In this document: positions 1 through 64,000 of the stretch, piece by piece
How the letters are laid out: the number at the start of each line of letters is the position of its first letter
Numbering within the stretch: position 1 is the stretch's first letter
Sequence record: NC_054912.1
DNA from: Escherichia phage vB_EcoM_F1
Direction: 5' to 3' (one strand)
Length of the DNA stretch: 64,000 nucleotides
The notes under the pieces: generated by a model
What the model was told of the DNA's origin: nothing
Seen by the model: the letters and a program-made list of their open reading frames with translations, nothing else
Databases searched by the model: none
Position numbers and translations under genes: made by a program

Positions 1-2714
<2,714 letters not shown>

Positions 2715-2742
2715 TATTAAAGCATATTAAAGAGGATTAAAA

Positions 2743-4722
2743 ATGACTTTATTATCTCCGGGCATTGAGCTCAAAGAAACTACGGTTCAAAGCACCGTGG
2801 TTAATAACTCTACTGGTACAGCAGCTTTGGCCGGTAAATTCCAGTGGGGTCCTGCTTTTCAGATTAAACAGGTTACAAATGAAGTAGATTTAGTTAATAC
2901 TTTTGGTCAACCAACCGCTGAAACTGCTGACTATTTTATGTCTGCGATGAATTTCTTGCAGTACGGAAATGACTTACGAGTAGTTCGTGCTGTTGATAGA
3001 GATACCGCTAAAAACTCATCTCCGATTGCCGGTAATATTGAATACACAATTTCTACCCCAGGTAGTAACTACGCAGTTGGAGATAAAATCACGGTCAAAT
3101 ATGTTTCAGATGCTATTGAAACTGAAGGTAAAATTACTGAAGTAGACGTAGATGGAAAAATTAAGAAAATTAATATTCCTACTGCAAAAATTATCGCTAA
3201 AGCTAAAGAAGTCGGTGAATATCCAGCACTAGGTTCTAACTGGACTGCGGAAATTTCTTCATCTTCCTCTGGTTTAGCTGCAGTAATAACTCTTGGAAAA
3301 ATTATTACTGATTCTGGTATTTTATTAGCTGAAATTGAAAATGCTGAAGCTGCTATGACAGAGGTTGGCTTTCAAGCAAATCTCGAAAAATACGGAATTC
3401 CAGGAGTAGTAGCTCTTTATCCAGGCGAATTAGGCGATAAAATTGAAATTGAAATAGTATCTAAAGCTGACTATGCAAAAGGAGCTTCTGCATTACTCCC
3501 AATTTATCCAGGTGGTGGTACTCGTGCATCTACTGCCAAAGCAGTGTTTGGATATGGACCACAAACTGATTCACAATACGCTATTATAGTTCGTCGCAAT
3601 GATGCTATTGTTCAAAGTGTTGTTCTTTCAACTAAGCGTGGTGAAAAAGATATTTACGATAGTAACATCTATATCGATGACTTTTTCGCAAAAGGTGGTT
3701 CAGAATATATTTTTGCAACTGCACAAAACTGGCCAGAAGGCTTCTCTGGAATTTTAACTCTGTCTGGTGGATTATCATCAAATGCTGAAGTATCAGCAGG
3801 AGATTTGATGGAAGCTTGGGACTTCTTTGCTGACCGTGAATCCGTTGATGTTCAACTGTTTATTGCAGGTTCTTGTGCCGGTGAATCTTTAGAAACAGCA
3901 TCTACTGTCCAAAAACACGTCGTTTCAATTGGGGATGCTCGCCAAGATTGCTTAGTATTGTGCTCTCCTCCGCGTGAAACTGTAGTTGGAATTCCTGTAA
4001 CCCGTGCTGTTGATAACTTAGTCAATTGGAGAACTGCGGTAGGTTCATACACTGATAATAACTTTAATATCAGTTCAACCTATGCAGCAATTGATGGTAA
4101 CTATAAGTATCAGTATGACAAATATAATGATGTGAATCGTTGGGTTCCATTAGCAGCTGATATTGCTGGTTTATGCGCAAGAACTGATAACGTATCTCAG
4201 ACTTGGATGTCTCCAGCGGGTTATAAGCGTGGCCAAATTTTGAACGTTATTAAACTGGCTATTGAAACTCGCCAGGCTCAGCGCGACCGTTTATACCAAG
4301 AAGCTATCAACCCGGTAACCGGTACAGGTGGTGATGGTTACGTATTGTATGGTGATAAAACAGCTACTTCTGTTCCTTCTCCGTTTGATCGTATTAACGT
4401 TCGTCGTCTGTTTAATATGTTGAAAACGAATATCGGACGTAGTTCAAAATATCGTTTGTTCGAATTAAACAACGCGTTTACTCGTTCATCATTCCGCACA
4501 GAAACTGCTCAGTACTTACAGGGAATTAAAGCTCTCGGTGGAATTTATGAATATCGTGTAGTTTGCGATACAACAAATAATACTCCATCAGTAATTGATA
4601 GAAATGAGTTTGTTGCAACATTCTACATCCAACCGGCGCGCAGTATAAATTATATCCAGCTTAACTTCGTTGCGACTGCTACTGGTGCAGATTTCGATGA
4701 GTTAACTGGTCTTGCAGGTTAA
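2743..4722 (+). CDS. 18: tail sheath protein gp18
   Basis: 659 aa, MTLLSPGIELKETTVQ...; strong SD; late promoter upstream. Confidence 0.95.
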   Translation: MTLLSPGIELKETTVQSTVVNNSTGTAALAGKFQWGPAFQIKQVTNEVDLVNTFGQPTAETADYFMSAMNFLQYGNDLRVVRAVDRDTAKNSSPIAGNIEYTISTPGSNYAVGDKITVKYVSDAIETEGKITEVDVDGKIKKINIPTAKIIAKAKEVGEYPALGSNWTAEISSSSSGLAAVITLGKIITDSGILLAEIENAEAAMTEVGFQANLEKYGIPGVVALYPGELGDKIEIEIVSKADYAKGASALLPIYPGGGTRASTAKAVFGYGPQTDSQYAIIVRRNDAIVQSVVLSTKRGEKDIYDSNIYIDDFFAKGGSEYIFATAQNWPEGFSGILTLSGGLSSNAEVSAGDLMEAWDFFADRESVDVQLFIAGSCAGESLETASTVQKHVVSIGDARQDCLVLCSPPRETVVGIPVTRAVDNLVNWRTAVGSYTDNNFNISSTYAAIDGNYKYQYDKYNDVNRWVPLAADIAGLCARTDNVSQTWMSPAGYKRGQILNVIKLAIETRQAQRDRLYQEAINPVTGTGGDGYVLYGDKTATSVPSPFDRINVRRLFNMLKTNIGRSSKYRLFELNNAFTRSSFRTETAQYLQGIKALGGIYEYRVVCDTTNNTPSVIDRNEFVATFYIQPARSINYIQLNFVATATGADFDELTGLAG

Positions 4723-4757
4723 TACGGTGCATTCTAAAGGCCTGTTTCGGCAGGCCA

Positions 4758-4765
4758 TATAAATA
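4758..4765 (+). promoter_or_regulatory. late promoter TATAAATA (gene 19, distal)
   Basis: exact TATAAATA in the 18-19 intergenic region. Confidence 0.6.
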
Positions 4766-4816
4766 CACTATATCCTTAATTCTTTAATTCTATATGCCCT
4801 AGGTTAAACATAGGGA

Positions 4817-4824
4817 TATAAATA
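4817..4824 (+). promoter_or_regulatory. late promoter TATAAATA (gene 19, proximal)
   Basis: exact TATAAATA 15 nt upstream of the gene 19 ATG. Confidence 0.65.
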
Positions 4825-4838
4825 CTACAGAGGCTAAT

Positions 4839-5330
4839 ATGTTTGTAGATGATGTAACACGAGCGTTTGAATCTGGTGATTTTGCTCGACCTAACTTATT
4901 TCAAGTAGAAATTTCTTATCTTGGACAAAATTTTACGTTTCAATGTAAAGCCACTGCTTTACCAGCTGGTATTGTAGAAAAAATTCCAGTCGGATTTATG
5001 AACCGTAAAATTAACGTAGCAGGCGATCGTACATTCGATGACTGGACTGTTACAGTAATGAACGATGAGGCACATGATGCTCGCCAGAAGTTCGTTGATT
5101 GGCAAAGCATTGCTGCGGGACAAGGAAACGAAATTACTGGTGGAAAACCTGCAGAGTATAAAAAGAGCGCTATCGTTCGTCAATATGCTCGTGACGCTAA
5201 AACAGTAACAAAAGAAATTGAAATTAAAGGTCTGTGGCCTACTAACGTGGGTGAACTTCAATTAGATTGGGATTCAAACAATGAAATCCAAACATTTGAA
5301 GTAACTCTTGCTCTCGATTATTGGGAATAA
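4839..5330 (+). CDS. 19: tail tube protein gp19
   Basis: 163 aa, MFVDDVTRAFESGDF...; two TATAAATA boxes upstream. Confidence 0.95.
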   Translation: MFVDDVTRAFESGDFARPNLFQVEISYLGQNFTFQCKATALPAGIVEKIPVGFMNRKINVAGDRTFDDWTVTVMNDEAHDARQKFVDWQSIAAGQGNEITGGKPAEYKKSAIVRQYARDAKTVTKEIEIKGLWPTNVGELQLDWDSNNEIQTFEVTLALDYWE

Positions 5331-5362
5331 AATGAATGGGGAGAAATCCCCATCCTGCTTAA

Positions 5363-6987
<1,625 letters not shown>

Positions 6988-6988
<1 letters not shown>

Positions 6989-7227
6989 TGGAAGGTTTAA
7001 TTGAAGCTATTAAATCAAACGACCTCGTAGCCGCTCGTAAATTATTTGCTGAAGCCATGGCTGCAAGAACGATTGATTTAATTAAAGAAGAAAAAATCGC
7101 TATCGCTCGTAATTTCTTAATCGAAGGTGAAGAACCTGAAGACGAGGATGAAGATGATGACGAAGATAGCGATGATAAAGACGACAAAAAAGACAAAGAC
7201 TCTGACGAAGACGAGGATGATGAATAA
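6988..7227 (+). CDS. 67: prohead core protein gp67
   Basis: 79 aa with acidic D/E-rich tail; TAATG overlap with gene 20 stop. Confidence 0.9.
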
Positions 7228-7652
7228 TGCTTCTGATCCCTGAAACTCATGAATTAGTTCTCGAGAATGTCGAAGCACTTATTCCTGAAGCACAGGGTCG
7301 CTTTGACGAATTGTCTTCTGCTTTAAATAAAGACGATATAAATACAATTGTCGAGAATATGCTTGATGATGAAACTGATTTAGCAGTTGCATTAGCTTCT
7401 ATTAATGAAAACATGCCGTTAAATGAATTCATTGTTAAGCACGTTTCAGCTCGTGGTGAAATTACACGTACTAAAGACCGCAAAACACGTGAACGTAATG
7501 CATTTCAAACCACTGGGCTGTCTAAAGCAAAACGTAGACAAATTGCTCGTAAAGCTACCAAAACGAAGATTGCCAATCCAGCAGGTCAATCTCGTGCTCA
7601 GCGTAAGCGTAAAAAAGCTCTTAAACGCCGTAAAGCATTAGGATTAAGCTAA
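7227..7652 (+). CDS. 68: prohead core protein gp68
   Basis: 141 aa, basic C-terminus; position between 67 and 21. Confidence 0.88.
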
Positions 7653-8290
7653 TGAATGAACCCCAATTACTAATTGAAACTTGGGGTCAACCTGGCGAAA
7701 TTATTGATGGCGTACCAATGCTTGAATCTCATGATGGAAAAGACTTAGGTTTAAAACCGGGTTTATACATCGAAGGAATATTCATGCAAGCGGAAGTTGT
7801 CAATAGAAATAAACGTCTTTATCCAAAACGCATATTAGAAAAAGCGGTAAAAGACTATATTAATGAGCAAGTTTTAACTAAACAAGCTCTCGGAGAATTA
7901 AATCATCCTCCACGCGCTAATGTTGACCCGATGCAAGCCGCTATCATTATAGAAGATATGTGGTGGAAAGGAAATGACGTATACGGACGAGCTCGTGTTA
8001 TTGAAGGTGACCATGGTCCTGGAGATAAATTAGCAGCTAATATTCGTGCCGGATGGATTCCAGGAGTTTCTTCTCGTGGATTAGGTTCATTGACTGACAC
8101 AAATAAAGGTTATCGTATCGTAAACGAAGGATTCAAATTAACTGTAGGTGTTGATGCGGTATGGGGTCCAAGTGCTCCAGATGCATGGGTAACTCCTAAG
8201 GAAATTACCGAATCACAGACGGCGGAAGCCGATACAAGTGCCGATGACGCCTATATGGCTCTCGCAGAGGCCATGAAAAAAGCGTTATAA
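7652..8290 (+). CDS. 21: prohead core scaffold protein and protease gp21
   Basis: 212 aa, [42 protein letters not shown]... Confidence 0.93.
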   Translation: MNEPQLLIETWGQPGEIIDGVPMLESHDGKDLGLKPGLYIEGIFMQAEVVNRNKRLYPKRILEKAVKDYINEQVLTKQALGELNHPPRANVDPMQAAIIIEDMWWKGNDVYGRARVIEGDHGPGDKLAANIRAGWIPGVSSRGLGSLTDTNKGYRIVNEGFKLTVGVDAVWGPSAPDAWVTPKEITESQTAEADTSADDAYMALAEAMKKAL

Positions 8291-8320
8291 ATATTATTAT
8301 CTAAACAACAGGACTACAAA

Positions 8321-9130
8321 ATGCTTAAAGAACAACTGATTGCCGAAGCGCAGAAAATTGATGCTTCCGTTGCTCTTGATAGTATTTTCGAATCAGTTAA
8401 TATTTCTCCGGAAGCAAAAGAAACTTTCGGCACTGTATTCGAAGCTACCGTCAAGCAGCACGCCGTTAAATTAGCTGAATCTCATATCGCTAAAATTGCT
8501 GAAAAAGCAGAAGAAGAAGTAGAAAAAAATAAAGAAGAAGCCGAAGAAAAAGCTGAGAAGAAAATCGCTGAGCAAGCTTCTAAATTCATTGACCATCTTG
8601 CAAAAGAATGGCTCGCTGAAAATAAATTAGCAGTTGATAAAGGCATCAAAGCCGAACTGTTTGAATCCATGCTTGGTGGATTAAAAGAGCTCTTTGTTGA
8701 ACACAACGTTGTTGTTCCAGAAGAATCAGTTGATATTGTAGCTGAAATGGAAGAAGAGCTGCAAGAACATAAAGAAGAATCAGCTCGTCTGTTCGAAGAA
8801 CTCAGCATGCGCGACGCATATATCAATTATGTGCAGCGTGAAGTGGCATTGAGCGAAAGTACTAAAGATCTGACTGAGTCTCAAAAAGAAAAAGTCTCTG
8901 CTCTGGTCGAAGGTATGGATTATTCAGATGCATTCTCAAGTAAATTGAGTGCAATCGTAGAAATGGTGAAGAAATCTAATAAAGATGAAAGCACTATTAC
9001 TGAGAGTATAAATACTCCTGATACTGAAGCAGCCGGACTGAATTTCGTCACTGAAGCTGTAGAAGATAAAGCTGCACAGGGTGCAGAAGATATTGTAAGT
9101 GTATATGCGAAAGTCGCATCTCGTTTCTAA
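8321..9130 (+). CDS. 22: prohead core scaffold protein gp22
   Basis: 269 aa, E/K-rich coiled-coil-like composition; precedes gene 23. Confidence 0.92.
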   Translation: MLKEQLIAEAQKIDASVALDSIFESVNISPEAKETFGTVFEATVKQHAVKLAESHIAKIAEKAEEEVEKNKEEAEEKAEKKIAEQASKFIDHLAKEWLAENKLAVDKGIKAELFESMLGGLKELFVEHNVVVPEESVDIVAEMEEELQEHKEESARLFEELSMRDAYINYVQREVALSESTKDLTESQKEKVSALVEGMDYSDAFSSKLSAIVEMVKKSNKDESTITESINTPDTEAAGLNFVTEAVEDKAAQGAEDIVSVYAKVASRF

Positions 9131-9148
9131 TTTTAAAGGTTAACACAA

Positions 9149-10714
9149 ATGACTATCAAAACTAAAGCTGAACTTTTGAACAAATGGAAGCCATTACTGG
9201 AAGGTGAAGGTTTACCGGAAATTGCTAATAGCAAACAAGCGATTATCGCTAAAATCTTTGAAAACCAGGAAAAAGATTTCCAGACAGCTCCGGAATATAA
9301 AGACGAAAAAATTGCTCAGGCATTCGGTTCTTTCTTAACAGAAGCTGAAATCGGTGGTGACCACGGCTACAATGCTACCAACATCGCTGCAGGTCAGACT
9401 TCTGGCGCAGTAACTCAGATTGGCCCGGCTGTTATGGGTATGGTACGTCGTGCTATTCCTAACCTGATTGCTTTCGATATTTGTGGTGTTCAGCCGATGA
9501 ACAGCCCGACTGGCCAGGTATTCGCAATGCGCGCAGTATATGGTAAAGACCCGGTCGCTTCTGGTGCTAAAGAAGCATTCCACCCAATGTATGGTCCAGA
9601 TGCAATGTTCTCTGGTCAGGGTGCTGCTAAGAAATTCACAGCTCTGGCTGCTAGCACACAAACCACAGCAGGTGATATCTATACTCACTTCTTCCAGGAC
9701 ACTGGTACTGTGTATCTGCAAGCTTCTGCTCAAGTAACAATTAGTGCAAGCGCAACTGATGCAGCTAAATTAGATGCTGAAATTAAGAAACAAATGGAAG
9801 CTGGTGTACTGGTAGAAATCGCTGAAGGTATGGCTACTTCTATCGCTGAACTCCAGGAAAGTTTCAACGGTTCTACCGATAACCCATGGAATGAAATGGG
9901 CTTCCGTATCGATAAACAAGTTATCGAAGCTAAATCTCGTCAGTTGAAAGCTGCTTACTCTATTGAATTAGCACAAGACCTTCGCGCTGTTCACGGTATG
10001 GATGCTGATGCTGAACTGTCTGGTATTCTGGCTACCGAAATTATGCTGGAAATCAACCGCGAAGTTGTTGATTGGATTAACTACTCCGCTCAGGTTGGTA
10101 AATCTGGTATGACCCTGACTCCGGGTTCTAAAGCTGGTGTATTTGACTTCCAGGACCCAATCGATATTCGTGGTGCTCGCTGGGCAGGTGAATCCTTTAA
10201 AGCTCTGTTGTTCCAGATTGACAAAGAAGCAGTTGAAATTGCTCGTCAGACTGGTCGCGGCGAAGGTAACTTCATTATCGCTTCCCGTAACGTAGTTAAC
10301 GTTCTGGCTTCAGTTGATACCGGCATTTCTTATGCTGCACAAGGTCTGGCTACTGGCTTTAACACTGATACTACCAAGTCAGTATTTGCTGGTGTTCTGG
10401 GTGGTAAATACCGTGTATATATCGACCAGTATGCTAAACAGGATTATTTCACCGTAGGTTATAAAGGTCCGAACGAAATGGATGCTGGTATTTACTATGC
10501 TCCATATGTAGCTCTGACTCCGCTGCGTGGTTCCGATCCGAAGAACTTCCAACCGGTAATGGGATTCAAAACTCGTTACGGTATCGGTATCAACCCATTT
10601 GCAGAATCCGCTGCTCAGGCTCCGGCTTCTCGCATCCAGAGCGGTATGCCTTCTATTCTGAATAGCCTTGGTAAAAACGCTTACTTCCGCCGTGTATATG
10701 TTAAAGGTATCTAA
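9149..10714 (+). CDS. 23: major capsid protein gp23
   Basis: 521 aa, MTIKTKAELLNKWKPLLEGEG...; codon usage of a highly expressed gene. Confidence 0.97.
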   Translation: MTIKTKAELLNKWKPLLEGEGLPEIANSKQAIIAKIFENQEKDFQTAPEYKDEKIAQAFGSFLTEAEIGGDHGYNATNIAAGQTSGAVTQIGPAVMGMVRRAIPNLIAFDICGVQPMNSPTGQVFAMRAVYGKDPVASGAKEAFHPMYGPDAMFSGQGAAKKFTALAASTQTTAGDIYTHFFQDTGTVYLQASAQVTISASATDAAKLDAEIKKQMEAGVLVEIAEGMATSIAELQESFNGSTDNPWNEMGFRIDKQVIEAKSRQLKAAYSIELAQDLRAVHGMDADAELSGILATEIMLEINREVVDWINYSAQVGKSGMTLTPGSKAGVFDFQDPIDIRGARWAGESFKALLFQIDKEAVEIARQTGRGEGNFIIASRNVVNVLASVDTGISYAAQGLATGFNTDTTKSVFAGVLGGKYRVYIDQYAKQDYFTVGYKGPNEMDAGIYYAPYVALTPLRGSDPKNFQPVMGFKTRYGIGINPFAESAAQAPASRIQSGMPSILNSLGKNAYFRRVYVKGI

Positions 10715-10727
10715 TCTTTGACGATTT

Positions 10728-10758
10728 AAGGGACCTTCGGGTCCCTTTAGTTGTTTTT
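10728..10758 (+). terminator. rho-independent terminator after gene 23
   Basis: GGGACC-TTCG-GGTCCC hairpin followed by a T-rich tract. Confidence 0.65.
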
Positions 10759-10762
10759 ATGG

Positions 10763-10770
10763 TATAAATA
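10763..10770 (+). promoter_or_regulatory. late promoter TATAAATA (gene 24)
   Basis: exact TATAAATA about 28 nt upstream of the gene 24 ATG, after the gene 23 terminator. Confidence 0.7.
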
Positions 10771-10797
10771 AATCATATAAACTGAAAGGAAAGCGCA

Positions 10798-12081
10798 ATG
10801 GCTAAAATCAACGAACTTCTGCGCGAATCAACCACAACGAATAGCAACTCAATCGGTCGCCCAAATCTCGTTGCTTTGACTCGCGCTACCACTAAATTAA
10901 TATATTCTGACATTGTAGCAACGCAAAGAACTAATCAACCTGTTGCTGCTTTTTATGGTATCAAATACCTTAACCCAGACAACGAATTTACGTTTAAAAC
11001 TGGTGCTACTTACGCTGGCGAAGCCGGATATGTAGACCGAGAACAAATCACAGAATTAACAGAAGAGTCTAAATTAACTCTCAATAAAGGCGATTTATTC
11101 AAATATAATAATATCGTTTATAAAGTATTAGAAGATACACCATTTGCTGATATTGAAGAAAGTGATTTAGAATTAGCTCTTCAGATTGCAATTGTTCTTT
11201 TAAAGGTTCGTCTATTTTCTGATGCTGCAGTAACAAGCAAATTTGAAAGCTCTGATAGCGAAATTGCGGATGCTAGATTCCAGATTAATAAATGGCAAAC
11301 CGCAGTTAAATCTCGTAAACTTAAAACTGGCATTACAGTTGAATTAGCACAAGATTTAGAAGCAAATGGATTCGATGCTCCTAATTTCTTGGAAGATTTG
11401 CTTGCAACCGAAATGGCAGATGAAATCAATAAAGATATTCTGCAGTCTTTGATTACAGTGTCAAAACGTTATAAAGTTGCAGGAATTACTGATACTGGAT
11501 TCATTGATTTGAGTTATGCATCTGCACCTGAAGCGGGTCGTTCATTATATCGAATGGTATGTGAAATGGTTTCACATATCCAAAAAGAATCAACTTATAC
11601 AGCAACGTTCTGTGTTGCTTCAGCTCGTGCTGCTGCGATTCTTGCTGCATCAGGTTGGTTAAAACATAAACCAGAAGATGATAAATATCTTTCACAAAAT
11701 GCCTACGGGTTCTTAGCTAATGGTTTACCGCTTTATTGCGATACTAACAGCCCATTAGATTATGTAATCGTTGGTGTAGTAGAAAATATCGGTGAAAAAG
11801 AAATTGTTGGATCAATTTTCTATGCTCCGTATACAGAAGGTCTCGACTTAGATGACCCTGAACATGTAGGTGCATTTAAAGTTGTTGTTGACCCAGAAAG
11901 TTTGCAGCCATCTATCGGTTTATTAGTTAGATATGCTTTATCAGCAAATCCTTACACCGTAGCAAAAGATGAAAAAGAAGCAAGAGTAATTGATGGTGGA
12001 GACATGGATAAAATGGCGGGTCGTTCAGATTTGTCTGTTTTATTAGGTGTTAAGCTACCAAAAATTATCATTGATGAATAA
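10798..12081 (+). CDS. 24: head vertex protein gp24
   Basis: 427 aa, MAKINELLRESTTTNSNSIGRPNLVAL...; gp23 paralogue. Confidence 0.95.
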   Translation: MAKINELLRESTTTNSNSIGRPNLVALTRATTKLIYSDIVATQRTNQPVAAFYGIKYLNPDNEFTFKTGATYAGEAGYVDREQITELTEESKLTLNKGDLFKYNNIVYKVLEDTPFADIEESDLELALQIAIVLLKVRLFSDAAVTSKFESSDSEIADARFQINKWQTAVKSRKLKTGITVELAQDLEANGFDAPNFLEDLLATEMADEINKDILQSLITVSKRYKVAGITDTGFIDLSYASAPEAGRSLYRMVCEMVSHIQKESTYTATFCVASARAAAILAASGWLKHKPEDDKYLSQNAYGFLANGLPLYCDTNSPLDYVIVGVVENIGEKEIVGSIFYAPYTEGLDLDDPEHVGAFKVVVDPESLQPSIGLLVRYALSANPYTVAKDEKEARVIDGGDMDKMAGRSDLSVLLGVKLPKIIIDE

Positions 12082-12085
12082 AACA

Positions 12086-12112
12086 AAGGGACCTTTCGGT
12101 CCCTTTTTATTT
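12086..12112. terminator. bidirectional terminator between convergent 24 and rnlB
   Basis: GGGACC-TTTC-GGTCCC hairpin flanked by A-run and T-run. Confidence 0.7.
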
Positions 12113-13115
12113 AACTTACCAATTCAATCCAAGCCGGACGAAGTACATCTTGTACCATTTTAACTAATTCCTTTTTAATCAAAGAAGGATTATCCGCTTG
12201 AGTTAGAGTAATACCTTCACGAGAAGTTTCTTCCAAAATATCTTGAACAGTTAGTCCCATCACCTTTCCAAAATCTTTTGGACCAATTTCGCCAATTTTA
12301 GAAATAACGTTATTTACTCGGTTCAGTGTAACGTAACAAGCTAAAATTCCCACCAATTTGTTATCAGCTTCTGATAGTTCAACTTTAGCTTTAATAGGCT
12401 TATCAGACTTTTTCTTTTCACTAAATTTGGAATTCTTGCATTTAATCGCTACACGATTTCCATTATGAAGCCAAGAAGGATAACAAGGTTTCAATACATA
12501 TCCTTCAGCGGTAAATACTTCGCCTTTTGCTTCGGCATTCCAAACGCATTTATTTGCATCAACTAATCCAGCATGGTCTACTGTAAAATTATAAGACGGA
12601 ACAACAGAATCCAAATCATTTGGAAGTTTAATAAGATCTTCAAATTTACCACGACCCAAAAGTGGAGCGATTTTAAACCCAAATGAATTACAAAACGATT
12701 CCATCATGTAATCATCAACATAAGTTACATCACCACTTTCGGTAGTGACAATAATGTCAAATACATAAAAATCTTTATCGCCATAATCAACATTCTTCTG
12801 AATGCCAGGTCCAGCGAATTCGCCAAAAACTTGATAAGTCACAACAGCTGAAGTTTCCATAATTTCTTGGACAGCTTTAATAGAATCTTCGTAATTCTTT
12901 AAAATAATTTCATAACCGAAGAAATCTTCAGCAGGAAGAATTGGTCCAGTACGTTTAGCGCAAGTTACTTTATCACGCTCAATAATCAATGAGAAATTTG
13001 TGCCGTGAATCTTTTCACGAGCTACCCATTCGCCGCCAGTCAATCCCAAGCTATAAAGTTTTTCAATAAATTTAGAGTTGTAATGATTTTCAAGACTGCT
13101 ATACTTTTTAAACAT
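12111..13115 (-). CDS. rnlB: RNA ligase 2 (Rnl2)
   Basis: 334 aa, [16 protein letters not shown]..., nucleotidyltransferase lysine motif KIHGTN. Confidence 0.93.
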
Positions 13116-13124
13116 AATTAATCC

Positions 13125-13403
13125 TCAAAATGTAATTTCTAACCAATCACCATCACGCTGATCACTATTAACTTTAAAGCTGAATCCTTCTTTTCTCAGC
13201 CAATCACCAATTTCTTCAGTAATCAATTTATCGCGAGCAGTACAATAATAACTAAAATATGTTTTACCTTGTTCAGCTGCTTTATTAGCAAGTTCCGAAA
13301 AATCTTTAATAAAACACTCTAGCTTAAACTGTTTACTTTTGAATGCTTTTTCGCGTAATTGATTAGCAAAAGATTCATTTTCATAAAGATCATACTGTTC
13401 CAT
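13125..13403 (-). CDS. hypothetical protein (position of T4 24.2)
   Basis: 92-aa ORF directly downstream of rnlB on the same strand. Confidence 0.6.
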   Translation of the reverse strand: MEQYDLYENESFANQLREKAFKSKQFKLECFIKDFSELANKAAEQGKTYFSYYCTARDKLITEEIGDWLRKEGFSFKVNSDQRDGDWLEITF

Positions 13404-13605
13404 TTTTCACCTTTTTATTAATATGTCTTTTTCTATAGACAACTTTTTCTCGAGTTTCAAATTTATTCTTAGCAGTCATAGCTCGAGCCCATAATACAGC
13501 CACTTCTTTTGCCTGTAAGTTCAATTCACGAGCAATTTCAATGAATGACTTTCCAGACTCATGGAGAGTAAACACCACAACCTCAGTTCTCATAATCAAT
13601 CTCAT
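13390..13605 (-). CDS. hypothetical small protein with HTH-like segment (position of T4 24.3)
   Basis: 71-aa ORF; GKSFIEIARELNLQAKEV resembles a helix-turn-helix. Confidence 0.55.
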   Translation of the reverse strand: MRLIMRTEVVVFTLHESGKSFIEIARELNLQAKEVAVLWARAMTAKNKFETREKVVYRKRHINKKVKNGTV

Positions 13606-13659
13606 GTTATCGAGTTGGTGCCATTATATACATCATTTTCTGAGTGTGTTTTGTGTGCT

Positions 13660-13690
13660 TTCAAAATGAAGAAAGGGGCCGAAGCCCCTT
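13660..13690 (-). terminator. terminator after hoc
   Basis: GGGGC-CGAA-GCCCC hairpin with U-tract on the minus strand. Confidence 0.6.
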
Positions 13691-13694
13691 ATGA

Positions 13695-14825
13695 TTATGG
13701 ATAGGTATAGATGATACCAGTTTCTAAAGCAGTTTTATGAATGATGTATCCATTACGCGATTCTTGGACATCAACTTCTGGATAGTCTTTCATCATCTTC
13801 TGAAGAGTGTAACGATGCAGGTAGTATTTACTATCTGGATCGTCAGTTTTCCAATCTTTACCTTCTTCGGTCATTTTTTGGATTTCATCCATAACCCACC
13901 AACCGCACCAGATGTAAGCTGAAGTGCGATGTGGAAGAGGATGAACATAAGGCAATTCACCTTCTGGTTCTGGAGCAACTTTATCAGTTACCTGAACTTG
14001 ACCTTCTGCTGTAATAGTTTTGCTATCATAATCAGTTGCTGTAACGACAGCAGTAACTTCAATAGTTTGACTTCCAACAGATGAGGTATCGACAGTATAC
14101 ACATTAGTCGATCCTTCTACAGGAGAAGAATCTTTCTTCCATGAATAAGTAATTTGCGCTGCTTCAGGTGCGCCAGTGACATTAGCGGTAAATGTAGCCG
14201 AAGCATCTTGCTGAACGTTAATAGAAGGAGGAGTCAATGTAACCTGTGGATTCATTGTCTTCTTATTAACTGTTAATGATACTTCATTAGAAGTAACGCT
14301 CAGTGCATCGTAATCTGTCGCGGTTACTTGGGCTACGCATTTAATTTTTTTAACTCCACTTGTAGTTGGAGTGTAATTGAATGTAGCGGAAGTTGCTTCG
14401 TCCACAGGAGAACCGTCAACGTACCACTGATATGTGGCGTTTGCGCCCGATGGCTGCGAAGCTAAAGCGGCAGTAAATTCAATAGCTGTTCCAATCACTC
14501 CAGCCGCAGGACTAGCAGGAGTTACGGCTAAGGTAGTCGTCTGTGTCTTATTTTTAACTGTGATAGTTGTTGTCGCTTCAGCCGTTTCCGGGCCTCCTTC
14601 AGAAAGTGTATTTGTTGCAACTACTTTAATAGTCTTTTGACCGGCAGGTCCTTTTAATACATAACTAAAAGTTGCTTCAGCTCCATCTTGTGGAACATCA
14701 TCTACAGTCCAAACATATGTAATAGGTCCATCTCCAGTTTGACCACTGGGTGTAGCAGTAAACTGCTGAGTCTGATCTATAACTCCAGTAGGTGTTTTAG
14801 GAGTTATATCAACTGTAAAAGCCAT
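13695..14825 (-). CDS. hoc: Hoc, highly immunogenic outer capsid protein (Ig-like repeats)
   Basis: 376 aa with repeated about 90-aa T/V-rich Ig-like modules; conserved C-terminal capsid-binding region. Confidence 0.93.
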   Translation of the reverse strand: MAFTVDITPKTPTGVIDQTQQFTATPSGQTGDGPITYVWTVDDVPQDGAEATFSYVLKGPAGQKTIKVVATNTLSEGGPETAEATTTITVKNKTQTTTLAVTPASPAAGVIGTAIEFTAALASQPSGANATYQWYVDGSPVDEATSATFNYTPTTSGVKKIKCVAQVTATDYDALSVTSNEVSLTVNKKTMNPQVTLTPPSINVQQDASATFTANVTGAPEAAQITYSWKKDSSPVEGSTNVYTVDTSSVGSQTIEVTAVVTATDYDSKTITAEGQVQVTDKVAPEPEGELPYVHPLPHRTSAYIWCGWWVMDEIQKMTEEGKDWKTDDPDSKYYLHRYTLQKMMKDYPEVDVQESRNGYIIHKTALETGIIYTYP

Positions 14826-14834
14826 AAGTTATCC

Positions 14835-15515
14835 TTATTTTAATGTTACGAAAGAAGAATTGCGTGTTTCACGAATTAAAACTGATCCATCACGATTAAT
14901 GTAATAAATTAAGCTAAATAAAGTTTGGTGTGCTGACGCATGCTCAAAACTTGTTGGGTGAGATTTCCAATCCGGAGTTTCAGCAATCCATTGATAAATC
15001 CACCAAGGAACAGTGCAGAATCCTGGATTTTTTCCAATCAGCTGAAGATTCGGACTAAAGTTTTCCGGAAGAGTAAATACAGACGGCTTTTCAGATTCAA
15101 TAATCTCAGCTACAGCCTGTTCAAATTTTTCTTCAACAAAAGGAGTATCTTCAATCAAAACATCGGTATTTTCAGGAATTTTATCCTTTTCTACTACTTC
15201 AATTTTAATGTCAGATTTAACCGGAGAATCAATCAGAAGTGCTGCTTCTGGATTGACTTCTTCATCGTCATATTTTAATCCCTCTGCGGCATCAGCAGCA
15301 TCAATTAAGTCTTTAATAGATAACCCATCAGTCTCTGGCATAGGTTCACTAGCGAGCTTCTGGAGGGCTTCTTCAATATCAGCAACGATATTATCAAAAG
15401 ATTTATTCTTTTTGACCTTTATACCAAACTGTTCAGCATATTCAGCTAATTTAGCTTTAGCTTCTTTGTTATCATCAAGAGCCTTCAGCTCTGCAATATA
15501 ATCTTTATCTATCAT
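14835..15515 (-). CDS. inh: Inh, inhibitor of prohead protease
   Basis: 226 aa, MIDKDYIAELKALDDNKEAKAK...; between hoc and uvsW. Confidence 0.85.
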   Translation of the reverse strand: MIDKDYIAELKALDDNKEAKAKLAEYAEQFGIKVKKNKSFDNIVADIEEALQKLASEPMPETDGLSIKDLIDAADAAEGLKYDDEEVNPEAALLIDSPVKSDIKIEVVEKDKIPENTDVLIEDTPFVEEKFEQAVAEIIESEKPSVFTLPENFSPNLQLIGKNPGFCTVPWWIYQWIAETPDWKSHPTSFEHASAHQTLFSLIYYINRDGSVLIRETRNSSFVTLK

Positions 15516-15528
15516 AATATTTCCTCAG

Positions 15529-15536
15529 TATAAATA
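15529..15536 (+). promoter_or_regulatory. late promoter TATAAATA (uvsW)
   Basis: exact TATAAATA about 30 nt upstream of the uvsW ATG. Confidence 0.6.
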
Positions 15537-15565
15537 TAGATATATTTATTACATGGTATTTAGAC

Positions 15566-17077
15566 ATGACTGACATTAAAGTACATTTTTATGATTTTAG
15601 TCACGTGAGAATTGATTGTGAAGAAAGTACATTTCATGAACTCCGTGATTTCTTTAGCTTTGAAGCTGATGGGTATCGTTTTAATCCGAAGTACAGATAT
15701 GGCCACTGGGATGGACGAATCCGTCTGTTAGATTATAATCGTCTTCTTCCATTCGGCTTAGTCGGGCAAATTAAAAAGTTCTGTGATAACTTTGGCTATA
15801 AAGCTTGGATTGACCCGCAAATTAACGAAAAAGAAGAATTATCAAGAAAAGATTTCGATGAATGGCTTTCTAAATTAGAAATCTATTCAGGAAATAAAAG
15901 AATTGAACCGCACTGGTATCAAAAAGATGCAGTGTTCGAAGGATTAGTTAATCGTCGTAGAATTCTTAATCTTCCAACATCCGCTGGTAAATCGTTAATT
16001 CAAGCTTTGCTTGCGCGATATTATTTGGAAAATTATGAAGGTAAAATTCTTATCATTGTTCCAACAACGGCTCTGACAACTCAGATGGCTGATGACTTCG
16101 TTGACTATCGTTTATTCAGTCATGCAATGATAAAGAAAATTGGTGGCGGAGCATCAAAAGATGATAAATATAAAAATGATGCACCAGTCGTTGTTGGTAC
16201 ATGGCAAACTGTAGTTAAACAACCGAAAGAATGGTTCTCACAGTTTGGAATGATGATGAATGATGAATGCCATCTTGCTACAGGAAAAAGTATTTCATCC
16301 ATCATATCAGGTTTAAATAACTGCATGTTCAAATTCGGTTTGTCTGGTTCATTACGTGATGGCAAAGCCAATATCATGCAGTATGTTGGAATGTTTGGTG
16401 AAATATTTAAGCCAGTAACGACTTCTAAATTAATGGAAGATGGACAAGTAACTGAGCTAAAAATTAATAGTATTTTTCTTCGCTATCCCGATGAGTTCAC
16501 TACTAAATTAAAGGGAAAAACTTATCAAGAAGAAATAAAAATTATTACTGGGCTCAGTAAAAGAAATAAATGGATCGCTAAATTAGCTATTAAGCTTGCA
16601 CAAAAAGATGAAAACGCTTTTGTCATGTTTAAACATGTATCGCACGGTAAAGCTATTTTCGATTTAATTAAAAATGAATACGATAAAGTTTATTACGTAT
16701 CAGGGGAAGTTGATACCGAAACCCGCAATATAATGAAAACCTTAGCTGAAAATGGTAAAGGAATAATTATAGTAGCGAGTTATGGTGTATTTTCTACTGG
16801 TATTTCAGTTAAAAATCTGCATCATGTTGTTTTAGCGCACGGCGTTAAATCAAAAATCATTGTATTACAAACAATCGGTCGTGTATTACGTAAGCATGGT
16901 TCTAAAACAATCGCAACTGTCTGGGACCTCATAGATGATTGCGGTGTTAAGCCAAAATCTGCTAATACTAAAAAGAAATATGTTCATTTGAACTATCTTT
17001 TAAAACACGGCATTGATCGTATTCAGCGCTACGCAGATGAAAAATTTAATTACGTAATGAAAACAGTTAATTTATAA
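15566..17077 (+). CDS. uvsW: UvsW DNA/RNA helicase (SF2)
   Basis: 503 aa; helicase motifs LPTSAGKS (Walker A) and DECH. Confidence 0.93.
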   Translation: MTDIKVHFYDFSHVRIDCEESTFHELRDFFSFEADGYRFNPKYRYGHWDGRIRLLDYNRLLPFGLVGQIKKFCDNFGYKAWIDPQINEKEELSRKDFDEWLSKLEIYSGNKRIEPHWYQKDAVFEGLVNRRRILNLPTSAGKSLIQALLARYYLENYEGKILIIVPTTALTTQMADDFVDYRLFSHAMIKKIGGGASKDDKYKNDAPVVVGTWQTVVKQPKEWFSQFGMMMNDECHLATGKSISSIISGLNNCMFKFGLSGSLRDGKANIMQYVGMFGEIFKPVTTSKLMEDGQVTELKINSIFLRYPDEFTTKLKGKTYQEEIKIITGLSKRNKWIAKLAIKLAQKDENAFVMFKHVSHGKAIFDLIKNEYDKVYYVSGEVDTETRNIMKTLAENGKGIIIVASYGVFSTGISVKNLHHVVLAHGVKSKIIVLQTIGRVLRKHGSKTIATVWDLIDDCGVKPKSANTKKKYVHLNYLLKHGIDRIQRYADEKFNYVMKTVNL

Positions 17078-17102
17078 GGGCTTCGGCCCTTTGGAGAAAA
17101 AG

Positions 17103-17333
17103 ATGTTACTAGAATTTAAACAATTTCTTTATGAAGCTTCTATTGATGAATTTATGGGTAAAATTGCCTCTTGTCAAACATTAGAAGGTTTAGAAGAACT
17201 TGAAGCTTATTATAAGAAAAGAGTCAAAGAAACTGAATTAAAAGATACTGATGACATCTCTGTGAGAGATGCTTTGGCAGGAAAAAGAGCTGAATTAGAA
17301 GATTCAGACGATGAAGTAGAAGAAAGTTTTTAA
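17103..17333 (+). CDS. uvsW.1: UvsW.1 small helicase-associated protein
   Basis: 76 aa from ATG 17103 with SD GGAG; the track ORF at 17091 begins on TTG. Confidence 0.8.
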   Translation: MLLEFKQFLYEASIDEFMGKIASCQTLEGLEELEAYYKKRVKETELKDTDDISVRDALAGKRAELEDSDDEVEESF

Positions 17334-17388
17334 ATTAAAAAAGGCCCAACCAAAAAGGAAGGGCCAAAACTATAGACTAAAGGTCACA

Positions 17389-17556
17389 CTATAGCAAAAG
17401 TTGTGTTTCATTTAATTGTTCTTCCGAACTTTCTGAAACTGGTAGTTCTTTAATGTAATTATAGCAAGGCCCAGGATGTACAGGACCTTTGTCTGTTTCA
17501 ACAACCAATGCAGAATCGATTGGAGTTTTACAGACAACACAAATCTTATCTGACAT
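17389..17556 (-). CDS. small Cys-containing protein (position of T4 uvsY.-2), not in ORF track (<60 aa)
   Basis: 55-aa ORF MSDKICVVCKTPIDSALVVETDKGPVHPGPCYNY... with strong SD GAGGAG 6 nt upstream. Confidence 0.55.
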   Translation of the reverse strand: MSDKICVVCKTPIDSALVVETDKGPVHPGPCYNYIKELPVSESSEEQLNETQLLL

Positions 17557-17584
17557 GATTGTCTCCTCTGAATTATATATCTAT

Positions 17585-17809
17585 TTATACAACTCTCATA
17601 TGCATATCAATGCCCATATCTTTAGAATAAAAATATTCATCAAGATATCCGGCAAATTTTCCTTTAATATAAAGAACATCTTCACCGCACGGGTGGTCGG
17701 CCAGAATACGAATATCCTGACGCTTAAGATTATGCTTTTTCATTAAGAATTGAATTTCCGTTTCAAATTCTTCTTCATAATTAAAAGCATCATCAATGCT
17801 ATATCTCAT
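17585..17809 (-). CDS. uvsY.-1: hypothetical protein (T4 uvsY.-1 position)
   Basis: 74-aa ORF immediately downstream of uvsY, TAATG-type junction. Confidence 0.65.
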   Translation of the reverse strand: MRYSIDDAFNYEEEFETEIQFLMKKHNLKRQDIRILADHPCGEDVLYIKGKFAGYLDEYFYSKDMGIDMHMRVV

Positions 17810-18222
17810 TATTTTCCAGCCTCAAATGCTCGCATGTCTTGAATATGCTTAATAGCAAATCCACGTGATTTAATAGCATCAAGAGCTCCGCTACAGAAAT
17901 CCAATAAAATCCCCCAATACTGTAACGAGGTATCAACCTTTAAAACATCCTTATCAGCTGATAGAACTGTCTTCATTTCTGATTTCTCGTAACGATCCAT
18001 ACTAAATTCATCACCATCTCCTCGTCCCGAGTAGTAGTCTAATCTAGCTTTAAGAGCAACTTTTTTCTGTGCGTCAATTCTAAGCATTTCCTTTTTAATA
18101 CTTGAATGCTTATTAAGCCATTTACTATATAACATCACATTATTAGCTGCTTCATACTGTAATTTAGTCGAATCTATAAACACATCTTTCTTCAATTCTT
18201 CTTGAAGATCTTCTAATCTCAT
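17809..18222 (-). CDS. uvsY: UvsY recombination mediator
   Basis: 137 aa, MRLEDLQEELKKDVFIDSTKLQYEAANN... Confidence 0.93.
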   Translation of the reverse strand: MRLEDLQEELKKDVFIDSTKLQYEAANNVMLYSKWLNKHSSIKKEMLRIDAQKKVALKARLDYYSGRGDGDEFSMDRYEKSEMKTVLSADKDVLKVDTSLQYWGILLDFCSGALDAIKSRGFAIKHIQDMRAFEAGK

Positions 18223-18262
18223 ATTGTTCTCTATTCAATTGTTATTGGATGGACTTAGATTC

Positions 18263-18288
18263 ATTATACCACGTTTATACGTGAAGCA
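18263..18288 (-). promoter_or_regulatory. MotA-dependent middle promoter (uvsY)
   Basis: minus strand TGCTTCA (MotA box) followed 13 nt later by TGgTATAAT extended -10. Confidence 0.55.
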
Positions 18289-18687
18289 TTATACTCTATT
18301 ACTGGAAGCAAGTTGCAGTTTTATCTGCTCAATATCATCGGGGTTATCGATGACCGAAAAGCGTATTTCTACTATCAGAGTATAATCATCATAAACGGGT
18401 ATCACATTAACTGATAATTTATCAATACGTGGCTCATAGTTTCTTACTGCGCTTTCGATATTGCGCTCAACTGTGTCAGCAGTAAGAGGAGTCATATTTT
18501 CAAAAAGCTGGTCTGATAAATCACATCCAAATTCAGGGTCAAACGGTCTTGAACCTTTTCTTGTTGTAATAATTCCCAAAAGACTGTTTTTAATTGACCT
18601 TAATCCAAGTGATCTGGAAACATCTTTGTTCCAATCCATTTTCATTTCCGGGTCAATATCAGAATAAAGCTTATTAATATTTGCCAT
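18289..18687 (-). CDS. 25: baseplate wedge protein gp25
   Basis: 132 aa, [22 protein letters not shown]... Confidence 0.93.
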   Translation of the reverse strand: MANINKLYSDIDPEMKMDWNKDVSRSLGLRSIKNSLLGIITTRKGSRPFDPEFGCDLSDQLFENMTPLTADTVERNIESAVRNYEPRIDKLSVNVIPVYDDYTLIVEIRFSVIDNPDDIEQIKLQLASSNRV

Positions 18688-19313
18688 TATAGTAACTCAA
18701 AGAACTCTTTGAGGCCTCTTATTACATGAGCATGGGTTTTTCCACACTCTGGACACTTAATTGGAACAGCCAAATAAACGGTAGGTTTTAAAAGCATATC
18801 TTTTATAGCTACAATATCTGACTCTGTGATGATAGAATATAAATCTTCTAGTTCCTTTTCATTTAAGTCTTCAACTGGAATGCTTTCCCCGTTAGCATGA
18901 ATCGTTTCTATGCATGATACTATCATGTGGGCTATATTTTTATCATCAAAAATTTTAGGGTATCGGAATTTAATTTTAATGTCACCCAGTGTATACCAGA
19001 GGTCTTCTGGTGCATCTATTTGTGTATGTAATAGATTTATATGGGTTGGTATTTCAGTTCCACAGGTGCACTTCCAGGAGTTTTCGTGATTAACTTCGCC
19101 GAGAGAATGTGCCCATAAATGAATCAGCAGTAGTTCTGATTCTTGGCGGTTTAAATCTTTTGCATTTGTGCAGTCTTTGATTAGCTTTTTAACAATTACT
19201 TCTACAGAACCATTATTTTTGGCAGTAATAAGTTCTAGATATTCTTTAAGCGTGAATGCGCGACAATTGATTATTTTAGAACCAACTCTCACATCAAATT
19301 TGTATTCATACAT
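18687..19313 (-). CDS. 26: baseplate hub protein gp26
   Basis: 208 aa; upstream of 25, divergent from 51. Confidence 0.88.
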
Positions 19314-19334
19314 ATTTAGCTCCTTTATTTATCA

Positions 19335-19346
19335 TATTTATAAATA
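19335..19346. promoter_or_regulatory. overlapping divergent late promoters for genes 26 and 51
   Basis: TATTTATAAATA contains TATAAATA on both strands. Confidence 0.6.
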
Positions 19347-19363
19347 GAATAAAAGGAGCATCT

Positions 19364-20113
19364 ATGGCAAACATTATTCGTTGTAAATTACCAGATGGTG
19401 TTCATCGTTTTAAACCATTTACGGTAGAAGATTATCGAGATTTTTTGTTAGTTCGAAACGATATAGAACATCGGTCACCACAAGAACAAAAAGAAATAAT
19501 TACTGATTTAATTGATGATTATTTTGGAGACTATCCGAAGACTTGGCAACCATTTATATTTTTGCAGGTATTTGTAGGGTCGATAGGTAAAACTAAAGTA
19601 CCGGTCACATTTGTATGTCCAAAATGTAAAAAAGAAAAGACAGTTCCATTTGAAATATATCAAAAAGAATTAAAGGAACCTGTTTTTGATGTAGCTAATG
19701 TTAAAATTAAATTAAAGTTTCCTTCTGAGTTTTATGAAAATAAAGCAAAGATGATTACTGAAAATATTCATTCTGTTCAAGTAGATGAAATTTGGTATGA
19801 TTGGAAGGAAATTAGCGAGTCCAGTCAAATAGAACTAGTTGACGCCATCGAGATAGAAACACTAGAAAAAATTCTCGATGCAATGAATCCTATTAATTTA
19901 ACTCTACATATGTCATGCTGTAATAAGTACATTAAAAAATACACTGATATAGTAGACGTGTTTAAGCTATTAGTTAACCCAGATGAGATATTTACTTTTT
20001 ATCAAATTAATCACACACTCGTAAAAAGTAATTATAGCTTAAATTCAATAATGAAAATGATTCCTGCTGAGCGCGGATTCGTATTAAAACTGATTGAGAA
20101 GGATAAACAATAA
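19364..20113 (+). CDS. 51: baseplate hub assembly catalyst gp51
   Basis: 249 aa, Cys-rich (CPKCKKEK motif). Confidence 0.88.
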
Positions 20114-21288
20114 TGAGTATGTTGCAACGCCCCGGATATCCAAATCTCAGCGTTAAATTATTTGATAGCTACGACGCTTGGAGTAATAATAGATTTGTTG
20201 AATTAGCTGCTACTATTACAACATTAACTATGCGGGATTCTCTTTATGGCCGAAATGAAGGAATGCTGCAGTTTTATGATTCTAAAAACATCCATACAAA
20301 AATGGATGGAAATGAAATAATTCAGATTTCTGTAGCTAATGCAAATGATATTAATAATGTTAAAACACGAATTTATGGATGTAAGCATTTTTCCGTGTCA
20401 GTAGATTCAAAAGGTGATAACATCATTGCTATTGAATTGGGAACTATTCATTCTATAGAAAATCTTAAATTTGGTAGACCATTTTTCCCTGATGCAGGTG
20501 AATCTATAAAAGAAATGCTTGGCGTCATTTATCAAGACCGTACATTATTAACTCCAGCGATAAATGCTATAAATGCTTATGTTCCTGATATTCCATGGAC
20601 TAGCACATTTGAAAACTATTTGTCATATGTAAGAGAAGTTGCTCTAGCTGTAGGAAGCGACAAATTTGTATTTGTATGGCAAGACATCATGGGAGTTAAC
20701 ATGATGGACTATGATATGATGATAAATCAAGAACCATATCCAATGATTGTCGGCGAGCCATCTTTAATAGGTCAATTCATCCAAGAATTAAAATATCCAT
20801 TAGCATATGATTTTGTTTGGTTGACTAAATCGAATCCTCACAAACGTGACCCAATGAAAAATGCTACTATCTATGCTCATTCATTTTTAGATTCTTCATT
20901 GCCAATGATTACTACAGGAAAGGGCGAAAACTCTATTGTAGTGTCAAGGTCAGGTGCTTATTCTGAAATGACTTATAGGAATGGATATGAAGAAGCTATT
21001 CGTCTTCAAACTATGGCACAATATGACGGTTATGCTAAATGTTCTACTGTCGGTAATTTTAACTTGACTCCTGGCGTTAAAATTATTTTTAATGATAGTA
21101 AAAACCAATTTAAAACAGAATTTTACGTTGATGAAGTTATCCATGAATTATCCAATAATAATTCAGTAACTCATCTATATATGTTCACTAATGCAACGAA
21201 ACTGGAAACAATAGACCCAGTTAAGGTTAAAAATGAATTTAAATCTGATACTACCACTGAAGAAAGTAGTTCTTCCAATAAGCAATAA
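20113..21288 (+). CDS. 27: baseplate hub protein gp27
   Basis: 391 aa, [31 protein letters not shown]... Confidence 0.93.
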
Positions 21289-21766
21289 AGAAGTTTCTAT
21301 TCCTAAAATGGGTCTTAAACATTATAACATTTTAAAAGATGTTAAAGGTCCTGATGAAAATTTAAAACTTCTTATTGATTCTATTTGTCCGAATTTATCA
21401 CCGGCAGAAGTTGATTTCGTTTCTATTCATTTATTGGAATTTAATGGAAAGATTAAATCTCGTAAAGAAATAGATGGCTATACTTATGACATTAATGATG
21501 TTTATGTGTGCCAAAGATTAGAATTTCAATACCAAGGAAATACATTTTATTTTAGACCTCCTGGAAAATTTGAACAATTTTTAACGGTGAGCGATATGTT
21601 ATCTAAATGCTTGCTTAAGGTCAATGATGAAGTTAAAGAAATTAATTTTCTTGAGATGCCAGCATTCGTTTTAAAATGGGCAAATGATATTTTTACAACT
21701 TTAGCAATTCCTGGCCCTAATGGTCCAATAACTGGAATTGGCAATATTATTGGATTATTTGAATGA
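21233..21766 (+). CDS. 28: baseplate hub distal subunit gp28
   Basis: 177 aa; overlaps gene 27 3' end in another frame. Confidence 0.85.
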
Positions 21767-23535
21767 AAAAGCCACAAGAAATGCAAACGATGCGTAGAAA
21801 AGTTATTTCAGATAATAAACCAACACAGGAAGCGGCTAAATCCGCTTCTAATACTTTATCTGGACTTAATGATATATCTACGAAATTGGATGATGCTCAA
21901 GCTGCTTCTGAATTAATAGCTCAAACTGTCGAAGAAAAATCGAATGAAATAATTGGAGCAATTGATAACGTAGAAAGCGCAGTGAGTGATACTACTGCCG
22001 GTTCTGAGTTAATTGCTGAAACTGTCGAAATTGGCAACAATATTAATAAAGAAATTGGTGAATCACTCGGAAGCAAATTAGATAAATTAACGAGTTTATT
22101 AGAACAAAAAATTCAGACAGCTGGAATTCAACAGACTGGGACTAGTTTAGCCACAGTTGAAAGCGCTATTCCTGTTAAAGTCGTTGAGGATGATACTGCT
22201 GAATCTGTGGGTCCTTTATTACCAGCTCCCGAAGCAGTTAATAATGATCCTGACGCTGATTTTTTCCCTACCCCTCAACCAGTTGAACCCAAACAAGAAT
22301 CACCAGAAGAAAAACAGAAAAAAGAAGCATTTAACTTAAAATTATCTCAAGCTTTAGATAAATTAACAAAGACAGTTGATTTTGGATTTAAGAAATCCAT
22401 TTCAATTACTGATAAAATATCAAGCATGCTATTTAAGTACACCGTCAGTGCTGCTATTGAAGCTGCTAAAATGACTGCAATGATATTGGCTGTTGTTGTT
22501 GGAATAGACCTGTTGATGGTTCACTTTAAATATTGGTCAGATAAATTTTCGCAGGCTTGGGATTTGTTTAGTACAGACTTTACTAAATTCTCTAGCGAAA
22601 CCGGAACATGGGGTCCTTTATTACAGAGCATCTTTAGTTCTATTGATGAAATTAAAAAGTTCTGGGAAGCGGGAGATTGGGGTGGATTAACAGTAGCTAT
22701 TGTTGAAGGGCTTGGAAAGGTTCTTTTTAATTTAGGTGAACTTATTCAGCTTGGAATGGCTAAATTATCTGCTGCAATTCTTCGAGTCATTCCTGGCATG
22801 AAGGATACTGCTGATGAAGTAGAAGGAAGAGCACTAGAAAATTTCCAAAATTCTACTGGAGCATCTCTCAATAAAGAAGACCAGGAAAAAGTTGCAAATT
22901 ATCAAGATAAACGAATGAATGGAGACCTTGGTCCGATAGCAAAAGGATTAGATAAAATTGCTAATTGGAAAACTCGTGCATCTAATTGGATTCGTGGGGT
23001 TGATAATAAAGAAGCACTGACTACCGACGAAGAACGTGCAGCAGAAGAAGAAAAATTAAAGCAACTTTCACCTGAAGAAAGAAAAAATGCTTTAATGAAG
23101 GCTAATGAAGCCCGTGCCGCAATGATTCGCTTTGAAAAATATGCTGATTCAGCTGATATGAGTAAAGACTCAACGGTTAAATCAGTTGAATCTGCCTATG
23201 AAGACCTTAAAAAACGGATGGATGACCCGGATTTAAACAATTCACCGGCAGTTAAAAAAGAACTTGCTGCTAGATTTTCTAAAATTGATGCTACTTATCA
23301 AGAGCTCAAGAAAAATCAGCCTAATGCCAAACCTGAAACTTCTGCTAAATCGCCAGAAGCGAAACAGGTCCAGGTTATTGAAAAGAACAAAGCACAGCAA
23401 GCTCCTGTTCAGCAAGCATCTCCTTCAATCAATAATACTAATAATGTTATTAAGAAAAATACTGTCGTTCATAATATGACACCTGTCACAAGCACAACTG
23501 CTCCTGGTGTATTTGATGCGACTGGAGTTAATTAA
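21763..23535 (+). CDS. 29: baseplate hub / tail length determinant gp29
   Basis: 590 aa; extended helical tape-measure-like protein. Confidence 0.92.
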   Translation: MKKPQEMQTMRRKVISDNKPTQEAAKSASNTLSGLNDISTKLDDAQAASELIAQTVEEKSNEIIGAIDNVESAVSDTTAGSELIAETVEIGNNINKEIGESLGSKLDKLTSLLEQKIQTAGIQQTGTSLATVESAIPVKVVEDDTAESVGPLLPAPEAVNNDPDADFFPTPQPVEPKQESPEEKQKKEAFNLKLSQALDKLTKTVDFGFKKSISITDKISSMLFKYTVSAAIEAAKMTAMILAVVVGIDLLMVHFKYWSDKFSQAWDLFSTDFTKFSSETGTWGPLLQSIFSSIDEIKKFWEAGDWGGLTVAIVEGLGKVLFNLGELIQLGMAKLSAAILRVIPGMKDTADEVEGRALENFQNSTGASLNKEDQEKVANYQDKRMNGDLGPIAKGLDKIANWKTRASNWIRGVDNKEALTTDEERAAEEEKLKQLSPEERKNALMKANEARAAMIRFEKYADSADMSKDSTVKSVESAYEDLKKRMDDPDLNNSPAVKKELAARFSKIDATYQELKKNQPNAKPETSAKSPEAKQVQVIEKNKAQQAPVQQASPSINNTNNVIKKNTVVHNMTPVTSTTAPGVFDATGVN

Positions 23536-23543
23536 GGAATAAT

Positions 23544-24638
23544 ATGGCAATTGTTAAAGAAATAACTACTGATTTAATTAAAAAGTCCGGTGAGAAAATT
23601 TCAGCCGGACAGAGCACTAAATCAGAAGTAGTAACTAAAACATACACTGCCCAGTTTCCAACTGGGCGTGCTAGTGGTAATGACACTACAGGGGACTTCC
23701 AGGTAACAGATCTATATAAGAATGGATTATTATTTACTGCATACAATATGTCATCTAGGGATTCTGGAAGTCTTAGATCGATGAGATCTAACTACTCTTC
23801 TGCGTCTTCGGGTATTTTGAGTACAGCTAAAAACACTATTAGTAGTACAGTATCAAAACTATCAAATGGATTAATATCAAATAATAATTCAGGAACAATA
23901 AGTAAAGCTCCTGTCGCAAACATTCTTTTACCGAGATCTAAATCTGATGTTGATACATCAACACATAGATTTAATGATGTTCAAGAAAGCCTTATCAGTA
24001 GAGGCGGAGGTACTGCTACTGGTGTGCTAAGTAATATTGCTTCAACCGCAGTATTTGGGGCACTGGAAAGTATAACACAAGGTATAATGGCTGATAATAA
24101 TGAACAGATTTATACGACAGCCAGAAGTATGTATGGTGGTGCTGAAAATAGAACTAAAGTGTTTACATGGGATTTGACTCCACGTTCAACAGAAGATTTA
24201 ATGGCTATTATTAATATCTATCAATATTTTAACTATCTTTCTTATGGTGAAACAGGTAAATCTCAATACGCTGCTGAAATAAAGGGGTATTTAGATGATT
24301 GGTATCGTTCTACGTTAATTGAACCTTTATCTCCGGAAGACGCAGCTAAAAATAAAACATTATTTGAGAAAATGACAGCAAGTTTAACGAACGTTCTTGT
24401 AGTTTCAAACCCGACAGTTTGGATGGTGAAAAACTTTGGTGCAACATCTAAGTTTGATGGAAAAACGGAAATATTTGGTCCATGCCAAATACAGAGCATT
24501 AGATTTGATAAAACACCTAATGGTAACTTTAACGGATTAGCTATTGCTCCAAACCTCCCTAGTACATTTACTCTCGAGATTACTATGAGAGAAATTATCA
24601 CGTTAAACCGTGCTTCTTTATATGCGGGGACTTTTTAA
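23544..24638 (+). CDS. 48: baseplate tail tube cap gp48
   Basis: 364 aa, MAIVKEITTDLIKKSGEKISAGQ... Confidence 0.92.
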   Translation: MAIVKEITTDLIKKSGEKISAGQSTKSEVVTKTYTAQFPTGRASGNDTTGDFQVTDLYKNGLLFTAYNMSSRDSGSLRSMRSNYSSASSGILSTAKNTISSTVSKLSNGLISNNNSGTISKAPVANILLPRSKSDVDTSTHRFNDVQESLISRGGGTATGVLSNIASTAVFGALESITQGIMADNNEQIYTTARSMYGGAENRTKVFTWDLTPRSTEDLMAIINIYQYFNYLSYGETGKSQYAAEIKGYLDDWYRSTLIEPLSPEDAAKNKTLFEKMTASLTNVLVVSNPTVWMVKNFGATSKFDGKTEIFGPCQIQSIRFDKTPNGNFNGLAIAPNLPSTFTLEITMREIITLNRASLYAGTF

Positions 24639-25561
24639 TGTATTCTTTAGAGGAATTTAATAATCAAGCAATAAACGCAGATTTCCAACGTAATAATATG
24701 TTTAGCTGCGTTTTTGCAACAACTCCATCAACTAAAAGCTCTTCGTTGATAAGTTCAATTAGCAACTTTTCTTATAATAACTTGGGCCTAAATTCAAATT
24801 GGTTAGGATTAACTCAAGGTGATATTAATCAGGGAATTACCACGCTAATTACAGCTGGCACACAAAAACTGATAAGAAAATCAGGGGTTAGTAAATATCT
24901 TATTGGTGCCATGAGTCAACGTACTGTCCAGAGTTTATTAGGCTCATTTACAGTTGGTACATATTTAATTGACTTCTTTAACATGGCATATAACTCATCT
25001 GGATTGATGATATACTCTGTAAAAATGCCAGAGAATAGATTATCCTATGAAACTGACTGGAACTATAATTCTCCTAATATTCGTATAACTGGGAGAGAAT
25101 TAGACCCTTTGGTTATTTCATTTAGAATGGATTCAGAAGCTTGTAACTATCGTGCAATGCAAGACTGGGTTAACTCCGTTCAAGACCCAGTAACTGGATT
25201 ACGTGCTTTGCCACAAGATGTCGAGGCAGATATTCAGGTTAATCTTCATTCTCGTAATGGATTGCCTCATACTGCGGTGATGTTCACCGGATGCATTCCA
25301 ATATCAGTGAGCGCTCCTGAGTTATCATATGATGGAGATAACCAAATAACTACATTTGATGTTACTTTTGCGTATAGAGTGATGCAGGCTGGAGCAGTTG
25401 ATAGGCAAGCTGCGCTTGAATGGCTTGAATCTGCTGCTATAAATGGTATTCAAAGCGTTCTCGGAAATAGTGGAGGTGTTACTGGACTATCTAATTCGCT
25501 TTCACGACTTAGTAGACTAGGAGGAACCTCAGGAAGCATTTCAAATATTAGTATACTATGA
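24638..25561 (+). CDS. 54: baseplate tail tube initiator gp54 (3' end possibly frameshifted)
   Basis: 307 aa here versus about 320 aa recalled for T4; the +2 frame continues to a stop at 25603-25605 just before the terminator hairpin. Confidence 0.85.
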   Translation: MYSLEEFNNQAINADFQRNNMFSCVFATTPSTKSSSLISSISNFSYNNLGLNSNWLGLTQGDINQGITTLITAGTQKLIRKSGVSKYLIGAMSQRTVQSLLGSFTVGTYLIDFFNMAYNSSGLMIYSVKMPENRLSYETDWNYNSPNIRITGRELDPLVISFRMDSEACNYRAMQDWVNSVQDPVTGLRALPQDVEADIQVNLHSRNGLPHTAVMFTGCIPISVSAPELSYDGDNQITTFDVTFAYRVMQAGAVDRQAALEWLESAAINGIQSVLGNSGGVTGLSNSLSRLSRLGGTSGSISNISIL

Positions 25562-25607
25562 CAGGGATTGTCAATTCGCAGAGTAAAATATTAGGAGCAA
25601 TATAACA

Positions 25608-25636
25608 ATGGGGACCTTTCGGTCCCCATATTTTTA
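25608..25636. terminator. terminator between convergent 54 and the alt-region operon
   Basis: GGGGACC-TTTC-GGTCCCC hairpin followed by ATATTTTTATTT. Confidence 0.7.
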
Positions 25637-25924
25637 TTTACGGAATGAAATGAAAGCAGAAACTGAAGCAACTAAACTGTCTTCAATATAAACTTCAATT
25701 TTTACCGGAGCTTCTGACTCAAATTTACCTGTTACTACACCCTGAAAAATACTTTCAGTCTGTTCTGGCTTTGAAAAATTTTCAGAAGGAAAAATTCCAA
25801 ACTTTTTATCTGTTCCGAAAATTTTGATAAATTCATCATAAACTGCTTCATTAAAAGCATTATCAGCAGGAATAACGCCTTCAACTACAAGTTCTTGACC
25901 TAAAAAGCGTAAAGAAGATTTCAT
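25634..25924 (-). CDS. hypothetical protein (alt.-3 position)
   Basis: 96-aa ORF with SD GAGGA, directly downstream of a sigma70-type early promoter. Confidence 0.6.
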   Translation of the reverse strand: MKSSLRFLGQELVVEGVIPADNAFNEAVYDEFIKIFGTDKKFGIFPSENFSKPEQTESIFQGVVTGKFESEAPVKIEVYIEDSLVASVSAFISFRK

Positions 25925-25955
25925 TTTGTGTTCCTCATGTTATGTCAGTAAGACT

Positions 25956-25984
25956 ACTATAACACAACACGAGGGACTTGTAAA
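25956..25984 (-). promoter_or_regulatory. sigma70-type early promoter (copy A)
   Basis: minus strand GTTTACA-N17-TATAGT with TGn extension; leader and SD GAGGA follow. Confidence 0.6.
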
Positions 25985-26336
25985 CTACATTTTGAACTTT
26001 TTAGTACGCGTAATAGGCATGCGTCGATTTTATACTGTTTCATTGTTTGAAGAGCAGTATCAAAAACAGCATTAATGACACCAATTGGATTTCCACCCAA
26101 CTTAACTAATGATAGTTTCTCATTAACACCTATCATTACGATATGCATCATTTTGTCGCCTGGTTTAACGTTTTATTTGTATCACCGCCAGAGGTGTATG
26201 TACAAAATCTAAATCCAGGAAGCACGCTTTCTTCGCCGGCTTGAATAGCAAAAATTTGTGGTATTTTATGCTTAGGATTTAAGTTAACAACCGGCGCCGA
26301 AGCGCCGTCAAATAATTATGTAATAAGTTCCATGAT
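25957..26336 (-). pseudogene. degenerate tandem copy of the alt 5' region
   Basis: starts ATG GAA CTT ATT ACA then TAA (MELIT*); downstream frame encodes MMHIV...QTMKQYKIDACLLRVLKS matching Alt QTMRQYKIDACMLRILKS; DNA 26160-26336 is alignable to 28200-28388. Confidence 0.7.
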
Positions 26337-28388
26337 TTATCCTTGAACGAACTTGTAAGGCATGTTTGCAATATCTATGCAAGACGCAATAATTCCAAGA
26401 GATGATTCTACTTTCTGTTTAACATTTGATGAAACAAATGATGCAAAGTCAACTCTGTCTTCTATATCACCTGTCATTGTAACCAATTCACCAGTTTCCA
26501 TTAAATGGTCTCCGTCATAGATTACCGATTCGGTGAGTTCTTCTGTGGTCATAACTTCAGCTTGAATAAGCTTGTTGTTAGTTCTAACTGTTCCATCGTT
26601 GTAAGATGCATCAGTTATTTTATTAACTTTGACCATTAATCCACGTGGCAAAATGACTTCCATTTCATTTGAAGGCGCTAAACTTCCACCGGGTAAAACA
26701 ACATTGACCTTATCAGCCCCAGTAATAACCCATCCAATTCCAACTAAATTATCGCTAGAATTTACTAGTCCTTCATCAGTTTTATCAATAGAAACGCTTA
26801 GACGCTTTTCGTCTGGTAAAACACCTATAGATGAATCAGTCATCCAAGTACCAAAAATATTTGGATATAATGATGTTGACACAAAGTTTCTAAAATAAAA
26901 AACTCGATTTTTTACCATTGCTTCATATATTGAAGGTAACATTCGTTGTGAACGATACAAAGTAATACCTTTTGGTAATCGTTCACCATTTTTAAAGGCT
27001 GAATCTAAATTATCAATGGCTTGTTCTATTTCAGATGCTGTTAAAATACTTGTACGCTCATCTGGATTATATAATCCCAAAAGAGCATTATTCATGTCTA
27101 CATATCCTGAACCTACATATTCACGAATTCCGCGTTTTTGCGCTGGTGTGTATTTAGATGAATCTTTATTTTCGACTATAGGATGTAATGACCATCCAGC
27201 GGTAAGAGCATATCCACGTAATTCTCTTCGAATAATCTTTGTTTTTATTGCATTCCAAGAATTTTGTACTAACTCATTTGCAGCATCTTGGTTTAAATGC
27301 GAATGTCTGTTAATATTTCTTTCAAACCAAGCACCTTTATATTTTTCTAAAGTATCATCGACGATAGAAGCAATAGTTTCTAAAGTTTTTATTGAAGTAA
27401 TAGATTCTTTTCGTAATTTTTCTAAAGCTTTATTTTTTATTTCTGCATTAATAATGGATTCTTTATCTTCAGGAATTATAGAAGCTTCTCTGAATGTCAT
27501 TCCAGCTGTAACACTGCTAAGAGCATTCTCTAGTGCAAATCCTGAAGTAGAAATAACAGTTAATTCATTAGCATCAGAAATTAAAGGAGCGTCAGCAGGT
27601 TTATTTAATTCTGCTGCTGAAGCCTCAAATTTTTGAAACATCGGCGTTTCAAATCTAGAAGATTCCAACGACTGACTTTGTGCAATTGCTCTACGTGAAA
27701 TTTTAACTTTAACGATTACAGCTTGGTCAGAACGTTTATCATTTTCTTGTGCAATAGATGCTGCAATTGCCTCATTTTTAGTTACTTGAGCTCCAGTATC
27801 TTTATTGATATAAACATCACCGACCTTCGATTCAACTTTAGTAAAGAGCTCGGTACTAATTTCCGGAACTCCTGGAATGTCTTCTAGTGATACATTTTTG
27901 CGATGTATAAGAATATATGCATACTTTTTATCATAATCCCAGAGTTCCTTAAGAAGGACGTATCTGCCACCTGAACGACTACGGATAAGTCTATCAGCAA
28001 TAACTTGAATTTGTCGAGCTTGGCCAGCAGTTTTAGACTTAAGAATACGAAGCATACAAGCATCAATTTTATACTGACGCATTGTTTGCATTGCAACAGT
28101 AAAAACCGAATTGATATAATTAATTGGGCTTGGACCAAGACCTTTCAATTTAGCAATTGAACCTTTAGCAGTTAATGTAAAAGGAACAATATGCATCATT
28201 TTATCGCCCATCTTTAAATCGCGATTAGTATCACCTCCAGATGTATAGGTACATAAACGAAAGCCTGGTTGTTCAATTGCATCATCAACATGAACTGAAA
28301 AAATTTGCGGTATTTTCTTCTTTGGATTTAAGTTTGTAATTGGAAGAGTAGTATCTTCGTCAAATAATTCTGTAATTAGTTCCATCAT
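26337..28388 (-). CDS. alt: Alt ADP-ribosyltransferase (packaged into heads)
   Basis: 683 aa, MMELITELFDEDTTLPITNLNPKKK...; late promoter 21 nt upstream. Confidence 0.93.
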   Translation of the reverse strand: MMELITELFDEDTTLPITNLNPKKKIPQIFSVHVDDAIEQPGFRLCTYTSGGDTNRDLKMGDKMMHIVPFTLTAKGSIAKLKGLGPSPINYINSVFTVAMQTMRQYKIDACMLRILKSKTAGQARQIQVIADRLIRSRSGGRYVLLKELWDYDKKYAYILIHRKNVSLEDIPGVPEISTELFTKVESKVGDVYINKDTGAQVTKNEAIAASIAQENDKRSDQAVIVKVKISRRAIAQSQSLESSRFETPMFQKFEASAAELNKPADAPLISDANELTVISTSGFALENALSSVTAGMTFREASIIPEDKESIINAEIKNKALEKLRKESITSIKTLETIASIVDDTLEKYKGAWFERNINRHSHLNQDAANELVQNSWNAIKTKIIRRELRGYALTAGWSLHPIVENKDSSKYTPAQKRGIREYVGSGYVDMNNALLGLYNPDERTSILTASEIEQAIDNLDSAFKNGERLPKGITLYRSQRMLPSIYEAMVKNRVFYFRNFVSTSLYPNIFGTWMTDSSIGVLPDEKRLSVSIDKTDEGLVNSSDNLVGIGWVITGADKVNVVLPGGSLAPSNEMEVILPRGLMVKVNKITDASYNDGTVRTNNKLIQAEVMTTEELTESVIYDGDHLMETGELVTMTGDIEDRVDFASFVSSNVKQKVESSLGIIASCIDIANMPYKFVQG

Positions 28389-28408
28389 ATCCTCTCTAGT
28401 GTTTATTC

Positions 28409-28416
28409 TATTTATA
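28409..28416 (-). promoter_or_regulatory. late promoter TATAAATA (alt)
   Basis: minus-strand TATAAATA 21 nt upstream of the alt ATG. Confidence 0.65.
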
Positions 28417-28440
28417 AAATTAAAGGCCCGAAGGCCTTTA
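28410..28440 (-). terminator. terminator after the gene 30 operon, upstream of alt
   Basis: AAAGGCC-CGAA-GGCCTTT hairpin with T-rich minus-strand tail. Confidence 0.55.
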
Positions 28441-28626
28441 ATAATCTAACGGTAAGAGAGTACGATATATTTCAAACTTTGGACCTTTTTCATAGGCATC
28501 AAATGTTTCTGTGAATTTATTATAAGCATATGCATCTACAAATTCGAGAATGACTTGTGATACAGAAGTAGAAACATCTCCACCTTCTTTTTGAGCAATG
28601 ACAATTGTTTCTAAGTAAGCTTTCAT
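28438..28626 (-). CDS. small acidic hypothetical protein, start overlaps ligase stop
   Basis: 62-aa ORF; ATGA start/stop overlap with gene 30; terminator hairpin downstream. Confidence 0.5.
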   Translation of the reverse strand: MKAYLETIVIAQKEGGDVSTSVSQVILEFVDAYAYNKFTETFDAYEKGPKFEIYRTLLPLDY

Positions 28627-30086
28627 AGACCAGTTACCTCATGAAAATCACCAAATACATCCTCGAATGTATTAGCTTTAGTTTTATCTTCGCGTAAACG
28701 AATCGCAATCGGAAGAAATAATTTAACGTAATCAGTGCGGCCATCAGATTTTAACCAACCGTTGCATTCGCACTCTAGAATTTTTCCAATATAATAATTT
28801 TGGTTTTCCATAATGCGAGTACGGTCAAGTTCATGTGATTTTACGCCGGCTTTATCTTTTAAGCCTGAACCAGCATTTACCTTAATTTTTCCACACTCTG
28901 ACTCAAGAATAAATCCACCTGCTTTAGTAGGGTCTTTACGGTGAGGATAAATTCCTACAATTTTTAAATCAACATCAATTACTTCTTTAAATTTATAGAG
29001 ATTTTTTGAACGAGCATTTTCCCATAATCCATCGATATTTTTGAGAATAATACCTTCAAGACCTTGGTCAATATACTTTTTATAAATTACCTTAGCTTCA
29101 TCTAGGTTATTTACTACCTGGTTTTCAATTAAAATTACTTTATCATAGCCTGATGTCATTTGTTCTAGTTTAGAAAAACGTACATCATATTTCAAACGAA
29201 ATGCAGGAAGACCGTATATTTCTACCAACGGGACATAATCCCAAACCTGAAACTTCATGCATTGAGCTTCTTTTTCAGAAATGGTTCCCTTTAAAGATTT
29301 ATTAGCGATTCCATTAGAAGTAGTACGTGATTCAGCTACTTCGGCGAATTCTTTGGCTTTACTAATTTCAGGATAAGCATCAAAAAGAAAATCTAGGCCT
29401 TCTGGCTCCTTTTTAACTTGCTCATGGTATACCAATTCGCCATCAATTAACACGCCTTCTGGATGAATCTGGCGGGCTTCAGCGGTCATTTTGATTAATT
29501 CTTCCTTAAGAAGATCTAATCCTAGATATTCATTACCAGCTCGTGATAAAAGACGAACATCATCTAATTCATCACCTCTGACTTCGGCAAAGCACCGAGC
29601 CCCATCAGCTTTTAACTGGGCAAAGGCTGGAAATTTGATATTCTTATTAATGCCTTTTTCATCATAAGAACTTGCAAGCATTTGAGGTTGTTCAGGAATT
29701 AAACCTGACCAAACTTTGTTTGCAATAGATACTGAAGCACCACATTCAAGGTCTCGCATCATCACTCGACGCAAAACTTCAACATCATCTTTTTTACCAT
29801 CGGTGATATATCCAGTTAATTCCTCAATTGCTGCATTTCCAGTCAATTTCCGAGTAGCTAATGTGAATTCAATGAAGTCAAGCATATCGGTAAGAGTCAA
29901 CATTCCAAAACTCTGGGTAGCAATACCAGGTTTAGGCCATTTCTTGATATAATACTGCAACCCACGAGAATAAGTCAGACGATATACTCGTTTAAGCAAT
30001 TCATTATCTTTATTCTTTTCAAGAATTGCTTGCTTCTGCTTAGTTGAACCAATAGATGCTATTTCGTTCAGAATTTTAAGAATCAT
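28623..30086 (-). CDS. 30: ATP-dependent DNA ligase gp30
   Basis: 487 aa, MILKILNEIASIGSTKQKQAILEKN...; adenylation lysine motif KADGAR. Confidence 0.97.
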   Translation of the reverse strand: MILKILNEIASIGSTKQKQAILEKNKDNELLKRVYRLTYSRGLQYYIKKWPKPGIATQSFGMLTLTDMLDFIEFTLATRKLTGNAAIEELTGYITDGKKDDVEVLRRVMMRDLECGASVSIANKVWSGLIPEQPQMLASSYDEKGINKNIKFPAFAQLKADGARCFAEVRGDELDDVRLLSRAGNEYLGLDLLKEELIKMTAEARQIHPEGVLIDGELVYHEQVKKEPEGLDFLFDAYPEISKAKEFAEVAESRTTSNGIANKSLKGTISEKEAQCMKFQVWDYVPLVEIYGLPAFRLKYDVRFSKLEQMTSGYDKVILIENQVVNNLDEAKVIYKKYIDQGLEGIILKNIDGLWENARSKNLYKFKEVIDVDLKIVGIYPHRKDPTKAGGFILESECGKIKVNAGSGLKDKAGVKSHELDRTRIMENQNYYIGKILECECNGWLKSDGRTDYVKLFLPIAIRLREDKTKANTFEDVFGDFHEVTGL

Positions 30087-30352
30087 TATTCATCCTTCAG
30101 AGTTTGGTTTACAGCTCTATTATAAATCAATTCATCATTAAGCTCAGTCAAAGACTTATGATATGTGGTTCTAACTTTATTTCCTTGCATCCAGTGCTTG
30201 ATATAAATGAAACCTTGCTCTACGCATTTTTTAAAAATTCGTTCGTCTTTTTGAGCTCGGAATTCTGGATTGCATCTAAAAAATTGATTTACGTGACCGT
30301 AATCACGTGTAGTATTACCTTCATTTTCATAAATAGTATGAACAACAAACAT
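30086..30352 (-). CDS. hypothetical protein (30.1 position)
   Basis: 88-aa ORF, TAATG junction with gene 30. Confidence 0.6.
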   Translation of the reverse strand: MFVVHTIYENEGNTTRDYGHVNQFFRCNPEFRAQKDERIFKKCVEQGFIYIKHWMQGNKVRTTYHKSLTELNDELIYNRAVNQTLKDE

Positions 30353-31191
30353 TAGAACGCTCCTTGAAAAATATTATCACCACTAGTAGGTCTATTATAC
30401 AAATACTCTATGCCACCAGGTTTAATATAGTTCCATGTCTGAAACGGATGCGTCTGATATGGATGATATAGATGATTATAAGGATTAAATCCAGGAGTTC
30501 TCCAGGTAGTGTTCCAAGGAAAAGAATCGTTTTTAATCATCTTTTCAATTACATCTTTTATAGCTTTTTCACTATCAAAACTTTCTTTATTTTCCTTTGG
30601 TGAAAAAAGCTTATTCTCTACATCGTTCCATGTATAAACTCGCTGAGCAGTTTTTGGAATATTGTCACGCTCCCCTCGAGCCATCCAATAAACAGGAACA
30701 TTTAATATTTCACTCGCGTGATCGCAGTGGTGAGCGAGATCGTCAATATAACAAATTACGTTATATTTCTCTTTTGCCTTTTTGAACAACTCTTCTTTTG
30801 AAGAATCATGACCACACATCATTACTTCTGAGAAGGCACCAGGAAAAAGAGCATTTAAATTAAATTGACGATTCAGCAGAGCGTCAATAGAATCACCCAA
30901 TGCTGTAACAGCTACAAAATTATAATCTTCTTTTAATTTGTTAATTACACACAGAGCATCTTTATATGGAGACAAGTAACGAATAAAATCTGAACGATTG
31001 TATTTTTCAATTAACTTGACGCCAAGTTCTTCGTCACAATTAAAGAGTTTACCAGGAGAAATAAATTTCTCATCTTGGATCATTTTTAAAATATGTTCTA
31101 ACGGAAGATTATATTTCTGAGCAAAATAAGGAAGGCCTGATTGCCAGCTTAAACATACTCCATCAATATCAGTTAAAATAGTAGGCTTCAT
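30352..31191 (-). CDS. HAD-superfamily phosphatase/nucleotidase-like protein (30.2 position)
   Basis: 279 aa; N-terminal ILTDIDGV resembles HAD motif I (DxDG). Confidence 0.6.
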   Translation of the reverse strand: MKPTILTDIDGVCLSWQSGLPYFAQKYNLPLEHILKMIQDEKFISPGKLFNCDEELGVKLIEKYNRSDFIRYLSPYKDALCVINKLKEDYNFVAVTALGDSIDALLNRQFNLNALFPGAFSEVMMCGHDSSKEELFKKAKEKYNVICYIDDLAHHCDHASEILNVPVYWMARGERDNIPKTAQRVYTWNDVENKLFSPKENKESFDSEKAIKDVIEKMIKNDSFPWNTTWRTPGFNPYNHLYHPYQTHPFQTWNYIKPGGIEYLYNRPTSGDNIFQGAF

Positions 31192-31652
31192 AGAGAGTCT
31201 CTTAATAGGTTTAACACATCAATAAATTCAGCTTCGGTTAGTATTGTATCATCTTTTGTTAGACCACTAGCCATGCTGTGCTTCAAAACTTTTCCTTTCG
31301 AGGCTTGTAATGCATCACGAAAGCCCTTGTTTTGGATCGCTGCTTCAAAATATGCATTTGTGTATAATTCTTTCCACGCCGGGGAGTATCTTGAAAACGG
31401 AACTCCAAGCCAGAAGAGGGTCCCACGGTCCTGAGCTCTAGCATAAGACCTTCCAGCTTGTTGAGCGGAAAGCCCGGATAACCCAAATATACGACGTTGT
31501 TGTTCAACGTTTTTCACCTTGCATCCTTGGAGGAATCCTTCAAGACCTCCAAATTGAATACCATCCATAACGAAAGGCCATTGGGCGAAATTACTTAATG
31601 CACATGATGGCCACCTAAAATTACTTCTAATCTCTAACTCAGACATTTTCAA
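31188..31652 (-). CDS. NADAR/YbiA-like (DUF1768-type) protein (30.3 position)
   Basis: 154 aa; LSNFAQWPFVMDGIQF...LEGFLQGCK resembles the YbiA/NADAR core FSNFAAWP..DG....EHYFQAQK. Confidence 0.5.
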   Translation of the reverse strand: MKMSELEIRSNFRWPSCALSNFAQWPFVMDGIQFGGLEGFLQGCKVKNVEQQRRIFGLSGLSAQQAGRSYARAQDRGTLFWLGVPFSRYSPAWKELYTNAYFEAAIQNKGFRDALQASKGKVLKHSMASGLTKDDTILTEAEFIDVLNLLRDSL

Positions 31653-31845
31653 TGCTTATAATTTCAACATCAGCCCAATGACCATAGTTTGGTAGACGAA
31701 ATTCAACTGGCCAGTTAGGGTCCTTTTCTAATATAATAGACTCAACTCGTGGTTCTTCATGTTCATCAGTATATGGATTTTTATCTGTTACTTTATATGT
31801 GACCTTAATGTACTGAATTCCAAAAATCTTATTAATTATATTCAT
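31639..31845 (-). CDS. hypothetical small protein
   Basis: 68-aa ORF in operon context. Confidence 0.5.
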   Translation of the reverse strand: MNIINKIFGIQYIKVTYKVTDKNPYTDEHEEPRVESIILEKDPNWPVEFRLPNYGHWADVEIISIENV

Positions 31846-32039
31846 ACTAATTCCTTTAATCCGTAAATAGGAGATAATTCATCACCCATACGAAGGTCTT
31901 CATTTCCATCTACCCAGGAAACAATATAAGCCTCTTTTATTTGAACACCACTCCATTTAAATGGAGGTAGAACCTTAGAAATTAATCCAGGTATACCAAC
32001 TCCCTTTAATTCAACAGTTTGACCTAAAAAGAATTTCAT
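31842..32039 (-). CDS. hypothetical small protein
   Basis: 65-aa ORF in operon context. Confidence 0.5.
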   Translation of the reverse strand: MKFFLGQTVELKGVGIPGLISKVLPPFKWSGVQIKEAYIVSWVDGNEDLRMGDELSPIYGLKELV

Positions 32040-32326
32040 TAGAACCTCATCTGAAAACCGTGCGATTTAACATTACCGCCGCCAATATCAGAAATGTTAA
32101 TTTCACGCGCAATTGAAGGGTCAATGTCAATTTCACGATTGAGTTTAGTGATAGCTAAAGTATCGCACCCATTTACAGTACGAAACTCTAAAGGACAAAC
32201 CACATCAACGTAGTTTTTAATCGATTCGCTCGTAGGTTGCAAATGTGCAGGAAGGTCTTTAGGTGCCTTTGAGAAAACAACTTCACAGAAATTTTTGCGG
32301 GTATCAAAATAAGTAGTCATAAACAT
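32039..32326 (-). CDS. hypothetical protein
   Basis: start chosen at internal ATG 32326 with SD GAGGA; the track start at 32377 would place a GC hairpin inside the first codons. Confidence 0.5.
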   Translation of the reverse strand: MFMTTYFDTRKNFCEVVFSKAPKDLPAHLQPTSESIKNYVDVVCPLEFRTVNGCDTLAITKLNREIDIDPSIAREINISDIGGGNVKSHGFQMRF

Positions 32327-32366
32327 AATATTTTCCTCAGTAAGGGGCCAAAGCCCCTGTTTTATT

Positions 32367-32744
32367 TTAAATATCAAATTCGTTAAGAACTACATCAAAG
32401 ATTGCTTCAAGATGCTCAGGTTTAGCTCTGTTACTCAGAATATGACGAATCCAAGTTTTAACTAAGAGTTTACGATTAGCACCATTCCAGCAAGGATGAG
32501 TCCCTAAATCGCGTTGACGGAAATCATCATCCAGAGCGATTTTAAAGTTGGAACCTTCCATCGTGATTGAAACTGTAATACCGTTTTCAAATCGCATATA
32601 AACGTAGTTAGGAGTCATATACTGATCGATTTCACATACTGATCCATTTTGATGTTTCCAGAGGCAAATAGTATCAATAGAACCTGCAATACCATTAGAA
32701 ACATATTTACGTTCAAAGTTGATGTAGTTCATTTTATTCTCCAA
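32367..32744 (-). CDS. hypothetical protein
   Basis: 125-aa ORF downstream of an early promoter. Confidence 0.55.
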   Translation of the reverse strand: MENKMNYINFERKYVSNGIAGSIDTICLWKHQNGSVCEIDQYMTPNYVYMRFENGITVSITMEGSNFKIALDDDFRQRDLGTHPCWNGANRKLLVKTWIRHILSNRAKPEHLEAIFDVVLNEFDI

Positions 32745-32768
32745 GATGTTTAATTGCGGTACAGGTAT

Positions 32769-32797
32769 ATAATATCATATCCTGTACCAAAGTAAAC
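32769..32797 (-). promoter_or_regulatory. sigma70-type early promoter
   Basis: minus strand GTTTACT-N16-TATTAT, enclosed by inverted repeat GGTACAGG/CCTGTACC. Confidence 0.5.
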
Positions 32798-32799
32798 AA

Positions 32800-33132
32800 T
32801 TATTTTACTACTTTCCAATGCTGCATGTCAAGTTTACCAACTTTTTTCATCTTCTCAATTAAGCGTTCGGCACGTTGGCGAGCTGTAACATAATGCCATT
32901 CGCCTAATTCATTTTGTTCAATTTTTCCAACGATTACTGTATTCAATTCATAAATCCAACCGGTAAAGAAATTATGAACTTGAATTGTAAAGGTGAAATC
33001 TGTTCCCATACCTTCTGTTGTTTCTACTTCAATAATATCACCTTCAACTGCCATTAAGAACCACATAGTTTCATTATATGCACCGTTGAAGCATTTAGTT
33101 TTAACCGCAGCGTTCAGATTAATCGTTTTCAT
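32800..33132 (-). CDS. hypothetical protein
   Basis: 110-aa ORF with SD AAGGAG, downstream of an early promoter. Confidence 0.55.
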   Translation of the reverse strand: MKTINLNAAVKTKCFNGAYNETMWFLMAVEGDIIEVETTEGMGTDFTFTIQVHNFFTGWIYELNTVIVGKIEQNELGEWHYVTARQRAERLIEKMKKVGKLDMQHWKVVK

Positions 33133-33159
33133 TTTATTCTCCTTTGTTTGTGTAAGATA

Positions 33160-33189
33160 ATACTATCACAAAGGAACCATACTGTAAAC
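33160..33189 (-). promoter_or_regulatory. sigma70-type early promoter
   Basis: minus strand GTTTACA-N17-TAGTAT; just downstream of the 33209-33238 terminator. Confidence 0.5.
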
Positions 33190-33208
33190 AACTTTATGCA
33201 ATCTTTGG

Positions 33209-33238
33209 AAAATAAAAAAGGACTCCCGAAGGAGTCCT
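33209..33238 (-). terminator. terminator after the small basic-protein gene
   Basis: GGACTCC-TTCG-GGAGTCC hairpin followed by TTTTTTATTTT on the minus strand. Confidence 0.65.
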
Positions 33239-33242
33239 CAAC

Positions 33243-33419
33243 TTATGCTTTCTGCTTACCAAAACGAGAAGCATCATCTCGAAGAACCGCACGTGCTCGG
33301 CGCATGATCTTCTCAACAGTTTGATTGATACGAGAGTTCGACCCACGCTTGTAGCCAGCGCGTTTAGAATCACCAACTTTCTTTTCAACTGCTTTCTTTG
33401 CTTTAGCTTGTTTTGCCAT
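33243..33419 (-). CDS. small highly basic protein (K/R-rich)
   Basis: 58 aa from ATG 33419 (MAKQAKAKKAVEKKVGDSKRAGYKR...); terminator immediately downstream. Confidence 0.5.
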   Translation of the reverse strand: MAKQAKAKKAVEKKVGDSKRAGYKRGSNSRINQTVEKIMRRARAVLRDDASRFGKQKA

Positions 33420-33819
33420 TATAAATTCTCTTTTAAATGAAAATGCAGGACTTATTGGCATTGCCTGCGCAAGCCCTCAAGGGGAACATAGGTTTTTGGA
33501 TATTTAACGACCAGGATAACCATAAACCCGTCATCATACCTTATAGCTCTTATCTGTTGCACACCGTTAGCTTAAAGGTTCCGGGTTCGATTTCTCGAGG
33601 ATAAGATATATATACTGATGGATATATAGGCCTTGAGGCGTACTCCCGATTGGCCATCACCTCGGGGTAGCATGCACTTGCCGCTATAAGAATAACATTC
33701 AAGAGGTACACCGTAAAACTGCCGGGGTCTTAAAACTATAATGATTCGCAAATCATTAATCAGACAGTTCGACGGCTCCTCGATTTTAGCTCACACTAAG
33801 GCAGTGAATCTCCAATAAA

Positions 33820-34068
33820 TTACTTCAATGTTACCACAAAGTGGCGAACTGCTTTTCGTGCAGCAGAAGCCAAAGGCTTAGCATATTTAAGTTCATCTTT
33901 TTCCTGAAGCTCAGCAGCTAATGCAGTTTGAGCAGGATTCAGATGTTTGAAATAACACAGGATTTCAAGAGCTTCGGCTTCAACATCAATAGATGCGCCA
34001 TAGTTTTCGTGACCATTATTCCATGCGTTTCGTTGCAGTTCAAGAGCGTGTTGTAATTGTTTAATCAT
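33820..34068 (-). CDS. rIII: rIII lysis inhibition accessory protein
   Basis: 82 aa, MIKQLQHALELQRNAWNNGHENYG... Confidence 0.9.
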   Translation of the reverse strand: MIKQLQHALELQRNAWNNGHENYGASIDVEAEALEILCYFKHLNPAQTALAAELQEKDELKYAKPLASAARKAVRHFVVTLK

Positions 34069-34215
34069 TTAAAAATTCTCGTTAGAGATTAAAACTCGGT
34101 AGTCACGTTCTTCTGAATTTCATCTTCTTTCGACAGATCTCTCAGTTGTAGACTACCACATAGAATTGTTCGGTTAACTTATTATTCCGACACCCAATTC
34201 ATATTATTATTTATA

Positions 34216-34551
34216 TCACTTATAAAGACACGGAATAGCTTTATAGTGACAGGTAACGAATTTTTGTTTAATTTCTTTTGGCTGCTTAAGACCCAGAGCT
34301 ACAAAAGGATGCGGAACATTTCGAATTTGACCAACTGGAAGAGAAGTCAAATCACCAACTTCGCAGAAACCTTCAGGAACATCAGGACCGACAGAGTGAA
34401 CTACACACAGTTCAGGAACTTCACCTTGAACACGTTTACCGATAATAAGTCCTGATTCTGTAACTTCTTCATCACCGGCTTGTGCAGGTTCAGAAACTAA
34501 AATAACATATTCACCGACAGCACGAATTGGTAGCTGTTGTACTTCAGACAT
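34216..34551 (-). CDS. 31: gp31 co-chaperonin (GroES analogue)
   Basis: 111 aa, [39 protein letters not shown]...; MotA-type middle promoter upstream. Confidence 0.93.
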
Positions 34552-34581
34552 CGTTTTTCCTTTTTGTTAACAGATGAATTA

Positions 34582-34606
34582 ATAATAACAAATAATTCTT
34601 AAAGCA
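34582..34606 (-). promoter_or_regulatory. MotA-dependent middle promoter (gene 31)
   Basis: minus strand aaaTGCTTTA followed 12 nt later by TATTAT. Confidence 0.55.
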
Positions 34607-34607
34607 T

Positions 34608-34916
34608 TTATTTACCAATAAATTGAAGCAAATGCTCAACTTTCATACCATTAACAGAAATCAATTTGTCAATAGAAAAACCTCGCCATGCACCAAGCTC
34701 AACATCAAATATTGGAATCATATCCGTAGATTCTTTCCGAGTAGATTCAGTCAATTTACCAGTTTGCATGGTTGGCATAAAGTCTGCATCACGAGTACCT
34801 TTCATAGTACGAATAGTACCATCAGACTTTTCAAAAACTATGTTTGAAACACCCATGGACAATTTAGTTTTCAAAATTTCACGAATTGCTACTTTCTGCT
34901 CAGTTGTCAGTTTCAT
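34608..34916 (-). CDS. 31.1: hypothetical protein 31.1
   Basis: 102-aa ORF upstream of gene 31. Confidence 0.65.
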   Translation of the reverse strand: MKLTTEQKVAIREILKTKLSMGVSNIVFEKSDGTIRTMKGTRDADFMPTMQTGKLTESTRKESTDMIPIFDVELGAWRGFSIDKLISVNGMKVEHLLQFIGK

Positions 34917-35153
34917 TTATTTACCTATTACAGTTTTAATATGAGTTGTTCCACGTTCTTTAAGGGTGGAAAGTAATTTTTGGCATTTTTCTAAATCAGA
35001 TTTCCAACTATATGGTCTATCATTACAAACCCAATTTGTCTTATAATACTGTTTCCATTTAGAGAAAAAATATTTCTTATACTCTACAGCAAATGAGATG
35101 TTCTCGTTAGAATAAGAACTAATTGCTGTGAGTTGTACCAAACGAAATTTCAT
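34917..35153 (-). CDS. 31.2: hypothetical protein 31.2
   Basis: 78-aa ORF. Confidence 0.6.
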   Translation of the reverse strand: MKFRLVQLTAISSYSNENISFAVEYKKYFFSKWKQYYKTNWVCNDRPYSWKSDLEKCQKLLSTLKERGTTHIKTVIGK

Positions 35154-35734
35154 TATTCACCACAGAATTCGTTGATATTTTCCCAGTTTAACTTATTCAA
35201 GTTTTTCTTAGGAACATTAAACACTTCAATACCTGCATTTCGCAGAATATCATCCCAGCCAGGTTTATTTTTATCGTATGTTTCACAATAAACCAGCTTT
35301 TTAATTCCAGATTGAGCTATTGCTTTTGCACAATCTGGGCAAGGAGAAAGTGTTACATACATAGTAGCACCTTCAATTGAAGAACCATTTCGTGCAGCAA
35401 ACAAAATTGCATTTAGCTCAGCATGAATTTCATTTTTAGACGACCATTCAGAGTGAGCGCCGCGGTGTTCTTTCGCCAAAACAAAACGATCAGTTGAACC
35501 AAATGATACGCATTCAGGCTTATGACCTTGGATGATAGTATGTTTAGGCTTATTCAATAACCAACCTTGCTCAGCAGCATAATCACAACAGTTCACACCC
35601 CCTGCGGGTGAACCATTATACCCAGTAGAAATAATACGTCCATTCTTTTCAATTACTGCTCCTACCTTCCAGGAGCAACATTTTGATTCCTGCGATACTA
35701 AATATGCAATTTGAAGTACTGTACTCGCTTTCAT
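35153..35734 (-). CDS. cd: dCMP deaminase
   Basis: 193 aa; zinc-binding HAELNAI and PCPDCAKAI motifs of the cytidine/dCMP deaminase family. Confidence 0.95.
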   Translation of the reverse strand: MKASTVLQIAYLVSQESKCCSWKVGAVIEKNGRIISTGYNGSPAGGVNCCDYAAEQGWLLNKPKHTIIQGHKPECVSFGSTDRFVLAKEHRGAHSEWSSKNEIHAELNAILFAARNGSSIEGATMYVTLSPCPDCAKAIAQSGIKKLVYCETYDKNKPGWDDILRNAGIEVFNVPKKNLNKLNWENINEFCGE

Positions 35735-36069
35735 TTCATAATCACCAGATAAGCAGATTTAGCAGTTTCAACACGATAAATTTCGTGACGAAGTTTAGTT
35801 ATACTTTTAATAACAGAACTAATTATATTCTGCCCATCTTTAAAGCGGTTTTTCTTATCAATAAAAACTGCGCCAGTCATCTTTTTGTGAAGCTCAACTG
35901 GATACTTCGTCACAATAATAGCATCATACACAGAAGGATGAATACTATTCACCAGAGTATCATTCATTAAAGTTATTCTAATGAACTTTGCTGTTTCAGA
36001 GTCAAGCGCTCTATGATCACCAGTATCATTTTCAAGACAATTATCAATTATATCAGTTAAATTCATCAT
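35731..36069 (-). CDS. hypothetical protein (cd.1 position)
   Basis: 112-aa ORF, 4-nt overlap with cd. Confidence 0.55.
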   Translation of the reverse strand: MMNLTDIIDNCLENDTGDHRALDSETAKFIRITLMNDTLVNSIHPSVYDAIIVTKYPVELHKKMTGAVFIDKKNRFKDGQNIISSVIKSITKLRHEIYRVETAKSAYLVIMK

Positions 36070-36302
36070 AGTACGCCATACACCCTTTGTGCTTCAACTA
36101 ATCCATCAAAATCCAATTTAAGATGCGATATTTGATCGCCATCACCTGGATTCACAATTACTAATACTGAACGAGGAGTTTCGGTAATAACACGAACCGA
36201 TGTTTCAGGAAATCGTTCAGAAACCTTATTTACTAATTCCTGTGCAAATAGTTTAACTTTTTCTTGGAATTCTTTAACAGTAATCGGTTTTTCACTTAGC
36301 AT
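36066..36302 (-). CDS. hypothetical protein (cd.2 position)
   Basis: 78-aa ORF with SD GAGGA downstream of an early promoter. Confidence 0.55.
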   Translation of the reverse strand: MLSEKPITVKEFQEKVKLFAQELVNKVSERFPETSVRVITETPRSVLVIVNPGDGDQISHLKLDFDGLVEAQRVYGVL

Positions 36303-36331
36303 TTTGTTTTCCTCATTTGTTTGGTAGAGCT

Positions 36332-36361
36332 ATAATATCACAACTCTACCGTAAAGTAAAC
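36332..36361 (-). promoter_or_regulatory. sigma70-type early promoter
   Basis: minus strand GTTTACT-N17-TATTAT, enclosed by inverted repeat GGTAGAG/CTCTACC. Confidence 0.5.
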
Positions 36362-36363
36362 CA

Positions 36364-36645
36364 TTAAATTGCTTTGAATTCTGCTGTCTGTGATTCAAAA
36401 CGAATATCGCCTTTGATGACTAGCTCAGCATCAAGACCAAATACGACAATGATATGCGCGGAACCCGGATACAGCGTAATTGCAATAGAATCCACCTGGT
36501 CTGGAAGCAAAGTGTTCAATACATGAGTCACTTGAGCATGAATTCGAAGCTCGGCTGCGTTATCAAGCTTTTCAAACATATTATTAGCGATAATTTGACT
36601 AAACACTACTTCTACGATTTTAGAATAAGTCGGAAACATATTCAC
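36364..36645 (-). CDS. hypothetical protein (cd.3 position)
   Basis: 93-aa ORF. Confidence 0.5.
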   Translation of the reverse strand: MNMFPTYSKIVEVVFSQIIANNMFEKLDNAAELRIHAQVTHVLNTLLPDQVDSIAITLYPGSAHIIVVFGLDAELVIKGDIRFESQTAEFKAI

Positions 36646-36834
36646 CCCACATAATTTTCTTCAAGCCAATTAATAACATCCAACGCATTATCAAAAGTTG
36701 AACCATCTACTATGTCTTCTGTTTCATAATCAAGAATATCTAAGTCTACTCTTCCATCAACAATAGGCCATAAACAAAATAGATATTTCTTTTCTTTTTC
36801 AATTTTATCACAAAGTCGATAAATCTTTTCTATG

Positions 36835-36842
<8 letters not shown>
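36642..36842 (-). CDS. hypothetical protein (cd.4 position)
   Basis: 66-aa ORF. Confidence 0.5.
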
Positions 36843-38232
<1,390 letters not shown>

Positions 38233-38236
<4 letters not shown>

Positions 38237-38463
38237 TTATTTTTCTCAACCAATGATTGAATATAATCATGCAGGTCTTTAGATGCTTTACCCCACTTAT
38301 TTTGATATTCATTTTTGAGATTAGCACGTGATTGAGCTAATAAAACATCATTAGTTGGAGGTAAAGATTCTAACCGCTGAATCTGGCGTCCATAAATCAT
38401 TGCAGCCATCTCGGATTCATAAATCAATCCTTTGAGATGTTCAAATTGATGCCATGAAATCAT
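38233..38463 (-). CDS. hypothetical protein
   Basis: 76-aa ORF. Confidence 0.5.
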
Positions 38464-38759
38464 TTACATTTATCCTCTTTTAACTCTTGACGATAATAAC
38501 ATATCATAGTTTTCTGGTCATGTACATATCGTTTTACATCATTAAGCCAAATACGAAATTCCTGGGAATCTTCAAATGGCATACCGACCCAAGCTTTACC
38601 ATCAATAACTTTAACTTGCCAAGATAGTTTAGCTTCGTCATATGACTTTATTTGTACAGGCCAATTAGGATGAACTGTTTCTTTCTTTACTTCTAGAGGC
38701 TTTGTCGAACAACCAACTAAAAGACCAATAGATAATATTACTGCTGATAGTTTAATCAT
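38460..38759 (-). CDS. o-spanin (outer-membrane lipoprotein, Rz1-like)
   Basis: 99 aa; signal peptide with lipobox LLVGC. Confidence 0.7.
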   Translation of the reverse strand: MIKLSAVILSIGLLVGCSTKPLEVKKETVHPNWPVQIKSYDEAKLSWQVKVIDGKAWVGMPFEDSQEFRIWLNDVKRYVHDQKTMICYYRQELKEDKCK

Positions 38760-39109
38760 TTAGAAAGGTCCTGGATGTCTTCTGCGAACTTGTTGAAGGA
38801 GTTGTTGATTTGTTTTTCAACCAATCCTGGCTTATGAGCCACCACATCCGCCTTCTTTGCATCTTTGCGCAGTTTTTCATTTTCACGCTCAATAGCAGCA
38901 ATTGCCTCACGATTTTTATTATTCATCGCATCAATATAATTATACTGAATTCGCAAATTATTTAATGCTAAAGCGTTTTCATTGGCCGTTTTTGTAATTT
39001 CAGTAACTGATGTTTCTAATCTTTCTACCTTATTTTTTAAAATAATAGATGTTCCGCCAAATGCTATTACAAGTAATAGCAATCCAGCTGTAAAATTACT
39101 TACATGCAT
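38756..39109 (-). CDS. i-spanin (Rz-like, N-terminal TM helix plus coiled coil)
   Basis: 117 aa; hydrophobic N-terminus FTAGLLLLVIAFGGTSIIL followed by charged helical region; directly upstream of the o-spanin. Confidence 0.7.
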   Translation of the reverse strand: MHVSNFTAGLLLLVIAFGGTSIILKNKVERLETSVTEITKTANENALALNNLRIQYNYIDAMNNKNREAIAAIERENEKLRKDAKKADVVAHKPGLVEKQINNSFNKFAEDIQDLSK

Positions 39110-39606
39110 AAAGTTTTAATAACCTCTATAATATCGTCTTGAGAAAGACCGTTAATTAAAATATGATGTTCAGCTGGAGATTTAGAAATTTTAAAGCATG
39201 CCTCAACATCTTCTGCCATATCCGATGCACTACGGTTTGGATTACTAATACCAAGGCGGTGTTTTCCCGTCAAAGGATTAACGATGATATAGCATTTGCA
39301 GTTATTGATATGAACATTAGGTTGAGTCTGATTAATGAACACTTCACAATCATACTTAGCGAGTTGATTTTCTAAAAAGACTTTCATCTCTTCAACCGCA
39401 TCAGGAAGCATATCACGGGCTTGCTCAAGACGACGATTTCGATATTCTTTAATGGTCGTTTTCCGCTTGACTTGCTTAGCTAAATCTTTCTTAAGATCAG
39501 TGATATATCCAACTCGACGATTTCCTTTGAATACAGAAATCCCATCTGTAGTATCACCGTATGCTTCAACGACCATTTCAGTAGTAATAAGTTGTAAATC
39601 CATCAT
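39100..39606 (-). CDS. alc: Alc, inhibitor of host transcription on cytosine-containing DNA
   Basis: 168 aa, MMDLQLITTEMVVEAYGDTTDGISVFKGNRRVGY...; early promoter upstream. Confidence 0.9.
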   Translation of the reverse strand: MMDLQLITTEMVVEAYGDTTDGISVFKGNRRVGYITDLKKDLAKQVKRKTTIKEYRNRRLEQARDMLPDAVEEMKVFLENQLAKYDCEVFINQTQPNVHINNCKCYIIVNPLTGKHRLGISNPNRSASDMAEDVEACFKISKSPAEHHILINGLSQDDIIEVIKTLCM

Positions 39607-39634
39607 AAAGTCCTCATGTTATGTCAGTAAGACT

Positions 39635-39663
39635 ACTGTAACACAACACGAGGGACTTGTAAA
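39635..39663 (-). promoter_or_regulatory. sigma70-type early promoter (copy B, alc)
   Basis: minus strand GTTTACA-N17-TACAGT; 53 of 54 nt identical to copy A. Confidence 0.6.
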
Positions 39664-39667
39664 CAGC

Positions 39668-41255
<1,588 letters not shown>

Positions 41256-41282
41256 AATAAAATGGGCCTTGCGGCCCACTCC

Positions 41283-41785
41283 TTAAAAGTATTTTTTAAA
41301 ACTCATCATAACTTTATCATCAACATCATTATCAATCTGTGCAACAAGGTAAGATGACAGTTCTACTTCTTGTGGCGCGGATTGAACATTATCAGAATTA
41401 AGATATTCACGAATCCAAGGATATGGATGTTTAACCGGAGCATCGGTAATTGGACATGGAAGACCACACTGTTTCATACGAGATACAGTTAAGTAATCAA
41501 TAAAGCTCCACATGCTATTTGTATTTAATCCAGGAACATCGCCATCTTTAAATAAATGAACTGCCCAATCTTTTTCTTGGCGGTTAACTTCCATGAAAAT
41601 ATCAACTGCTTCTTGTTCACACTCTTGAGCAATTTTAACCCATTCATCGCCATCAGTGCCAAGTTGAAGTTGACGAATAATATATTGGGTGCCTTTAAGA
41701 TGAAGCTGCTCATCACGCGCAATGAACTTCATAATCTTGGCATTACCTTCCATGATTTCCATGTTCTTATGGAAGTTAAAGGTAC
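41283..41785 (-). CDS. nrdB: ribonucleotide reductase small subunit NrdB, exon 2
   Basis: encodes (C)TFNFHKNMEIMEGNAK...KKYF; joins exon 1 across a group I intron. Confidence 0.9.
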
Positions 41786-42876
41786 CGTTATGTTCGATTG
41801 AGCTCGCTAATTCTCAACCCGTTCTCTTATGAACTGCTGCATGTTACCATGCAGACCAGACTATATCACAATCCCGGAGGGATTCTCCCCATTTCGAGTC
41901 GCTTGACCCTACGTCCGAAGACTAGTCGTTGAACCTTGCTTTGCAATTGTCGCCGTGCCATCGTTTATATGTTGATGGTGATAAATCTTTCTTATCACAA
42001 TATGGACAATTCAATTGAATTCTATTTGGATTTAATTTACATCTGTCATTATGTTTTAGATAAAATCCAGGACCTTTACCAATGTGACCACAGAAATCAC
42101 ATGTAATTTCTTTTTGTGCAGGATGGGTCCCGTTCTTAACCATTTCTAATGTTTTTGCTGATGTTCTTTTCTTATGGTCTTCTGATAAGAAATGATGTGA
42201 ACCGTCATTTACCCGTTTTGATTGAGTTTCTGACTGCATTTTACCACCGCAAAATACATGAGTACCTTCTTTTATAGCTGCAATATTGCGTTCTTTAACT
42301 TTTGCAATATGCTCAGCTTGTTGAAAATTATGTATACCTAATGCAACTCTATTTAAATTAGATTTACGCTGTATTTCACCGTCTAAAAGATGAAATGTAC
42401 CATTTTCTATCTTAGATTTAATAGAGGCAATATTTTTAGCTCGTACTTCAGGGATATTAAAAATCTGGATTTCTCTAGATTTTGCGGCTTTAGAAGCTAA
42501 TTCAGAAATTTCTTCAGGAGAATATTTCATTCTAAGCTTTATAGCATGACAAGCCTGGTAATCTTTTTGAGCTAAATGTATATCATAATGTTCCTGTATA
42601 GAAAGGCACATCAAATTATCTAAATCATTATTTTCACGGTTACCGTCTTTATGATGGATTTCGTATGTTCTTCCATCAGAATCTTTAGGTATAGGTCCGT
42701 TAGCATCTATCCAAATTTTTCTATAGTTCAATTGTGCATCCTCTTAAAAGTATAATCATATTTATATTATACTAATTAAAGGTGCAAGCAAAACCTTGGC
42801 TGCTAGTTTTCCTATAAAGGACTTTCCAGCAATTAAAGGAGTTTTCGATAAACGTTACCGTTTAAAGGCGCATTTT
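41786..42876 (-). mobile_element. group I self-splicing intron in nrdB carrying an intact homing-endonuclease ORF
   Basis: exon 1 reading frame runs straight into a TAA at the 5' splice site; exon 2 is restored after a terminal G; the gap matches the T4 nrdB intron position. Confidence 0.85.
41922..42731 (-). CDS. HNH homing endonuclease, I-TevIII-like, full length
   Basis: 269 aa; HNH motif EIHHKDGNRENNDLDNLMCLSIQEHYDIH; C-terminal Cys clusters. Confidence 0.85.
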   Translation of the reverse strand: MNYRKIWIDANGPIPKDSDGRTYEIHHKDGNRENNDLDNLMCLSIQEHYDIHLAQKDYQACHAIKLRMKYSPEEISELASKAAKSREIQIFNIPEVRAKNIASIKSKIENGTFHLLDGEIQRKSNLNRVALGIHNFQQAEHIAKVKERNIAAIKEGTHVFCGGKMQSETQSKRVNDGSHHFLSEDHKKRTSAKTLEMVKNGTHPAQKEITCDFCGHIGKGPGFYLKHNDRCKLNPNRIQLNCPYCDKKDLSPSTYKRWHGDNCKARFND

Positions 42877-43552
42877 ACGCAAAAGATACATAAAAACGAA
42901 TAGCTTCCAATGCGTTGATTACATGCAAACAGAGGTAAAGAGATTTCATTAGCTCACGCTTCCAATATGTCTCATGCTCAATAGCATCTTCAATAACGTC
43001 TTCGTCTGCATTAATTTCTTTTTGGTATTCGATATCAGCTTTAGCATTTTCCCATTCACGGGTTTTAATCAGAACGTCATCATAATAGCGTCCAATGGAT
43101 TCAGCACGTTTCATAATAGCTTCATCTAATACAATCTCATCAAATACCTTTGACGGATCAGTATAAAGATTTCGCATGATATGAGTATATGAACGACTGT
43201 GAATAGTTTCACTAAAAGTCCATGTAGCAACCCATGTATCAAGACTTGGGTCTGAAATTAATGACATAAGTACAGCAGAAGGTGCACGACCCTGAATGCT
43301 ATCCAAAAGTGATTGATACTTCAGGTTGTTAGTAAAAATATTTTGCTGATACTGAGGAAGCTTATTAAATTGCGCAGCATCCATCATTAAGTTTACTTCT
43401 TCAGGACGCCAGAAAAATGATAAAGATTTCTCAGTAAGTTCTTCAAATACTCGATGCCGTTGAATATCATAACGCGCAATACCAAGACCTGAACCAAAAA
43501 ACATAGGTTCTTTTAAAACATCAACTGGGTTTGTATTAAAAACTGTGCTCAT
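42877..43552 (-). CDS. nrdB: ribonucleotide reductase small subunit NrdB, exon 1
   Basis: MSTVFNTNPVDVLKEPMFFGSGLGIARYD...RFYVSFA. Confidence 0.9.
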
Positions 43553-43603
43553 AAATTTTCCACTTAGTTAATAGATAGTGACTCGTCCGTGAGTCAAATT
43601 ATA

Positions 43604-45868
43604 TCATAATTTACAGGATGAACAATCTTCAGCTTTTGGAGTTTCTATTTCATAATCATCAGTACCAGAACCATCACGGGTATTATGATAATAGAAATTT
43701 TTTCCGCCAAAATACCAAAAATACAAAAGGTCATCAATCATTATTGACATTGGAACCTTTCCTTTTGGAAAAATCTGCGGGTCATAATATGTATTCGCTG
43801 AAGCTGATTGACATACCCATTTCAGCATAATAGCTACCTGTGTAAGATAAGGTTTATTACCTTTCTTAGCTAATTTCCACGTATAATCATATAGGTCTAT
43901 GTTATGCTCAATATTGGGCACGACTTGATTAAAGGAGCCCTCTTTTGATTCTTTAACAGAGACTGGTCCACGTGGAGGCTCGATACCGTTTGTACTGTTA
44001 GAAACTTGGGAAGATGACTCACATGGCATAAGTGCTGATAATGTGCTATTACGGATGCCAAAGAGCTTAAGGTCTTCCCGCAGCGACGACCAGTCACAAA
44101 CGTATTTTGGAGCTGCGATTTGGTCAATCTTTTTATTGTACCAGTCGATAGGTAATTCGCCTCGAGACCAACGAGTGTCTGAATAATATTCGCAAGGTCC
44201 TTTTTCTTTGGCGAGCTTGATGGATGCTTTAATGAGTCCATACTGTAATCTCTCAAATAGTTCATGTGTTAAATCGTTAGCATCTTCATAAGAAGCAAAG
44301 TTACTTGCCAGCCAAGCTGCATAGTTAGTAACACCTACACCGAGGTTACGACGCTTTTTAGCTTTTTCTGCTTCAGGAACTGGATATCCTTGGTAATCCA
44401 AAAGATTATCAAGAGCACGAACTTGGACTTCTGCCAATTCATTAATTTTATCTTGGTCTTGCCAGTCAAAATTATCCAGTACGAATGCGCTAAGGGTACA
44501 AAGCCCAATTTCAGCATCAGGGCTATTCACATCATTTGTTGGAATAGCAATTTCACAGCACAAGTTACTCTGACGAATAGGTGCCTTTTCACGAATAAAC
44601 GGAGTATAGTTATTCGTATTATCAATGAACTGCACATAAATCCTTGCTGTTCCTGAGCGTTCAGTCATGAGCAATTCAAATAGTTCACGGGCTTTAATAC
44701 GCTTTTTACGAATATTAGGGTCTTTTTCTGCTGCTTCGTATAATTCACGGAAACGGTCTTGGTCTTTAAAATAAGAATAATAAAGCTCGCCACCCATTTC
44801 ATGCGGACTGAACAAAGTAATGTAATCGTTCTTTCCGAATCGTTCCATCATCAAATCATTCAGCTGAACACCATAATCCATATGACGAATGCGGTTTTCT
44901 TCTACGCCTTTGTTATTTTTCAAAACGAGAAGATTTTCAACTTCCAAATGCCAAATAGGATAATAAGCAGTAGCAGCGCCGCCACGAATTCCACCCTGTG
45001 AACATGATTTAACTGCAGTCTGAAAATGTTTCCAAAAAGGAATAACACCAGTATGGCGTACTTCACCCATGCCAATCTTAGAACCTTCAGCACGAATCAT
45101 ACCAACGTTAATACCAATTCCAGCGCGTTTAGAGATATATTCAACAATTGAAGCGGAAGCCTTATTGATAGACTTCAATGAATCACCTGCCTCAATAACA
45201 ACACATGAACTAAACTGTCGAGTCGGAGTACGACAACCAGCCATAATAGGAGTTGGCAATGAAATCTGTCGAGTAGATACTGCTTCATAAAAACGGATAA
45301 CGTGTTTTAGTCTATCAACAGATTCATCTTGATGCAATGCCATTCCAATAGTCATAAATGCAAACTGTGGAGTTTCATAAATTTGACCAGTGGTTTTATC
45401 TTTAACTAAATATTTTTCTTTTAATTGCATCGCCCCGGAATAAGTAAATTCCATATCCCGTTCGTGCTTAATTTTTGATTCTAAAAATGTAATTTCTTCT
45501 GCTGAATATTTTGACAATAATTCAGGGTCATATTTACCTTCATTTACACAGTAAGAAATATGGTCAATAAATGAACGTGGTTCATACTGCCCGTAAACAT
45601 GCTTACGAAGAGCAAACATTAAACAGCGTGCAGCTACATATTGATAATCAGGTTCTTCAACCGAAATAGAATTCGCAGCGGCCTTAATGACAATAGTCTG
45701 AATATCATCAGTTGTCATTCCATCACGGAGATATGATTTAATATTTTCATATAATTCATAAGGATCTACTGATGTTCCTTCAGCTGCCCAAGATAAAACT
45801 TTAATAATTTTTTGCGGGTCAAAGCTCTGAGAAACACCACTACTTTTGATAACATTAATTAATTGCAT
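43604..45868 (-). CDS. nrdA: ribonucleotide reductase large subunit NrdA
   Basis: 754 aa, [25 protein letters not shown]... Confidence 0.96.
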   Translation of the reverse strand: MQLINVIKSSGVSQSFDPQKIIKVLSWAAEGTSVDPYELYENIKSYLRDGMTTDDIQTIVIKAAANSISVEEPDYQYVAARCLMFALRKHVYGQYEPRSFIDHISYCVNEGKYDPELLSKYSAEEITFLESKIKHERDMEFTYSGAMQLKEKYLVKDKTTGQIYETPQFAFMTIGMALHQDESVDRLKHVIRFYEAVSTRQISLPTPIMAGCRTPTRQFSSCVVIEAGDSLKSINKASASIVEYISKRAGIGINVGMIRAEGSKIGMGEVRHTGVIPFWKHFQTAVKSCSQGGIRGGAATAYYPIWHLEVENLLVLKNNKGVEENRIRHMDYGVQLNDLMMERFGKNDYITLFSPHEMGGELYYSYFKDQDRFRELYEAAEKDPNIRKKRIKARELFELLMTERSGTARIYVQFIDNTNNYTPFIREKAPIRQSNLCCEIAIPTNDVNSPDAEIGLCTLSAFVLDNFDWQDQDKINELAEVQVRALDNLLDYQGYPVPEAEKAKKRRNLGVGVTNYAAWLASNFASYEDANDLTHELFERLQYGLIKASIKLAKEKGPCEYYSDTRWSRGELPIDWYNKKIDQIAAPKYVCDWSSLREDLKLFGIRNSTLSALMPCESSSQVSNSTNGIEPPRGPVSVKESKEGSFNQVVPNIEHNIDLYDYTWKLAKKGNKPYLTQVAIMLKWVCQSASANTYYDPQIFPKGKVPMSIMIDDLLYFWYFGGKNFYYHNTRDGSGTDDYEIETPKAEDCSSCKL

Positions 45869-46185
45869 AAGTCCTCAACTTGAAAATCGTCTTTAAACAA
45901 TCGGTTAACTATATGAGCTATTATATCACCATGACACGGCTTTGGTTTACATGTGCATCCTAGCCTCATTCCACGTAAAGGCTCTAAATGTGCTTTAGTT
46001 ATTTCTCCGGATTTAATTCGACGTATAAAATCTTTTTTGAATAATTCAATGGCAGCCTCCCGGCTGCCAGCATCTTTACCGACGTAATTCCCCCAAAATG
46101 TACCACGGTGAATATTAACATCAAAGTCGGATTTATATTTATTCACTACCCGGCATAGACGGCCCGCGCGGTTGTAGGTGTTCAT
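45859..46185 (-). CDS. nrdA.1: hypothetical protein nrdA.1 (Cys/His motif)
   Basis: 108 aa; [12 protein letters not shown] motif. Confidence 0.6.
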
Positions 46186-46402
46186 ATTGTTCTTCCGTTA
46201 AAACAGTAATATCGTAGTAACAGTCAGAAGAAGTTTTAACTGTAGAAATTTTATTATCAAAATACTCACGAGTCATTTTATGAGTATAATATTTTTTGCC
46301 ATAAATGATAATAGGCTGATTTGGTCCTGGAACTTCTAACTCGCTTGGGTTAGGAAGTGTAAAAAGAACGGCACCAGAAGTATCTTTAAATCGTAAAATC
46401 AT
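46139..46402 (-). CDS. nrdA.2: hypothetical protein nrdA.2
   Basis: 87-aa ORF. Confidence 0.55.
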
Positions 46403-46710
46403 ATTGCCATTTTCCCTTTAATTGCTGGATGCGATTCATAATTTTCAAGGATAAAATCTTTCGGTTTCATGTATTCAGTTAACCAGTAAAGCTGCGTTTC
46501 GGTGTCACAATTTCCAAACTCTATAGGCCAATCAATTTTAAGTTCACACAGTTCTTTAGGCTCACGACGTAAAATTTCTTTACATTGCTCAGTATGATTC
46601 ATATAGATGTGAGTATTACCACCGGAAAATATCAAATCTCCTGGGATAAGATTACACATCTTAGCCACAATATGCGTCAAGGCAGCGTACGAGGCAATGT
46701 TGAATGGTAG
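46399..46710 (-). CDS. td: thymidylate synthase, exon 2
   Basis: encodes [39 protein letters not shown]...; the ORF's ATG is the last 3 nt of the intron. Confidence 0.92.
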
Positions 46711-47156
46711 CATTATGTTCAGATAAGGTCGTTAATCTTACCCCGGAATTATATCCAGCTGCATGTCACCATGCAGATCAGACTATATCTCCAACTTGTT
46801 AAAGCAAGTTGTCTATCGTTTCGAGTCACTTGACCCTACTCCCCAAAGGGATAGTCGTTAGGCATTTATGTAGAACCAATTCCATTTATCAGATTTTACA
46901 CGATAAGTAACTAATCCAGACGAAATTTTAAAATGCCTCTTCCATCTCTTTTCAAAATCTTTAGCACTTCCTACATATACTTTATTGTTTAAAGTATTTT
47001 TAATCTGATAAATTCCGCTTTTCATAAATACCTCTTTAAATATAGAAGTATTTATGAAAGGGCAGTCCTACAATTTAGCACGGGATTGTCTACTAGAGAG
47101 GTTCCCCGTTTAGATAGATTACAAGTATAAGTCACCTTATACTCAGGCCTCAATTA
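46711..47156 (-). mobile_element. td group I intron, shortened (446 nt) with internally deleted I-TevI ORF
   Basis: 5' end TAATTGAGGCCTGAGTATAAGGTGACTTATACTTGTAATCTATCTAAACGGGGAACC matches the T4 td intron 5' sequence as recalled; in-frame TAA at the 5' splice site. Confidence 0.88.
46858..47025 (-). pseudogene. I-TevI (GIY-YIG homing endonuclease) remnant, 55 aa, internal deletion
   Basis: MKSGIYQIKNTLNNKVYVGSAKDFEKRWKRHFK fused directly to ISSGLVTYRVKSDKWNWFYINA; junction at the repeated RHFK coding sequence. Confidence 0.8.
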
Positions 47157-48528
<1,372 letters not shown>

Positions 48529-48538
48529 ATTATTTTCC

Positions 48539-48781
48539 TTAAACAGACTTTTTCACAATTTTCCAATCAGCTTTAAACTGTTCAACGTCAGAATGGTAAA
48601 TCCAGAATCCTGCGCTTTCTCCGTCTTCATAAAGAGGGCATCCATCGCATTCATCTTCCCATCCCATATCACGTAAAAGATGTTCAGCTTTTTCAACAAG
48701 TTCAGAATCTTTACCGATGATATTAAAATACCATTTACCTTTAACTTCTGAATCTTTGATGCTTTGGCGTTGTAATCTCAT
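48539..48781 (-). CDS. hypothetical protein (frd.2 position)
   Basis: 80-aa ORF with SD AAGGAG downstream of an early promoter. Confidence 0.55.
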   Translation of the reverse strand: MRLQRQSIKDSEVKGKWYFNIIGKDSELVEKAEHLLRDMGWEDECDGCPLYEDGESAGFWIYHSDVEQFKADWKIVKKSV

Positions 48782-48806
48782 TTTATTCTCCTTAGTTGAT
48801 AGGGTA

Positions 48807-48835
48807 ATAGTATCACACTACTACCCTGATGTAAA
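48807..48835 (-). promoter_or_regulatory. sigma70-type early promoter
   Basis: minus strand GTTTACA-N17-TACTAT, enclosed by inverted repeat AGGGTA/TACCCT. Confidence 0.5.
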
Positions 48836-48838
48836 CAA

Positions 48839-49099
48839 TTATTTTTGAATTTTATCGAGCCACTTACCAAGCTTAATCATTTCTTTAGTAGCCTTTTCCA
48901 TACTTCTGAACTTAACCAATAGAGGATAGGTATCAACACCCATAACTAAACTGGTTACAAGACTGTGTTCACCCACAAGCCATAACGAATACGTTTGAAT
49001 ATCGAGCCCGTAATTTCTGTCTTTATGGACCCGTACACCCATCACTTCAAATTTCTCACTAGCTTTTTCTACCGCATCCAGGAAATCATCTTTAGTCAT
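48839..49099 (-). CDS. hypothetical protein
   Basis: start chosen at ATG 49099 with SD AAGG; the track ORF begins at 49141 and overlaps the upstream ORF. Confidence 0.45.
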   Translation of the reverse strand: MTKDDFLDAVEKASEKFEVMGVRVHKDRNYGLDIQTYSLWLVGEHSLVTSLVMGVDTYPLLVKFRSMEKATKEMIKLGKWLDKIQK

Positions 49100-49100
49100 A

Positions 49101-49487
49101 TTAGGCCTTAAAAGTTTTTCGCAAAAGTTCAATGATTTCATCTACATTGTTTTCGTCAACAATGCAGTGAATTTTTGTTACGCCAGAAACTATACCTTCA
49201 TTAGCGGATTGAGGCTTTTCTAAAGTTACCTCAGTAAAGTATTTGAATTCTTCAGAGTAAATCTCAAAATACGTCTCAAGTGGGCCACCCGCCATGTATT
49301 CAGTGCCATCTTCCATAGTTACACGTACCACACATTCACCAGCACAATCATCACTTTCCATTTCATCTACAACAAAACTAGGTCCGTGCTTCTCTATTAA
49401 ATTTAGCATCATTACATTGCAACGACACTCGTTAGCAAAGTCATTTTTAAATAAAGGGTTAATGATATAAGTTTTTCCAACTTCCAT
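49101..49487 (-). CDS. hypothetical protein
   Basis: 128-aa acidic ORF with SD GAGGA. Confidence 0.5.
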   Translation of the reverse strand: MEVGKTYIINPLFKNDFANECRCNVMMLNLIEKHGPSFVVDEMESDDCAGECVVRVTMEDGTEYMAGGPLETYFEIYSEEFKYFTEVTLEKPQSANEGIVSGVTKIHCIVDENNVDEIIELLRKTFKA

Positions 49488-49533
49488 TTTGATTTCCTCA
49501 TTTTAACGGGGCTATCAAATAGCCCCTTGATAA

Positions 49534-49761
49534 TTATTGTTCAATCAGTCCCATGTAAAATTCTGCGTCTTCAGAATCCATGCCATCGCAATATTCATTA
49601 GCCATAAAGCGGGTAAGGTCTTCAAGAGGACCTTCAATAACGATTTGAATACTCCAAAACTTAGAATCTTGCACGCTTGTGATACTAAGTTCAGGATAAC
49701 GATTACGAATAATCTCTTCAATATATTCAAAATCAACGATGTCAATATCAACTTTAGCCAT
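49534..49761 (-). CDS. hypothetical small protein
   Basis: 75 aa from ATG 49761 (MAKVDIDIV...) with SD AAAGAGGAAA; the track ORF begins further upstream at 49887. Confidence 0.5.
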
Positions 49762-49857
49762 ATTATTTTCCTCTTTAATCATCAGCAGTATTGCCGATAG
49801 TTGTATAGTACCATGGAAGGACAAGGATGTAAACCGTTTTGTGAAAAAAATTTTTGA

Positions 49858-49886
49858 AATAAAAAAGGGGACCTCTAGGGTCCCCA
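49858..49886 (-). terminator. terminator after gene 32
   Basis: GGGGACC hairpin followed by TTTTTT on the minus strand, 20 nt past the gene 32 stop. Confidence 0.7.
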
Positions 49887-49907
49887 ATTAATTAGTAATA
49901 TAATCTA

Positions 49908-50816
49908 TTAAAGGTCATTCAAAAGGTCATCCAGGTCCGTGTCATCAGCACTAGATGAACTGCCAGAGCTTGAGCTCATAAAATCATCTTCAGTTTTTGT
50001 ATTGAAGTCATCAACATTGAATGCATCCAAATCATCAGCAACTTTATCAGCTTTCTTAGCAGCAGTTGCAGCGGCACCACCCATCACAGCAGTTCCCATA
50101 ACTTGACTGAACTTAGTGTTCAGTTCTTCAAACGATTTGAATTTATCTTTAGAAGTCATTTCAGAAAGGTCAACCATTTGTTCGAACAGTTCTTTCTGGA
50201 AAGATTCATCATCAATGTTTGGAATCGCAGATTGATTCAGGAATTTAGATTCATCGTAGTTACTAAATCCAGAAACTTGTTTAACTTTCAGTACAAAGTT
50301 AGCACCTTCCCACGGACAAGTTACATCAACCGGAGTTTCACCCATTTCAACATCAACCGCAATCATCGCGTTGATTTTATCCCAGATTTTCTTACCGAAA
50401 CGGTATTTAAATACTTTACCTTCATTTTCTGGAGCAGCTGGGTCTTTTACTACAAGAATGTTAGCCCAGTAAGAAGTTTTACGTTTAACAAGACTGTACT
50501 CTTTATTGTCAGTGTTGTACAGATCATTTTTACTGATGTATTGACATACTGGACAAGAATCGTAATCACCGTGGGTAGATGAACAGTTTTCAATATACCA
50601 TTTACCATTTTTCTTGAAACCGTGATTTACAAGAATTGCGAATGGTGCTTGTTCATCATTTTTAGACGGAAGAAAACGAATTACTGCTTGACCGTTACCC
50701 GCATTATCGAGTTTCAGTTTCCACTCGCCTTTATCTTCAGAAGAAAAACCACCTTTATTTCCAGCCAGTTTAGCCATTTGTGCAGCGAGTTCAGCAGTAG
50801 ATTTACGTTTAAACAT
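49908..50816 (-). CDS. 32: single-stranded DNA-binding protein gp32
   Basis: 302 aa, [37 protein letters not shown]...; acidic Ser-rich C-terminus. Confidence 0.97.
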
Positions 50817-50915
50817 TTTTATTTCCTTTTTAATTTAATTAACAGTTGGTGCTATGACGATGTATGACCTCATAGCTGGTCAGTGAGATAATTATAATTT
50901 ATTTATAATAAGCAA

Positions 50916-51569
50916 TTAATACTTACAAGATTTCACAGTTTCAATGAAAACACTTTTAGCTTTCTGTGAATCAATATTTAAAATTTTTCTATAAGCCTTT
51001 AACTTTATAGAATAATTATTCCAGACTAAATTATCAGTCTGTTCATCATGTTTATCAATTATATTTAAAAATGAATCAAGCAAGATAAACGTCTCAAACG
51101 AAATTATGTTCGATTGAAGTAGTTTAAAAATATAACTTGATTGAACTTTTGGATTATATTCAAAAATTTCTTTAAAAGCAGAAACTTCAACTTTTTTACT
51201 GAAATAGTAAATATTGCGAATATCTTCTTCAAACTTAAATTTAATTTGCTTTAAGCGTCCGATATATTCACGATAAAACACAAGTGCATCAGCGTCAGAG
51301 ATGTCACCAATCCAAGCATCTTGGTTAGCAACCAAATTACTTATAAAAATTAAAGCAAGTTCCTTTAATTTATATTTTTCTGATAACTTCTGGAAAAAAT
51401 ACTTATCCCTTCGCTTTTGATAAGCGGCATCAGACACCCGCATGCACCAATTATACTTAATTACATCATACTTTCCATTCATATGTTGTTTTATCATTAA
51501 GTATAATTTATAAACTGATTTACCATCAATGTATCTTTCACCACCAGCAGGCATGCGGAGTTTAATCAT
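50916..51569 (-). CDS. 59: gp59 helicase loader
   Basis: 217 aa, MIKLRMPAGGERYIDGKSVYKLYLMIKQH... Confidence 0.93.
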   Translation of the reverse strand: MIKLRMPAGGERYIDGKSVYKLYLMIKQHMNGKYDVIKYNWCMRVSDAAYQKRRDKYFFQKLSEKYKLKELALIFISNLVANQDAWIGDISDADALVFYREYIGRLKQIKFKFEEDIRNIYYFSKKVEVSAFKEIFEYNPKVQSSYIFKLLQSNIISFETFILLDSFLNIIDKHDEQTDNLVWNNYSIKLKAYRKILNIDSQKAKSVFIETVKSCKY

Positions 51570-51904
51570 AGTAGAAAATCTAATGTATTAGTTTTTTCAC
51601 AACGAACAACAGAAGGACGTAAAAGATTTTCGTCGATAGCTTCTGATTGAATTTTTTCAATTATACCAGAAGGAATAAATTTAGCAAATTGAGTTTCAGG
51701 AATAGAGTTTTCTTCCAAGAATGCTGTCGTAGCTTCAAGATAACTCATTCCAAACTCTTCTACCATTTTTTCAATAATAAATCCATTTTCTTGACGATCA
51801 AGAAGCTTTGCAATTTCATCCTTTTCTTTCTTGATTGAAAGTTCTTTTTCTGAAAGACCGGTCTCATCGACCGGACGAATATCATTTAGAGAAAACTGTG
51901 TCAT
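51566..51904 (-). CDS. 33: gp33 late transcription co-activator
   Basis: 112 aa from ATG 51904 (MTQFSLNDIRPVDETGLSEKE...); the track ORF at 51913 begins on TTG. Confidence 0.88.
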   Translation of the reverse strand: MTQFSLNDIRPVDETGLSEKELSIKKEKDEIAKLLDRQENGFIIEKMVEEFGMSYLEATTAFLEENSIPETQFAKFIPSGIIEKIQSEAIDENLLRPSVVRCEKTNTLDFLL

Positions 51905-52151
51905 AAAGTTCAACTACCTCTTCAGTTTCAGCTTCAAACACATCACGATTATCTTTATGATACAAAGCTAATAGACGATTAAACATCTTACCATCAACGC
52001 CAAGTTCATCTTTAGCACGAATTCGAATATCTTTAATCAGTTCATTATAACCGGAAATTTTCAGTTTATGATCAGATGCTTCTTTAATAAATTTAGCCAA
52101 GTCTTCGCCATGGATAGCTTCATCAAATTCAACCATTTCTTTTTTAGCCAT
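51882..52151 (-). CDS. dsbA: DsbA double-stranded DNA-binding protein
   Basis: 89 aa, MAKKEMVEFDEAIHGEDLAKFIKEASDHKLK... Confidence 0.85.
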   Translation of the reverse strand: MAKKEMVEFDEAIHGEDLAKFIKEASDHKLKISGYNELIKDIRIRAKDELGVDGKMFNRLLALYHKDNRDVFEAETEEVVELYDTVFSK

Positions 52152-52159
52152 TATTCACC

Positions 52160-53077
52160 TCAAAATTCATTAATGCTATTAGTTAATTTAGAAAGACCCG
52201 CTTTTACAAAATATGAATAAATTTTGCCACGCGGTGGTAATTTATATGAATTATAGTAATTCACAATGTTTGAAGCAATATTATCAGGAATATAATCAAA
52301 ATCAATTAGAACTAAATTTTCTTTATAACGATTATATTCAGATTCTGTAAGAAGCACCTTAGCTTGCTCACGGTCATTAGCAATAGCTTCAACGATTGAA
52401 GTTTTCATTGAAGGAGTTCGTTCACCTTCAACTCTGGTAAACCAAAAGTCAGATCGTACTTTAACTGAAGCAACGTTATCCTTTTTGTCGCCTTTAAGGA
52501 TTTTAGTCATACAGTCAATTTCAGCAGAACCGCTTTTAATTTTAACCCATTTCTTATGCATCGGTGACCATTGCTTAACATTTGGATATTTGTGAAGCTG
52601 TGTAAAGTCACCATCCGATGAAATGATCAAAATCTTATGTCCTTCTAAAGATAACTTTTTAACAAGAACAGCAATGTGGTCATCTGCTTCATACTTATCA
52701 ATATCCATAACGATGTATGGCATATAAGCTTTCAATTCATCTATAACTTTATGGCTGGATTCAAAATAACCTTCCCAGTCCCAAGTAGATTCTTCTCGTG
52801 CTTTTCCACGGTTTTTCTTGTAATAGTAAGCAAAATCACGACGCCAATATCCAGATTTCGCGTTATCAATACACAGCACAATTTTAGTGTATCCAAGAGT
52901 CTTTGCTTTTTTGACATTAAACTTAATTGAGTTCAATATCAAATGACGAACCATTGATAAATTAATTTTTTCTTTATCTGGGAAGTTTACTAAAGCAGTT
53001 GAAAGCGCAATCTGACTAAAGTCAATAAAGCAAATTCCTTCTTTGTAATCTTCATCCAGCATCATTTCTAAATCCAT
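52160..53077 (-). CDS. rnh: RNase H (5'-3' exonuclease, FEN family)
   Basis: 305 aa from ATG 53077 (MDLEMMLDEDYKEGIC...), SD GAGGT; the track ORF at 53092 begins on TTG. Confidence 0.92.
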   Translation of the reverse strand: MDLEMMLDEDYKEGICFIDFSQIALSTALVNFPDKEKINLSMVRHLILNSIKFNVKKAKTLGYTKIVLCIDNAKSGYWRRDFAYYYKKNRGKAREESTWDWEGYFESSHKVIDELKAYMPYIVMDIDKYEADDHIAVLVKKLSLEGHKILIISSDGDFTQLHKYPNVKQWSPMHKKWVKIKSGSAEIDCMTKILKGDKKDNVASVKVRSDFWFTRVEGERTPSMKTSIVEAIANDREQAKVLLTESEYNRYKENLVLIDFDYIPDNIASNIVNYYNSYKLPPRGKIYSYFVKAGLSKLTNSINEF

Positions 53078-53139
53078 ATGAACCTCGTTCAATTAGTGAG
53101 ATTTCTATTATATACTATCTAAATCTTAAAGTAAATAAG

Positions 53140-53147
53140 TATAAATA
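53140..53147 (+). promoter_or_regulatory. late promoter TATAAATA (gene 34)
   Basis: exact TATAAATA about 35 nt upstream of the gene 34 ATG. Confidence 0.7.
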
Positions 53148-53181
53148 CTTATTATTGAAAACACAATAGGAGCCCGGGAGA

Positions 53182-56100
53182 ATGGCCGAGATTAAAAGAA
53201 AGTTCAGAGCAGAAGATGGTCTGGACGCAGGTGGTGATAAAATAATCAACGTAGCTTTAGCTGATCGTACCGTAGGAACTGACGGTGTTAACGTTGATTA
53301 CTTAATTCAAGAAAACACAGTTCAACAATATGATCCAACTCGTGGATATTTAAAAGATTTTGTAATCATTTATGATAACCGCTTTTGGGCTGCTATAAAT
53401 GATATTCCAAAACCAGCAGGAGCTTTTAATAGCGTACGATGGAGAGCGTTACGTACCGATGCAAACTGGACAACTGTTTCATCAGGACCTTATCAATTAA
53501 AGTCAGGTGAATTAATTTCAGTTAATACTGCAGCAGGAAATGACATTACATTTACTTTACCATCTTCTCCAATTGACGGTGATACTATCGTTCTCCAAGA
53601 CATTGGAGGAAAACCTGGAGTTAACCAAGTTTTAATTACAGCTCCGGTACAAAGCATTGTAAATTTTAGAGGTCAGCAAGTACGTTCAGTACTAATGACT
53701 CATCCAAAATCACAGATAGTTTTAATTTTTAGTAATCGTCTGTGGCAAATGTATGTCGCTGATTATAGTAGAGAAGCTGTAGTTGTAACGCCTGCGAGTC
53801 TCTATCAGGCGCAATCAAACGATTTTATCGTACGTAGATTTACTTCTGCTGCACCAATTAATGTTAAACTTCCAAGATTTGCTAATCATGGAGATATTAT
53901 TAATTTCGTCGATTTAGATAAACTAAATCCGCTTTATCATACAATTGTTACTACATACGATGAAACGACTTCAATACAAGAAGTTGGAACTCATTCCATT
54001 GAAGGCCGTACAACAATTGACGGTTTCTTGATGTTTGATGATAATGAGAAATTGTGGAGATTGTTTGACGGGGATAGTAAAGCACGTTTACGTATTATAA
54101 CGACTAATTCTAATATTCGTCCAAATGAAGAAGTTATGGTATTTGGTGCGAATAATGGAACAGCTCAGACAATTGAACTTCAGCTTCCGACTGATATTTC
54201 TGTTGGTGATACTGTTAAAATTTCCATGAATTACATGAGAAAAGGACAAACGGTTAAAATCAAAGCTGCTGGTGAAGATAAAATTGCTTCTTCAGTTCAA
54301 TTGCTGCAATTCCCAAAACGTTCAGAGTATCCGCCTGAAACTAAATGGGTAACAGTTCAAGAATTAGTTTTTAACGGTGAAACTAATTATGTTCCAGTTT
54401 TAGAGCTTGCTTATATAGAAGATTCTGATGGAAAATATTGGGTTGTACAGCAAAACGTTCCAACTGTAGAAAGAGTAGATTCTTTAAATGATTCTACTAG
54501 AGCAAGATTAGGCGTAATTGCTTTAGCTACACAAGCTCAAGCTAATGCTGATTTAGAAAATTCTCCACAAAAAGAATTGGCAATTACTCCAGAAACGTTA
54601 GCTAATCGTACTGCTACTGAAACTCGCAGAGGTATCGCAAGAATAGCAACAACTGCTCAAGTTAACCAGGATACTACATTCTCTTTTGCTGATGATATTA
54701 TCATCACTCCTAAAAAGCTGAATGAAAGAACAGCTACTGAAACTCGCAGAGGTGTTGCTGAAATTGCTACGCAGCAAGAAACTAATGCAGGAACCGATGA
54801 TACTACAATCATCACTCCTAAAAAGCTTCAAGCTCGTCAAGGTTCTGAATCATTATCTGGTATTGTAACCTTTGTATCTACTGCAGGTGCTACTCCAGCT
54901 TCTAGCCGTGAATTAAATGGTACGAATGTTTATAATAAAAACACTGATAATTTAGTTGTTTCACCTAAAGCTTTGGATCAGTATAAAGCTACTCCAACAC
55001 AACAAGGTGCGGTAATTTTAGCAGTTGAAAGTGAAGTAATTGCTGGACAAAGTCAGCAAGGATGGGCAAATGCTGTTGTAACGCCAGAAACGTTACATAA
55101 AAAGACATCAACTGATGGAAGAATTGGTTTAATTGAAATTGCTACGCAAAGCGAAGTTAATACAGGAACTGATTATACTCGTGCAGTCACTCCTAAAACT
55201 TTAAATGACCGTAGAGCAACTGAAAGTTTAAGTGGTATAGCTGAAATTGCGACACAAGTTGAATTCGACGCAGGCGTCGACGATACTCGTATCTCTACAC
55301 CATTAAAAATTAAAACCAGATTTAATAGTACTGATCGTACTTCTGTTGTTGCTCTATCTGGATTAGTTGAATCAGGAACTCTCTGGGACCATTATACCCT
55401 TAATATTCTTGAAGCAAATGAGACACAGCGTGGTACACTTCGTGTAGCTACACAGGTCGAAGCTGCTGCGGGAACATTGGATAATGTTCTAATAACTCCT
55501 AAAAAGCTTTTAGGTACTAAATCTACTGAAGCGCAAGAAGGTGTTATTAAAGTTGCAACTCAGTCTGAAACTGTGACTGGAACGTCAACAAATACTGCTG
55601 TATCTCCAAAAAATTTAAAATGGATTGTGCAGAGTGAACCTACTTGGGCAGCAACTACTCTGATAAGAGGTTTTGTTAAAACTTCATCTGGTTCAATTAC
55701 ATTCGTTGGTAATGATACGGTAGGTTCAACACAGCCATTAGAATCATATGAGAAAAATAGCTATGCAGTATCACCATATGAATTAAACCGTGTATTAGCA
55801 AATTATCTGCCGTTAAAAGCAAAAGCTGTAGATAGTAATTTATTGGATGGTCTAGATTCATCTCAGTTCATTCGTAGGGATATTGCGCAGACGGTTAATG
55901 GTTCACTAACCTTAACCCAACAAACGAATCTGAGTGCCCCTCTTGTATCATCTAGTACTGCTACGTTTGGTGGATCAGTTACAGCAAATAGTGTACTAAC
56001 TATTTCTAATACTGGAACAGAAACTCATCTGATTTTTGAGAAAGGACCTCAAATTGGAACTAACCAAGCGCAGACGGTAACTATTAGAGTGTGGGGTAAT

Positions 56101-57051
56101 CAATTTAGTGGGGAATCAGATACAACACGTTCTACTGTATTTGAAGTTGGTGATGAAACGTCTAATCACTTTTATTCTCAGCGCAATAAAGCTGGAAATA
56201 TAACATTTAATATCAATGGTACAGTAACACCTATAAATGTTAATGCTTCAGGAACATTGAATGCAAATGGTGTAGCAACATTTGGTAATTCAGTCACTGC
56301 AACTGGTGAAATTATTTCTCGAAGCGCAAATGCTTTCCGTGCTATTAACGGTGATTACGGATTCTTTATTCGCAATGATGCCTCTAATACCTATTTTATG
56401 CTTACTGCATCGGGTGATCAGACTGGTGGATTTAATGGATTGCGTCCTTTAGCTATCAATAATGCATCTGGCCAAGTAACGATTGGTGAAAGCTTAATCA
56501 TTGCCAAAGGTGCTACTATAAATTCAGGCGGTTTGACTGTTAACTCGAGAATTCGTTCTCAGGGTACTAAAACATCTGATTTATACACCCGTGCACCAAC
56601 ATCTGAAACTGTAGGATTCTGGTCAATTGATATTAACGATTCAGCCACTTATAACCAGTTCCCGGGTTATTTTAAAATGGTTGAAAAAACTAATGAAGTG
56701 ACTGGACTTCCATACTTAGAACGTGGTGAAGAGGTTAAATCTCCTGGTACATTGACTCAGTTTGGTAATACACTTGATTCGCTTTACCAAGATTGGATTA
56801 CTTATCCAACGACCCCAGAAGCGCGCACCACTCGCTGGACACGTACATGGCAGAAAACCAAAAATTCTTGGTCAAGTTTTGTTCAGGTATTTGATGGGGG
56901 TAACCCTCCTCAACCATCTGATATCGGTGCTTTACCATCTGATAATGCTATAATGGGTAATCTTACTATTCGTGATTTCTTACGAATTGGTAATGTTCGC
57001 ATTATTCCTGACCCAGTGAATAAAACGGTTAAATTTGAATGGGTTGAATAA
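53182..57051 (+). CDS. 34: long tail fibre proximal subunit gp34
   Basis: 1289 aa, MAEIKRKFRAEDGLDAGGDKIINVALADRTVGTDGVNVDYL...; late promoter upstream. Confidence 0.95.
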   Translation: MAEIKRKFRAEDGLDAGGDKIINVALADRTVGTDGVNVDYLIQENTVQQYDPTRGYLKDFVIIYDNRFWAAINDIPKPAGAFNSVRWRALRTDANWTTVSSGPYQLKSGELISVNTAAGNDITFTLPSSPIDGDTIVLQDIGGKPGVNQVLITAPVQSIVNFRGQQVRSVLMTHPKSQIVLIFSNRLWQMYVADYSREAVVVTPASLYQAQSNDFIVRRFTSAAPINVKLPRFANHGDIINFVDLDKLNPLYHTIVTTYDETTSIQEVGTHSIEGRTTIDGFLMFDDNEKLWRLFDGDSKARLRIITTNSNIRPNEEVMVFGANNGTAQTIELQLPTDISVGDTVKISMNYMRKGQTVKIKAAGEDKIASSVQLLQFPKRSEYPPETKWVTVQELVFNGETNYVPVLELAYIEDSDGKYWVVQQNVPTVERVDSLNDSTRARLGVIALATQAQANADLENSPQKELAITPETLANRTATETRRGIARIATTAQVNQDTTFSFADDIIITPKKLNERTATETRRGVAEIATQQETNAGTDDTTIITPKKLQARQGSESLSGIVTFVSTAGATPASSRELNGTNVYNKNTDNLVVSPKALDQYKATPTQQGAVILAVESEVIAGQSQQGWANAVVTPETLHKKTSTDGRIGLIEIATQSEVNTGTDYTRAVTPKTLNDRRATESLSGIAEIATQVEFDAGVDDTRISTPLKIKTRFNSTDRTSVVALSGLVESGTLWDHYTLNILEANETQRGTLRVATQVEAAAGTLDNVLITPKKLLGTKSTEAQEGVIKVATQSETVTGTSTNTAVSPKNLKWIVQSEPTWAATTLIRGFVKTSSGSITFVGNDTVGSTQPLESYEKNSYAVSPYELNRVLANYLPLKAKAVDSNLLDGLDSSQFIRRDIAQTVNGSLTLTQQTNLSAPLVSSSTATFGGSVTANSVLTISNTGTETHLIFEKGPQIGTNQAQTVTIRVWGNQFSGESDTTRSTVFEVGDETSNHFYSQRNKAGNITFNINGTVTPINVNASGTLNANGVATFGNSVTATGEIISRSANAFRAINGDYGFFIRNDASNTYFMLTASGDQTGGFNGLRPLAINNASGQVTIGESLIIAKGATINSGGLTVNSRIRSQGTKTSDLYTRAPTSETVGFWSIDINDSATYNQFPGYFKMVEKTNEVTGLPYLERGEEVKSPGTLTQFGNTLDSLYQDWITYPTTPEARTTRWTRTWQKTKNSWSSFVQVFDGGNPPQPSDIGALPSDNAIMGNLTIRDFLRIGNVRIIPDPVNKTVKFEWVE

Positions 57052-57059
57052 GAGGTATT

Positions 57060-58175
57060 ATGGAAAAATTTATGGCAAAGTTTGGACAAGGATATGTCCA
57101 AACGCCATTTTTATCGGAAAGTAATTCAGTAAGATATAAAATAAGCATAGCGGGTTCTTGCCCGCTTTCTACAGCAGGACCATATGTCAAATTTCAGGAT
57201 AATCCTATTGGAAGTCAAACATTTAGCGCAGGACTTCATTTAAGAGTTTTTGACCCTTCTACAGGAGCATTAGTTGATAGTAAGTCATATGCTTTTTCGA
57301 CTTCAAATGATACTACATCAGCTGCTTTTGTTAGTTTCATGAACTCTTTGACGAATAATAGACTTGTTGCTATATTAACTAGCGGAAAGGTTAATTTTCC
57401 TCCAGAAGTAGTATCTTGGCTAAGAGCCACGGGAACGTCTGCTTTTCCATCTGATTCTATATTGTCAAGATTTGACGTATCATATGCTGCCTTTTATACT
57501 TCTTCTAAAAGAGCTATTGCATTAGAACATGTTAAACTAAGTAATAGAAAAAGCACAGATGATTATCAAACTATTTTAGATGTTGTATTTGATAGTTTAG
57601 AAGACGTTGGAGCTACTGGGTTTCCAAGAAGAACGTATGAAAGCGTTGAGCAATTTATGTCAGCGGTTGGTGGAACTAATAACGAAATTGCACGTTTACC
57701 AACTTCATCCGCGATAAGTAAATTATCTGATTATAATTTAATTCCTGGCGATGTTCTTTATCTTAAAGCGCAGCTATATGCTGATGCCGATTTACTTGCG
57801 CTTGGAACTACAAATATATCTATCCGTTTTTATGATGAATCGAATGGATATATTTCTTCAACACATGCTGAGTTTACTGGACAAGCTGAGTCATGGGAAT
57901 TAAAGGAAGACTATGTAGTTGTTCCTGAAAATGCAGTAGGATTTACGATATATGCACAAAGAACTGCACAAGCAGGTCAAGGTGGCATGAGGAATTTAAG
58001 TTTTTCTGAAGTATCAAGAAATGGCGGAATTTCAAAACCTGCAGAATTTGGCGTCAATGGTATTCGAGTTAATTATGTCTGTGAATCTGCTTCACCTCCA
58101 GATATAATGGTACTTCCTACACAAGCATCGTCTAAAACTGGTAAAGTGTTTGGACAAGAATTTAGAGAAGTTTAA
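57060..58175 (+). CDS. 35: long tail fibre hinge protein gp35
   Basis: 371 aa, MEKFMAKFGQGYVQTPFLSES... Confidence 0.9.
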   Translation: MEKFMAKFGQGYVQTPFLSESNSVRYKISIAGSCPLSTAGPYVKFQDNPIGSQTFSAGLHLRVFDPSTGALVDSKSYAFSTSNDTTSAAFVSFMNSLTNNRLVAILTSGKVNFPPEVVSWLRATGTSAFPSDSILSRFDVSYAAFYTSSKRAIALEHVKLSNRKSTDDYQTILDVVFDSLEDVGATGFPRRTYESVEQFMSAVGGTNNEIARLPTSSAISKLSDYNLIPGDVLYLKAQLYADADLLALGTTNISIRFYDESNGYISSTHAEFTGQAESWELKEDYVVVPENAVGFTIYAQRTAQAGQGGMRNLSFSEVSRNGGISKPAEFGVNGIRVNYVCESASPPDIMVLPTQASSKTGKVFGQEFREV

Positions 58176-58177
58176 AT

Positions 58178-58207
58178 TGAGGGAGCCTTCGGGTTCCCTT
58201 TTTCTTT
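58178..58207 (+). terminator. terminator after gene 35
   Basis: GGGAGCC-TTCG-GGTTCCC hairpin followed by TTTTTCTTT. Confidence 0.7.
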
Positions 58208-58214
58208 ATAAATA
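58207..58214 (+). promoter_or_regulatory. late promoter TATAAATA (gene 36)
   Basis: exact TATAAATA directly after the gene 35 terminator. Confidence 0.7.
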
Positions 58215-58237
58215 CTATTAAAATAAAGGGGCATACA

Positions 58238-58894
58238 ATGGCTGATTTAAAAGTAGGTTCAACAACCGGAGGCTCTGTCATTTGGCATCAAGGAAATTTT
58301 CCATTGAATCCAGCCGGTGACGATGTACTCTATAAATCATTTAAAATATATTCAGAATATAACAAACCGCAGGCTGCTGATAACGATTTTGTTTCTAAAG
58401 CTAATGGTGGTACTTATTTAAATAAAGTAATTTTTAATAAAGGAATGACTGTTCCTGGCGCAGGGTCAGGCGATAATGGTATTTTTGCTGGTCCTGGTGA
58501 TAGTGCCACGTATGATACTACAAATATGGATATTGTTTCGTGGTATGGTATTGGTTTTAAATCATCACAAGGAACAGCAGGTAGAACTGTAGTAATTAAC
58601 ACACGAAATGGAGATATTAGCTCAAAGGGCGTAATTGAAGCATCACAAATCCGTGTAACTTCGTTATCACCAGTAAATAATTATGACCTTACACGGAAAG
58701 ATTATGTTGATGGAGCAATAAATATTGTTACAGCAAACGCAAACTCTAGAGTATTACGCTCTGGAGACACTATGACAGGAAATTTAACTGCGCCAAACCT
58801 TTTTTCACAGAATCCTGCATCTCAACCCTCACATGTTCCACGATTTGACCAAATTGTTATTAAGGATTCTGTTCAAGATTTCGGCTATTATTAA
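58238..58894 (+). CDS. 36: long tail fibre distal subunit gp36
   Basis: 218 aa, MADLKVGSTTGGSVIWHQGNFPLNPAGDDVLYKS... Confidence 0.9.
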   Translation: MADLKVGSTTGGSVIWHQGNFPLNPAGDDVLYKSFKIYSEYNKPQAADNDFVSKANGGTYLNKVIFNKGMTVPGAGSGDNGIFAGPGDSATYDTTNMDIVSWYGIGFKSSQGTAGRTVVINTRNGDISSKGVIEASQIRVTSLSPVNNYDLTRKDYVDGAINIVTANANSRVLRSGDTMTGNLTAPNLFSQNPASQPSHVPRFDQIVIKDSVQDFGYY

Positions 58895-58902
58895 GAGGAC
58901 TT

Positions 58903-61900
58903 ATGGCTACTTTAAAACAAATACAATTTAAAAGAAGCAAAACCGCAGGAGCACGTCCTGCCGCTTCAGTATTAGCCGAAGGTGAATTGGCTATAAACTT
59001 AAAAGATCGCGTACTTTTTACTAAAGATGACCAAGGAAATATTATTGATCTGGGTTTTGCTAAAGGCGGTAGCATTGACGGGAATGTTATTCATACAGGA
59101 AACTATAATCAAACTGGTGATTATACTTTAAATGGCACCTTCACTCAGACAGGTAATTTTAATTTAACTGGTATTGCTCGAGTAACTCGCGATATTATTG
59201 CCGCCGGGCAAATTATGACCGAGGGCGGAGAACTTATTACAAAAAGTTCAGGTACAGCACATGTTCGTTTTTTCGATAACAATAGTCGCGAACGCGGAAT
59301 CATTTATGCCCCGGCTAATGATGGTTTAACTACACAAGTACTTAATATCAGGGTTCAAGACTACGCCGCTGGTAGCGAAAGCACTTATGCATTTTCAGGC
59401 AGTGGACTATTTACTTCACCTGAAGTATCAGCATGGAAATCTATTTCGTCTCCACAAATTCTGACCAACAAAGTCATTACTAATAATAAATCTACGGGTG
59501 ATTATGACATCTATTCGATGGCAGACAATGTTCCATTGTCTGAAAGCACTACTGCTATTAATCATCTTCGTGTCATGCGTAATGCCGTTGGTTCTGGTAT
59601 TTTCCATGAAGTTAAAGATAATGATGGAATAACTTGGTATGCAGGTGATGGACTTGACACCTATCTTTGGTCATTTACTTGGAGCGGCGGAATTAAATCA
59701 AGTCACTCAATTTCTATTGGTTTAACACCTGGTAATAAAGATTATTCAATATTAGGACCATCTAGTATTGCTTTAGGAGATAATGATACTGGATTTAAAT
59801 GGCATCAAGATGGATATTATTTCAGCGTTAATAATGGAACAAAAACGTTTTTATTTAGTCCTAGCGAAACAACTAGCCTAAGAAAATTTGTAGCTGGATA
59901 TTCTACTAACGGAACCGATTTAACTACTCCTCCAACTGAAAATTATGCTCTTGCTACTGTAGTGACATACCACGATAATAACGCGTTTGGAGATGGTCAG
60001 ACTCTTTTAGGATATTATCAAGGCGGTAATTATCATCATTATTTTCGCGGTAAGGGTACTACAAACATTAATACTCATGGCGGTTTGTTAGTTACTCCAG
60101 GTAATATTGACGTTATTGGTGGTTCTGTTAATATTGATGGTCGTAATAATTCTTCTACGCTGATGTTTAGAGGTAACACAACTGGTAGTAGTTCAGTTGA
60201 TAACATGACAATTTCTGTGTGGGGTAATACATTTATTAATCCTAGCGAAGGTAATCGCAAAAATGTCATGGAAATTTCTGACGCAACTAGTTGGATGAGC
60301 TATATTCAACGAACAACTGCAGGTAAAGTCGAATCGGTTATAAATGGCACCCAGATTGTTAATGAAAACTTGACAGTAGTAAAAAATGCTACATTTGACG
60401 GTACAATCAGCGCAGCCGGTGAAATCGCGACAAATGCTGTAAATGGTCTTCGCATTTGGAATGCAGATTATGGAGCCATTTTTAGACGTTCAGAAGGCAG
60501 TCTTCATATTATTCCAACTGCTTACGGTGAAGGTAAATATGGCGATATCGGTCCACTTCGCCCGTTTAGTATGGCTTTAGATACTGGTAAAGTTACTATT
60601 CCAGATTTACAATCAAGTTACAATACGTTCGCAGCAAACGGCTATATTAAATTTACTGGTCACGGTGCGGGCGCTGGCGGTTATGCCATTCAATATGCTC
60701 AAGCGGCTCCTATTTTCCAGGAAATCGATGATGATGCTGTAAGCAAATATTATCCTATTGTTAAACAGAAGTTTTTAAACGGTAAATGCGTTTGGTCTTT
60801 AGGTACTGAAATTAATTCGGGTACATTCGTTATTCATCATCTGAAAGAAGATGGTTCACAAGGACATACGTCTCGTTTTAATCAAGACGGTACCGTTAAC
60901 TTCCCAGATAACGTTTCTGTCGGCGGCGGTGAAGCTACTATTGCTCGCAATGGTAATATCTTCTCTGATATTTGGAAACCGTTTACTTCTGCAGGTGATA
61001 CTACAAATATTCGCGATGCTATTGCGACTCGTGTTTCGAAAGAAGGCGACACGATAACAGGCAAATTGACTTTATCGGCAGGTAATGATGCCCTTGTTTT
61101 AACTGCAGGCACGGGCGCTTCATCGCACATCCGTAGTGATGTAGGTGGTACAAATAATTGGTATATAGGCAAAGGCGGCGGCGACAATGGTCTAGGTTTT
61201 TACAGTTACATTACACAAGGCGGTGTATACATAACAAATAACGGCGAAATAGCGCTTTCTCCTCAAGGACAAGGAACGTTTAATTTTAATAGAGATCGCC
61301 TTCATATAAATGGTACACAATGGACTGCGCACCAGGCTGGCGATTGGGGAAGTCAATGGAAACAAGAAGCTCCCGTATTTGTGGATTTTGGCTACGTCGG
61401 TAATGATAGTTATTATCCAATTATCAAAGGAAAATCTGGTATTACTAACGAAGGATATTTTTCCAGCGTTGATTTTGGTATGCGACGCATTCCTAATAAC
61501 TGGGCACAAGGTATTATTCGTGTAGGTAATCAGGAAAACGGTTCCAACCCACAAGCTATCTTCGAATTCCACCATAATGGAAACATGTACGTTCCTGACA
61601 TGGTTAAAGCTGGAGCAAGAGTATCAGCTGGTGGAGGTGACCCTGTATGGACAGGCGCATGTGTTGTTATTGGTGATAATGATACCGGATTAGTTCATGG
61701 TGGTGATGGGCGAATTAACATGGTTGCAAATGGAATGCATATTGCTTCGTGGTCGTCCGCTTACCATCTCCATGAAGGTCTTTGGGATACCACTGGTGCT
61801 CTGTGGACTGAACACGGAAGAGCTATTATTTCTTTTGGTCATTTAGTCCAACAAAGCGATGCCTATTCCACATTTGTCCGCGATGTTTATGTCCGTTCTG

Positions 61901-62232
61901 ATATTCGTGTTAAAAAAGACCTCGTTAAATTTGAAAATGCTTCTGAGAAGCTTTCCAAAATTAATGGTTACACTTATATGCAGAAGCGAGGCCTAGATGA
62001 AGAAGGCAATCAGAAATGGGAACCTAACGCCGGTTTAATTGCTCAAGAAGTTCAAGCTATTTTGCCAGAATTAGTTGAAGGTGACCCGGATGGTGAAGCT
62101 TTACTTCGTTTGAACTATAACGGTGTAATTGGTTTAAATACAGCTGCAATCAATGAGCATACTGCAGAAATTGCGGAACTTAAATCAGAAATTGAAGAAC
62201 TTAAAGCATTAGTTAAATCATTGTTAAAATAA
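58903..62232 (+). CDS. 37: long tail fibre distal subunit gp37 with C-terminal intramolecular chaperone domain (T2-type)
   Basis: 1109 aa; N-terminus [36 protein letters not shown]; C-terminus SDIRVKKDL...[31 protein letters not shown] resembles S74-type autocleaving chaperone domains. Confidence 0.9.
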
Positions 62233-62263
62233 TAAGAGGGGCTTCGGCCCCTTGGAGGTTTAT

Positions 62264-63058
62264 ATGGCAGTAACAGGACCGTGGGTAGGATCGTCTGCAG
62301 TAGTTAATACAGGACAAAATTGGATGGGTGGCGCGGCCCAACGATTAAGAATGGGTGCTCCATTTTGGATGAGTAATATGATAGGTCGATCTGTTGAAGT
62401 AATTCACACACTTGGAGCGGACCATAACTTCAATGGTCAATGGTTCCGAGATAGATGTTTTGAGGCAGGTAGTGCACCTATAGTGTTTAATATCACTGGA
62501 AATTTGGTATCATATTCTAGAGATGTTCCTTTATTCTTCATGTATGGAGATACACCGAATGAATATGTTCAGTTGAATATTAGTGGCGGCGCCCACATGT
62601 GGGGTAGAGGTGGACAAGGTGGATGGACTCATTCCGGCGGAGATGGTAATGGCCAACAAGGTGGCCATTGTATTCAAAATGACATTGGCGGACGATTAAG
62701 AATTAATAACGGCGGAGTAATTTGTGGCGGTGGAGGCGGTGGTGGTGGTATCGCTTATCGTCCTCACTCTGGCGCAAAATGGCAAGATATTGGTGGTGGC
62801 GGAGGAAGACCATTTGGGCCAGGAGGCGGTGGTGGTTATTCCGGCGGCGCAGCTTCTTATGATGGCCCAGGAGGTGGTTATAATTATGGTAATGCTCACT
62901 CTGGCCAGGGTGGTGATGCTGGCGCAAATGGACAAAATGCCTGGCATGATGGCGGTAAAGTTCTAAAAGTCGGGGCTGGCGGAGCTGCTGGTTATGCCGT
63001 CATAGGGTCTACACCGACATGGCAAAACGTTGGAGCAATATATGGTCCAAGAGTATAA
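62264..63058 (+). CDS. 38: T2-type receptor-binding adhesin gp38 with glycine-rich motifs
   Basis: 264 aa from ATG 62264 ([13 protein letters not shown]...), SD GGAGG; poly-Gly runs GGGGGGGG, GGGGG, GGGGG separated by variable segments. Confidence 0.85.
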
Positions 63059-63088
63059 TTTGAATAAATATCCTTAAAAGGAGGGTCT

Positions 63089-63745
63089 ATGGCAGCACCT
63101 AGAATATCATTTTCGCCCTCTGATATTCTGTTGGGTGTTCTAGATCGCTTGTTCAAAGATAACGCTACCGGGAAGGTTCTTGCTTCCCGAGTAGCTGTCG
63201 TAATTCTTTTATTTATGATGGCGATTGTTTGGTATAGGGGAGATAGTTTCTTTGAGTACTATAAGCAATCAAAGTATGAAACATACAGTGAAATTATTGA
63301 AAAGGAAAGAACTGCACGCTTTGAATCTGTCGCCCTGGAACAACTCCAGATAGTTCATATATCATCTGAGGCAGACTTTAGTGCGGTGTATTCTTTCCGC
63401 CCTAAAAACTTAAACTATTTTGTTGATATTATAGCATATGAAGGAAAATTACCTTCAACAATAAGCGAAAAATCACTTGGAGGATATCCTGTTGATAAAA
63501 CTATGGATGAATATACAGTTCATTTAAATGGACGTCATTATTATTCCAACTCAAAATTTGCTTTTTTACCAACTAAAAAGCCTACTCCCGAAATAAACTA
63601 CATGTACAGTTGTCCATATTTTAATTTGGATAATATCTATGCTGGAACGATAACCATGTACTGGTATAGAAATGATCATATAAGTAATGACCGCCTTGAA
63701 TCAATATGTTCTCAGGCGGCCAGAATATTAGGAAGGGCTAAATAA
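63089..63745 (+). CDS. t: holin T
   Basis: 218 aa, MAAPRISFSPSDILLGVLDRLFKDNATGKVLASRVAVVILLFMMAIVWYRG...; single N-terminal TM. Confidence 0.95.
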   Translation: MAAPRISFSPSDILLGVLDRLFKDNATGKVLASRVAVVILLFMMAIVWYRGDSFFEYYKQSKYETYSEIIEKERTARFESVALEQLQIVHISSEADFSAVYSFRPKNLNYFVDIIAYEGKLPSTISEKSLGGYPVDKTMDEYTVHLNGRHYYSNSKFAFLPTKKPTPEINYMYSCPYFNLDNIYAGTITMYWYRNDHISNDRLESICSQAARILGRAK

Positions 63746-64000
63746 TTATTTGTTTGTATACATCTCTAGATATCGATATACACCCTCAAAACCCTCGTTG
63801 AATTCGTCGATGAGGGTTTTCTTATCTTCTTGAGTTAATTCAGAAACAATTTTACGGAATGAATTCTGATTTAACTTTCTACCTTCATGTGTTACTCCAA
63901 TCTCATTCAGAAATGCAATAAAATTAGCACGATTTTCAACAATATCTTCTCTGGAAAATTTAATTAAAATAGACGCAACAGTAATAATTTCACGAACTGT
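63746..64000 (-). CDS. asiA: AsiA anti-sigma70, 5'-truncated by window edge
   Basis: reverse translation ends ...LIDEFNEGFEGVYRYLEMYTNK*; stop at 63746-63748. Confidence 0.85.
   Translation of the reverse strand, partial: TVREIITVASILIKFSREDIVENRANFIAFLNEIGVTHEGRKLNQNSFRKIVSELTQEDKKTLIDEFNEGFEGVYRYLEMYTNK

What the first reader, a model, noticed from the sequence alone, without database searches (positions are those of the whole stretch)
25540..25606. Probable frameshift at the 3' end of gene 54
The gp54 ORF ends at 25561 after 307 codons (...SISNISIL*), whereas T4 gp54 is recalled as about 320 aa. Every other core protein checked here matches its T4 length to within a residue or two. The +2 frame starting at 25558 continues for 15 codons (MTGIVNSQSKILGAI) to a TAA at 25603-25605, which sits immediately before the 25608-25636 terminator hairpin, the usual place for a gene's stop. 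A 1-nt deletion (or sequencing error) near 25553-25558 would account for it.
Basis: inference. Interest (0 to 1): 0.45.

Follow-up and report, generated by a model that had tools for sequence, protein, structure and literature searches.

The report
Inherited 2-bp insertion shortens gp54
The baseplate gene 54 of this T4-like phage really is 14 codons shorter than in T4, because of a 2-base insertion that at least ten independently isolated phages share, so it is an ordinary natural variant and not a sequencing error or a broken gene.

Summary
Gene 54 runs 24638-25561 (307 aa), and the old reading frame continues from ATG 25558 for 15 codons to TAA 25603-25605, just before the terminator hairpin. 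The cause is a 2-nt insertion (GT, 25551-25552) relative to T4, T2 and RB14, not a 1-nt deletion. It replaces ...NTMTGIVNSQSKILGAI with ...SIL.

It is not private to this assembly. The same junction occurs in 13 phage records from 9 isolates assigned to several Tequatrovirus species. The exact 307-aa protein is encoded on at least 14 contigs, including independent sequencing-run assemblies. At least 322 records carry the long allele.

Across gp54 homologues (292-325 aa) the tail after the conserved SRLGG motif is 9-33 residues (median 13). The short form has 11 and still ends in two hydrophobic residues, as most of the family does.

I found no slippery site or known RNA element that could restore the frame. 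Best reading: a viable, heritable truncation allele of an essential baseplate protein. The insertion creates a perfect 10-bp palindrome, so it may have arisen by template switching. A long-shot reading is that the stop/start overlap (ATGA) lets the 15-residue tail be made separately. Interest is low.

The parts
24638..25561 (+). Gene 54 (baseplate tail-tube junction/initiator protein), short allele, 307 codons plus TGA
   Evidence: ORF list. Matches solved gp54 chains 9ufn_C (E=2.5e-199) and 5iv5_W (E=2.4e-193) over residues 1-305. Lies directly after gene 48 in all relatives.
25551..25552 (+). GT insertion relative to the long allele (ATTA--ATAC becomes ATTAGTATAC); the frameshifting lesion
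   Evidence: Nucleotide alignment with RB14, T4 and four IMG/VR long-allele contigs. Deleting these 2 nt restores a 321-aa ORF.
25549..25558 (.). Perfect 10-bp palindrome TAGTATACTA, created by the insertion
   Evidence: Read from the sequence. Only 0.8% of all possible 2-nt insertions within about 150 nt on either side give a palindrome of 10 bp or more spanning the insertion.
25558..25561 (+). ATGA overlap: the new stop TGA (25559-25561) overlaps the former internal Met codon ATG (25558-25560)
   Evidence: Sequence. No Shine-Dalgarno-like motif in the 20 nt upstream (read).
25558..25605 (+). Former C-terminal coding tail of gp54 (MTGIVNSQSKILGAI plus TAA), now out of frame and downstream of the stop
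   Evidence: Translation. Same peptide as the end of T4, RB14 and other long-allele gp54. Among 15 short-allele copies it has 4 variable sites, all at third positions of the old frame.
25608..25639 (.). Bidirectional intrinsic terminator hairpin shared by gene 54 (+) and alt.-3 (-)
   Evidence: Terminator scan on both strands. Annotated as a terminator in phages e11/2 and G8.

Best explanation
This is a naturally occurring, heritable truncation allele of gene 54. A 2-nt insertion (GT, 25551-25552) near the 3' end shifted the frame, so translation reads Ser-Ile-Leu and stops at TGA 25559-25561. The last 17 residues of the ancestral protein (NTMTGIVNSQSKILGAI) are replaced by SIL, a net loss of 14 residues. 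The 307-aa product is the functional baseplate tail-tube junction protein of this phage lineage. It is tolerated because the lost part is the far end of a low-complexity tail whose length already varies widely in the family, and because the new end still finishes in two hydrophobic residues like most family members. The 44 nt between the new stop and the old one are now untranslated 3' sequence ahead of the terminator. Shown: the insertion, its inheritance across isolates, the ancestral state, and the family's tail variability. Inferred: that the short protein is fully functional, and that the insertion arose by template switching within a quasi-palindrome.
For: (1) Removing GT makes the junction and the roughly 65 nt downstream of it identical to long-allele contigs L018 and L019, and restores a 321-aa ORF. 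(2) Allele-specific 54-nt megablast, which can only seed across the junction, finds 13 records from 9 isolates with the insertion. Three of the isolates whose records were opened belong to three different ICTV species: Tequatrovirus hy03, effone and e112. (3) The reciprocal long-allele query finds 322 records, including T2 and RB14. (4) The exact 307-aa protein is encoded on at least 14 contigs, including Logan assemblies of separate runs (SRR26820298, SRR12228473, SRR35361991, SRR26820285, DRR848848), and is deposited for F1, SG1, G8, JEP6 and FN. (5) The long form is ancestral: the tail peptide is conserved in an 86%-identical group (...NINTLTGVVNSTSRVLGL), and 55 of 78 distinct homologue C-termini end in [KR]-hydrophobic-hydrophobic, optionally followed by G-x-hydrophobic. 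(6) Tolerance is plausible: homologues are 292-325 aa, and the tail after the SRLGG motif is 9-33 residues (median 13, T4 25, this phage 11). (7) Every carrier in the phage collection and in GenBank is a deposited phage genome with a named bacterial host. Gene 54 is essential for tail-tube initiation in T4 (established knowledge; role described in PMC3004832).
Against: No direct protein evidence: nothing here shows which C-terminus is present in virions. The terminal basic residue of the family motif is missing (S-I-L rather than K/R-I-L). All 4 variable sites in the ex-coding tail among short-allele copies are synonymous in the old frame. Two of them (25569, 25572, contig L012) were not found in any long-allele phage record, which is what continued translation of the tail would also predict. 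However, two sites carry little weight, and recombination with unsampled long-allele phages explains them as well. What the tail does in the assembled baseplate could not be determined: only 192-213 of 320 residues are modelled in the T4 chains.
Confidence: 0.87

Rival explanations
1. Sequencing or assembly error (or a defect private to this genome): the true gene is 321 codons long.
For: The short ORF differs from T4, T2 and RB14 by an indel only. The downstream frame is intact and ends at the usual place before the terminator.
Against: The same GT is present in 9 isolates from different laboratories and countries, and in at least 5 independent Logan run assemblies. The insertion is not in a homopolymer, where platform errors concentrate. 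It occurs on different flanking haplotypes (e11/2 upstream, L012 and L006 downstream), so it is not one record copied.
Confidence: 0.02
2. Recoding: ribosomes shift -1 (or +2) just before the TGA and make a full-length protein (...SIL-MTGIVNSQSKILGAI), so the tail is still part of gp54.
For: The old frame is intact in all 15 short-allele copies, with only old-frame-synonymous variation. A stop codon in the A site can promote shifting. A weak 5-bp hairpin (UGACA-GGGAU-UGUCA) starts at the stop codon.
Against: The -1 frame carries TAG at 25549-25551, so a shift could only occur at codons ATA or CTA (25553-25558). Neither tRNA can re-pair in the -1 frame (UAU, ACU), and there is no X XXY YYZ heptamer (read). 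The hairpin is weak, has no spacer, and is equally present in long alleles. The 151-nt region is not unusually structured (z = -1.8). No Rfam family reaches its threshold. Divergence among short alleles is too low to expect decay of the old frame anyway (segregating sites 4/44 in the tail vs 54/913 in the gene body).
Confidence: 0.03
3. Split gene: after terminating at TGA 25559-25561, ribosomes reinitiate at the overlapping ATG 25558-25560 (ATGA) and make the 15-residue peptide MTGIVNSQSKILGAI, which supplies the tail's function separately from the protein.
For: The insertion places the new stop exactly over the pre-existing in-frame Met codon. ATGA or TAATG overlaps are the standard coupling arrangement, and one is used at the gene 48/54 junction here (24636-24640). 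The peptide frame is intact and shows only synonymous variation in short-allele copies. The peptide carries the conserved K-I-L-G-x-I end motif.
Against: There is no Shine-Dalgarno sequence within 20 nt upstream. The ATG existed before the insertion, so the overlap may be coincidental. No evidence that a free 15-mer could bind the baseplate. The synonymous pattern is explained by recombination with long-allele phages, which the mosaic haplotypes show to be pervasive. Two private sites give roughly p = 0.1.
Confidence: 0.05
4. Pseudogenisation: the truncated gp54 is defective, and these phages are impaired or use another protein.
For: A conserved C-terminal end motif is lost.
Against: Only 14 of 321 residues are lost. 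The rest is 97% identical to the long-form cluster representative and shows a coding-type substitution pattern among short-allele copies (46 of 54 variable sites at third codon positions). The allele persists across several species and many isolates. No second gp54-like gene was seen at this locus.
Confidence: 0.03

Closest known systems
T4 gp54 (baseplate tail-tube junction / tail-tube initiator protein; PDB 5IV5, 9MKB, 9UFN)
   Same: Near-identical over residues 1-305 (E about 1e-193 to 1e-199). Same position between gene 48 and the terminator/alt.-3. Same tube-protein fold family: Foldseek of the 321-aa relative hits T4 gp54, gp19 and Hcp-like tubes.
   Different: Lacks the last 14 residues, and the 3 residues before them are changed (NTM to SIL), because of a 2-nt insertion.
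Naturally short-tailed gp54 homologues of other T4-like phages (for example RB49-type 310 aa; Klebsiella phage KP1/Lilla1 308 aa, PDB 9F4A; 302-305-aa forms)
   Same: Similar overall length and similar number of residues after the SRLGG motif (9-13 vs 11 here). Hydrophobic dipeptide at the very end (...TRLI...SRII...NRVF vs ...ISIL).
   Different: Those tails are short through in-frame evolution and usually keep a basic residue before the hydrophobic pair. Here the short tail arose abruptly by a frameshift and has Ser in that position.
Templated (quasi-palindrome) frameshift mutations of the kind first described by Ripley in the T4 rII genes (recalled from established literature, not checked here)
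   Same: The inserted bases are not a tandem duplication. They convert an imperfect inverted repeat (TA-A|TACTA) into a perfect one (TAGTA|TACTA). A neighbouring hairpin also shows a loop-flip polymorphism, another signature of strand switching.
   Different: The arms are only 5 bp. The mechanism is inferred from the product alone, and the statistic (0.8%) was computed after noticing the palindrome.

Membership tests
T4 gp54 baseplate tail-tube junction protein | Full-length sequence homology to experimentally solved gp54 | tested here: met
   phmmer vs PDB: 9ufn_C E=2.5e-199, 5iv5_W E=2.4e-193, query residues 1-305 aligned.
T4 gp54 baseplate tail-tube junction protein | Conserved gene order: gene 29 - gene 48 - gene 54 - terminator - alt.-3 (opposite strand) | tested here: met
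   ORFs in the window and annotations of FN, HY03, RB14, e11/2 and T4. Pfam labels of neighbours in 10 contigs.
T4 gp54 baseplate tail-tube junction protein | Tail-tube (gp19/Hcp-like) fold domain | tested here: inconclusive
   Pfam PF06841 hit is below the curated cut-off (20.7 vs 28.2 bits). The AF2 model of the 321-aa relative is poor (pLDDT 53), but its core matches gp54, gp19 and Hcp tube structures by Foldseek.
T4 gp54 baseplate tail-tube junction protein | C-terminal end motif: basic residue followed by two hydrophobic residues (optionally then G-x-hydrophobic) | tested here: not met
   Present in 55 of 78 distinct homologue tails; the window ends S-I-L, with the hydrophobic pair kept and the basic residue absent. 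It is common but not universal, so I do not treat it as disqualifying.
Programmed -1 ribosomal frameshift site | Slippery heptamer X XXY YYZ in the zero frame at the shift point | tested here: not met
   The only codons where a productive -1 shift could occur are ATA and CTA (25553-25558), because TAG lies in the -1 frame at 25549-25551. There is no slippery sequence.
Programmed -1 ribosomal frameshift site | Stable downstream stimulatory structure 5-9 nt after the slippery site | tested here: not met
   Only a 5-bp hairpin starting at the stop codon. Regional z-score -1.8. No Rfam match at threshold.
Termination-reinitiation (translational coupling) | Overlapping stop and start codons | tested here: met
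   ATGA at 25558-25561.
Termination-reinitiation (translational coupling) | Ribosome-binding sequence upstream of the restart codon, or evidence of the downstream product | tested here: not met
   No GGAG/GAGG/AGGA within 20 nt upstream of 25558. Existence of the product cannot be tested with these tools.
Quasi-palindrome templated mutation | The mutation perfects a pre-existing imperfect inverted repeat and is not a tandem duplication | tested here: met
   TA-A|TACTA becomes TAGTA|TACTA. 0.8% of possible 2-nt insertions nearby do as well.
Quasi-palindrome templated mutation | Demonstrated recurrence or dependence on the inverted repeat | not testable with these tools
   The insertion sits on several flanking haplotypes, but pervasive recombination explains that equally well.

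The most novel reading that the evidence does not exclude
The 2-nt insertion did not delete the conserved C-terminal end of gp54 but split it off. The new stop overlaps the old in-frame Met (ATGA), so terminating ribosomes restart and produce the 15-residue peptide MTGIVNSQSKILGAI, which still docks into the baseplate-tube junction separately. This would make gene 54 a naturally split structural gene in this lineage, and would explain why the ex-coding tail shows only old-frame-synonymous variation.
Probability: 0.05. Interest if true: 0.6.

Novelty: already known. Interest (0 to 1): 0.15.

Why it matters
Mainly for annotation. The 307-aa gp54 of this phage and its relatives should not be 'corrected' or flagged as a pseudogene or sequencing error. 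It also provides a natural experiment showing that the last 14 residues of T4-type gp54, including a conserved end motif, are probably dispensable for making viable phage. That is useful when interpreting the largely unmodelled termini of gp54 in baseplate structures. The palindrome-creating nature of the insertion is a small, tidy example of a likely templated frameshift fixed in nature.

Tried and rejected
(1) The 1-nt deletion model is rejected: alignments show a 2-nt insertion.

(2) Sequencing error is rejected by allele-specific searches and exact-protein look-ups.

(3) Scanning metagenome contigs (0 hits) and IMG/VR (only phage G8) for the junction 19-mer added no new carriers.

(4) I tried to learn the structural role of the gp54 C-terminus. 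The papers held mention gp54 only in passing. The Taylor 2016 T4 baseplate paper is not held. The KP1/Lilla1 structure paper was not found.

(5) The AF2 monomer model was too poor (pLDDT 53, tail below 50) to say anything about the tail. Foldseek only told me how many residues are modelled in each solved chain.

(6) I tested whether L012's downstream haplotype exists in long-allele phages. GGA and CAA do, but ATA and GTT were not found. This is too few sites to discriminate selection from recombination.

(7) Rfam scan of 25300-25800: nothing near any gathering score.

(8) TGA read-through would add WQGLSIRRVKY (my own translation of the frame-0 sequence), which is unrelated to any homologue tail, so I did not pursue it.

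Full report
**1. The observation**

The window is a Tequatrovirus (T4-like) genome, 100% identical over 25300-25700 to Escherichia phage vB_EcoM_FN. Gene 54 occupies 24638-25561 on the + strand and encodes 307 residues ending ...GGTSGSISNISIL, followed by TGA at 25559-25561. From ATG 25558 the other frame reads MTGIVNSQSKILGAI and stops at TAA 25603-25605. This lies just before a terminator-like hairpin (stem 25608-25629, then a T-run) that scores on both strands. T4 gp54 is 320 aa and RB14 gp54 is 321 aa.

**2. The lesion**

Nucleotide alignment with RB14, T4 and four long-allele IMG/VR contigs shows a single indel. The long allele reads ...AAT/C ATT A--AT ACT ATG ACA..., and the window reads ...AAT ATT AGT ATA CTA TGA CA....

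- The window carries two extra bases, GT at 25551-25552.
- Deleting them in silico restores a 321-aa ORF ending ...SNINTMTGIVNSQSKILGAI, the same last 17 residues as RB14 and T4.

**3. Is it an error?**

No. I used queries with fewer than 28 nt on each side of the indel, so that megablast can only seed across the matching junction.

| Evidence | Result |
|---|---|
| Short-allele junction query | 13 records from 9 isolates: HY03, SG1, G8, JEP6, FN, F26, BYEP01, BYEP02, e11/2 |
| Long-allele junction query | 322 records, including T2 and RB14 |
| Exact 307-aa protein | At least 14 contigs, including Logan assemblies of separate sequencing runs |
| Deposited protein records | F1, SG1, G8, JEP6, FN |

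- Three carriers whose records I opened belong to three different ICTV species: Tequatrovirus hy03, effone and e112.
- Every one of these records annotates the 924-nt gene.
- The GT is not in a homopolymer.
- It occurs on different flanking haplotypes: e11/2 upstream, L012 and L006/L014 downstream.
- It is a real minority allele, about 13 of roughly 335 junction-typed records, or 13 of 498 records matching the region.

**4. Direction of change and what was lost**

The long form is ancestral.

- The tail peptide is conserved at the protein level in an 86%-identical group (...NINTLTGVVNSTSRVLGL).
- 55 of 78 distinct C-termini across the wider family end in a basic residue followed by two hydrophobic residues, optionally followed by G-x-hydrophobic. 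Examples are ...SKILGL...SRII...SRIL and ...TRLI.

The segment between the invariant-like SRLGG motif and that end motif is low-complexity and highly variable.

- Homologues span 292-325 aa.
- They have 9-33 residues after the SRLGG motif, with a median of 13.
- T4 has 25 and the short allele has 11.
- The frameshifted end (...SNISIL) happens to finish with a hydrophobic pair, resembling natural short tails such as ...ITRLI or ...ISKLI, although it lacks the basic residue.

The truncated protein therefore falls inside the family's natural range. Inferred: this is why it is tolerated.

Gene 54 is needed to start tail-tube polymerisation in T4 (PMC3004832; essentiality is from established T4 genetics). 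The carriers in the phage collection and GenBank are deposited phage genomes with named bacterial hosts. So the 307-aa protein must work.

**5. Could the tail still be made?**

*Recoding.* Restoring the old frame requires a -1 (or +2) shift.

- The -1 frame contains TAG at 25549-25551, so a shift could only occur at codons ATA or CTA (25553-25558).
- Neither offers re-pairing in the -1 frame, and there is no X XXY YYZ heptamer.
- The only nearby structure is a 5-bp hairpin starting at the stop codon. It is also present in long alleles.
- The region is not unusually structured (z = -1.8).
- No Rfam family comes near its threshold.

I give recoding about 3%.

*Reinitiation.* A more interesting possibility is that the new TGA overlaps the pre-existing in-frame ATG (ATGA, 25558-25561). 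This is the classical arrangement for termination-reinitiation, so the 15-residue tail could be made as a separate peptide.

- Against it: there is no Shine-Dalgarno sequence upstream, the ATG predates the insertion, and nothing shows that a free peptide would function.
- The one observation that leans this way: among 15 short-allele copies, the 44-nt ex-coding tail has four variable sites, all at third positions of the old frame and all synonymous there.
- Two of these sites (25566, 25581) also segregate in long alleles.
- The other two (25569, 25572) occur only in contig L012 and were not found in any phage record.
- Two sites give roughly p = 0.1, and the haplotype table shows pervasive mosaicism. 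Import from unsampled long-allele phages is the simpler explanation.
- Divergence among short alleles is too low to expect visible decay (4/44 variable sites in the tail vs 54/913 in the gene body).

I give reinitiation about 5%.

**6. How the insertion may have arisen (inference)**

- GT is not a tandem duplication.
- It converts TA-A|TACTA into the perfect 10-bp palindrome TAGTA|TACTA (25549-25558).
- Of all 4,128 possible 2-nt insertions in the surrounding stretch (about 130 nt on each side), 0.8% create a palindrome of 10 bp or more spanning the insertion.
- This is the signature of templated, strand-switch mutation at quasi-palindromes, a class of frameshift I recall as first described in T4 itself (not checked here).
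- The arms are short, and the test was made after I noticed the palindrome, so this is a suggestion, not a result.

**7. Structure**

- An AF2 model of the 321-aa cluster representative, built with 58 homologues, was poor (mean pLDDT 53). Residues 267-321 scored below 50, as expected for segments that only order within the assembly.
- Foldseek against the PDB showed that T4 gp54 chains have only 192-213 of 320 residues modelled.
- The Klebsiella phage KP1/Lilla1 homologue has 295 of 308 residues modelled when tube and sheath are attached, but only 220 in the pre-assembled baseplate cup.
- Large parts of gp54 therefore order on tube attachment. Whether the extreme C-terminus is among them could not be determined with these tools or the papers held.

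**8. Comparison and verdict**

The protein is a member of the gp54 family by sequence and synteny. It fails only the common, non-universal C-terminal end motif. It is not a programmed frameshift site: both defining features were tested and not met.

The allele is already present and annotated in many public records, so nothing here is new in kind. It is an ordinary lineage polymorphism that looks like an error only when compared with T4 alone.

- Interest: 0.15.
- Most novel reading not excluded: the split-gene/reinitiation idea (probability about 0.05, interest 0.6 if true).

Noticed in passing
window 25608-25629 (compare L005 4726-4745, L006, L014, L017-L019): The loop of the bidirectional terminator hairpin is TTTC in the window, FN, HY03, RB14 and L016, but GAAA (its reverse complement) in T4, L006, L014 and L017-L019. 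The stems are otherwise matching (T4's is shorter). This looks like a hairpin-inversion ('loop flip') polymorphism. It decides whether the gene 54 transcript or the opposite-strand alt.-3 transcript carries the GNRA-type tetraloop.
   Followed up: partly
window about 25957-26337, minus strand: The alt.-2/alt.-1 region, which the T4 record annotates as an old duplication of the first part of gene alt, varies in ORF structure between close relatives. There is one 64-aa ORF here, in FN and in L007. T4, e11/2 and G8 have 67 + 61 aa. SG1 has 92 aa, and contig L012 has a single 128-aa ORF. This looks like a decaying or repeatedly frameshifted duplicate.
   Followed up: partly
window 24636-24640: The gene 48 stop and gene 54 start overlap (TAATG), the usual translational-coupling arrangement. 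This is relevant only as a local precedent for the ATGA overlap at 25558-25561.
   Followed up: no
protein P0076 (292 aa, from a 51.7-kb Logan contig): A gp54 homologue that ends ...RRYESRLG, right at the SRLGG motif, so it lacks the whole tail. It could be another natural truncation or an assembly error. If real, it would support the view that the tail is dispensable.
   Followed up: no
L009 (phage BYEP02, OR757454.1), about 3209-3924: In this short-allele phage the gene calls in the alt region are broken up. A 101-aa product and a separate 243-aa ADP-ribosyltransferase fragment replace the 682-aa Alt. The record is also about 15 kb shorter than its sibling BYEP01.
   Followed up: no

What the first reader, a model, noticed from the sequence alone, without database searches (positions are those of the whole stretch)
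25932..25985. 54-bp promoter-plus-leader cassette present twice, 13.7 kb apart
25932-25985 and 39611-39664 are identical at 53 of 54 positions (TCCTCATGTTATGTCAGTAAGACTACT[A/G]TAACACAACACGAGGGACTTGTAAAC on the plus strand). On the minus strand each reads as a sigma70-type early promoter (GTTTACA, 17-nt spacer, TATAGT or TACAGT) followed by an identical leader and SD GAGGA. One drives the 96-aa ORF downstream of alt, the other drives alc. Identity this high goes beyond a shared consensus and suggests cassette-like duplication or gene conversion, and offers a substrate for recombination that could delete or invert the intervening 13.7 kb.
Basis: seen in the sequence. Interest (0 to 1): 0.4.

Follow-up and report, generated by a model that had tools for sequence, protein, structure and literature searches.

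The report
Twin hairpin-embedded early promoter cassettes
Two T4-type early promoter/ribosome-site cassettes, one before alc and one before alt.-3, are almost identical in every T4-genus phage, probably because they occasionally copy sequence onto each other; this is a tidy but fairly ordinary example of a known kind of phage regulatory cassette.

Summary
25932-25985 and 39611-39664 match at 53/54; there are no other copies in the window and none are expected by chance. The window is Escherichia phage vB_EcoM_FN (Tequatrovirus, about 97% identical to T4). About 490 T4-genus genomes carry the same pair, upstream of alt.-3 (DUF5498) and alc.

It is not the early-promoter consensus, because other early promoters here share at most 29/54.

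Each copy fills an intergenic gap from the -35 box to the SD. It reads GTTTACA-N14-GTGT-TATAGT, a good T4 early promoter. It is also a near-palindrome: as read-through RNA it folds at -23 to -26 kcal/mol (z -4 to -5), with the SD paired to the promoter spacer. RNA started at the predicted +1 is unstructured. That fits the PeSL class and the known T4 logic of genes e, soc, 49 and I-TevI, but this function is inferred, not shown.

In other genera both loci have early promoters that are only 75-78% alike, so the Tequatrovirus ancestor homogenised them, probably from alc to alt.-3. The loci have no fixed differences, and two two-SNP haplotypes occur at both, which indicates recurrent ectopic gene conversion.

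The repeats are direct, so inversion is impossible, and deleting the interval would remove essential genes 30 and 31.

Verdict: real, a new member of a known kind, modest interest.

The parts
25932..25985 (-). Cassette copy A (alt.-3 locus): -35 to SD, 54 bp
   Evidence: identical sequence upstream of alt.-3 in Tequatrovirus genomes
39611..39664 (-). Cassette copy B (alc locus): -35 to SD, 54 bp, 53/54 identical to copy A (T27C within the -10)
25979..25985 (-). Copy A -35 element GTTTACA
   Evidence: TTTACA, 17-nt spacer; matches the T4 early consensus GTTTAC(N14)gtggTAttaT quoted
25956..25964 (-). Copy A extended -10: TGT + TATAGT. The stop codon TAG of the alt.-2-like remnant ORF lies inside it.
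25949..25949 (-). Copy A predicted transcription start (A, 7 nt after the -10). Inferred, not mapped.
   Evidence: inference from sigma-70 geometry; the leader from this point is unstructured
25932..25936 (-). Copy A Shine-Dalgarno GAGGA, 7 nt before the alt.-3 ATG (25922-25924)
25933..25974 (-). Copy A RNA hairpin of read-through transcripts. The 5' arm is 25955-25974 (spacer, TGn and part of the -10). The 3' arm is 25933-25950 (leader plus CAUGAGG). 18 bp, -23.0 kcal/mol.
   Evidence: (z -4.1, 0/200 shuffles)
39658..39664 (-). Copy B -35 element GTTTACA
39635..39643 (-). Copy B extended -10: TGT + TACAGT
39611..39615 (-). Copy B Shine-Dalgarno GAGGA; alc ATGs at 39604-39606 and 39601-39603
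39608..39658 (-). Copy B RNA hairpin, extended to about 22 bp by the alc-specific CUU flank, -25.7 kcal/mol
   Evidence: z -5.2, 0/200 shuffles
25634..25924 (-). alt.-3 homologue (96 aa, DUF5498), the gene served by copy A
39100..39606 (-). alc (inhibitor of host transcription), the gene served by copy B
39668..40828 (-). rnlA. Its stop codon TAA is 3 nt upstream of copy B, so it is the source of read-through into the alc cassette.
25957..26336 (-). alt.-1/alt.-2-type remnant of a second alt paralogue, running into copy A. The deletion junction is the 9-bp repeat CTAAAAAGT at 25996-26004.
   Evidence: the full-length paralogue is present in T6, PP01, P8, KIT03 and Shfl2
28409..28416 (-). Late-promoter motif TATAAATA just upstream of alt (26337-28388), a likely source of late read-through into copy A
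   Evidence: the same feature is annotated in SA20RB
25608..25629 (.). Bidirectional terminator-like hairpin ending the alt.-3 transcription unit

Best explanation
These are two copies of one PeSL-type regulatory cassette: a T4 early sigma-70 promoter, a stem-loop and a ribosome-binding site. Each copy fills an intergenic gap, rnlA|alc and alt-paralogue|alt.-3. Shown here: the pair is present in essentially every Tequatrovirus genome. It is far more alike than any other early promoters. In other genera the same two loci carry early promoters that are only 75-78% alike. Within Tequatrovirus the two loci have no fixed differences and share polymorphisms, including two two-SNP haplotypes. Inferred: in the Tequatrovirus ancestor one promoter region overwrote the other, probably alc onto alt.-3, with the exchange bounded by the shared -35 (GTTTACA) and SD (ATGAGGA) motifs. 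Since then, occasional ectopic gene conversion by the T4 recombination system, acting on about 54 bp of homology, has kept the copies in one allele pool. Function, inferred: host RNA polymerase starts about 7 nt after the -10 (A37) immediately after infection and produces an unstructured leader with a free SD. Transcripts that read in from upstream (rnlA, or alt from its late promoter) contain the whole 54 nt. These fold into an 18-22-bp hairpin that pairs the SD (CAUGAGG) with the promoter spacer (CCUCGUG). As a result alc and alt.-3 would be translated mainly from their own early transcripts, as is established for T4 genes e, soc, 49 and I-TevI. The hairpin may also attenuate read-through.
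For: Identity and uniqueness. Genus-wide pairing: 498 records, 995 places. Not the consensus: other early promoters match at most 29/54 ungapped and 60-72% gapped. Promoter features. Both genes are early at RNA and protein level in T4. Hairpin: -23.0 and -25.7 kcal/mol, z -4.1 and -5.2, with an unstructured +1 leader. SD-masking hairpins with different sequences occur at alc in IME08 (z -3.8) and Melville (z -3.6) but not at outgroup alt.-3 promoters (z -1.2 and +0.6). One compensatory pair, C15-G50 to U.G to U-A. Population data from 13 genomes: mean within-genome paralogue difference 2.5/54, against 2.3 (alc-alc), 3.2 (alt3-alt3) and 3.0 (cross). Six identical substitutions occur at both loci. 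G29A+G32A is at alc in about 21 records and at alt.-3 in at least 13; G32A+C34T is at alc in about 7 and at alt.-3 in Shfl2 and others. PeSL definition, and crossovers between the -10 and SD. Precedent for SD masking. Late promoter upstream of alt.
Against: No 5'-end mapping or translation data for these two promoters was found. Within-genus covariation is not significant (70/500 shuffles), and five variants break a pair. The RB69-like alc promoter has no such hairpin. Other early promoters here have hairpins over the -10 that do not include the SD, so SD pairing could be incidental to a different hairpin role. Shared polymorphisms cluster at loop and -10 positions, where recurrent mutation is plausible (P rises to 0.06 if only about 30 changes are tolerated). 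The permutation test for within-genome similarity is marginal (P 0.017 with 11 genomes, 0.063 with 13). The direction alc to alt.-3 rests on structure, not identity: the T4 cassette is 75% identical to IME08 alc and 72% to IME08 alt.-3.
Confidence: 0.7

Rival explanations
1. A single ancient duplication or replacement with no later exchange. The two copies stay alike only because Tequatroviruses are young (about 2-5% divergence) and the promoter, hairpin and SD are under purifying selection. Shared variants are recurrent mutations at the few free positions.
For: Shared variants lie mostly in the loop, bulge or -10 (positions 27, 29, 32-34). The permutation test is marginal (P 0.063). T27C is largely alc-specific (9/13 versus 1/13), which shows some differentiation between the loci.
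Against: There are no fixed differences, although each locus carries 4-6% per-site diversity, no less than the flanking coding DNA. Two different two-SNP haplotypes each occur at both loci. PP01, UFV10 and G28 carry G29A+G32A in all their copies, while P8 and HZ_ZJUN4 carry it only at alt.-3.
Confidence: 0.2
2. The hairpin acts mainly as a transcription terminator or attenuator (the PeSL function measured in RB49), or as an RNase processing or stability element. It would insulate alc and alt.-3 transcriptionally, and the SD pairing would be incidental.
For: PeSL stem-loops acted as terminators in reporter assays. The SA20RB annotators called the alt.-3 cassette a rho-independent terminator. 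Other early promoters in the window have hairpins over the -10 that leave the SD free.
Against: No U-tract follows either hairpin (ACACAAAAUG and CUUUAUGAUG), and the terminator scan did not flag them. SD pairing recurs at alc in three genera with different sequences.
Confidence: 0.3
3. The 54 bp is simply the T4 early-promoter family consensus.
For: It shares GTTTAC, TGn, a TAnnnT -10 and a GAGG-type SD with other early promoters.
Against: The next best early promoter matches at 29/54. blastn with the 54-mer found 995 places in 498 records, and all 60 listed records had exactly two.
Confidence: 0.01
4. An actively mobile mini-element that inserts copies of itself around the genome.
For: It has sharp boundaries, and PeSL mini-circles are known in RB49.
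Against: The genus-wide count was 995 places in 498 records; in the genomes examined, the two copies always occupy the same two positions, which already held promoters in the outgroups. The only third copy found is a 351-bp local tandem duplication. Dhakavirus has no twin.
Confidence: 0.03

Closest known systems
PeSL (promoter-early stem-loop) cassettes of T4-type phages (Arbiol et al. 2010, PMC2839356; Comeau et al. 2014, PMC4122927)
   Same: [quoted passage not shown] It has a strong sigma-70-like promoter (PST/T4 type TTTACW-N17-TAYWAT), a stem-loop between the -35 and -10 or overlapping the -10, and an SD at the 3' end. Recombination between copies occurs, with crossovers mapped between the -10 and the SD or ATG.
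   Different: There are only two near-identical copies, 13.7 kb apart, flanking essential genes rather than ORFan clusters. No G/C-rich terminator stem or U-tract is present. Here the stem's 3' arm is the SD itself. The outcome seen is conversion (homogenisation), not deletion, insertion or mini-circle formation. Neither paper mentions alc or alt.
SD-masking leader hairpins of T4 genes e, soc, 49 and I-TevI (reviewed in Uzan and Miller 2010, PMC3014915)
   Same: Long read-through transcripts fold so that the SD and/or AUG is in a helix. A promoter located just upstream of the RBS produces transcripts that lack the 5' arm and are translated.
   Different: In the known cases the internal promoter is late (or middle) and the silenced read-through is early. 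Here the internal promoter is early and the silenced read-through would be early, middle or late RNA from upstream. No experimental test exists for alc or alt.-3.
Canonical T4 early promoters (Pe; Hinton 2010, PMC2988021)
   Same: GTTTAC -35, a 17-nt spacer, TGn, a TAnnnT -10 and A/T-rich upstream DNA. The genes are expressed early.
   Different: Two members are 98-100% identical over 54 bp, including the non-consensus spacer and leader. The UP-element regions are not part of the repeat and differ between the loci.
Concerted evolution of dispersed short repeats by ectopic gene conversion (general phenomenon; from my own knowledge, for example the duplicated tuf genes of enterobacteria)
   Same: Paralogous copies share polymorphisms and lack fixed differences.
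   Different: The tract is only 54 bp and non-coding, in a lytic phage with a very active recombination system. The evidence here is comparative only.

Membership tests
PeSL cassette | [quoted passage not shown] | tested here: met
   Copy B: rnlA TAA + 3 nt + cassette + 4 nt + ATG. Copy A: in T6-type genomes the stop TAG of the second alt paralogue overlaps G1 of the cassette, and 7 nt separate the SD from the ATG.
PeSL cassette | Sigma-70-like early promoter, -35/-10 with a spacer of about 17 nt (PST/T4 type TTTACW-N17-TAYWAT) | tested here: met
   TTTACA-N17-TATAGT/TACAGT with TGn. The fifth position is G rather than W, and some genomes have TATAAT.
PeSL cassette | Stable stem-loop between the -35 and -10 or overlapping the -10 | tested here: met
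   An 18-22-bp hairpin spanning the spacer, the -10 and the leader, z -4.1 and -5.2.
PeSL cassette | [quoted passage not shown] | tested here: inconclusive
   Copy A has CTAAAAAGTTCAAAATGTA directly upstream. Copy B has an A/T-rich stretch only further upstream, preceded by CCCAGAAGGATACTAAGCT. Both regions lie in coding DNA and are not part of the repeat.
PeSL cassette | The stem-loop acts as a terminator or attenuator | not testable with these tools
   No U-tract, and not flagged by the terminator scan. A third-party annotation calls it a terminator.
PeSL cassette | Mediates recombination between copies | tested here: met
   Shared haplotypes at both loci indicate exchange. No deletion or insertion products were seen.
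T4 early promoter (Pe) | Match to GTTTAC(N14)gtggTAttaT with TGn and a 17-nt spacer | tested here: met
   GTTTAC-AAGTCCCTCGTGTT-GTGT-TATAGT.
T4 early promoter (Pe) | Active immediately after infection with unmodified host RNA polymerase, with a mapped 5' end | not testable with these tools
   Indirect evidence only: alc and alt.-3 are early RNA and early protein in T4 omics. No TSS data were found.
SD-masking leader hairpin (e/soc/49/I-TevI type) | The SD and/or AUG is sequestered in a helix of the longer transcript | tested here: met
   CAUGAGG is paired with CCUCGUG in the MFE and centroid structures.
SD-masking leader hairpin (e/soc/49/I-TevI type) | The proximal promoter starts inside the structure, so its own transcript lacks the 5' arm | tested here: inconclusive
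   The predicted +1 (A37) lies 3' of the whole 5' arm, and the resulting leader folds at 0 to -0.8 kcal/mol. The +1 is predicted, not mapped.
SD-masking leader hairpin (e/soc/49/I-TevI type) | Reduced translation from read-through transcripts | not testable with these tools
   Needs reporter fusions or ribosome profiling.

The most novel reading that the evidence does not exclude
Embedding the promoter in an SD-masking hairpin may be a general insulating device of T-even early genes: an ORF is translated only from its own promoter's transcript. The alc/alt.-3 twin would then be a co-regulation module kept identical by gene conversion, so that Alc and the uncharacterised DUF5498 protein Alt.-3 are made with the same timing and dose. 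That would hint that Alt.-3 works with Alc or Alt in the takeover of host transcription.
Probability: 0.15. Interest if true: 0.55.

Novelty: new member of a known kind. Interest (0 to 1): 0.3.

Why it matters
The element gives a clean natural example of a 54-bp non-coding repeat behaving as a single allele pool across 13.7 kb of a lytic phage genome. This bears on how little homology the T4 recombination machinery needs, and on how PeSL-type cassettes spread regulatory sequence. It also nominates alc and alt.-3 as untested candidates for the "promoter inside an SD-masking hairpin" logic, which so far is documented for late and middle genes. Practically, people engineering T4-type phages should expect ectopic exchange between these two sites, and should expect read-through constructs into alc or alt.-3 to be poorly translated. 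None of this overturns current understanding.

Tried and rejected
- Coding homology beyond the cassette: MAFFT suggested weak similarity in the first codons, but BLASTP of Alt.-3 against Alc finds nothing. Rejected.
- Known RNA family: Rfam shows no hit at either cassette at E<=1, and no gathering-level hit in the whole window.
- Intrinsic terminator: not flagged by the scan, and no U-tract.
- Within-genus covariation as proof of the hairpin: not significant.
- Twin cassette in Dhakavirus: the "second place" in CLBP2 is only a 24-nt partial match elsewhere.
- Third copy as evidence of mobility: the extra copy in vB_EcoM-G28 is a perfect 351-bp local tandem duplication, or possibly an assembly artefact.
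- Literature: the T4 genome review (PMC150520) is not held. No TSS map for these promoters was found. The 2014 PeSL paper does not mention alc, alt or rnlA.
- IMG/VR gave only 7 T4-like loci, so population sampling relied on GenBank phage records.
- This phage's own record (MZ170041.1) was not among the rows listed for the 54-mer search, so "two copies genome-wide" is shown directly for the window and for 60 listed relatives. For this genome it is inferred from the totals (498 records, 995 places).

Full report
**Observation.** Read on the minus strand they are GTTTACAAGTCCCTCGTGTTGTGTTA[T/C]AGTAGTCTTACTGACATAACATGAGGA. With up to 3 mismatches allowed, these are the only two matches in the window, against 0 expected in shuffles. 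They form repeat family D6 with spacing 13,679 bp. Similarity begins at the G of GTTTACA and stops at GAGGA, and the flanks are unrelated. MAFFT hinted at residual similarity in the first codons, but the two proteins show no BLASTP similarity.

**Source and genes.** The window is 100% identical to Escherichia phage vB_EcoM_FN (MZ170041.1), a Tequatrovirus about 97% identical to T4. Using the T4 reference annotation:
- Copy A lies upstream of alt.-3 (96 aa, Pfam DUF5498).
- Copy B fills the rnlA-alc intergenic gap.
- Everything is transcribed on the minus strand, in the order rnlA, alc, pseT.3 ... 31 ... 30, alt, alt.-1/-2, alt.-3.

**Is it just the early-promoter consensus?** No. I scanned the window for .TT[TG]AC-N16-18-TAnnnT sites and compared 54 nt from the -35. 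The best other early promoters (36361, 48836, 33189, 49834) share only 24-29 of 54 positions with the cassette. With gapped global alignment, unrelated early promoters are 60-72% alike. A blastn search of 50,697 phage records with the 54-mer found 498 records and 995 places. All 60 listed records had exactly two copies at 94-100% identity, and they include T4, T6, RB32, PP01 and Shfl2. The pair is therefore a genus-wide feature, not a peculiarity of this isolate and not a family consensus.

**Anatomy.**
- Each copy matches the T4 early promoter pattern: GTTTAC, N14, GTGT (which contains TGn), then TATAGT or TACAGT, with a 17-nt spacer.
- The SD GAGGA lies 7 nt before the alt.-3 ATG and 4 or 7 nt before the two alc ATGs.
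- The 54 bp is also an imperfect palindrome. CCTCGTGTTGTGTT (spacer, TGn and the start of the -10) pairs with GACATAACATGAGG (leader and SD), and a short upper stem carries a GUCU loop.
- As RNA the cassette folds at -23.0 kcal/mol (copy A, z -4.1) and -25.7 kcal/mol (copy B, z -5.2, extended to about 22 bp by the alc flank). None of 200 shuffles folds as well.
- A transcript starting at the predicted +1 (A37, 7 nt after the -10) lacks the whole 5' arm and is unstructured, at 0 and -0.8 kcal/mol.
- Rfam has no family matching either site.

[quoted passage not shown] Recombination crossovers have been mapped between the -10 and the SD or ATG of these cassettes. Four of five other early promoters in this window also carry significant hairpins over their -10 (z -4.5, -2.3, -3.7, -4.9), and one of them (33189) also pairs its SD. 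The functional logic in which read-through RNA masks the SD while the proximal promoter's RNA is open is established in T4 for e, soc, 49 and I-TevI. It has not been reported for alc or alt.-3 as far as I could find. Two further points fit this logic: both genes are early at RNA and protein level in T4, and a late-promoter motif sits just upstream of alt (28409-28416), so late alt transcripts should read into copy A.

**Evolution: outgroups.**
- Alc and Alt.-3 proteins are at least 90-95% identical within Tequatrovirus and at most 60% identical in the nearest other genera.
- In Dhakavirus IME08, the RB69-like NHEP10 and Gelderlandvirus Melville, the rnlA-alc gap also holds a GTTTACA early promoter.
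- In IME08 and NHEP10 the alt.-3 gap does too. IME08 even keeps the same ...AAAATG-TAG-TTTACA overlap of stop codon and -35.
- Within each outgroup, however, the two promoters are only 75-78% alike, barely above background.
- The IME08 alc cassette has no twin at alt.-3.
- SD-masking hairpins with different sequences are present at alc in IME08 (UCUCCUCAU/AUGAGGAGA, z -3.8) and Melville (UCUCCGUUU/AAACGGAGA, z -3.6). They are absent from the outgroup alt.-3 promoters (z -1.2 and +0.6) and from RB69-like alc (z -0.8).

I infer that both promoters are old, and that in the Tequatrovirus stem lineage one was overwritten by the other, probably alc onto alt.-3. The direction rests on the hairpin feature, because sequence identity does not discriminate (75% versus 72%).

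**Evolution: within Tequatrovirus.** I extracted both copies from 13 genomes.
- Paralogues within a genome differ at 0-5 positions (mean 2.5).
- Orthologues between genomes differ by 2.3 (alc) and 3.2 (alt.-3). Cross-genome alc versus alt.-3 pairs differ by 3.0.
- There is no fixed difference between the loci, although T27C is mostly an alc allele.
- Per-site diversity in the cassette (4-6%) is no lower than in the flanking coding DNA.
- Six identical substitutions occur at both loci. The probability of this is 3e-6 if all changes are equally possible and 0.06 if only about 30 are tolerated.
- Two two-SNP haplotypes occur at both loci. G29A+G32A is in all copies in PP01, UFV10 and G28, but only at alt.-3 in P8 and HZ_ZJUN4. 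G32A+C34T is at alc in SA20RB and at alt.-3 in Shfl2.
- Locus-specific queries against all phage records give G29A+G32A at alc in about 21 records and at alt.-3 in at least 13. They give G32A+C34T at alc in about 7 records and at alt.-3 in at least 1, plus several records one mismatch away.

This is the signature of occasional ectopic gene conversion in both directions, superimposed on ordinary recombination between phages. It agrees with the statement that T4 recombination needs only small patches of homology of about 50 bp. The evidence is comparative and the sample was chosen for divergence. The permutation test is marginal (P 0.017, then 0.063), so I rate recurrent conversion as likely rather than proven.

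**Recombination consequences.** The repeats are direct, so inversion is excluded. Unequal exchange would delete or duplicate 13.7 kb containing alc, pseT, cd, 31, rIII, 30.x, 30 and alt. Genes 30 and 31 are essential (established T4 genetics), so the deletion is inviable. The duplication would strain headful packaging. No such rearrangement showed up in the phage records: the 54-mer search gave 995 places in 498 records. The single three-copy genome found (vB_EcoM-G28) has a perfect 351-bp local tandem duplication of the rnlA 3' end, the cassette and the alc 5' end. That is unrelated to cassette-cassette exchange and may be an assembly artefact.

**Weaknesses of the functional model.**
- Within-genus covariation is weak: one compensatory pair (C15-G50 to U.G to U-A), three pairs changed on one side only but still pairing, and five variants that break a pair. 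70 of 500 shuffles score as well.
- Many early-promoter hairpins do not include the SD, so the general role of these stems may be attenuation, processing or something acting at the DNA level.
- The +1 is predicted, not mapped.

I therefore give about 0.45 to SD masking as the main role of the hairpin, about 0.3 to attenuation or processing, and about 0.7 to the overall picture: twin PeSL-type early promoter cassettes, homogenised in the Tequatrovirus ancestor and kept alike by conversion and selection.

**Verdict.** The element is a new, well-characterised member of a known kind (PeSL / T4 early promoter with an SD-masking leader). Interest is modest.

Noticed in passing
window 25957-26336 (minus); junction repeat at 25996-26004: The alt.-1/alt.-2 ORFs that T4 annotation calls 'an old duplication of the first part of alt' are the remnant of a full-length second alt paralogue of about 685 aa. 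That paralogue is intact in T6, PP01, P8, KIT03, UFV10, SA20RB and Shfl2. The roughly 1.7-kb internal deletion in T4 and FN joins two copies of the 9-bp repeat CTAAAAAGT and ends 10 nt upstream of cassette copy A.
   Followed up: yes
window 36295-36361, 48770-48836, 33122-33189, 32730-32797 (minus): Other strong early promoters carry significant RNA hairpins whose stems flank or overlap the -10 (z -4.5, -2.3, -3.7, -4.9). The one at 33189 also pairs its SD (UUCCUUUG/CAAAGGAG). This is the PeSL architecture seen genome-wide.
   Followed up: partly
window 41837-42114 and 46759-47166 (minus); repeat D13 at 41827-41867 / 46749-46789: A 41-nt, 85% identical repeat corresponds to the 3' parts of two group I intron matches (RF00028, 38-40 bits, E about 1e-7, below the gathering score of 50) in the nrdB and td regions.
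   Followed up: partly
L026 (vB_EcoM-G28, MG867727.1) 37898-38249: A perfect 351-bp tandem duplication of the rnlA 3' end, the cassette and the first 148 nt of alc creates a third cassette copy and a truncated alc ORF. It could be real or an assembly artefact.
   Followed up: partly
window 25932-25936 / 39611-39615 compared with L014, L016, L017: The Tequatrovirus cassette SD (GAGGA followed by A or C) lacks the RegB cleavage motif GGAG. The alc SDs of IME08, the RB69-like NHEP10 and Melville (GAGGAG, GAGGAG, CGGAGA) contain it, so RegB sensitivity of alc mRNA may differ between genera.
   Followed up: no
L015 (VR25) 895-960: Gaprivervirus has an extra small ORF between rnlA and alc. It is preceded by a G/C stem (GGGG...CCCC) plus a T-run, with a -35-like TGTACA in the loop. 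This is a classical PeSL of the RB49 type.
   Followed up: no
window 54583-55508 (plus): Families of 30-68-nt direct repeats (D1, D3, D7; 66-87% identity) with spacings of 108-483 nt. They look like a repeated peptide motif inside a large structural gene.
   Followed up: no
window 12088-12134 and 25611-25657: The same terminator-like hairpin GGGACCTTTCGGTCCC occurs twice (D11). The copy at 25608-25629 is the bidirectional terminator between alt.-3 and gene 54.
   Followed up: no
window 33204-33287 (minus): A sub-threshold Rfam hit to Rhizobiales sRNA Atu_C8 (31 bits against gathering score 50, E 0.006). It overlaps a terminator-like hairpin just upstream of the 33189 early promoter and is probably a chance match driven by structure.
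   Followed up: no

Follow-up and report, generated by a model that had tools for sequence, protein, structure and literature searches.

Directly downstream of alt, the gene for an NAD-protein ADP-ribosyltransferase that is packaged in the phage head, the genome of Escherichia phage vB_EcoM_F1 (NC_054912.1) carries about 350 nucleotides that resemble the 5′ part of alt itself. Where did this stretch come from, and does it still serve the phage? A first-pass annotation, made from the sequence of the window (a 64,000-nucleotide stretch of the genome, to which all positions refer unless another record is named), had taken it for a tandem copy of some 380 bp of the alt 5′ region that is now decaying, with a surviving fragment that could still be expressed as a small packaged peptide.

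The alt locus

The 3.1-kb stretch around the remnant matches Escherichia phage vB_EcoM_FN (MZ170041) at 100% identity and many Tequatrovirus genomes, T4 among them, at 96–98%. The gene order, alt.1, alt, remnant and alt.-3 converging on gene 54, is the same as in T4, with genes 54 and 48 lying on the plus strand and convergent with the minus-strand alt genes. The name alt2 is used here for a second full-length alt paralogue directly after alt. The features of the locus are as follows.

28623–30086, minus strand: gene 30 (DNA ligase)
28438–28626, minus strand: alt.1, 62 aa (Pfam Phage_blade)
26337–28388, minus strand: alt, 683 aa, the head-packaged ADP-ribosyltransferase, recognized from its ORF and Pfam match
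25985–26333, minus strand: alt2 remnant (codons 1–116 plus the final 11 nt of the gene), orthologue of T4 alt.-1 plus alt.-2
25634–25924, minus strand: alt.-3, 96 aa, the next intact gene downstream of the remnant (Pfam PF17602, DUF5498, E = 5e-64)

The alt product matches Pfam PF03496 (ADPrib_exo_Tox) at residues 375–615 (E = 3e-34), and is 100% identical in vB_EcoM_FN and ~98% identical in T4-like relatives where it is annotated as Alt. Upstream of alt (28400–28445, minus strand) lies a terminator with a UUCG tetraloop, ATTAAAGGCC-TTCG-GGCCTTTAAT and then a series of T's (−13.5 kcal/mol, z = −3.7), and directly after it comes TATAAATA, the T4 late-promoter motif; this arrangement is consistent with late alt expression for packaging. 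The alt.1 ORF has a full-length match to PF24647, “Phage blade protein” (E = 2e-29), while most records call it hypothetical. At the other end of the locus, between the converging alt.-3 and gene 54 (25608–25629), a perfect 9-pair hairpin, ATGGGGACC-TTTC-GGTCCCCAT, is terminator-like on both strands and carries a bidirectional-terminator annotation in phages fPS-2 and e11/2.

Similarity of the remnant to alt

The sequence observations of the first-pass annotation were borne out. Three bases past the alt TAA, the minus strand restarts with ATG GAA CTT ATT ACA TAA, so that the frame opened by the ATG (26331–26333) closes at codon 6, after MELIT, with the TAA at 26316–26318. Further on, a 64-codon frame is present as described, and two reading frames can therefore be placed on the remnant.

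26316–26333, minus strand: former alt2 start, a five-codon mini-ORF (MELIT, then stop) with an AAGGA Shine-Dalgarno sequence within the last alt codons
25957–26151, minus strand: 64-codon frame, MMHIV...LLRVLKS followed by 12 out-of-frame codons, orthologue of T4 alt.-2 (67 aa)

The longer frame is homologous to the N-terminal region of Alt: its product matches Alt residues 64–118 with 58% identity (BLASTP, E = 1e-18). At the DNA level, 26138–26343 align with 28186–28393 at 70.5% identity (E = 8e-21), and a second piece pairs 26018–26076 with 28057–28115. Taken as a whole, the remnant shares 221 of 335 aligned bases (66.0%) with the first ~350 nt of alt. A shuffle control, proposed along with the original observation, gave 91.5 bits for the real alignment vs 18.4 ± 2.0 (maximum 26.5) for 200 shuffles. 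The similarity between remnant and alt is far above chance, and low complexity is not its source. Comparison with T4 alt.-1/alt.-2, likewise proposed at the outset, shows the remnant to be their orthologue, with 96.5% identity over 421 nt.

An intact second alt gene in relatives and the origin of the remnant by deletion

Phage Ozark (NC_054927) shows what once may have stood at this position. Its alt gene (2416–4509 of the retrieved segment) is followed, after a gap of 3 nt, by a 685-aa alt2 (4513–6570; YP_010072758.1), annotated as “Alt-like RNA polymerase ADP-ribosyltransferase.” Ozark Alt2 carries PF03496 at residues 416–620 and is 41% identical to the Alt of vB_EcoM_F1, with the best conservation between Alt and Alt2 in the first ~240 residues. 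The remnant is 94% identical to Ozark alt2 over nt 1–348, and the match resumes at 98% from nt 2039 into the downstream region; the alt2 ribosome-binding site, the start codon, a hairpin (discussed below) and the final 11 nt of the gene have all been kept. Within Ozark alt2, the 9-mer CTAAAAAGT occurs at nt 340 (codons 114–116, phase 0) and again at nt 2039 (codon 680, phase 1), 1,699 bp apart, and the remnant holds it once.

25996–26004, minus strand: deletion junction with one surviving copy of the 9-bp microhomology CTAAAAAGT, its flanks matching both Ozark sites

Past the junction come 11 nt (TCAAAATGTAG) that correspond to the end of alt2, its last codons and stop codon, and the promoter region of alt.-3 adjoins them. 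Because the remnant is 94% identical to alt2 vs 66% to its own alt, because the last codons of alt2 follow the breakpoint, and because the same 9-mer stands at both breakpoints, it is best explained as a full-length paralogue cut by a 1,699-bp deletion. This deletion joins the ends out of frame and removes codons 117–680, and with them the catalytic domain (416–620 in Ozark Alt2). The earlier description of a decaying tandem copy of about 380 bp therefore holds in part: the remnant is indeed a paralogous copy of alt that bears disabling mutations and encodes no ADP-ribosyltransferase, but it is not a duplication of ~380 bp only, since relatives carry alt2 at full length.

The junction, CTAAAAAGT followed by TCAAAATGTAG, is identical in 12 of 12 remnants, namely those of vB_EcoM_F1 (the same as that of vB_EcoM_FN), T4, fPS-2, AV119, VEc20, F25, GRNsp7, slur03, Pu-Krd-SF4, Pu-Krd-SF5 and two IMG/VR contigs. 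These were compared with eight intact alt2 genes, from Ozark and seven other phages retrieved with an intact counterpart at the same position. A scan of IMG/VR with an exact junction 20-mer returned two contigs, too few to serve as a population sample, and GenBank phage records were used instead. There, a 101-nt junction probe aligned over its whole length with 89 of 485 matching records; the others match its right half only, which means that sequence is present between the two halves. An intact, 685-aa alt2 thus follows alt in about 396 of the 485 (~80%). Judged by these records, the truncated state, that of T4 included, is the minority condition, and the two-alt state the majority.

One of the intact genes, that of Escherichia phage APTC-EC-2A, matches alt exactly over at least 28 nt (CTGGAGGTGATACTAATCGCGATTTAAA; nt ~555–582 of the retrieved segment, codons ~48–57), at a site where other alt2 genes differ from alt at many positions. 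The patch looks like gene conversion between the tandem paralogues.

Further lesions in the truncated copies

The twelve remnants differ in the damage that they carry in addition to the large deletion. Four types of lesion were found.

Codon 6, GAA to TAA: 5 of 12 remnants (vB_EcoM_F1/vB_EcoM_FN, fPS-2, AV119, GRNsp7 and slur03)
−1 frameshift in an A-run (AATAAAAAC to AATAAAAC): 10 of 12 remnants, all but fPS-2 and AV119; in vB_EcoM_F1 at 26169–26177, minus strand, where AATAAAAACG of intact alt2 has become AATAAAACG (A5 to A4), which splits the frame and corresponds to the alt.-1/alt.-2 boundary in T4
9-bp in-frame deletion (CTTAAAAAC), between 26100 and 26101: 1 of 12 remnants, vB_EcoM_F1 only
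Further −1 at the junction A-run: 1 of 12 remnants, F25 only

Every one of the twelve has at least one of these lesions, and none of the four types was seen in the eight intact alt2 genes sampled. With three of the four, the copy in vB_EcoM_F1 is the most degraded of the twelve. Moreover, the lesions occur in all combinations, and the haplotypes are mosaic, in keeping with recombination between co-circulating phages or with repeated slippage in the A-run. The lesions that would disable the gene thus vary by lineage (a nonsense codon, −1 frameshifts at two sites and a 9-bp deletion), as is characteristic of a pseudogene.

Substitutions and diversity

Substitutions private to the remnants, that is, relative to the eight intact genes, are spread 4:4:5 over codon positions 1:2:3, with P→L, E→G, G→D, N→D, G→S and F→L among them. 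For intact alt2, the distribution of segregating sites is 3:1:20, with the one gene-conversion patch excluded. The two distributions differ (Fisher p = 0.0097), although the samples of 12 remnants and 8 intact genes are small. An even spread over codon positions is, as far as these alignments go, the direction expected for a loss of coding constraint.

The rest of the polymorphism among remnants (2:1:8) consists mostly of alleles that are also found in intact alt2, and the 34% divergence from alt would therefore be mainly old, having separated two functional paralogues. Moreover, since alt2 polymorphism is so strongly biased toward third positions, this divergence would have arisen under selection, not by decay. 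The description of the remnant as decaying was consequently right for a few real lesions, but most of its distance from alt is the old distance between two working genes (3:1:20 in intact alt2).

Nucleotide diversity in the remnants is low (π = 0.025, vs 0.105 for third codon positions in the neighboring 3′ end of alt and 0.066 for those of alt.-3). This could reflect residual constraint, and to that extent it counts against loss of function. However, low diversity and an open downstream frame are equally expected if the deletion-bearing copies share a recent ancestor while their flanking sequences are freely exchanged with the larger pool of intact genomes. Low diversity was rejected as evidence of constraint, because carriers of the deletion coalesce at or after that event and most of their polymorphisms are shared with intact alt2.

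A stable hairpin after alt

The first part of the remnant contains a predicted secondary structure.

26292–26307, minus strand: all-G:C six-pair hairpin with a UUCG tetraloop, CGGCGC-UUCG-GCGCCG, 30 nt past the alt stop

Its predicted stability is −11.2 to −12.8 kcal/mol in a genome of ~35% GC, and all 12 remnants and all 8 intact genes have it unchanged; across these 20 sequences, the first 95 nt of alt2 contain two segregating sites. In intact alt2, the same bases are coding sequence, codons 9–14 (D-G-A-S-A-P). The window contains eight C(UUCG)G hairpins, this one included, and others of them sit just after genes. A terminator scan did not report the hairpin, the tail of which (GTTGTTAACT) has no T-run, and a role as the intrinsic terminator of alt was rejected on this ground and on the absence of a terminator annotation in phage e11/2. 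It is possible, though doubtful, that the hairpin acts as a 3′ stabilizer of alt mRNA, protecting its 3′ end. An Rfam scan of 25400–28700 (E ≤ 1) yielded two sub-threshold chance matches, neither of them within the remnant. An inverted repeat at the equivalent position in alt, GAAGA-TACTAC-TCTTC, was dropped as a candidate, as its folding was that of shuffled sequence (z = −0.04).

Reading frames and the question of a packaged peptide

The alt2 ribosome-binding site is kept (AAGGA, six bases, ATG), and leads into the frame that stops after five codons. The ATG of the 64-aa frame is preceded only by a 3-base AGG; this frame is three codons shorter than T4 alt.-2 by reason of the 9-bp deletion, and its final 12 codons are out-of-frame read-through into promoter sequence. 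A Pfam search of the 64-aa frame and of T4 Alt.-1 and Alt.-2 found no family, and hence no PF03496 catalytic domain. Two observations count against the pseudogene reading. The MMHIV...LKS frame is open in all twelve remnants, and in T4 the stop of alt.-1 overlaps the start of alt.-2 (ATGA), an arrangement that would permit translational coupling. The upstream context varies between phages, and neither the start of the 64-aa frame nor any such coupling is therefore conserved.

The N-terminal propeptide of Alt consists of six residues, MELITE, and gp21 cleaves after ITE-6 (PMC5694885). Neither propeptide nor gp21 motif is complete in vB_EcoM_F1, where the codon for Glu-6 is TAA and the first residue of the 64-aa frame corresponds to Alt residue 64. 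In T4, the RNAs of alt, alt.-1 and alt.-2 belong to one temporal class, “middle,” and time-resolved proteomics detected Alt as a “late” protein and lists Alt.-1 and Alt.-2 as “NA,” or not detected (PMC9697503, Table S2), a result to be read with the caveat that shotgun proteomics readily misses small proteins. The supplements on T4 virion mass spectrometry (PMC5694885) do not mention Alt.-1 or Alt.-2, which points neither way as to their presence in the virion. With a stop at codon 6, a 64-aa frame that lacks the propeptide and no detection of the T4 counterparts, the small packaged peptide suggested in the first-pass annotation finds no support. The idea is less implausible for T4 Alt.-1, which keeps MELITE, yet Alt.-1 went undetected too.

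A probable pseudogene and its alternatives

All things considered, the remnant is very probably a pseudogene: the stump of a full-length alt2 that was truncated by deletion in the lineage that includes T4 and vB_EcoM_F1, has decayed since then, and no longer yields a functional protein. Close relatives have the intact counterpart, and the codon-position bias of that counterpart has been lost in the stump, albeit in a small sample. According to this reading, a deletion between the two copies of CTAAAAAGT, whether single or recurrent, would have taken 1,699 bp, codons 117–680, from alt2. The stump would then have evolved without constraint at the protein level, the lineage of vB_EcoM_F1 gaining the codon-6 stop, the −1 frameshift in the A-run and the 9-bp deletion. 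Today it is most likely transcribed as an untranslated 3′ trailer of alt transcripts, in which ribosomes starting at the kept alt2 site would halt after five codons and make no functional protein.

A different origin was assumed by the first-pass annotation and is implied in the wording of the T4 RefSeq record, in which the first ~380 bp of alt alone were copied downstream and then decayed to 66% identity. That the remnant corresponds to the 5′ part of alt only, and sits directly after alt, agrees with such an event, as does the T4 phrase “duplication of the first part of gene alt.” A partial copy of alt would, however, have no reason to match the 5′ part of a full-length paralogue at 94% identity and its own supposed source at 66%, to continue past the breakpoint with 11 nt that close that paralogue (its last codons and stop), or to show the same 9-mer at both of the paralogue's breakpoints; moreover, the third-position bias of paralogue polymorphism argues that the 34% divergence did not come from decay. 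A partial duplication is accordingly hardly credible. The origin of the stump in alt2 would still be compatible with its being retained for a function, either in the hairpin and 5′ ~100 nt as the 3′ end of alt mRNA, or in a 64–67-aa micro-protein that modulates Alt packaging or activity. The open frame in 12 of 12 remnants, a diversity below that of flanking synonymous sites and the hairpin unchanged in 20 of 20 sequences can be cited for retention, and all of them are compatible with neutrality; retention for either purpose is improbable.

Were the stump kept as a cis-acting RNA element, with the hairpin and its surroundings forming a functional 3′ end of alt mRNA, as stabilizer or attenuator, its complete deletion would be deleterious. 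An all-G:C hairpin of −11 to −13 kcal/mol in a genome of ~35% GC, placed 30 nt past the alt stop, invariant in 20 of 20 sequences within a 95-nt segment that has only two segregating sites, and similar in kind to other C(UUCG)G hairpins just after genes in the window, points in that direction. It has no T-run, though, and was scored as a terminator neither here nor in the annotated e11/2 genome; most phages carry it within the coding sequence of alt2, its four invariant third positions are statistically unremarkable, there is no covariation to draw on, and it would account for the retention of ~50 nt at most, not of 350. An RNA element of this kind is conceivable but less likely than not. Far less can be said for a functional micro-protein encoded by the 64-aa frame (T4 Alt.-2), an N-terminal piece of Alt that would compete with or regulate Alt, or enter proheads. 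In its favor are the frame that is open in all twelve remnants, the diversity in remnants below the flanking synonymous diversity, the good conservation between Alt and Alt2 in their N-terminal ~240 residues, and the presence of RNA over these ORFs in T4 infection. Against it, the protein is missing from T4 proteomics, the last 12 codons run out of frame into promoter sequence, and the six-residue propeptide with its ITE-6 cleavage site is lacking. Furthermore, the upstream context changes from phage to phage (a stop, a frameshift or neither), the ATG follows no more than a 3-base AGG, vB_EcoM_F1 has lost three codons inside the frame, and the private changes within it are G→S, F→L and one synonymous substitution. 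A working micro-protein is thus very improbable, and a pseudogene remains the preferred reading of the locus.

The downstream border

The remnant is bounded by the control region of alt.-3, two elements of which can be placed.

25956–25984, minus strand: early-promoter-like site TTTACA-17-TATAGT with TG, from a promoter scan; it bounds the remnant and is not part of it
25930–25977, minus strand: leader stem-loop that includes the alt.-3 Shine-Dalgarno sequence (−23 kcal/mol, z = −4.1)

Together, the promoter and leader element of alt.-3 span 25925–25984 (minus strand), and alt.-3 of T4 is early at both the RNA and protein level (PMC9697503, Table S2). The stem-loop pairs the −10 region with the Shine-Dalgarno sequence, so that only read-through RNA, and not transcripts begun at this promoter, could form the hairpin in full. 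A 54-bp cassette from this border occurs twice in the window, 98% identical, at 25932–25985 and 39611–39664 (minus strand), upstream of two early genes; the second copy precedes a 168-aa alc-like ORF (39100–39606) just after rnlA. The cassette comprises an early-promoter-like GTTTAC ... TATAGT/TACAGT and a leader ending in a GAGG Shine-Dalgarno sequence.

Significance and comparison with known systems

The remnant is already known and annotated, and it is a real but ordinary feature. The T4 RefSeq record traces alt.-1 and alt.-2 jointly to an old duplication of the initial part of alt, interrupted by a stop codon, and the fPS-2 record labels its copy N-terminal Alt-like and a putative pseudogene. 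[quoted passage not shown] What the present comparison adds is the origin from a full-length paralogue, the exact deletion and the spectrum of lesions. The significance of the stump itself goes little beyond annotation hygiene: the T4 reference genome and automatic annotations derived from it enter alt.-1 and alt.-2 under “hypothetical protein” and in some cases “ADP-ribosyltransferase,” whereas the two are parts of a single pseudogene truncated by deletion. To those studying Alt function, T4 would be a natural alt2 knockout; two distinct Alt-type enzymes are encoded, if not injected, by most of its relatives, whose intact alt2 is the gene worth studying. Finally, the locus is a clean natural case of microhomology-mediated deletion (9 bp, 1,699 bp lost), with later lesions reshuffled among co-circulating phages.

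Naming in the records is uneven. Intact alt2 is labeled alt.-2 (RB9, RB32), alt_1/alt_2 or a second Alt, and the name alt.-2 is shared by the T4 fragment of 67 aa and the intact RB9 and RB32 gene of 685 aa. Through automatic annotation, remnant ORFs of 61–92 aa are called “ADP-ribosyltransferase,” “putative RNA polymerase-ADP-ribosyltransferase” or “hypothetical protein.”

The border of the remnant recalls the PeSL (promoter-early stem-loop) cassettes known from T4-like phages (Arbiol et al. 2010; Comeau et al. 2014), in that it combines an early-promoter-like site with a strong stem-loop. As in those cassettes, the border element recurs, here 13.7 kb away before another early gene; the deletion at this locus used a 9-bp repeat inside alt2, not the cassette repeat. 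Tandem duplicates of alt are also known from other genera, compared here by description: Nolan et al. 2006 (PMC1524935) list T4 alt.-1 and alt.-2, RB49ORF183c and 44RRORF188c as paralogous alt duplications, with 44RRORF187c full-length, so that one copy is sometimes fragmentary there as well. Among the tequatroviruses, the intact alt2 of Ozark encodes 685 aa with PF03496, whereas the remnant is interrupted and has lost codons 117–680. The closest counterpart is that of T4, where alt.-1 (T4p199, 61 aa) and alt.-2 (T4p198, 67 aa) occupy the same place between alt and alt.-3, with 96.5% identity, the same junction and the same −1 frameshift; vB_EcoM_F1 differs in that TAA at codon 6 cuts its “alt.-1” to five codons, and in an “alt.-2” of 64 vs 67 aa.

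What the first reader, a model, noticed from the sequence alone, without database searches (positions are those of the whole stretch)
30352..31652. Adjacent HAD-phosphatase-like and NADAR/YbiA-like genes downstream of DNA ligase
The 279-aa ORF begins ILTDIDGV, a HAD motif-I signature. The next ORF (154 aa) contains LSNFAQWPFVMDGIQF...LEGFLQGCK, resembling the core of the YbiA/NADAR (DUF1768) fold (FSNFAAWP..DG....EHYFQAQK). NADAR-family enzymes have been linked to removal of ADP-ribose from nucleic-acid bases, and HAD enzymes process phosphorylated sugars and nucleotides. A pair like this in an early operon is a plausible counter-defence or nucleotide-salvage module against ADP-ribosylating toxins. 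The putative catalytic His/Tyr positions appear substituted (GF for HY), so the activity may differ from canonical NADAR.
Basis: inference. Interest (0 to 1): 0.5.

Follow-up and report, generated by a model that had tools for sequence, protein, structure and literature searches.

The report
Known T4 anti-DarT enzyme plus phosphatase
These are phage T4 genes 30.3 and 30.2: 30.3 is AdfN, a published enzyme that strips ADP-ribose off phage DNA to defeat the bacterial DarTG1 defence, and 30.2 is a still-uncharacterised HAD-type phosphatase that published transposon data show is not needed for that defence evasion.

Summary
The window is a Tequatrovirus, 100% identical to Escherichia phage vB_EcoM_FN over the 2-kb stretch compared. 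Both ORFs are real and lie on the minus strand. They are T4 genes 30.2 (98% identical) and 30.3 (150/152 identical).

**gp30.3.** It matches Pfam PF08010, and its AlphaFold model matches only NADAR structures (YbiA, PnNADAR, G. lovleyi NADAR). It keeps Glu36, Lys43 and His123 and the C-terminal helix. This protein is already published as AdfN, a guanine-ADP-ribose DNA glycohydrolase that counters DarTG1. The worry about the "GF for HY" substitution is unfounded.

**gp30.2.** It is a confident HAD-fold phosphatase with all four motifs invariant and a helical C1 cap. It most resembles 5'(3')-deoxyribonucleotidases. Its tail is disordered. It has no Pfam hit and no published function.

**The pair.**
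- It is not a demonstrated module. 30.2 sits next to DNA ligase in 31 of 37 clusters and next to the NADAR gene in only 9.
- T4 transposon data show 30.2 is dispensable with DarTG1 present (log2FC -0.12, against -7.25 for 30.3).
- A residual lead remains: Bacteroidales encode at least 120 protein clusters that fuse a gp30.3-type NADAR to an NT5C-type HAD domain.
- The genes lie upstream of ligase in transcription, not downstream.

The parts
31188..31646 (-). Gene 30.3 = adfN: a 152-aa NADAR-fold DNA (guanine) ADP-ribosylglycohydrolase. The mechanical ORF extends to a TTG at 31652.
   Evidence: PF08010 at 234 bits. 150/152 identical to T4 gp30.3. AlphaFold pLDDT 90.3. Foldseek top three hits are YbiA 2b3w, PnNADAR 8bau and G. 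lovleyi NADAR 8bat. Function shown for the T4 protein in PMC11825919.
31539..31541 (-). Codon for catalytic Glu36 (T4 numbering; Glu38 in the 154-aa ORF).
   Evidence: Read directly from the sequence. Invariant in alignments A1 and A3. E36A impairs AdfN (PMC11825919).
31518..31520 (-). Codon for catalytic Lys43 (Lys45 in the 154-aa ORF).
   Evidence: Invariant in A1 and nearly invariant in A3. K43A impairs AdfN.
31278..31280 (-). Codon for His123 (His125 in the 154-aa ORF), the last-strand residue that defines the phage gp30.3 NADAR subfamily.
   Evidence: Invariant in A1 and nearly invariant in A3. The subfamily definition comes from PMC11543638 and PMC11125620.
30607..31191 (-). Gene 30.2, residues 1-195: HAD-superfamily phosphatase core with a helical C1 cap (about residues 16-86).
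30352..30606 (-). Gene 30.2, residues 196-279 plus the stop codon: a variable tail with one helix (207-220), then a disordered Pro/Trp/Tyr-rich stretch.
   Evidence: pLDDT below 50 for residues 239-279. Many homologues of 196-235 aa lack the tail.
30385..30417 (-). Short conserved motif GGIEYLYNRPT (residues 259-269) inside the disordered tail.
   Evidence: G[TG]GIEY[LWY]xxQPT recurs in 10 of 35 homologues whose tails are otherwise unalignable. Its function is unknown.
30086..30352 (-). Gene 30.1 (DUF3045), lying between 30.2 and ligase.
   Evidence: PF11243 at 213 bits. T4 annotation.
28623..30086 (-). Gene 30, ATP-dependent DNA ligase. It is the conserved downstream neighbour of 30.2.
   Evidence: PF01068. 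Ligase lies within 600 nt downstream of 30.2 in 31 of 37 homologue clusters.
31639..31845 (-). Gene 30.4 (68 aa), whose end overlaps the adfN start by 8 nt.
   Evidence: phrog_2042. Transposon insertions are depleted on a DarTG1 host (log2FC -1.79, adjusted p 0.014).
32802..32831 (-). Best sigma-70-like promoter match upstream of 30.7 (TTGACA-18-TAAAAT). It is a possible start of the transcription unit 30.7 through 30.
   Evidence: 11 of 12 consensus positions. The overall number of promoter-like sites in the region is not above chance, so this is only a lead.

Best explanation
The locus holds two adjacent genes of a T4-type phage. The ATGA stop/start overlap suggests translational coupling; co-transcription is inferred only.

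Gene 30.3 is AdfN, a stand-alone NADAR-fold enzyme. During infection it hydrolyses the N-glycosidic bond between ADP-ribose and guanine N2 in phage DNA. This reverses the damage done by the host DarT1 toxin and lets replication proceed. That mechanism is shown for the 99%-identical T4 protein. For this window it is inferred from near-identity and from the intact Glu36, Lys43, His123 and C-terminal helix.

Gene 30.2 is a separate Mg2+-dependent HAD phosphomonoesterase. It has the DxD nucleophile/acid pair, Thr, Lys and a DD motif. Its helical C1 cap encloses the active site, which points to a small phosphorylated substrate. The most likely substrate is a (deoxy)nucleoside monophosphate or a related sugar phosphate, given that the closest structures are 5'(3')-deoxyribonucleotidases. 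The fold and catalytic motifs are shown here; the substrate is inferred.

gp30.2 is an accessory enzyme. It is dispensable on E. coli K-12 and is not required for AdfN to defeat DarTG1. Its evolutionary partner in gene order is the DNA ligase gene, not adfN.
For: Identity of the locus:
- 100% match to vB_EcoM_FN.
- T4 gene map.
- 150/152 and 273/279 identity to T4 gp30.3 and gp30.2.

AdfN:
- PF08010.
- pLDDT 90.
- NADAR-only structural matches with probability 1.0.
- Profile hit to YbiA at E=7.5e-4.
- Conserved E, K and H.
- Published genetics and biochemistry (PMC11825919; PMC11125620).
- Transposon log2FC -7.25 on a DarTG1 host.

gp30.2:
- Invariant HAD motifs.
- Confident model.
- 8 of 35 homologues weakly hit PF00702 and 5 of 35 hit PF06941 NT5C.
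- Some depositors already call homologues 'putative phosphatase' or 'HAD-superfamily hydrolase'.

Independence of the two genes:
- 72 of 72 insertion sites in 30.2 tolerated on K-12.
- log2FC -0.12, p=0.61 on DarTG1.
- Ligase adjacent in 31 of 37 clusters, against NADAR adjacent in 9 of 37.
- 56 of 80 NADAR-anchored viral loci have no HAD nearby.
Against: - No substrate has been determined for gp30.2.
- AdfN is reported to need an unidentified T-even factor for full activity.
- gp30.3-type NADAR domains are fused to NT5C-type HAD domains in at least 120 Bacteroidales protein clusters, with catalytic residues of both halves conserved. This argues that the two enzyme types can work together, so full independence in the phage is not proven.
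- The transposon experiment tested one DarTG1 system in one host.
Confidence: 0.85

Rival explanations
1. The two genes form a two-step module. The NADAR enzyme releases an ADP-ribose-derived product (or acts on a phosphorylated ADP-ribose adduct), and the HAD phosphatase removes a phosphate from the product or substrate. On this view gp30.2 helps AdfN, perhaps against an ADP-ribosylating or NAD-derived-signal defence other than DarTG1.
For: - ATGA overlap of the two genes.
- The same order, NADAR then HAD, is found fused in one polypeptide in at least 120 clusters from Prevotella/Bacteroidaceae, all carrying PF08010+PF06941. Catalytic residues of both domains are kept in at least 30 of 33 sampled.
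- One fusion gene sits among ADP-ribosylglycohydrolase, a second NADAR, RtcB and two phosphatase genes.
- Both genes are near-universal in the same phage genera.
- AdfN needs an unknown T-even factor.
- Locus L192 has a 30.2-like HAD upstream of a NADAR in a different arrangement.
Against: - Insertions in 30.2 are neutral on DarTG1 while adfN insertions are lost.
- The two genes are adjacent in only 9 of 37 gp30.2 clusters, and several T4-like genomes keep the NADAR gene 55-60 kb away.
- 56 of 80 phage NADAR loci and 79 of 80 bacterial NADAR loci have no 30.2-type HAD nearby. The single bacterial case is a T4-like phage contig.
- The fused HAD domain is only distantly related to gp30.2: hhalign probability 89% over motifs I-II only, and the gp30.2 profile finds no fusion protein at E<=1e-3.
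- NADAR fusion partners are heterogeneous, including GDSL lipase, LRR and alpha/beta hydrolase.
Confidence: 0.12
2. gp30.2 is a DNA-end-healing 3'-phosphatase that prepares nicks for the adjacent DNA ligase. This would resemble the way the HAD phosphatase domain of T4 polynucleotide kinase serves RNA ligase.
For: - 30.2 lies directly upstream of the ligase gene in 31 of 37 clusters, often with overlapping or near-touching ORFs. It stays beside ligase, in reversed order, in L076-L078.
- Weak hit to phrog_415 'polynucleotide kinase' at E=0.002.
- The DxD phosphatase chemistry is the same.
Against: - The model has a large helical C1 cap over the active site. From general knowledge of HAD enzymes, that is typical of small-molecule phosphatases, whereas DNA/RNA 3'-phosphatases are essentially cap-less.
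- No polynucleotide phosphatase appears among the top 50-60 structural matches.
- T4 already encodes Pnk (37032-37937 in this window; identification from my own knowledge of the T4 map).
- Ligase is essential but 30.2 is fully dispensable.
- Conserved gene order within one virus family may simply be inherited.
Confidence: 0.08

Closest known systems
T4 AdfN (gp30.3), anti-DarT factor NADAR (Johannesman et al. 2025, PMC11825919)
   Same: 150 of 152 residues identical. Same genomic position. Same Glu36, Lys43 and His123, and an intact C-terminal helix.
   Different: Two conservative substitutions (S60A, M125I relative to T4). Activity was not measured for this allele.
DarG1 / DarT1-associated NADAR antitoxins (E. 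coli C7; G. lovleyi, PDB 8BAT)
   Same: NADAR fold and the Glu/Lys pair. Both hydrolyse guanine-ADP-ribose on DNA.
   Different: The phage protein lacks the N-terminal extension. It has His where DarG1 has Asp in the last strand. It does not rescue uninfected E. coli from DarT1.
E. coli YbiA (PDB 2B3W), founding NADAR/DUF1768 member
   Same: Best structural match (Foldseek E=2.6e-5, TM 0.68). The SNFxxWP...DG...ExxxQxxK motif aligns.
   Different: 19% identity. HY after the Glu is GF here, and the last-strand Glu is His. According to the literature YbiA is a housekeeping enzyme linked to riboflavin metabolism.
5'(3')-deoxyribonucleotidases of the NT5C family (human cdN/mdN; S. epidermidis 3BWV)
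   Different: The window protein does not reach the Pfam threshold. The cap is larger. There is an extra 85-residue tail. No activity is known.
Bacteroidales NADAR-NT5C fusion proteins (e.g. P0133, 330 aa)
   Same: They combine a gp30.3-type NADAR (PF08010, with His in the last strand) and a HAD phosphatase in the same order as genes 30.3 and 30.2. Motif I is followed by a similar VxFQSGL / VxWQSGL stretch.
   Different: They are a single polypeptide and are chromosomal in bacteria. The HAD domain is a short-cap canonical NT5C, not an orthologue of gp30.2.
HAD 3'-phosphatase domain of T4 polynucleotide kinase
   Same: A phage HAD DxD phosphatase that works with a ligase.
   Different: From general knowledge it has no cap and acts on polynucleotide ends. 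It is not among the structural matches of gp30.2.

Membership tests
NADAR superfamily, phage gp30.3/AdfN subfamily | Match to the family profile (Pfam PF08010 Phage_30_3) above the curated cut-off | tested here: met
   234.4 bits against a cut-off of 36; residues 13-152 cover the whole model.
NADAR superfamily, phage gp30.3/AdfN subfamily | YbiA/NADAR alpha+beta fold | tested here: met
   AlphaFold pLDDT 90.3, pTM 0.86. The only PDB matches with probability 1.0 are 2b3w, 8bau and 8bat, all NADARs.
NADAR superfamily, phage gp30.3/AdfN subfamily | Catalytic Glu and Lys seven residues apart (ExxxxxxK) | tested here: met
   LEGFLQGCK: Glu36 and Lys43 in T4 numbering. Glu is invariant and Lys nearly invariant in 50 family members.
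NADAR superfamily, phage gp30.3/AdfN subfamily | His in the last strand, in place of the Glu (YbiA) or Asp (BC4488/DarG1) of other subfamilies | tested here: met
   LKHS, His123. Invariant in A1 and nearly invariant in A3. The criterion comes from PMC11125620 and PMC11543638.
NADAR superfamily, phage gp30.3/AdfN subfamily | Intact C-terminal helix (lost in the inactive RB69 allele) | tested here: met
   Full-length 152 aa, with helix 140-153 in the model. RB69 truncation is described.
NADAR superfamily, phage gp30.3/AdfN subfamily | Hydrolysis of guanine-linked ADP-ribose on DNA, and protection from DarTG1 | not testable with these tools
   Shown for the T4 protein. Inferred here from 99% identity.
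NADAR superfamily (Pfam PF08719 NADAR model) | Direct hit to the general NADAR profile | tested here: not met
   No PF08719 hit at E<=1 for the window protein. Only sub-threshold hits (17.7-21.2 bits against a cut-off of 35.1) in some relatives. The link to NADAR rests on structure and on the A3 profile hit to YbiA.
HAD (haloacid dehalogenase-like) phosphatase superfamily | Motif I DxDx[TV] at the end of strand 1 | tested here: met
   TDIDGV. D8, D10 and G11 are invariant in 35 homologues. Strand 4-7 in the model.
HAD (haloacid dehalogenase-like) phosphatase superfamily | Motif II Ser/Thr, motif III Lys/Arg, motif IV acidic pair | tested here: met
   T96 (Ser in one homologue), K132, and D150-D151 are invariant or nearly so, and lie at the ends of strands 91-96, 120-125 and 145-150. 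The assignment is by conservation and position in the model, not by superposition.
HAD (haloacid dehalogenase-like) phosphatase superfamily | Rossmann-like HAD core fold | tested here: met
HAD (haloacid dehalogenase-like) phosphatase superfamily | Match to a curated HAD sequence profile | tested here: not met
   No Pfam or NCBIfam hit for the window protein. Only weak hits in 8 of 35 (PF00702) and 6 of 35 (PF13419) homologues.
NT5C 5'(3')-deoxyribonucleotidase family (PF06941) | Profile match above the gathering score | tested here: not met
   No hit for the window protein. 5 of 35 homologues hit, best E=1.2e-4.
NT5C 5'(3')-deoxyribonucleotidase family (PF06941) | Closest structural relatives are NT5C enzymes | tested here: inconclusive
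NT5C 5'(3')-deoxyribonucleotidase family (PF06941) | dNMP phosphatase activity | not testable with these tools
   No biochemical data on gp30.2 were found.
Polynucleotide 3'-phosphatase (T4 Pnk type) | Cap-less (C0) HAD core with an open active site for nucleic-acid ends | tested here: not met
   A helical insertion of about 70 residues between motifs I and II (helices 16-86). No Pnk-type structure among the top matches.

The most novel reading that the evidence does not exclude
gp30.2 and the gp30.3-type NADAR are two halves of an ancestral two-enzyme pathway, fused in Bacteroidales as NADAR-NT5C proteins. The pathway would process an ADP-ribose-linked nucleotide or nucleic-acid adduct in two steps, glycosidic cleavage and then dephosphorylation. 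In T4-like phages the pair would then protect against an ADP-ribosylating or NAD-derived-signal defence that has not yet been tested, with DarTG1 needing only the first step.
Probability: 0.12. Interest if true: 0.6.

Novelty: already known. Interest (0 to 1): 0.22.

Why it matters
The main point of the finding, a NADAR enzyme in a T4-like phage acting as counter-defence to DNA ADP-ribosylation, was published in 2024-2025. This window adds only another near-identical allele, which predicts that the phage resists DarTG1.

Two things remain open. First, gp30.2 is a well-folded and evidently active HAD phosphatase. It occurs in about 1,400 sequenced phage records, almost always beside DNA ligase, and no substrate or phenotype is known. 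Second, the gp30.3-type NADAR is fused to an NT5C-type HAD domain in many gut Bacteroidales. That fusion offers a concrete starting point for asking what stand-alone bacterial NADARs do, and whether a phosphatase step follows de-ADP-ribosylation.

Tried and rejected
- **Sequence-only searches for gp30.2.** Pfam, NCBIfam and PDB sequence searches gave nothing usable. Structure prediction was needed.
- **gp30.2 as the unknown T-even factor that potentiates AdfN.** I considered this because of the ATGA overlap, the fusions, and the statement in PMC11825919 that such a factor exists. I rejected it as the main explanation because T4 insertions in 30.2 are neutral on a DarTG1 host.
- **The gp30.2 profile (A2) searched against the NADAR-family proteins, fusion proteins included.** No hit at E<=1e-3. 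The fused HAD domains are therefore not gp30.2 orthologues.
- **30.2-like HADs next to gp30.3-type NADARs in 80 bacterial loci.** Only one was found (L133), and it turned out to be a T4-like phage contig inside a Flagellimonas marina assembly.
- **Clamp-binding idea for the tail motif.** gp33 in this window ends in TLDFLL, and gp30.2 has an internal IEYL. The resemblance covers four residues and the motif is not at the C-terminus, so I kept it only as a lead.
- **Promoter and terminator scan.** The counts are not above shuffled expectation, so the transcription unit is inferred, not shown.
- **Literature.** A search for gp30.2 found no paper. I read the wrong part of the supplement when looking for the 30.2 row in the LB-versus-M9 comparison and did not pursue it further.
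Full report
**What is there.**
The window matches Escherichia phage vB_EcoM_FN (Tequatrovirus) at 100% over 30000-32000. The gene order is that of phage T4: alt, alt.1, 30 (ligase), 30.1, 30.2, 30.3, 30.4 ... rIII, 31. All of these are on the minus strand.

The two ORFs in the finding are T4 genes 30.2 and 30.3. Gene 30.2 spans 30352-31191 (279 aa) and is 273/279 identical to T4. Gene 30.3 spans 31188-31646 from its ATG (152 aa) and is 150/152 identical to T4. The 154-aa reading from TTG at 31652 is only the mechanical ORF.

The quoted peptide motifs are present. The 30.3 stop and the 30.2 start overlap as ATGA, and the end of 30.4 overlaps the 30.3 start by 8 nt. Transcription runs 30.3, 30.2, 30.1, ligase. 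The pair therefore lies upstream of ligase, not downstream.

**Gene 30.3.**
- It matches Pfam PF08010 (Phage_30_3) at 234 bits.
- With a 10-sequence alignment, AlphaFold gives pLDDT 90.3.
- The only PDB matches with probability 1.0 are E. coli YbiA, Phytophthora NADAR with ADP-ribose, and Geobacter lovleyi NADAR.
- A profile of 50 diverse family members hits YbiA at E=7.5e-4.
- A full scan of 1.84 billion representative proteins found 1451 relatives. The subfamily is therefore large and not confined to phages.

The literature settles the function.
- gp30.3 proteins were already classed as the 'phage NADAR' subfamily, defined by a His in the last strand.
- The T4 protein hydrolyses guanine-ADP-ribose in vitro (PMC11125620).
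- It was renamed AdfN after being shown to be necessary for T4 to resist DarTG1 and sufficient to rescue RB69. The E36A and K43A mutants are impaired (PMC11825919).
- In a T4 transposon library, adfN insertions are lost on a DarTG1 host (log2FC -7.25).

The window allele keeps Glu36, Lys43, His123 and the C-terminal helix that the defective RB69 allele lacks.

**Gene 30.2.**
Sequence libraries give nothing for the window protein itself beyond phrog_420, of unknown function. An alignment of 35 homologues down to 34% identity shows invariant D8-x-D10-G11, K132 and D150-D151, and near-invariant T96. These are the four HAD motifs.

AlphaFold gives pLDDT 91-98 for residues 1-190, with a helical insertion (about residues 16-86) between motifs I and II. 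That is a C1 cap. Beyond residue 226, and continuously from 239, the chain is disordered.

The DxD pair marks a phosphatase or phosphotransferase rather than a dehalogenase. The cap points to a small substrate. Both statements rest on general knowledge of HAD enzymes. My best estimate is a nucleotide or sugar-phosphate phosphomonoesterase. The substrate is not determined.

**Is the pair a module?**
Evidence for a link:
- The genes overlap.
- Both occur in about 1,450 phage records with almost identical genus distributions.
- gp30.3-type NADAR domains are fused, N-terminal to an NT5C-type HAD domain, in at least 120 protein clusters from Prevotella/Bacteroidaceae. Some lie on chromosomal contigs of up to 2.6 Mb.
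- Catalytic residues of both halves are conserved in at least 30 of 33 sampled fusions.
- One such fusion gene lies among genes for an ADP-ribosylglycohydrolase, another NADAR, RtcB and two phosphatases.
- AdfN is also reported to need an unidentified T-even factor for full activity.

Evidence against a link:
- In 37 clusters of gp30.2 homologues from viral contigs, ligase lies within 600 nt downstream in 31. A NADAR gene is directly adjacent in only 9 and within 6 kb in 15.
- Several T4-like genomes carry the NADAR gene 55-60 kb away instead.
- 56 of 80 NADAR-anchored viral loci have no HAD nearby.
- 79 of 80 bacterial NADAR loci have none either. The exception is a T4-like phage contig in a Flagellimonas assembly.
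- The fused HAD domain is only distantly related to gp30.2.
- Most directly, in the HIDEN-SEQ T4 library, 30.2 tolerates insertions at 72 of 72 sites on K-12. It is also unaffected by DarTG1: 71 sites, log2FC -0.12, p=0.61, in sheet Data S6.

gp30.2 is therefore not required for AdfN to defeat DarTG1. A cooperative role in some other context remains possible but unproven.

**Ligase association.**
The tight 30.2-(30.1)-ligase arrangement suggests co-expression, and it raises the idea of an end-healing 3'-phosphatase. The capped architecture, the absence of polynucleotide phosphatases among the structural matches, and the dispensability of 30.2 next to an essential ligase all make this unlikely. 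Within a single virus family, conserved order may simply be inherited.

**Verdict.**
The suggested loss of catalytic residues is wrong, and the two-gene module is not supported for DarTG1.

The novel content is small. It consists of a structural assignment of gp30.2 as a C1-capped, NT5C-like HAD phosphatase with a facultative disordered tail carrying a GIEYLxxQPT motif, its strong synteny with ligase, and the widespread NADAR-NT5C fusions in Bacteroidales.

Noticed in passing
window 31188-31568 (record MZ170041 127189-127569): The GenBank record annotates adfN/30.3 as a 126-aa CDS starting at an internal Met (MDGIQF...). This cuts off the first 26 residues, including the SNF motif whose Asn is invariant across 50 family members. 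The T4 start at 31646 gives the full 152-aa enzyme.
   Followed up: partly
window 31639-31845 (gene 30.4): In the published T4 transposon data, insertions in 30.4, directly upstream of and overlapping adfN, are significantly depleted on a DarTG1 host (log2FC -1.79, adjusted p 0.014). Neighbouring genes 30.1, 30.2 and 30.6-30.9 are unaffected. This could be polarity on adfN, or 30.4 could be a candidate for the unknown T-even factor AdfN is said to need.
   Followed up: no
window 30385-30417 (gp30.2 residues 259-269): The motif G[TG]GIEY[LWY]xxQPT is conserved in 10 of 35 gp30.2 homologues, inside otherwise unalignable, disordered Pro/Trp/Tyr-rich tails. Many homologues lack the tail entirely. 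It looks like a docking peptide. It has a faint likeness (I-E-Y-L) to the clamp-binding C-terminus of gp33, which ends TLDFLL at 51566-51904 in this window.
   Followed up: partly
P0133 and relatives; locus L161 5001-5993: At least 120 protein clusters from gut Bacteroidales (Prevotella, Bacteroidaceae) fuse a gp30.3-type NADAR to an NT5C HAD domain. In L161 the fusion gene sits with genes for ADP_ribosyl_GH, a 344-aa NADAR, RtcB, a PTP-like phosphatase and an LMW phosphatase. I found no description of this architecture in the papers searched.
   Followed up: partly
P0153, P0183, P0194, P0226, P0198, P0233: gp30.3-type NADAR domains are also fused to GDSL lipase, UPF0227 alpha/beta hydrolase, BspA-type leucine-rich repeats, prolipoprotein diacylglyceryl transferase and an FtsW/RodA-like domain. 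Some proteins carry two or three NADAR repeats, such as P0123 and P0124.
   Followed up: no
L133 (Flagellimonas marina NZ_JBHSCL010000010.1, 178-kb contig): This contig of a bacterial genome assembly carries a T4-like block: a dCMP-deaminase-like gene, a gp31-like co-chaperonin, NADAR, a 30.2-like HAD and a T4-type DNA ligase. It is probably a co-assembled T4-like phage genome rather than bacterial DNA.
   Followed up: partly
L186, L187, L189, L207, L217, L221, L231 against L018, L066, L041, L079, L035, L022, L029: Seven T4-like genomes that lack a NADAR gene next to 30.2 carry a gp30.3-type NADAR 55-60 kb away on the same contig. The gene has therefore moved, or been re-acquired, within the family.
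   Followed up: no
window 31283-31507, minus strand: A 74-aa ORF in another frame inside adfN corresponds to T4 30.3', which the T4 record annotates as an internal translation product in a different reading frame.
   Followed up: no
window 33218-33239 and 32802-32831, minus strand: A strong terminator-like hairpin (9-bp stem, 5 GC pairs, then a T-run) lies just after 30.9. An 11/12 sigma-70-like promoter lies just before 30.7. Together they suggest a transcription unit running from 30.7 through adfN and 30.2 into ligase. Overall site counts are not above chance.
   Followed up: no
PMC11125620, Methods: The Toxins 2024 paper lists its T4 NADAR construct as 'gp30.3; residues 1-208', whereas T4 gp30.3 is 152 aa. 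The discrepancy is unexplained.
   Followed up: no

What the first reader, a model, noticed from the sequence alone, without database searches (positions are those of the whole stretch)
32758..32797. Early promoters each sit inside their own inverted repeat
At six minus-strand sigma70-type early promoters the -10 hexamer is bracketed by a 6-9 bp inverted repeat whose arm sequence differs at every site. The pairs are GGTACAGG/CCTGTACC (32758-32788), GGTAGAG/CTCTACC (about 36318-36345), AGGGTA/TACCCT (48801-48827), TTTGTG/CACAAA (about 33140-33172), and CCTCGTGTT/AACATGAGG at copies A and B (25935-25976 and 39614-39655). The upstream arm lies in the spacer and the downstream arm near +1, in two cases overlapping the SD. 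Read-through transcripts from upstream would carry both arms and fold into a hairpin next to or over the ribosome-binding site; transcripts started at the local promoter would lack the 5' arm. This could be a positional device that limits translation to locally initiated mRNA, or a set of processing or binding sites. I do not recall this being described as a general rule.
Basis: seen in the sequence. Interest (0 to 1): 0.45.

Follow-up and report, generated by a model that had tools for sequence, protein, structure and literature searches.

The report
Early promoters inside read-through-only hairpins
In this T4-like phage most early promoters lie inside RNA hairpins that only transcripts arriving from upstream can form: one kind hides the next gene's ribosome-binding site, and the other matches the published 'PeSL' promoter stem-loops, so the pattern is real and conserved but only partly new.

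Summary
The window is Escherichia phage vB_EcoM_FN, a T4-like Tequatrovirus. All six inverted repeats exist, give or take 2-5 nt.

The pattern is far above chance. Across the T4 genome, 18 of 35 blindly chosen early promoters have a perfect spacer/downstream complement of at least 6 bp, against 3.9 expected. Nine have at least 8 bp, against 0.3 expected. It recurs in 42 related contigs. Orthologous promoters keep the pairing while the arm sequences change completely.

Mismatches are G·U in the sense strand, and sense RNA folds better than antisense. This points to RNA rather than a DNA cruciform.

There are two classes:
An anti-SD arm in the spacer pairs with the ribosome-binding site. Predicted SD accessibility is 0.03 in read-through RNA and 0.58 in locally started RNA.
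- **+1 class** (sites 1-3). A hairpin spans about -28 to +1 and leaves the SD free.

Stem-loops at T4-type early promoters are already published as PeSLs (Arbiol 2010, Comeau 2014). Promoter-inside-hairpin gating is known for T4 late genes e, soc, 49 and I-TevI. Two points were absent from the papers I could search: the anti-SD arm in early-promoter spacers, and its covariation.

The parts
32732..32797 (-). Early promoter of gene 30.7 with a +1-class hairpin. -35 at 32796-32791; 5' arm GGTACAGG 32788-32781; -10 at 32774-32769; 3' arm CCTGTACC 32765-32758; SD GGAGAATAAAA; ATG at 32732.
   Evidence: Fold -19.4 kcal/mol, z -4.75. Orthologs carry different arms, e.g. GCTGATTGAGTGT/ACACTCAATCAGC and TGTAGGAGAC/GTCTCCTACA.
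36300..36361 (-). Early promoter of cd.2 with a +1-class hairpin. -35 at 36360-36355; 5' arm GGTAGAG 36350-36344; -10 at 36337-36332; 3' arm CTCTACC 36329-36323; ATG at 36302.
   Evidence: z -5.35.
48779..48836 (-). Early promoter of frd.1 with a +1-class hairpin. -35 at 48835-48830; 5' arm AGGGTA 48827-48822; -10 at 48812-48807; 3' arm TACCCT 48806-48801; ATG at 48781.
   Evidence: 12-bp stem including G·U pairs, z -2.73.
33130..33189 (-). Early promoter of 30.8 with an SD-class hairpin. -35 at 33188-33183; anti-SD arm TCCTTTGT 33175-33168; -10 at 33165-33160; 3' arm ACAAAGGA 33147-33140, which overlaps the SD; ATG at 33132.
   Evidence: SD unpaired probability 0.04 in read-through RNA and 0.75 in local RNA. 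z -2.11. Not conserved outside close T4 relatives.
25922..25985 (-). Copy A: early promoter of alt.-3 with an SD-class hairpin. -35 at 25984-25979; 5' arm CCTCGTGTT 25974-25966; -10 at 25961-25956; 3' arm AACATGAGG 25941-25933 (contains the SD); ATG at 25924.
   Evidence: z -4.43. It is a 54-nt duplicate of copy B. The SD is also predicted paired in the local transcript (0.02).
39604..39664 (-). Copy B: early promoter of alc with an SD-class hairpin. -35 at 39663-39658; 5' arm CCTCGTGTT 39653-39645; -10 at 39640-39635; 3' arm AACATGAGG 39620-39612 (contains the SD); ATG at 39606.
   Evidence: z -6.06. SD unpaired 0.00 read-through vs 0.51 local. 20 of 28 distinct orthologous alc promoters keep a stem of >=8 bp with different sequences.
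53075..53136 (-). Early promoter of rnh with a weak +1-type repeat, AGATTT 53126-53121 / AAATCT 53104-53099.
   Evidence: The fold is not better than shuffles, z +0.69. May be chance.
49755..49834 (-). Early promoter upstream of frd.3. It has no contiguous repeat of >=6 bp, but the pyrimidine-rich spacer (TCCTTGTCCTTCC) is predicted to pair with the SD.
   Evidence: SD unpaired 0.03 read-through vs 0.91 local. Overall fold z -0.76.

Best explanation
These are RNA hairpins written into T4-type early promoters so that they exist only in transcripts coming from upstream.

The 5' arm sits in the -35/-10 spacer, the nearest freely variable DNA upstream of the start site. An mRNA started at the local promoter never contains it. 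Two classes share this logic.

1. SD class. [quoted passage not shown] On read-through RNA the site is closed. On locally initiated RNA it is open. Protein would then be made essentially only while the gene's own early promoter fires, in the first minutes. Later read-through RNA stays silent for that gene, and its GGAG is probably shielded from RegB.

2. +1 class. A stable hairpin (mean -16.6 kcal/mol) runs from just after the -35 to about +1, with the -10 in or near the loop. It begins about 11 nt after the upstream stop codon and leaves the SD free. It has the same geometry as the published PeSL stem-loops that overlap the -10. Its most likely role is an intercistronic element on read-through RNA: an attenuator, a barrier to 3' exonucleases, or a folding insulator.

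Shown here: the repeats, their statistics, their covariation, the strand asymmetry and the arm positions. Inferred: the start site about 7 nt after the -10, that the hairpins form in vivo, and every functional consequence.
For: - Enrichment in T4: 18/35 promoters >=6 bp and 9/35 >=8 bp, against 3.9 and 0.26 expected from partner swaps, p<5e-5. Random and pseudo-promoter controls average 4.3-4.4.
- Same excess in every one of the 42 IMG/VR loci (Cd identity 61-99%) that had enough promoters to test.
- In 67 independent spacer families, 30 have stems >=8 bp.
- Covariation: 20/28 alc and 21/27 30.7 orthologous promoters keep >=8 bp with unrelated arm sequences. Pairing with a diverged ortholog's downstream half reaches >=8 bp in only 4-5% of cases.
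- RNA level: internal mismatches are G·U in 17/24 and A·C in 2/24. One representative per family gives 7 G·U and 0 A·C. Sense RNA is more stable than antisense in 37/40 +1-class hairpins, p 1e-7.
- SD class: SD unpaired probability is 0.03 in read-through RNA, 0.58 in local RNA and 0.28 with a shuffled spacer, p 3e-10.
- 31 of 33 SD partners lie in the spacer and 0 in 1954 nt of transcribed leader.
- The effect is specific to early promoters. Middle promoters show no excess, and late promoters show only the known individual cases such as e.
- Precedent: the same logic at T4 late promoters for e, soc, 49 and I-TevI (PMC3014915). RegB is inhibited by secondary structure.
Against: - There is no experimental evidence for these sites.
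- Start sites are inferred, not mapped.
- Folding is thermodynamic. It ignores co-transcriptional kinetics and ribosomes. The upstream stop codon ends a median of 11 nt before the 5' arm, so terminating ribosomes could partly open the stem.
- Copy A's SD is predicted closed in the local transcript too.
- The 30.8 and alt.-3 hairpins are not conserved beyond close T4 relatives.
- 41% of promoters have no stem >=6 bp, so this is a frequent design, not a universal rule.
- A strong intrinsic terminator lies just upstream of the 30.8 promoter, which limits the read-through the hairpin would act on.
- The function of the +1 class is undetermined.
- A fixed-register MAFFT alignment gives only modest covariation statistics.
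Confidence: 0.6

Rival explanations
1. PeSL attenuator/terminator. The stem-loops stop or attenuate transcription arriving from upstream promoters, as Arbiol et al. proposed. This prevents transcription from piling up and spilling over.
For: Published test: one RB49 stem-loop (PeSL211/210) cut downstream lacZ expression about as much as the rrnB T1 terminator (PMC2839356). The RB49 class that overlaps the -10 has the same geometry as the +1 class here. The hairpins are intergenic and stable.
Against: There is no U-tract after the 3' arm: mean 1.4-1.7 T in the next 8 nt. SD-class loops are 12-33 nt, which is unlike a terminator. The tested RB49 stem is the GC-rich type that lies inside the spacer, not this type. 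The idea does not explain why the 3' arm so often is the SD, nor why the SD partner is never in the leader.
Confidence: 0.2
2. RNA stability and processing element. The hairpin blocks 3' exonucleases and so protects the upstream cistron after RegB or RNase E cuts the leader. When it covers the GGAG, it shields that site from RegB.
For: The hairpin begins about 11 nt after the upstream stop codon. Sites 1, 3 and 4 carry the canonical RegB/S1 target GGAGAAUAAAA (PMC1702504). [quoted passage not shown]
Against: A stabiliser would not need its 5' arm to lie upstream of the start site or its arms to straddle the -10. No decay data exist for these sites. This idea can coexist with the main explanation.
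Confidence: 0.2
3. Translational coupling. The SD-masking hairpin makes downstream translation on polycistronic RNA depend on ribosomes finishing the upstream gene and melting the stem. It would not silence translation.
For: The upstream stop codon ends a median of 11 nt (quartiles 7.5-14) before the 5' arm. That is about the reach of a terminating ribosome.
Against: At 11 nt the ribosome reaches only the base of an 8-13 bp stem. The geometry is identical for +1-class hairpins, which do not mask the SD. The short distance follows simply from genome compaction, since the stop codon lies 3-5 nt before the -35.
Confidence: 0.12
4. DNA-level element. The repeats act as cruciforms or hairpins that promote recombination (PeSL-mediated module shuffling, endonuclease VII targets) or help promoter melting. 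Alternatively, they are kept perfect by templated quasipalindrome correction with no function.
For: PeSL-flanked modules recombine and form mini-circles (PMC2839356). Copies A and B are a 54-nt duplicate 13.7 kb apart.
Against: Strand asymmetry: G·U is tolerated and A·C is not, and sense is more stable than antisense in 37/40. Arm positions are tied to the start site and the SD. Recombination between promoters needs sequence homology, not intramolecular pairing.
Confidence: 0.07
5. Chance, or a by-product of promoter consensus in AT-rich DNA.
For: Short repeats of 4-6 bp are common: 12% of random positions reach >=6 bp. The rnh site is no better than shuffles. Sites 1-3 share GGTA/TACC.
Against: The partner-swap control keeps all consensus features and still gives a 12-SD excess. 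Covariation in orthologs. No excess at pseudo-promoters or middle promoters, and none at late promoters beyond a few individual cases.
Confidence: 0.02

Closest known systems
PeSL (promoter-early stem-loop) cassettes of T4-type phages (Arbiol et al. 2010, PMC2839356; Comeau et al. 2014, PMC4122927)
   Same: A strong sigma70-type early promoter with an AT-rich upstream region, a stem-loop, then SD and ATG. The elements sit in front of small genes in plastic regions. In RB49/phi1 the stems are most often between -35 and -10 or overlapping the -10. I reproduced that geometry in RB49, and it equals the +1 class here. G·T pairs in stems were noted by the authors.
   Different: The authors read the stems as terminators/attenuators and recombination substrates. 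Translation, SD pairing and covariation are not mentioned. For the T4/PST pair, the genus of this window, they place the stems 'just upstream of the promoter', not around the -10. The SD class is not among their five positional subclasses.
Promoter-inside-hairpin translational control of T4 genes e, soc, 49 and I-TevI (reviewed in PMC3014915)
   Same: Long transcripts from upstream fold the SD/AUG into a helix. A promoter lies in the DNA that encodes the 5' strand, so locally started mRNA lacks that strand and is translated. For e the reported effect is about 100-fold.
   Different: Those are late (gp55, TATAAATA) promoters that delay expression of a few genes located in early regions. Here the promoters are early sigma70 promoters, the effect would restrict expression to the earliest minutes, and it recurs at about a quarter of early promoters across genera. 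My scan recovers the gene e case among late promoters but finds no class-wide excess there.
Intrinsic (rho-independent) terminators
   Same: A stable intergenic RNA hairpin just downstream of a stop codon.
   Different: No U-tract follows. Loops are long in the SD class. True terminators in the window look different, e.g. 33239-33218 GAGGACTCC-TTCG-GGAGTCCTT-TTTTATTTT.
Hairpin-containing early promoters of phage N4, recognised as extruded DNA hairpins by the virion RNA polymerase (recalled from memory, not checked)
   Same: Early phage promoters that contain an inverted repeat.
   Different: N4 hairpins are short, conserved in sequence and act as DNA. Here the arms vary freely, the host sigma70 polymerase is used, and the strand asymmetry points to RNA.

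Membership tests
PeSL | Sigma70-like early promoter (-35, about 17 nt, -10) | tested here: met
   All sites have GTTTAC(A/T), 16-17 nt, TAnnAT. This matches the published T4/PST consensus TTTACW-N17-TAYWAT.
PeSL | [quoted passage not shown] | tested here: met
   At least 60% A+T in the 30 nt upstream was a selection criterion. Values in the T4 scan were 67-87%.
PeSL | Sequence able to form a stable stem-loop within or next to the promoter | tested here: met
   z-scores of -2.1 to -6.1 at the six sites. Class-wide excess.
PeSL | Shine-Dalgarno and start codon at the 3' end of the element | tested here: met
   SD and ATG lie 20-45 nt after the -10 at every site.
PeSL | Stem-loop acts as a transcription terminator/attenuator | tested here: inconclusive
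   The sequence lacks a U-tract, so it is not a canonical intrinsic terminator. Activity itself cannot be measured with these tools.
PeSL | Repeated, homologous copies in plastic regions that flank small ORFs and mediate indels | tested here: inconclusive
   Copies A and B are 53/54 identical over 54 nt. The sites precede small ORFs (30.7, 30.8, cd.2, frd.1, alt.-3). Association with indels was not examined systematically.
T4 promoter-in-hairpin translational control (e/soc/49/I-TevI type) | SD and/or AUG held in a helix in transcripts from upstream | tested here: met
   In silico only. SD-class SD unpaired probability is 0.03, against 0.28 with a shuffled spacer. Not met for the +1 class (0.56).
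T4 promoter-in-hairpin translational control (e/soc/49/I-TevI type) | The promoter lies so that locally started RNA lacks the 5' strand | tested here: met
   The 5' arm is in the spacer in 31 of 33 cases and never in the leader. The start site is inferred at about 7 nt after the -10, not mapped.
T4 promoter-in-hairpin translational control (e/soc/49/I-TevI type) | The internal promoter is a late (or middle) promoter, which delays expression | tested here: not met
   The promoters here are early sigma70-type. Late and middle promoters show no class-wide excess.
T4 promoter-in-hairpin translational control (e/soc/49/I-TevI type) | Measured difference in translation between long and short transcripts | not testable with these tools
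   Needs reporter fusions or ribosome profiling.
Intrinsic terminator | GC-rich stem, short loop, then a U-tract | tested here: not met
   Mean 1.4-1.7 T in the 8 nt after the stem. None of the sites is called by the terminator scan.
DNA cruciform / hairpin promoter | Pairing equally good on both strands | tested here: not met
   G·U 17 vs A·C 2 among stem mismatches. Sense is more stable than antisense in 37/40.

The most novel reading that the evidence does not exclude
T4-like phages use a conserved grammar in which the origin of a transcript decides whether a gene on it is translated. About a quarter of early promoters carry an anti-Shine-Dalgarno arm in their own -35/-10 spacer. The gene is then translated only from its own immediate-early mRNA and stays silent on the delayed-early or middle read-through RNA that continues to cross it. 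Together with RegB, this would give a hard 'first minutes only' window for proteins such as Alc, RegB and DenV. A second hairpin class marks and insulates cistron boundaries on the same read-through RNAs.
Probability: 0.4. Interest if true: 0.65.

Novelty: new variant of a known kind. Interest (0 to 1): 0.5.

Why it matters
T4 is the textbook case of timed phage gene expression. Even so, the abrupt stop in synthesis of many early proteins is only partly explained by promoter shut-off and RegB.

If spacer-encoded anti-SD arms silence read-through copies of a gene, that adds a simple, purely cis-acting timing device. It would be conserved across several genera of T4-like phages.

It would also change how the promoter spacer is viewed. 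Spacer sequence is usually treated as neutral apart from its length. Here it is under selection for what it does as RNA.

Practical consequences:
- Annotating and engineering T4-like therapeutic phages. Moving a gene without its promoter spacer, or putting it under an upstream promoter, could silence or unsilence it.
- Reinterpreting PeSL stem-loops, so far read only as terminators and recombination sites.

Tried and rejected
- **RNAalifold on a MAFFT alignment of 19 alc promoters** predicted no consensus structure. The arm register shifts by 1-3 nt between lineages. A fixed-register count on that alignment gave only a modest signal: 67.9% paired vs 61.5% shuffled, covariation score 0.272 vs 0.187, exceeded by 1-2 of 500 shuffles. 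I replaced it with register-free tests, both within orthologs and genome-wide.
- **Intrinsic terminator reading:** rejected on U-tract counts.
- **Cruciform reading:** rejected on strand asymmetry.
- **Middle and late promoters as a generalisation:** no class-wide excess.
- **Swapping whole upstream regions as a null for SD accessibility** is contaminated by anti-SD spacers from other promoters. I repeated the test with shuffles of each promoter's own spacer.
- **Literature.** The reviews by Hinton 2010, Uzan & Miller 2010 and Nolan 2006 do not mention repeats around early promoters. Miller et al. 2003 (MMBR), Liebig & Rüger 1989 and Truncaite et al. 2006 are not held. An older description in those papers cannot be excluded.
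- **Protein searches, structure prediction and Rfam** were not used. The feature is non-coding, and family-level RNA models would not capture arms that vary freely.

Full report
**What the window is.** The window is 100% identical to Escherichia phage vB_EcoM_FN (MZ170041), a Tequatrovirus about 96-98% identical to T4-like phages. The minus strand between about 25.6 and 53.1 kb carries the early region: alt.-3, alt, 30, 30.1-30.9, rIII, 31, cd, pseT, alc, rnlA, nrdA, frd, 32 and rnh.

**The observation.** I read all six sites. Each has GTTTAC(A/T), a 16-17 nt spacer, TAnnAT, and then an SD and ATG 20-45 nt downstream. The stated arms are present. Coordinates are exact for sites 1 and 3 and off by 2-5 nt for the others.

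Four corrections apply:
- Copies A and B are one 54-nt duplication, 53/54 identical, with the single difference in the -10. There are therefore five independent sites.
- Sites 1-3 share a GGTA...TACC core.
- At site 4 the longer pairing is TCCTTTGT/ACAAAGGA, which covers the SD, rather than TTTGTG/CACAAA.
- ViennaRNA extends the stems of sites 1-3 into the -10 hexamer through G·U pairs, giving 12-16 bp with a 3-4 nt loop centred near -13.

Fold z-scores against dinucleotide shuffles are -4.75, -5.35, -2.73, -2.11, -4.43 and -6.06. Two further early promoters in the window are weak or negative: rnh at 53135 (z +0.69) and 49833 (z -0.76).

**Is it more than chance?** I fetched the whole T4 genome. 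I chose 35 candidate early promoters without looking at repeats. The criteria were TT[TG]ACN, 16-18 nt, TAnnnT, an AT-rich upstream region, and an SD plus ORF downstream. The statistic was the longest perfect antiparallel complement between the spacer and the stretch from the -10 to the start codon.

| Set | Mean | >=6 bp | >=8 bp |
|---|---|---|---|
| Real T4 early promoters | 6.23 | 18/35 | 9/35 |
| Partner swap, spacer of one promoter with downstream of another | 4.34 +/- 0.15 | 3.9 expected | 0.26 expected |
| Random T4 positions | 4.33 | 12% | 0.9% |
| Promoter-like hits outside promoter context | 4.39 | 12% | 0.9% |

The partner swap keeps every consensus feature. None of 20000 derangements reached the observed mean.

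T4 contains much stronger examples than the window:
- mobD.2: AGTTGACAAGATT/AATCTTGTCAACT, 13 bp.
- ipII: TCCTAGAATTGTGA/TCACAATTCTAGGA, 14 bp.
- ipI: TGATGAGGTA/TACCTCATCA, 10 bp.
- denV: TCTCCTGTAG/CTACAGGAGA, 10 bp.
- regB: CCTCTTgACTG/CAGTtAAGAGG.

The excess is specific to early promoters. MotA-box middle promoters show none, and TATAAATA late promoters show only individual cases, including the known gene e hairpin.

**Related genomes.** A search of IMG/VR with the Cd protein returned 42 loci of about 20 kb, with Cd identity 61-99%. In every locus with enough promoters, a promoter's own pairing exceeded the swap control.

Grouping promoters by the protein they precede shows the pairing kept while the sequence is replaced. 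For alc:
- CCTCGTGTT/AACATGAGG (T4 type)
- CTCCATTTGGTT/AACCAAATGGAG
- CCCCGTTTGGTT/AACCAAACGGAG
- CCTCATTTTGTTG/CAACAAAATGAGG
- CCTCATCAG/CTGATGAGG
- CCTCGTTTGTT/AACAAACGAGG
- CCTCATTTCGTT/AACGAAATGAGG
- In two lineages the hairpin is instead next to the -10: ATGGTAGGACT/AGTCCTACCAT and GGGTGTAAGG/CCTTACACCC.

For 30.7:
- GGTACAGG/CCTGTACC
- GCTGATTGAGTGT/ACACTCAATCAGC
- TGTAGGAGAC/GTCTCCTACA
- CTGAGGTTA/TAACCTCAG
- CTCCGTTGTATGT/ACATACAACGGAG (covers the SD)

Twenty of 28 distinct alc promoters and 21 of 27 distinct 30.7 promoters have their own stem of >=8 bp. Pairing a spacer with the downstream half of a diverged ortholog reaches 8 bp in only 4-5% of cases. The 30.8 and alt.-3 hairpins are not conserved beyond close T4 relatives.

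Pooling gives 150 non-redundant promoters, which fall into 67 spacer families. Thirty of those families have stems >=8 bp. RNAalifold on a MAFFT alignment failed because the register shifts between lineages. A fixed-register count was only modestly significant.

**RNA or DNA?** Internal mismatches in real stems are G·T or T·G in 17 of 24 cases and A·C or C·A in 2. In swapped pairs the figures are 88 and 25 of 306. With one representative per family there are 7 G·U and no A·C. The sense RNA is more stable than the antisense in 37 of 40 hairpins that hug the -10 (-16.6 vs -13.6 kcal/mol, p 1e-7), and this holds after correcting for composition. A cruciform needs both strands to pair, so the selected object is the sense transcript.

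**Two classes.** Among the 150 promoters there are four groups:
- 38 have a 3' arm that overlaps the SD (median 11 Watson-Crick pairs, loop about 22 nt).
- 40 have a 3' arm that starts 0-3 nt after the -10 (median 10 pairs, loop about 10 nt).
- 10 are intermediate and look like chance.
- 62 have no stem >=6 bp.

Neither class is followed by a U-tract: mean 1.4-1.7 T in the next 8 nt.

Partition-function folding gives these probabilities that the SD is unpaired:

| Class | Read-through RNA | RNA started 7 nt after the -10 | Own spacer shuffled | p (real vs shuffled) |
|---|---|---|---|---|
| SD class | 0.03 | 0.58 | 0.28 | 3e-10 |
| +1 class | 0.56 | 0.62 | 0.48 | 4e-4 |

The SD class therefore closes the ribosome-binding site specifically on read-through RNA. 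The +1 class does not close it and, if anything, keeps it open.

I then ran an unbiased search for the best partner of the SD segment. It covered the upstream 30 nt, the -35, the spacer, the -10, the discriminator and the transcribed leader. Thirty-one of 33 partners were in the spacer, one in 4500 nt of upstream sequence and none in 1954 nt of leader. That is what a device needs if it must be absent from the local transcript.

In the window, copies A and B and site 4 are SD class. Sites 1-3 and the weak rnh repeat are +1 class.

**What is known.** Arbiol et al. 2010 described PeSLs in RB49/phi1: strong sigma70-like promoters with an AT-rich upstream region, a stem-loop, and SD and ATG. They reported stems most commonly between -35 and -10 or overlapping the -10. 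They showed that one stem-loop lowers downstream lacZ expression about as much as rrnB T1, and that PeSLs recombine. Comeau et al. 2014 extended PeSLs to PST/T4 and nt-1/KVP40. For PST they placed the stems just upstream of the promoter and noted more variable stem sequences.

I scanned 50 kb of RB49 and found two forms: stems inside the spacer (GGGGATC...GATCCCC), and stems with the 5' arm at the end of the spacer and the 3' arm right after the -10 (GGGGGTAG-TAAGAT-ACTCCC). The second form has the geometry of the +1 class. Sites 1-3 are therefore PeSL stem-loops of a published subclass. The PeSL paper does not mention translation, ribosomes or covariation.

Separately, T4 genes e, soc, 49 and I-TevI are known to have their SD/AUG sequestered in long early transcripts. 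In each, a late promoter lies in the DNA encoding the 5' strand, so late transcripts are translated. The SD class applies the same logic at early promoters, with the opposite temporal consequence, and as a recurrent and conserved design.

The T4 reviews I could read do not describe it. Durand et al. 2006 set aside 16 RegB-resistant GGAG sites that lie in stable structures without analysing them. Older subscription papers could not be checked.

**Mechanism, with its limits.** The likeliest reading is that the promoter spacer doubles as the 5' strand of an RNA hairpin that only read-through transcripts contain.

For the SD class this should silence the gene on read-through RNA. Because RegB is inhibited by structure, it should also shield the GGAG there. 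Translation would be confined to the gene's own immediate-early mRNA.

For the +1 class the role is open: attenuation (the PeSL proposal), a 3'-exonuclease barrier for the upstream cistron, or folding insulation. The hairpin starts a median of 11 nt after the upstream stop codon. This also leaves room for ribosome-dependent opening, that is, coupling.

Nothing functional is shown here. Start sites are inferred. Folding ignores kinetics and ribosomes. Copy A's SD is predicted closed even in the local transcript. A strong terminator precedes the 30.8 promoter. Forty-one percent of promoters lack a clear stem.

**Verdict.** The +1 class is already published as PeSL, and the gating logic is already known for late genes. 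The anti-SD arm in early-promoter spacers, its covariation across genera and its strict placement upstream of the start site appear to be a new variant of known kinds.

Noticed in passing
window 25932-25985 and 39611-39664 (minus strand): A 54-nt promoter-plus-hairpin cassette is duplicated 13.7 kb apart, in front of alt.-3 and alc. It is 53/54 identical, and the only difference is in the -10 (TATAGT vs TACAGT). The same duplication is in T4. It is the kind of repeat the PeSL papers propose as a recombination substrate.
   Followed up: partly
window 33218-33239 (minus strand) and 25608-25629 (both strands): Two canonical intrinsic terminators. GAGGACTCC-TTCG-GGAGTCCTT followed by TTTTATTTT lies 30 nt upstream of the 30.8 promoter. 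A bidirectional ATGGGGACC-loop-GGTCCCCAT lies between alt.-3 and gene 54. They show what real terminators look like here, and they limit read-through into 30.8.
   Followed up: partly
window 32802-32831 (minus strand): A second near-consensus sigma70 promoter (TTGACA, 18 nt, TAAAAT; 11 of 12 matches) lies inside the end of gene 30.8, 35 nt upstream of the 30.7 promoter. It may be a tandem promoter. Transcripts from it would contain the whole 30.7 hairpin.
   Followed up: no
window 32745-32735, 48794-48784, 33142-33132 (minus strand): Sites 1, 3 and 4 end in GGAGAATAAAATG. This is the canonical RegB/S1 target: GGAG followed by AAUAAAA (Durand et al. 2006, PMC1702504).
   Followed up: partly
T4 (L003/L001): -35 at 55383 and 146874; also 167085 and 50972; IMG/VR loci L010, L022, L034: A third arrangement: a palindrome entirely inside the spacer, e.g. 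CATAAAGCTTTATG, or CCAC-AAGGAT-GTGG with an SD-like AAGGA in the loop. It resembles the RB49 PeSL subclass 'between -35 and -10'. My spacer-versus-downstream statistic does not count it.
   Followed up: no
T4 L003: ipIII and ipII promoters (-35 at 66497 and 65798): The arms AATTGTGA...TCACAATT resemble the two half-sites of the symmetric lac operator, but with different spacing. Probably coincidence.
   Followed up: no
T4 L004: 116454 (+) and 116457 (-), between genes 26 and 51: Divergent late promoters (TATAAATA on both strands) share a GCTCCTTT/AAAGGAGC repeat. On either strand it could pair the SD with sequence upstream of the late promoter. This would be a two-way version of the gene e arrangement.
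   Followed up: no
window 33717 (minus strand); L010, L012, L029, L032 near position 12000: A conserved block, TTTACGgtgtacctcttgaatgTATT(C/T)T, in the rIII to 30.9 region is kept in phages whose flanking sequence has diverged. It scores as promoter-like but has a poor -10 and no clear downstream gene. Its nature is unknown.
   Followed up: no
T4 146142 vs window 48835: The frd.1 promoter and hairpin are identical in T4 and FN, but the sequence after the hairpin differs. In T4 the annotated frd.1 start is about 138 nt downstream of the -35. In FN it is 54 nt downstream. This is an indel right next to a promoter cassette.
   Followed up: no
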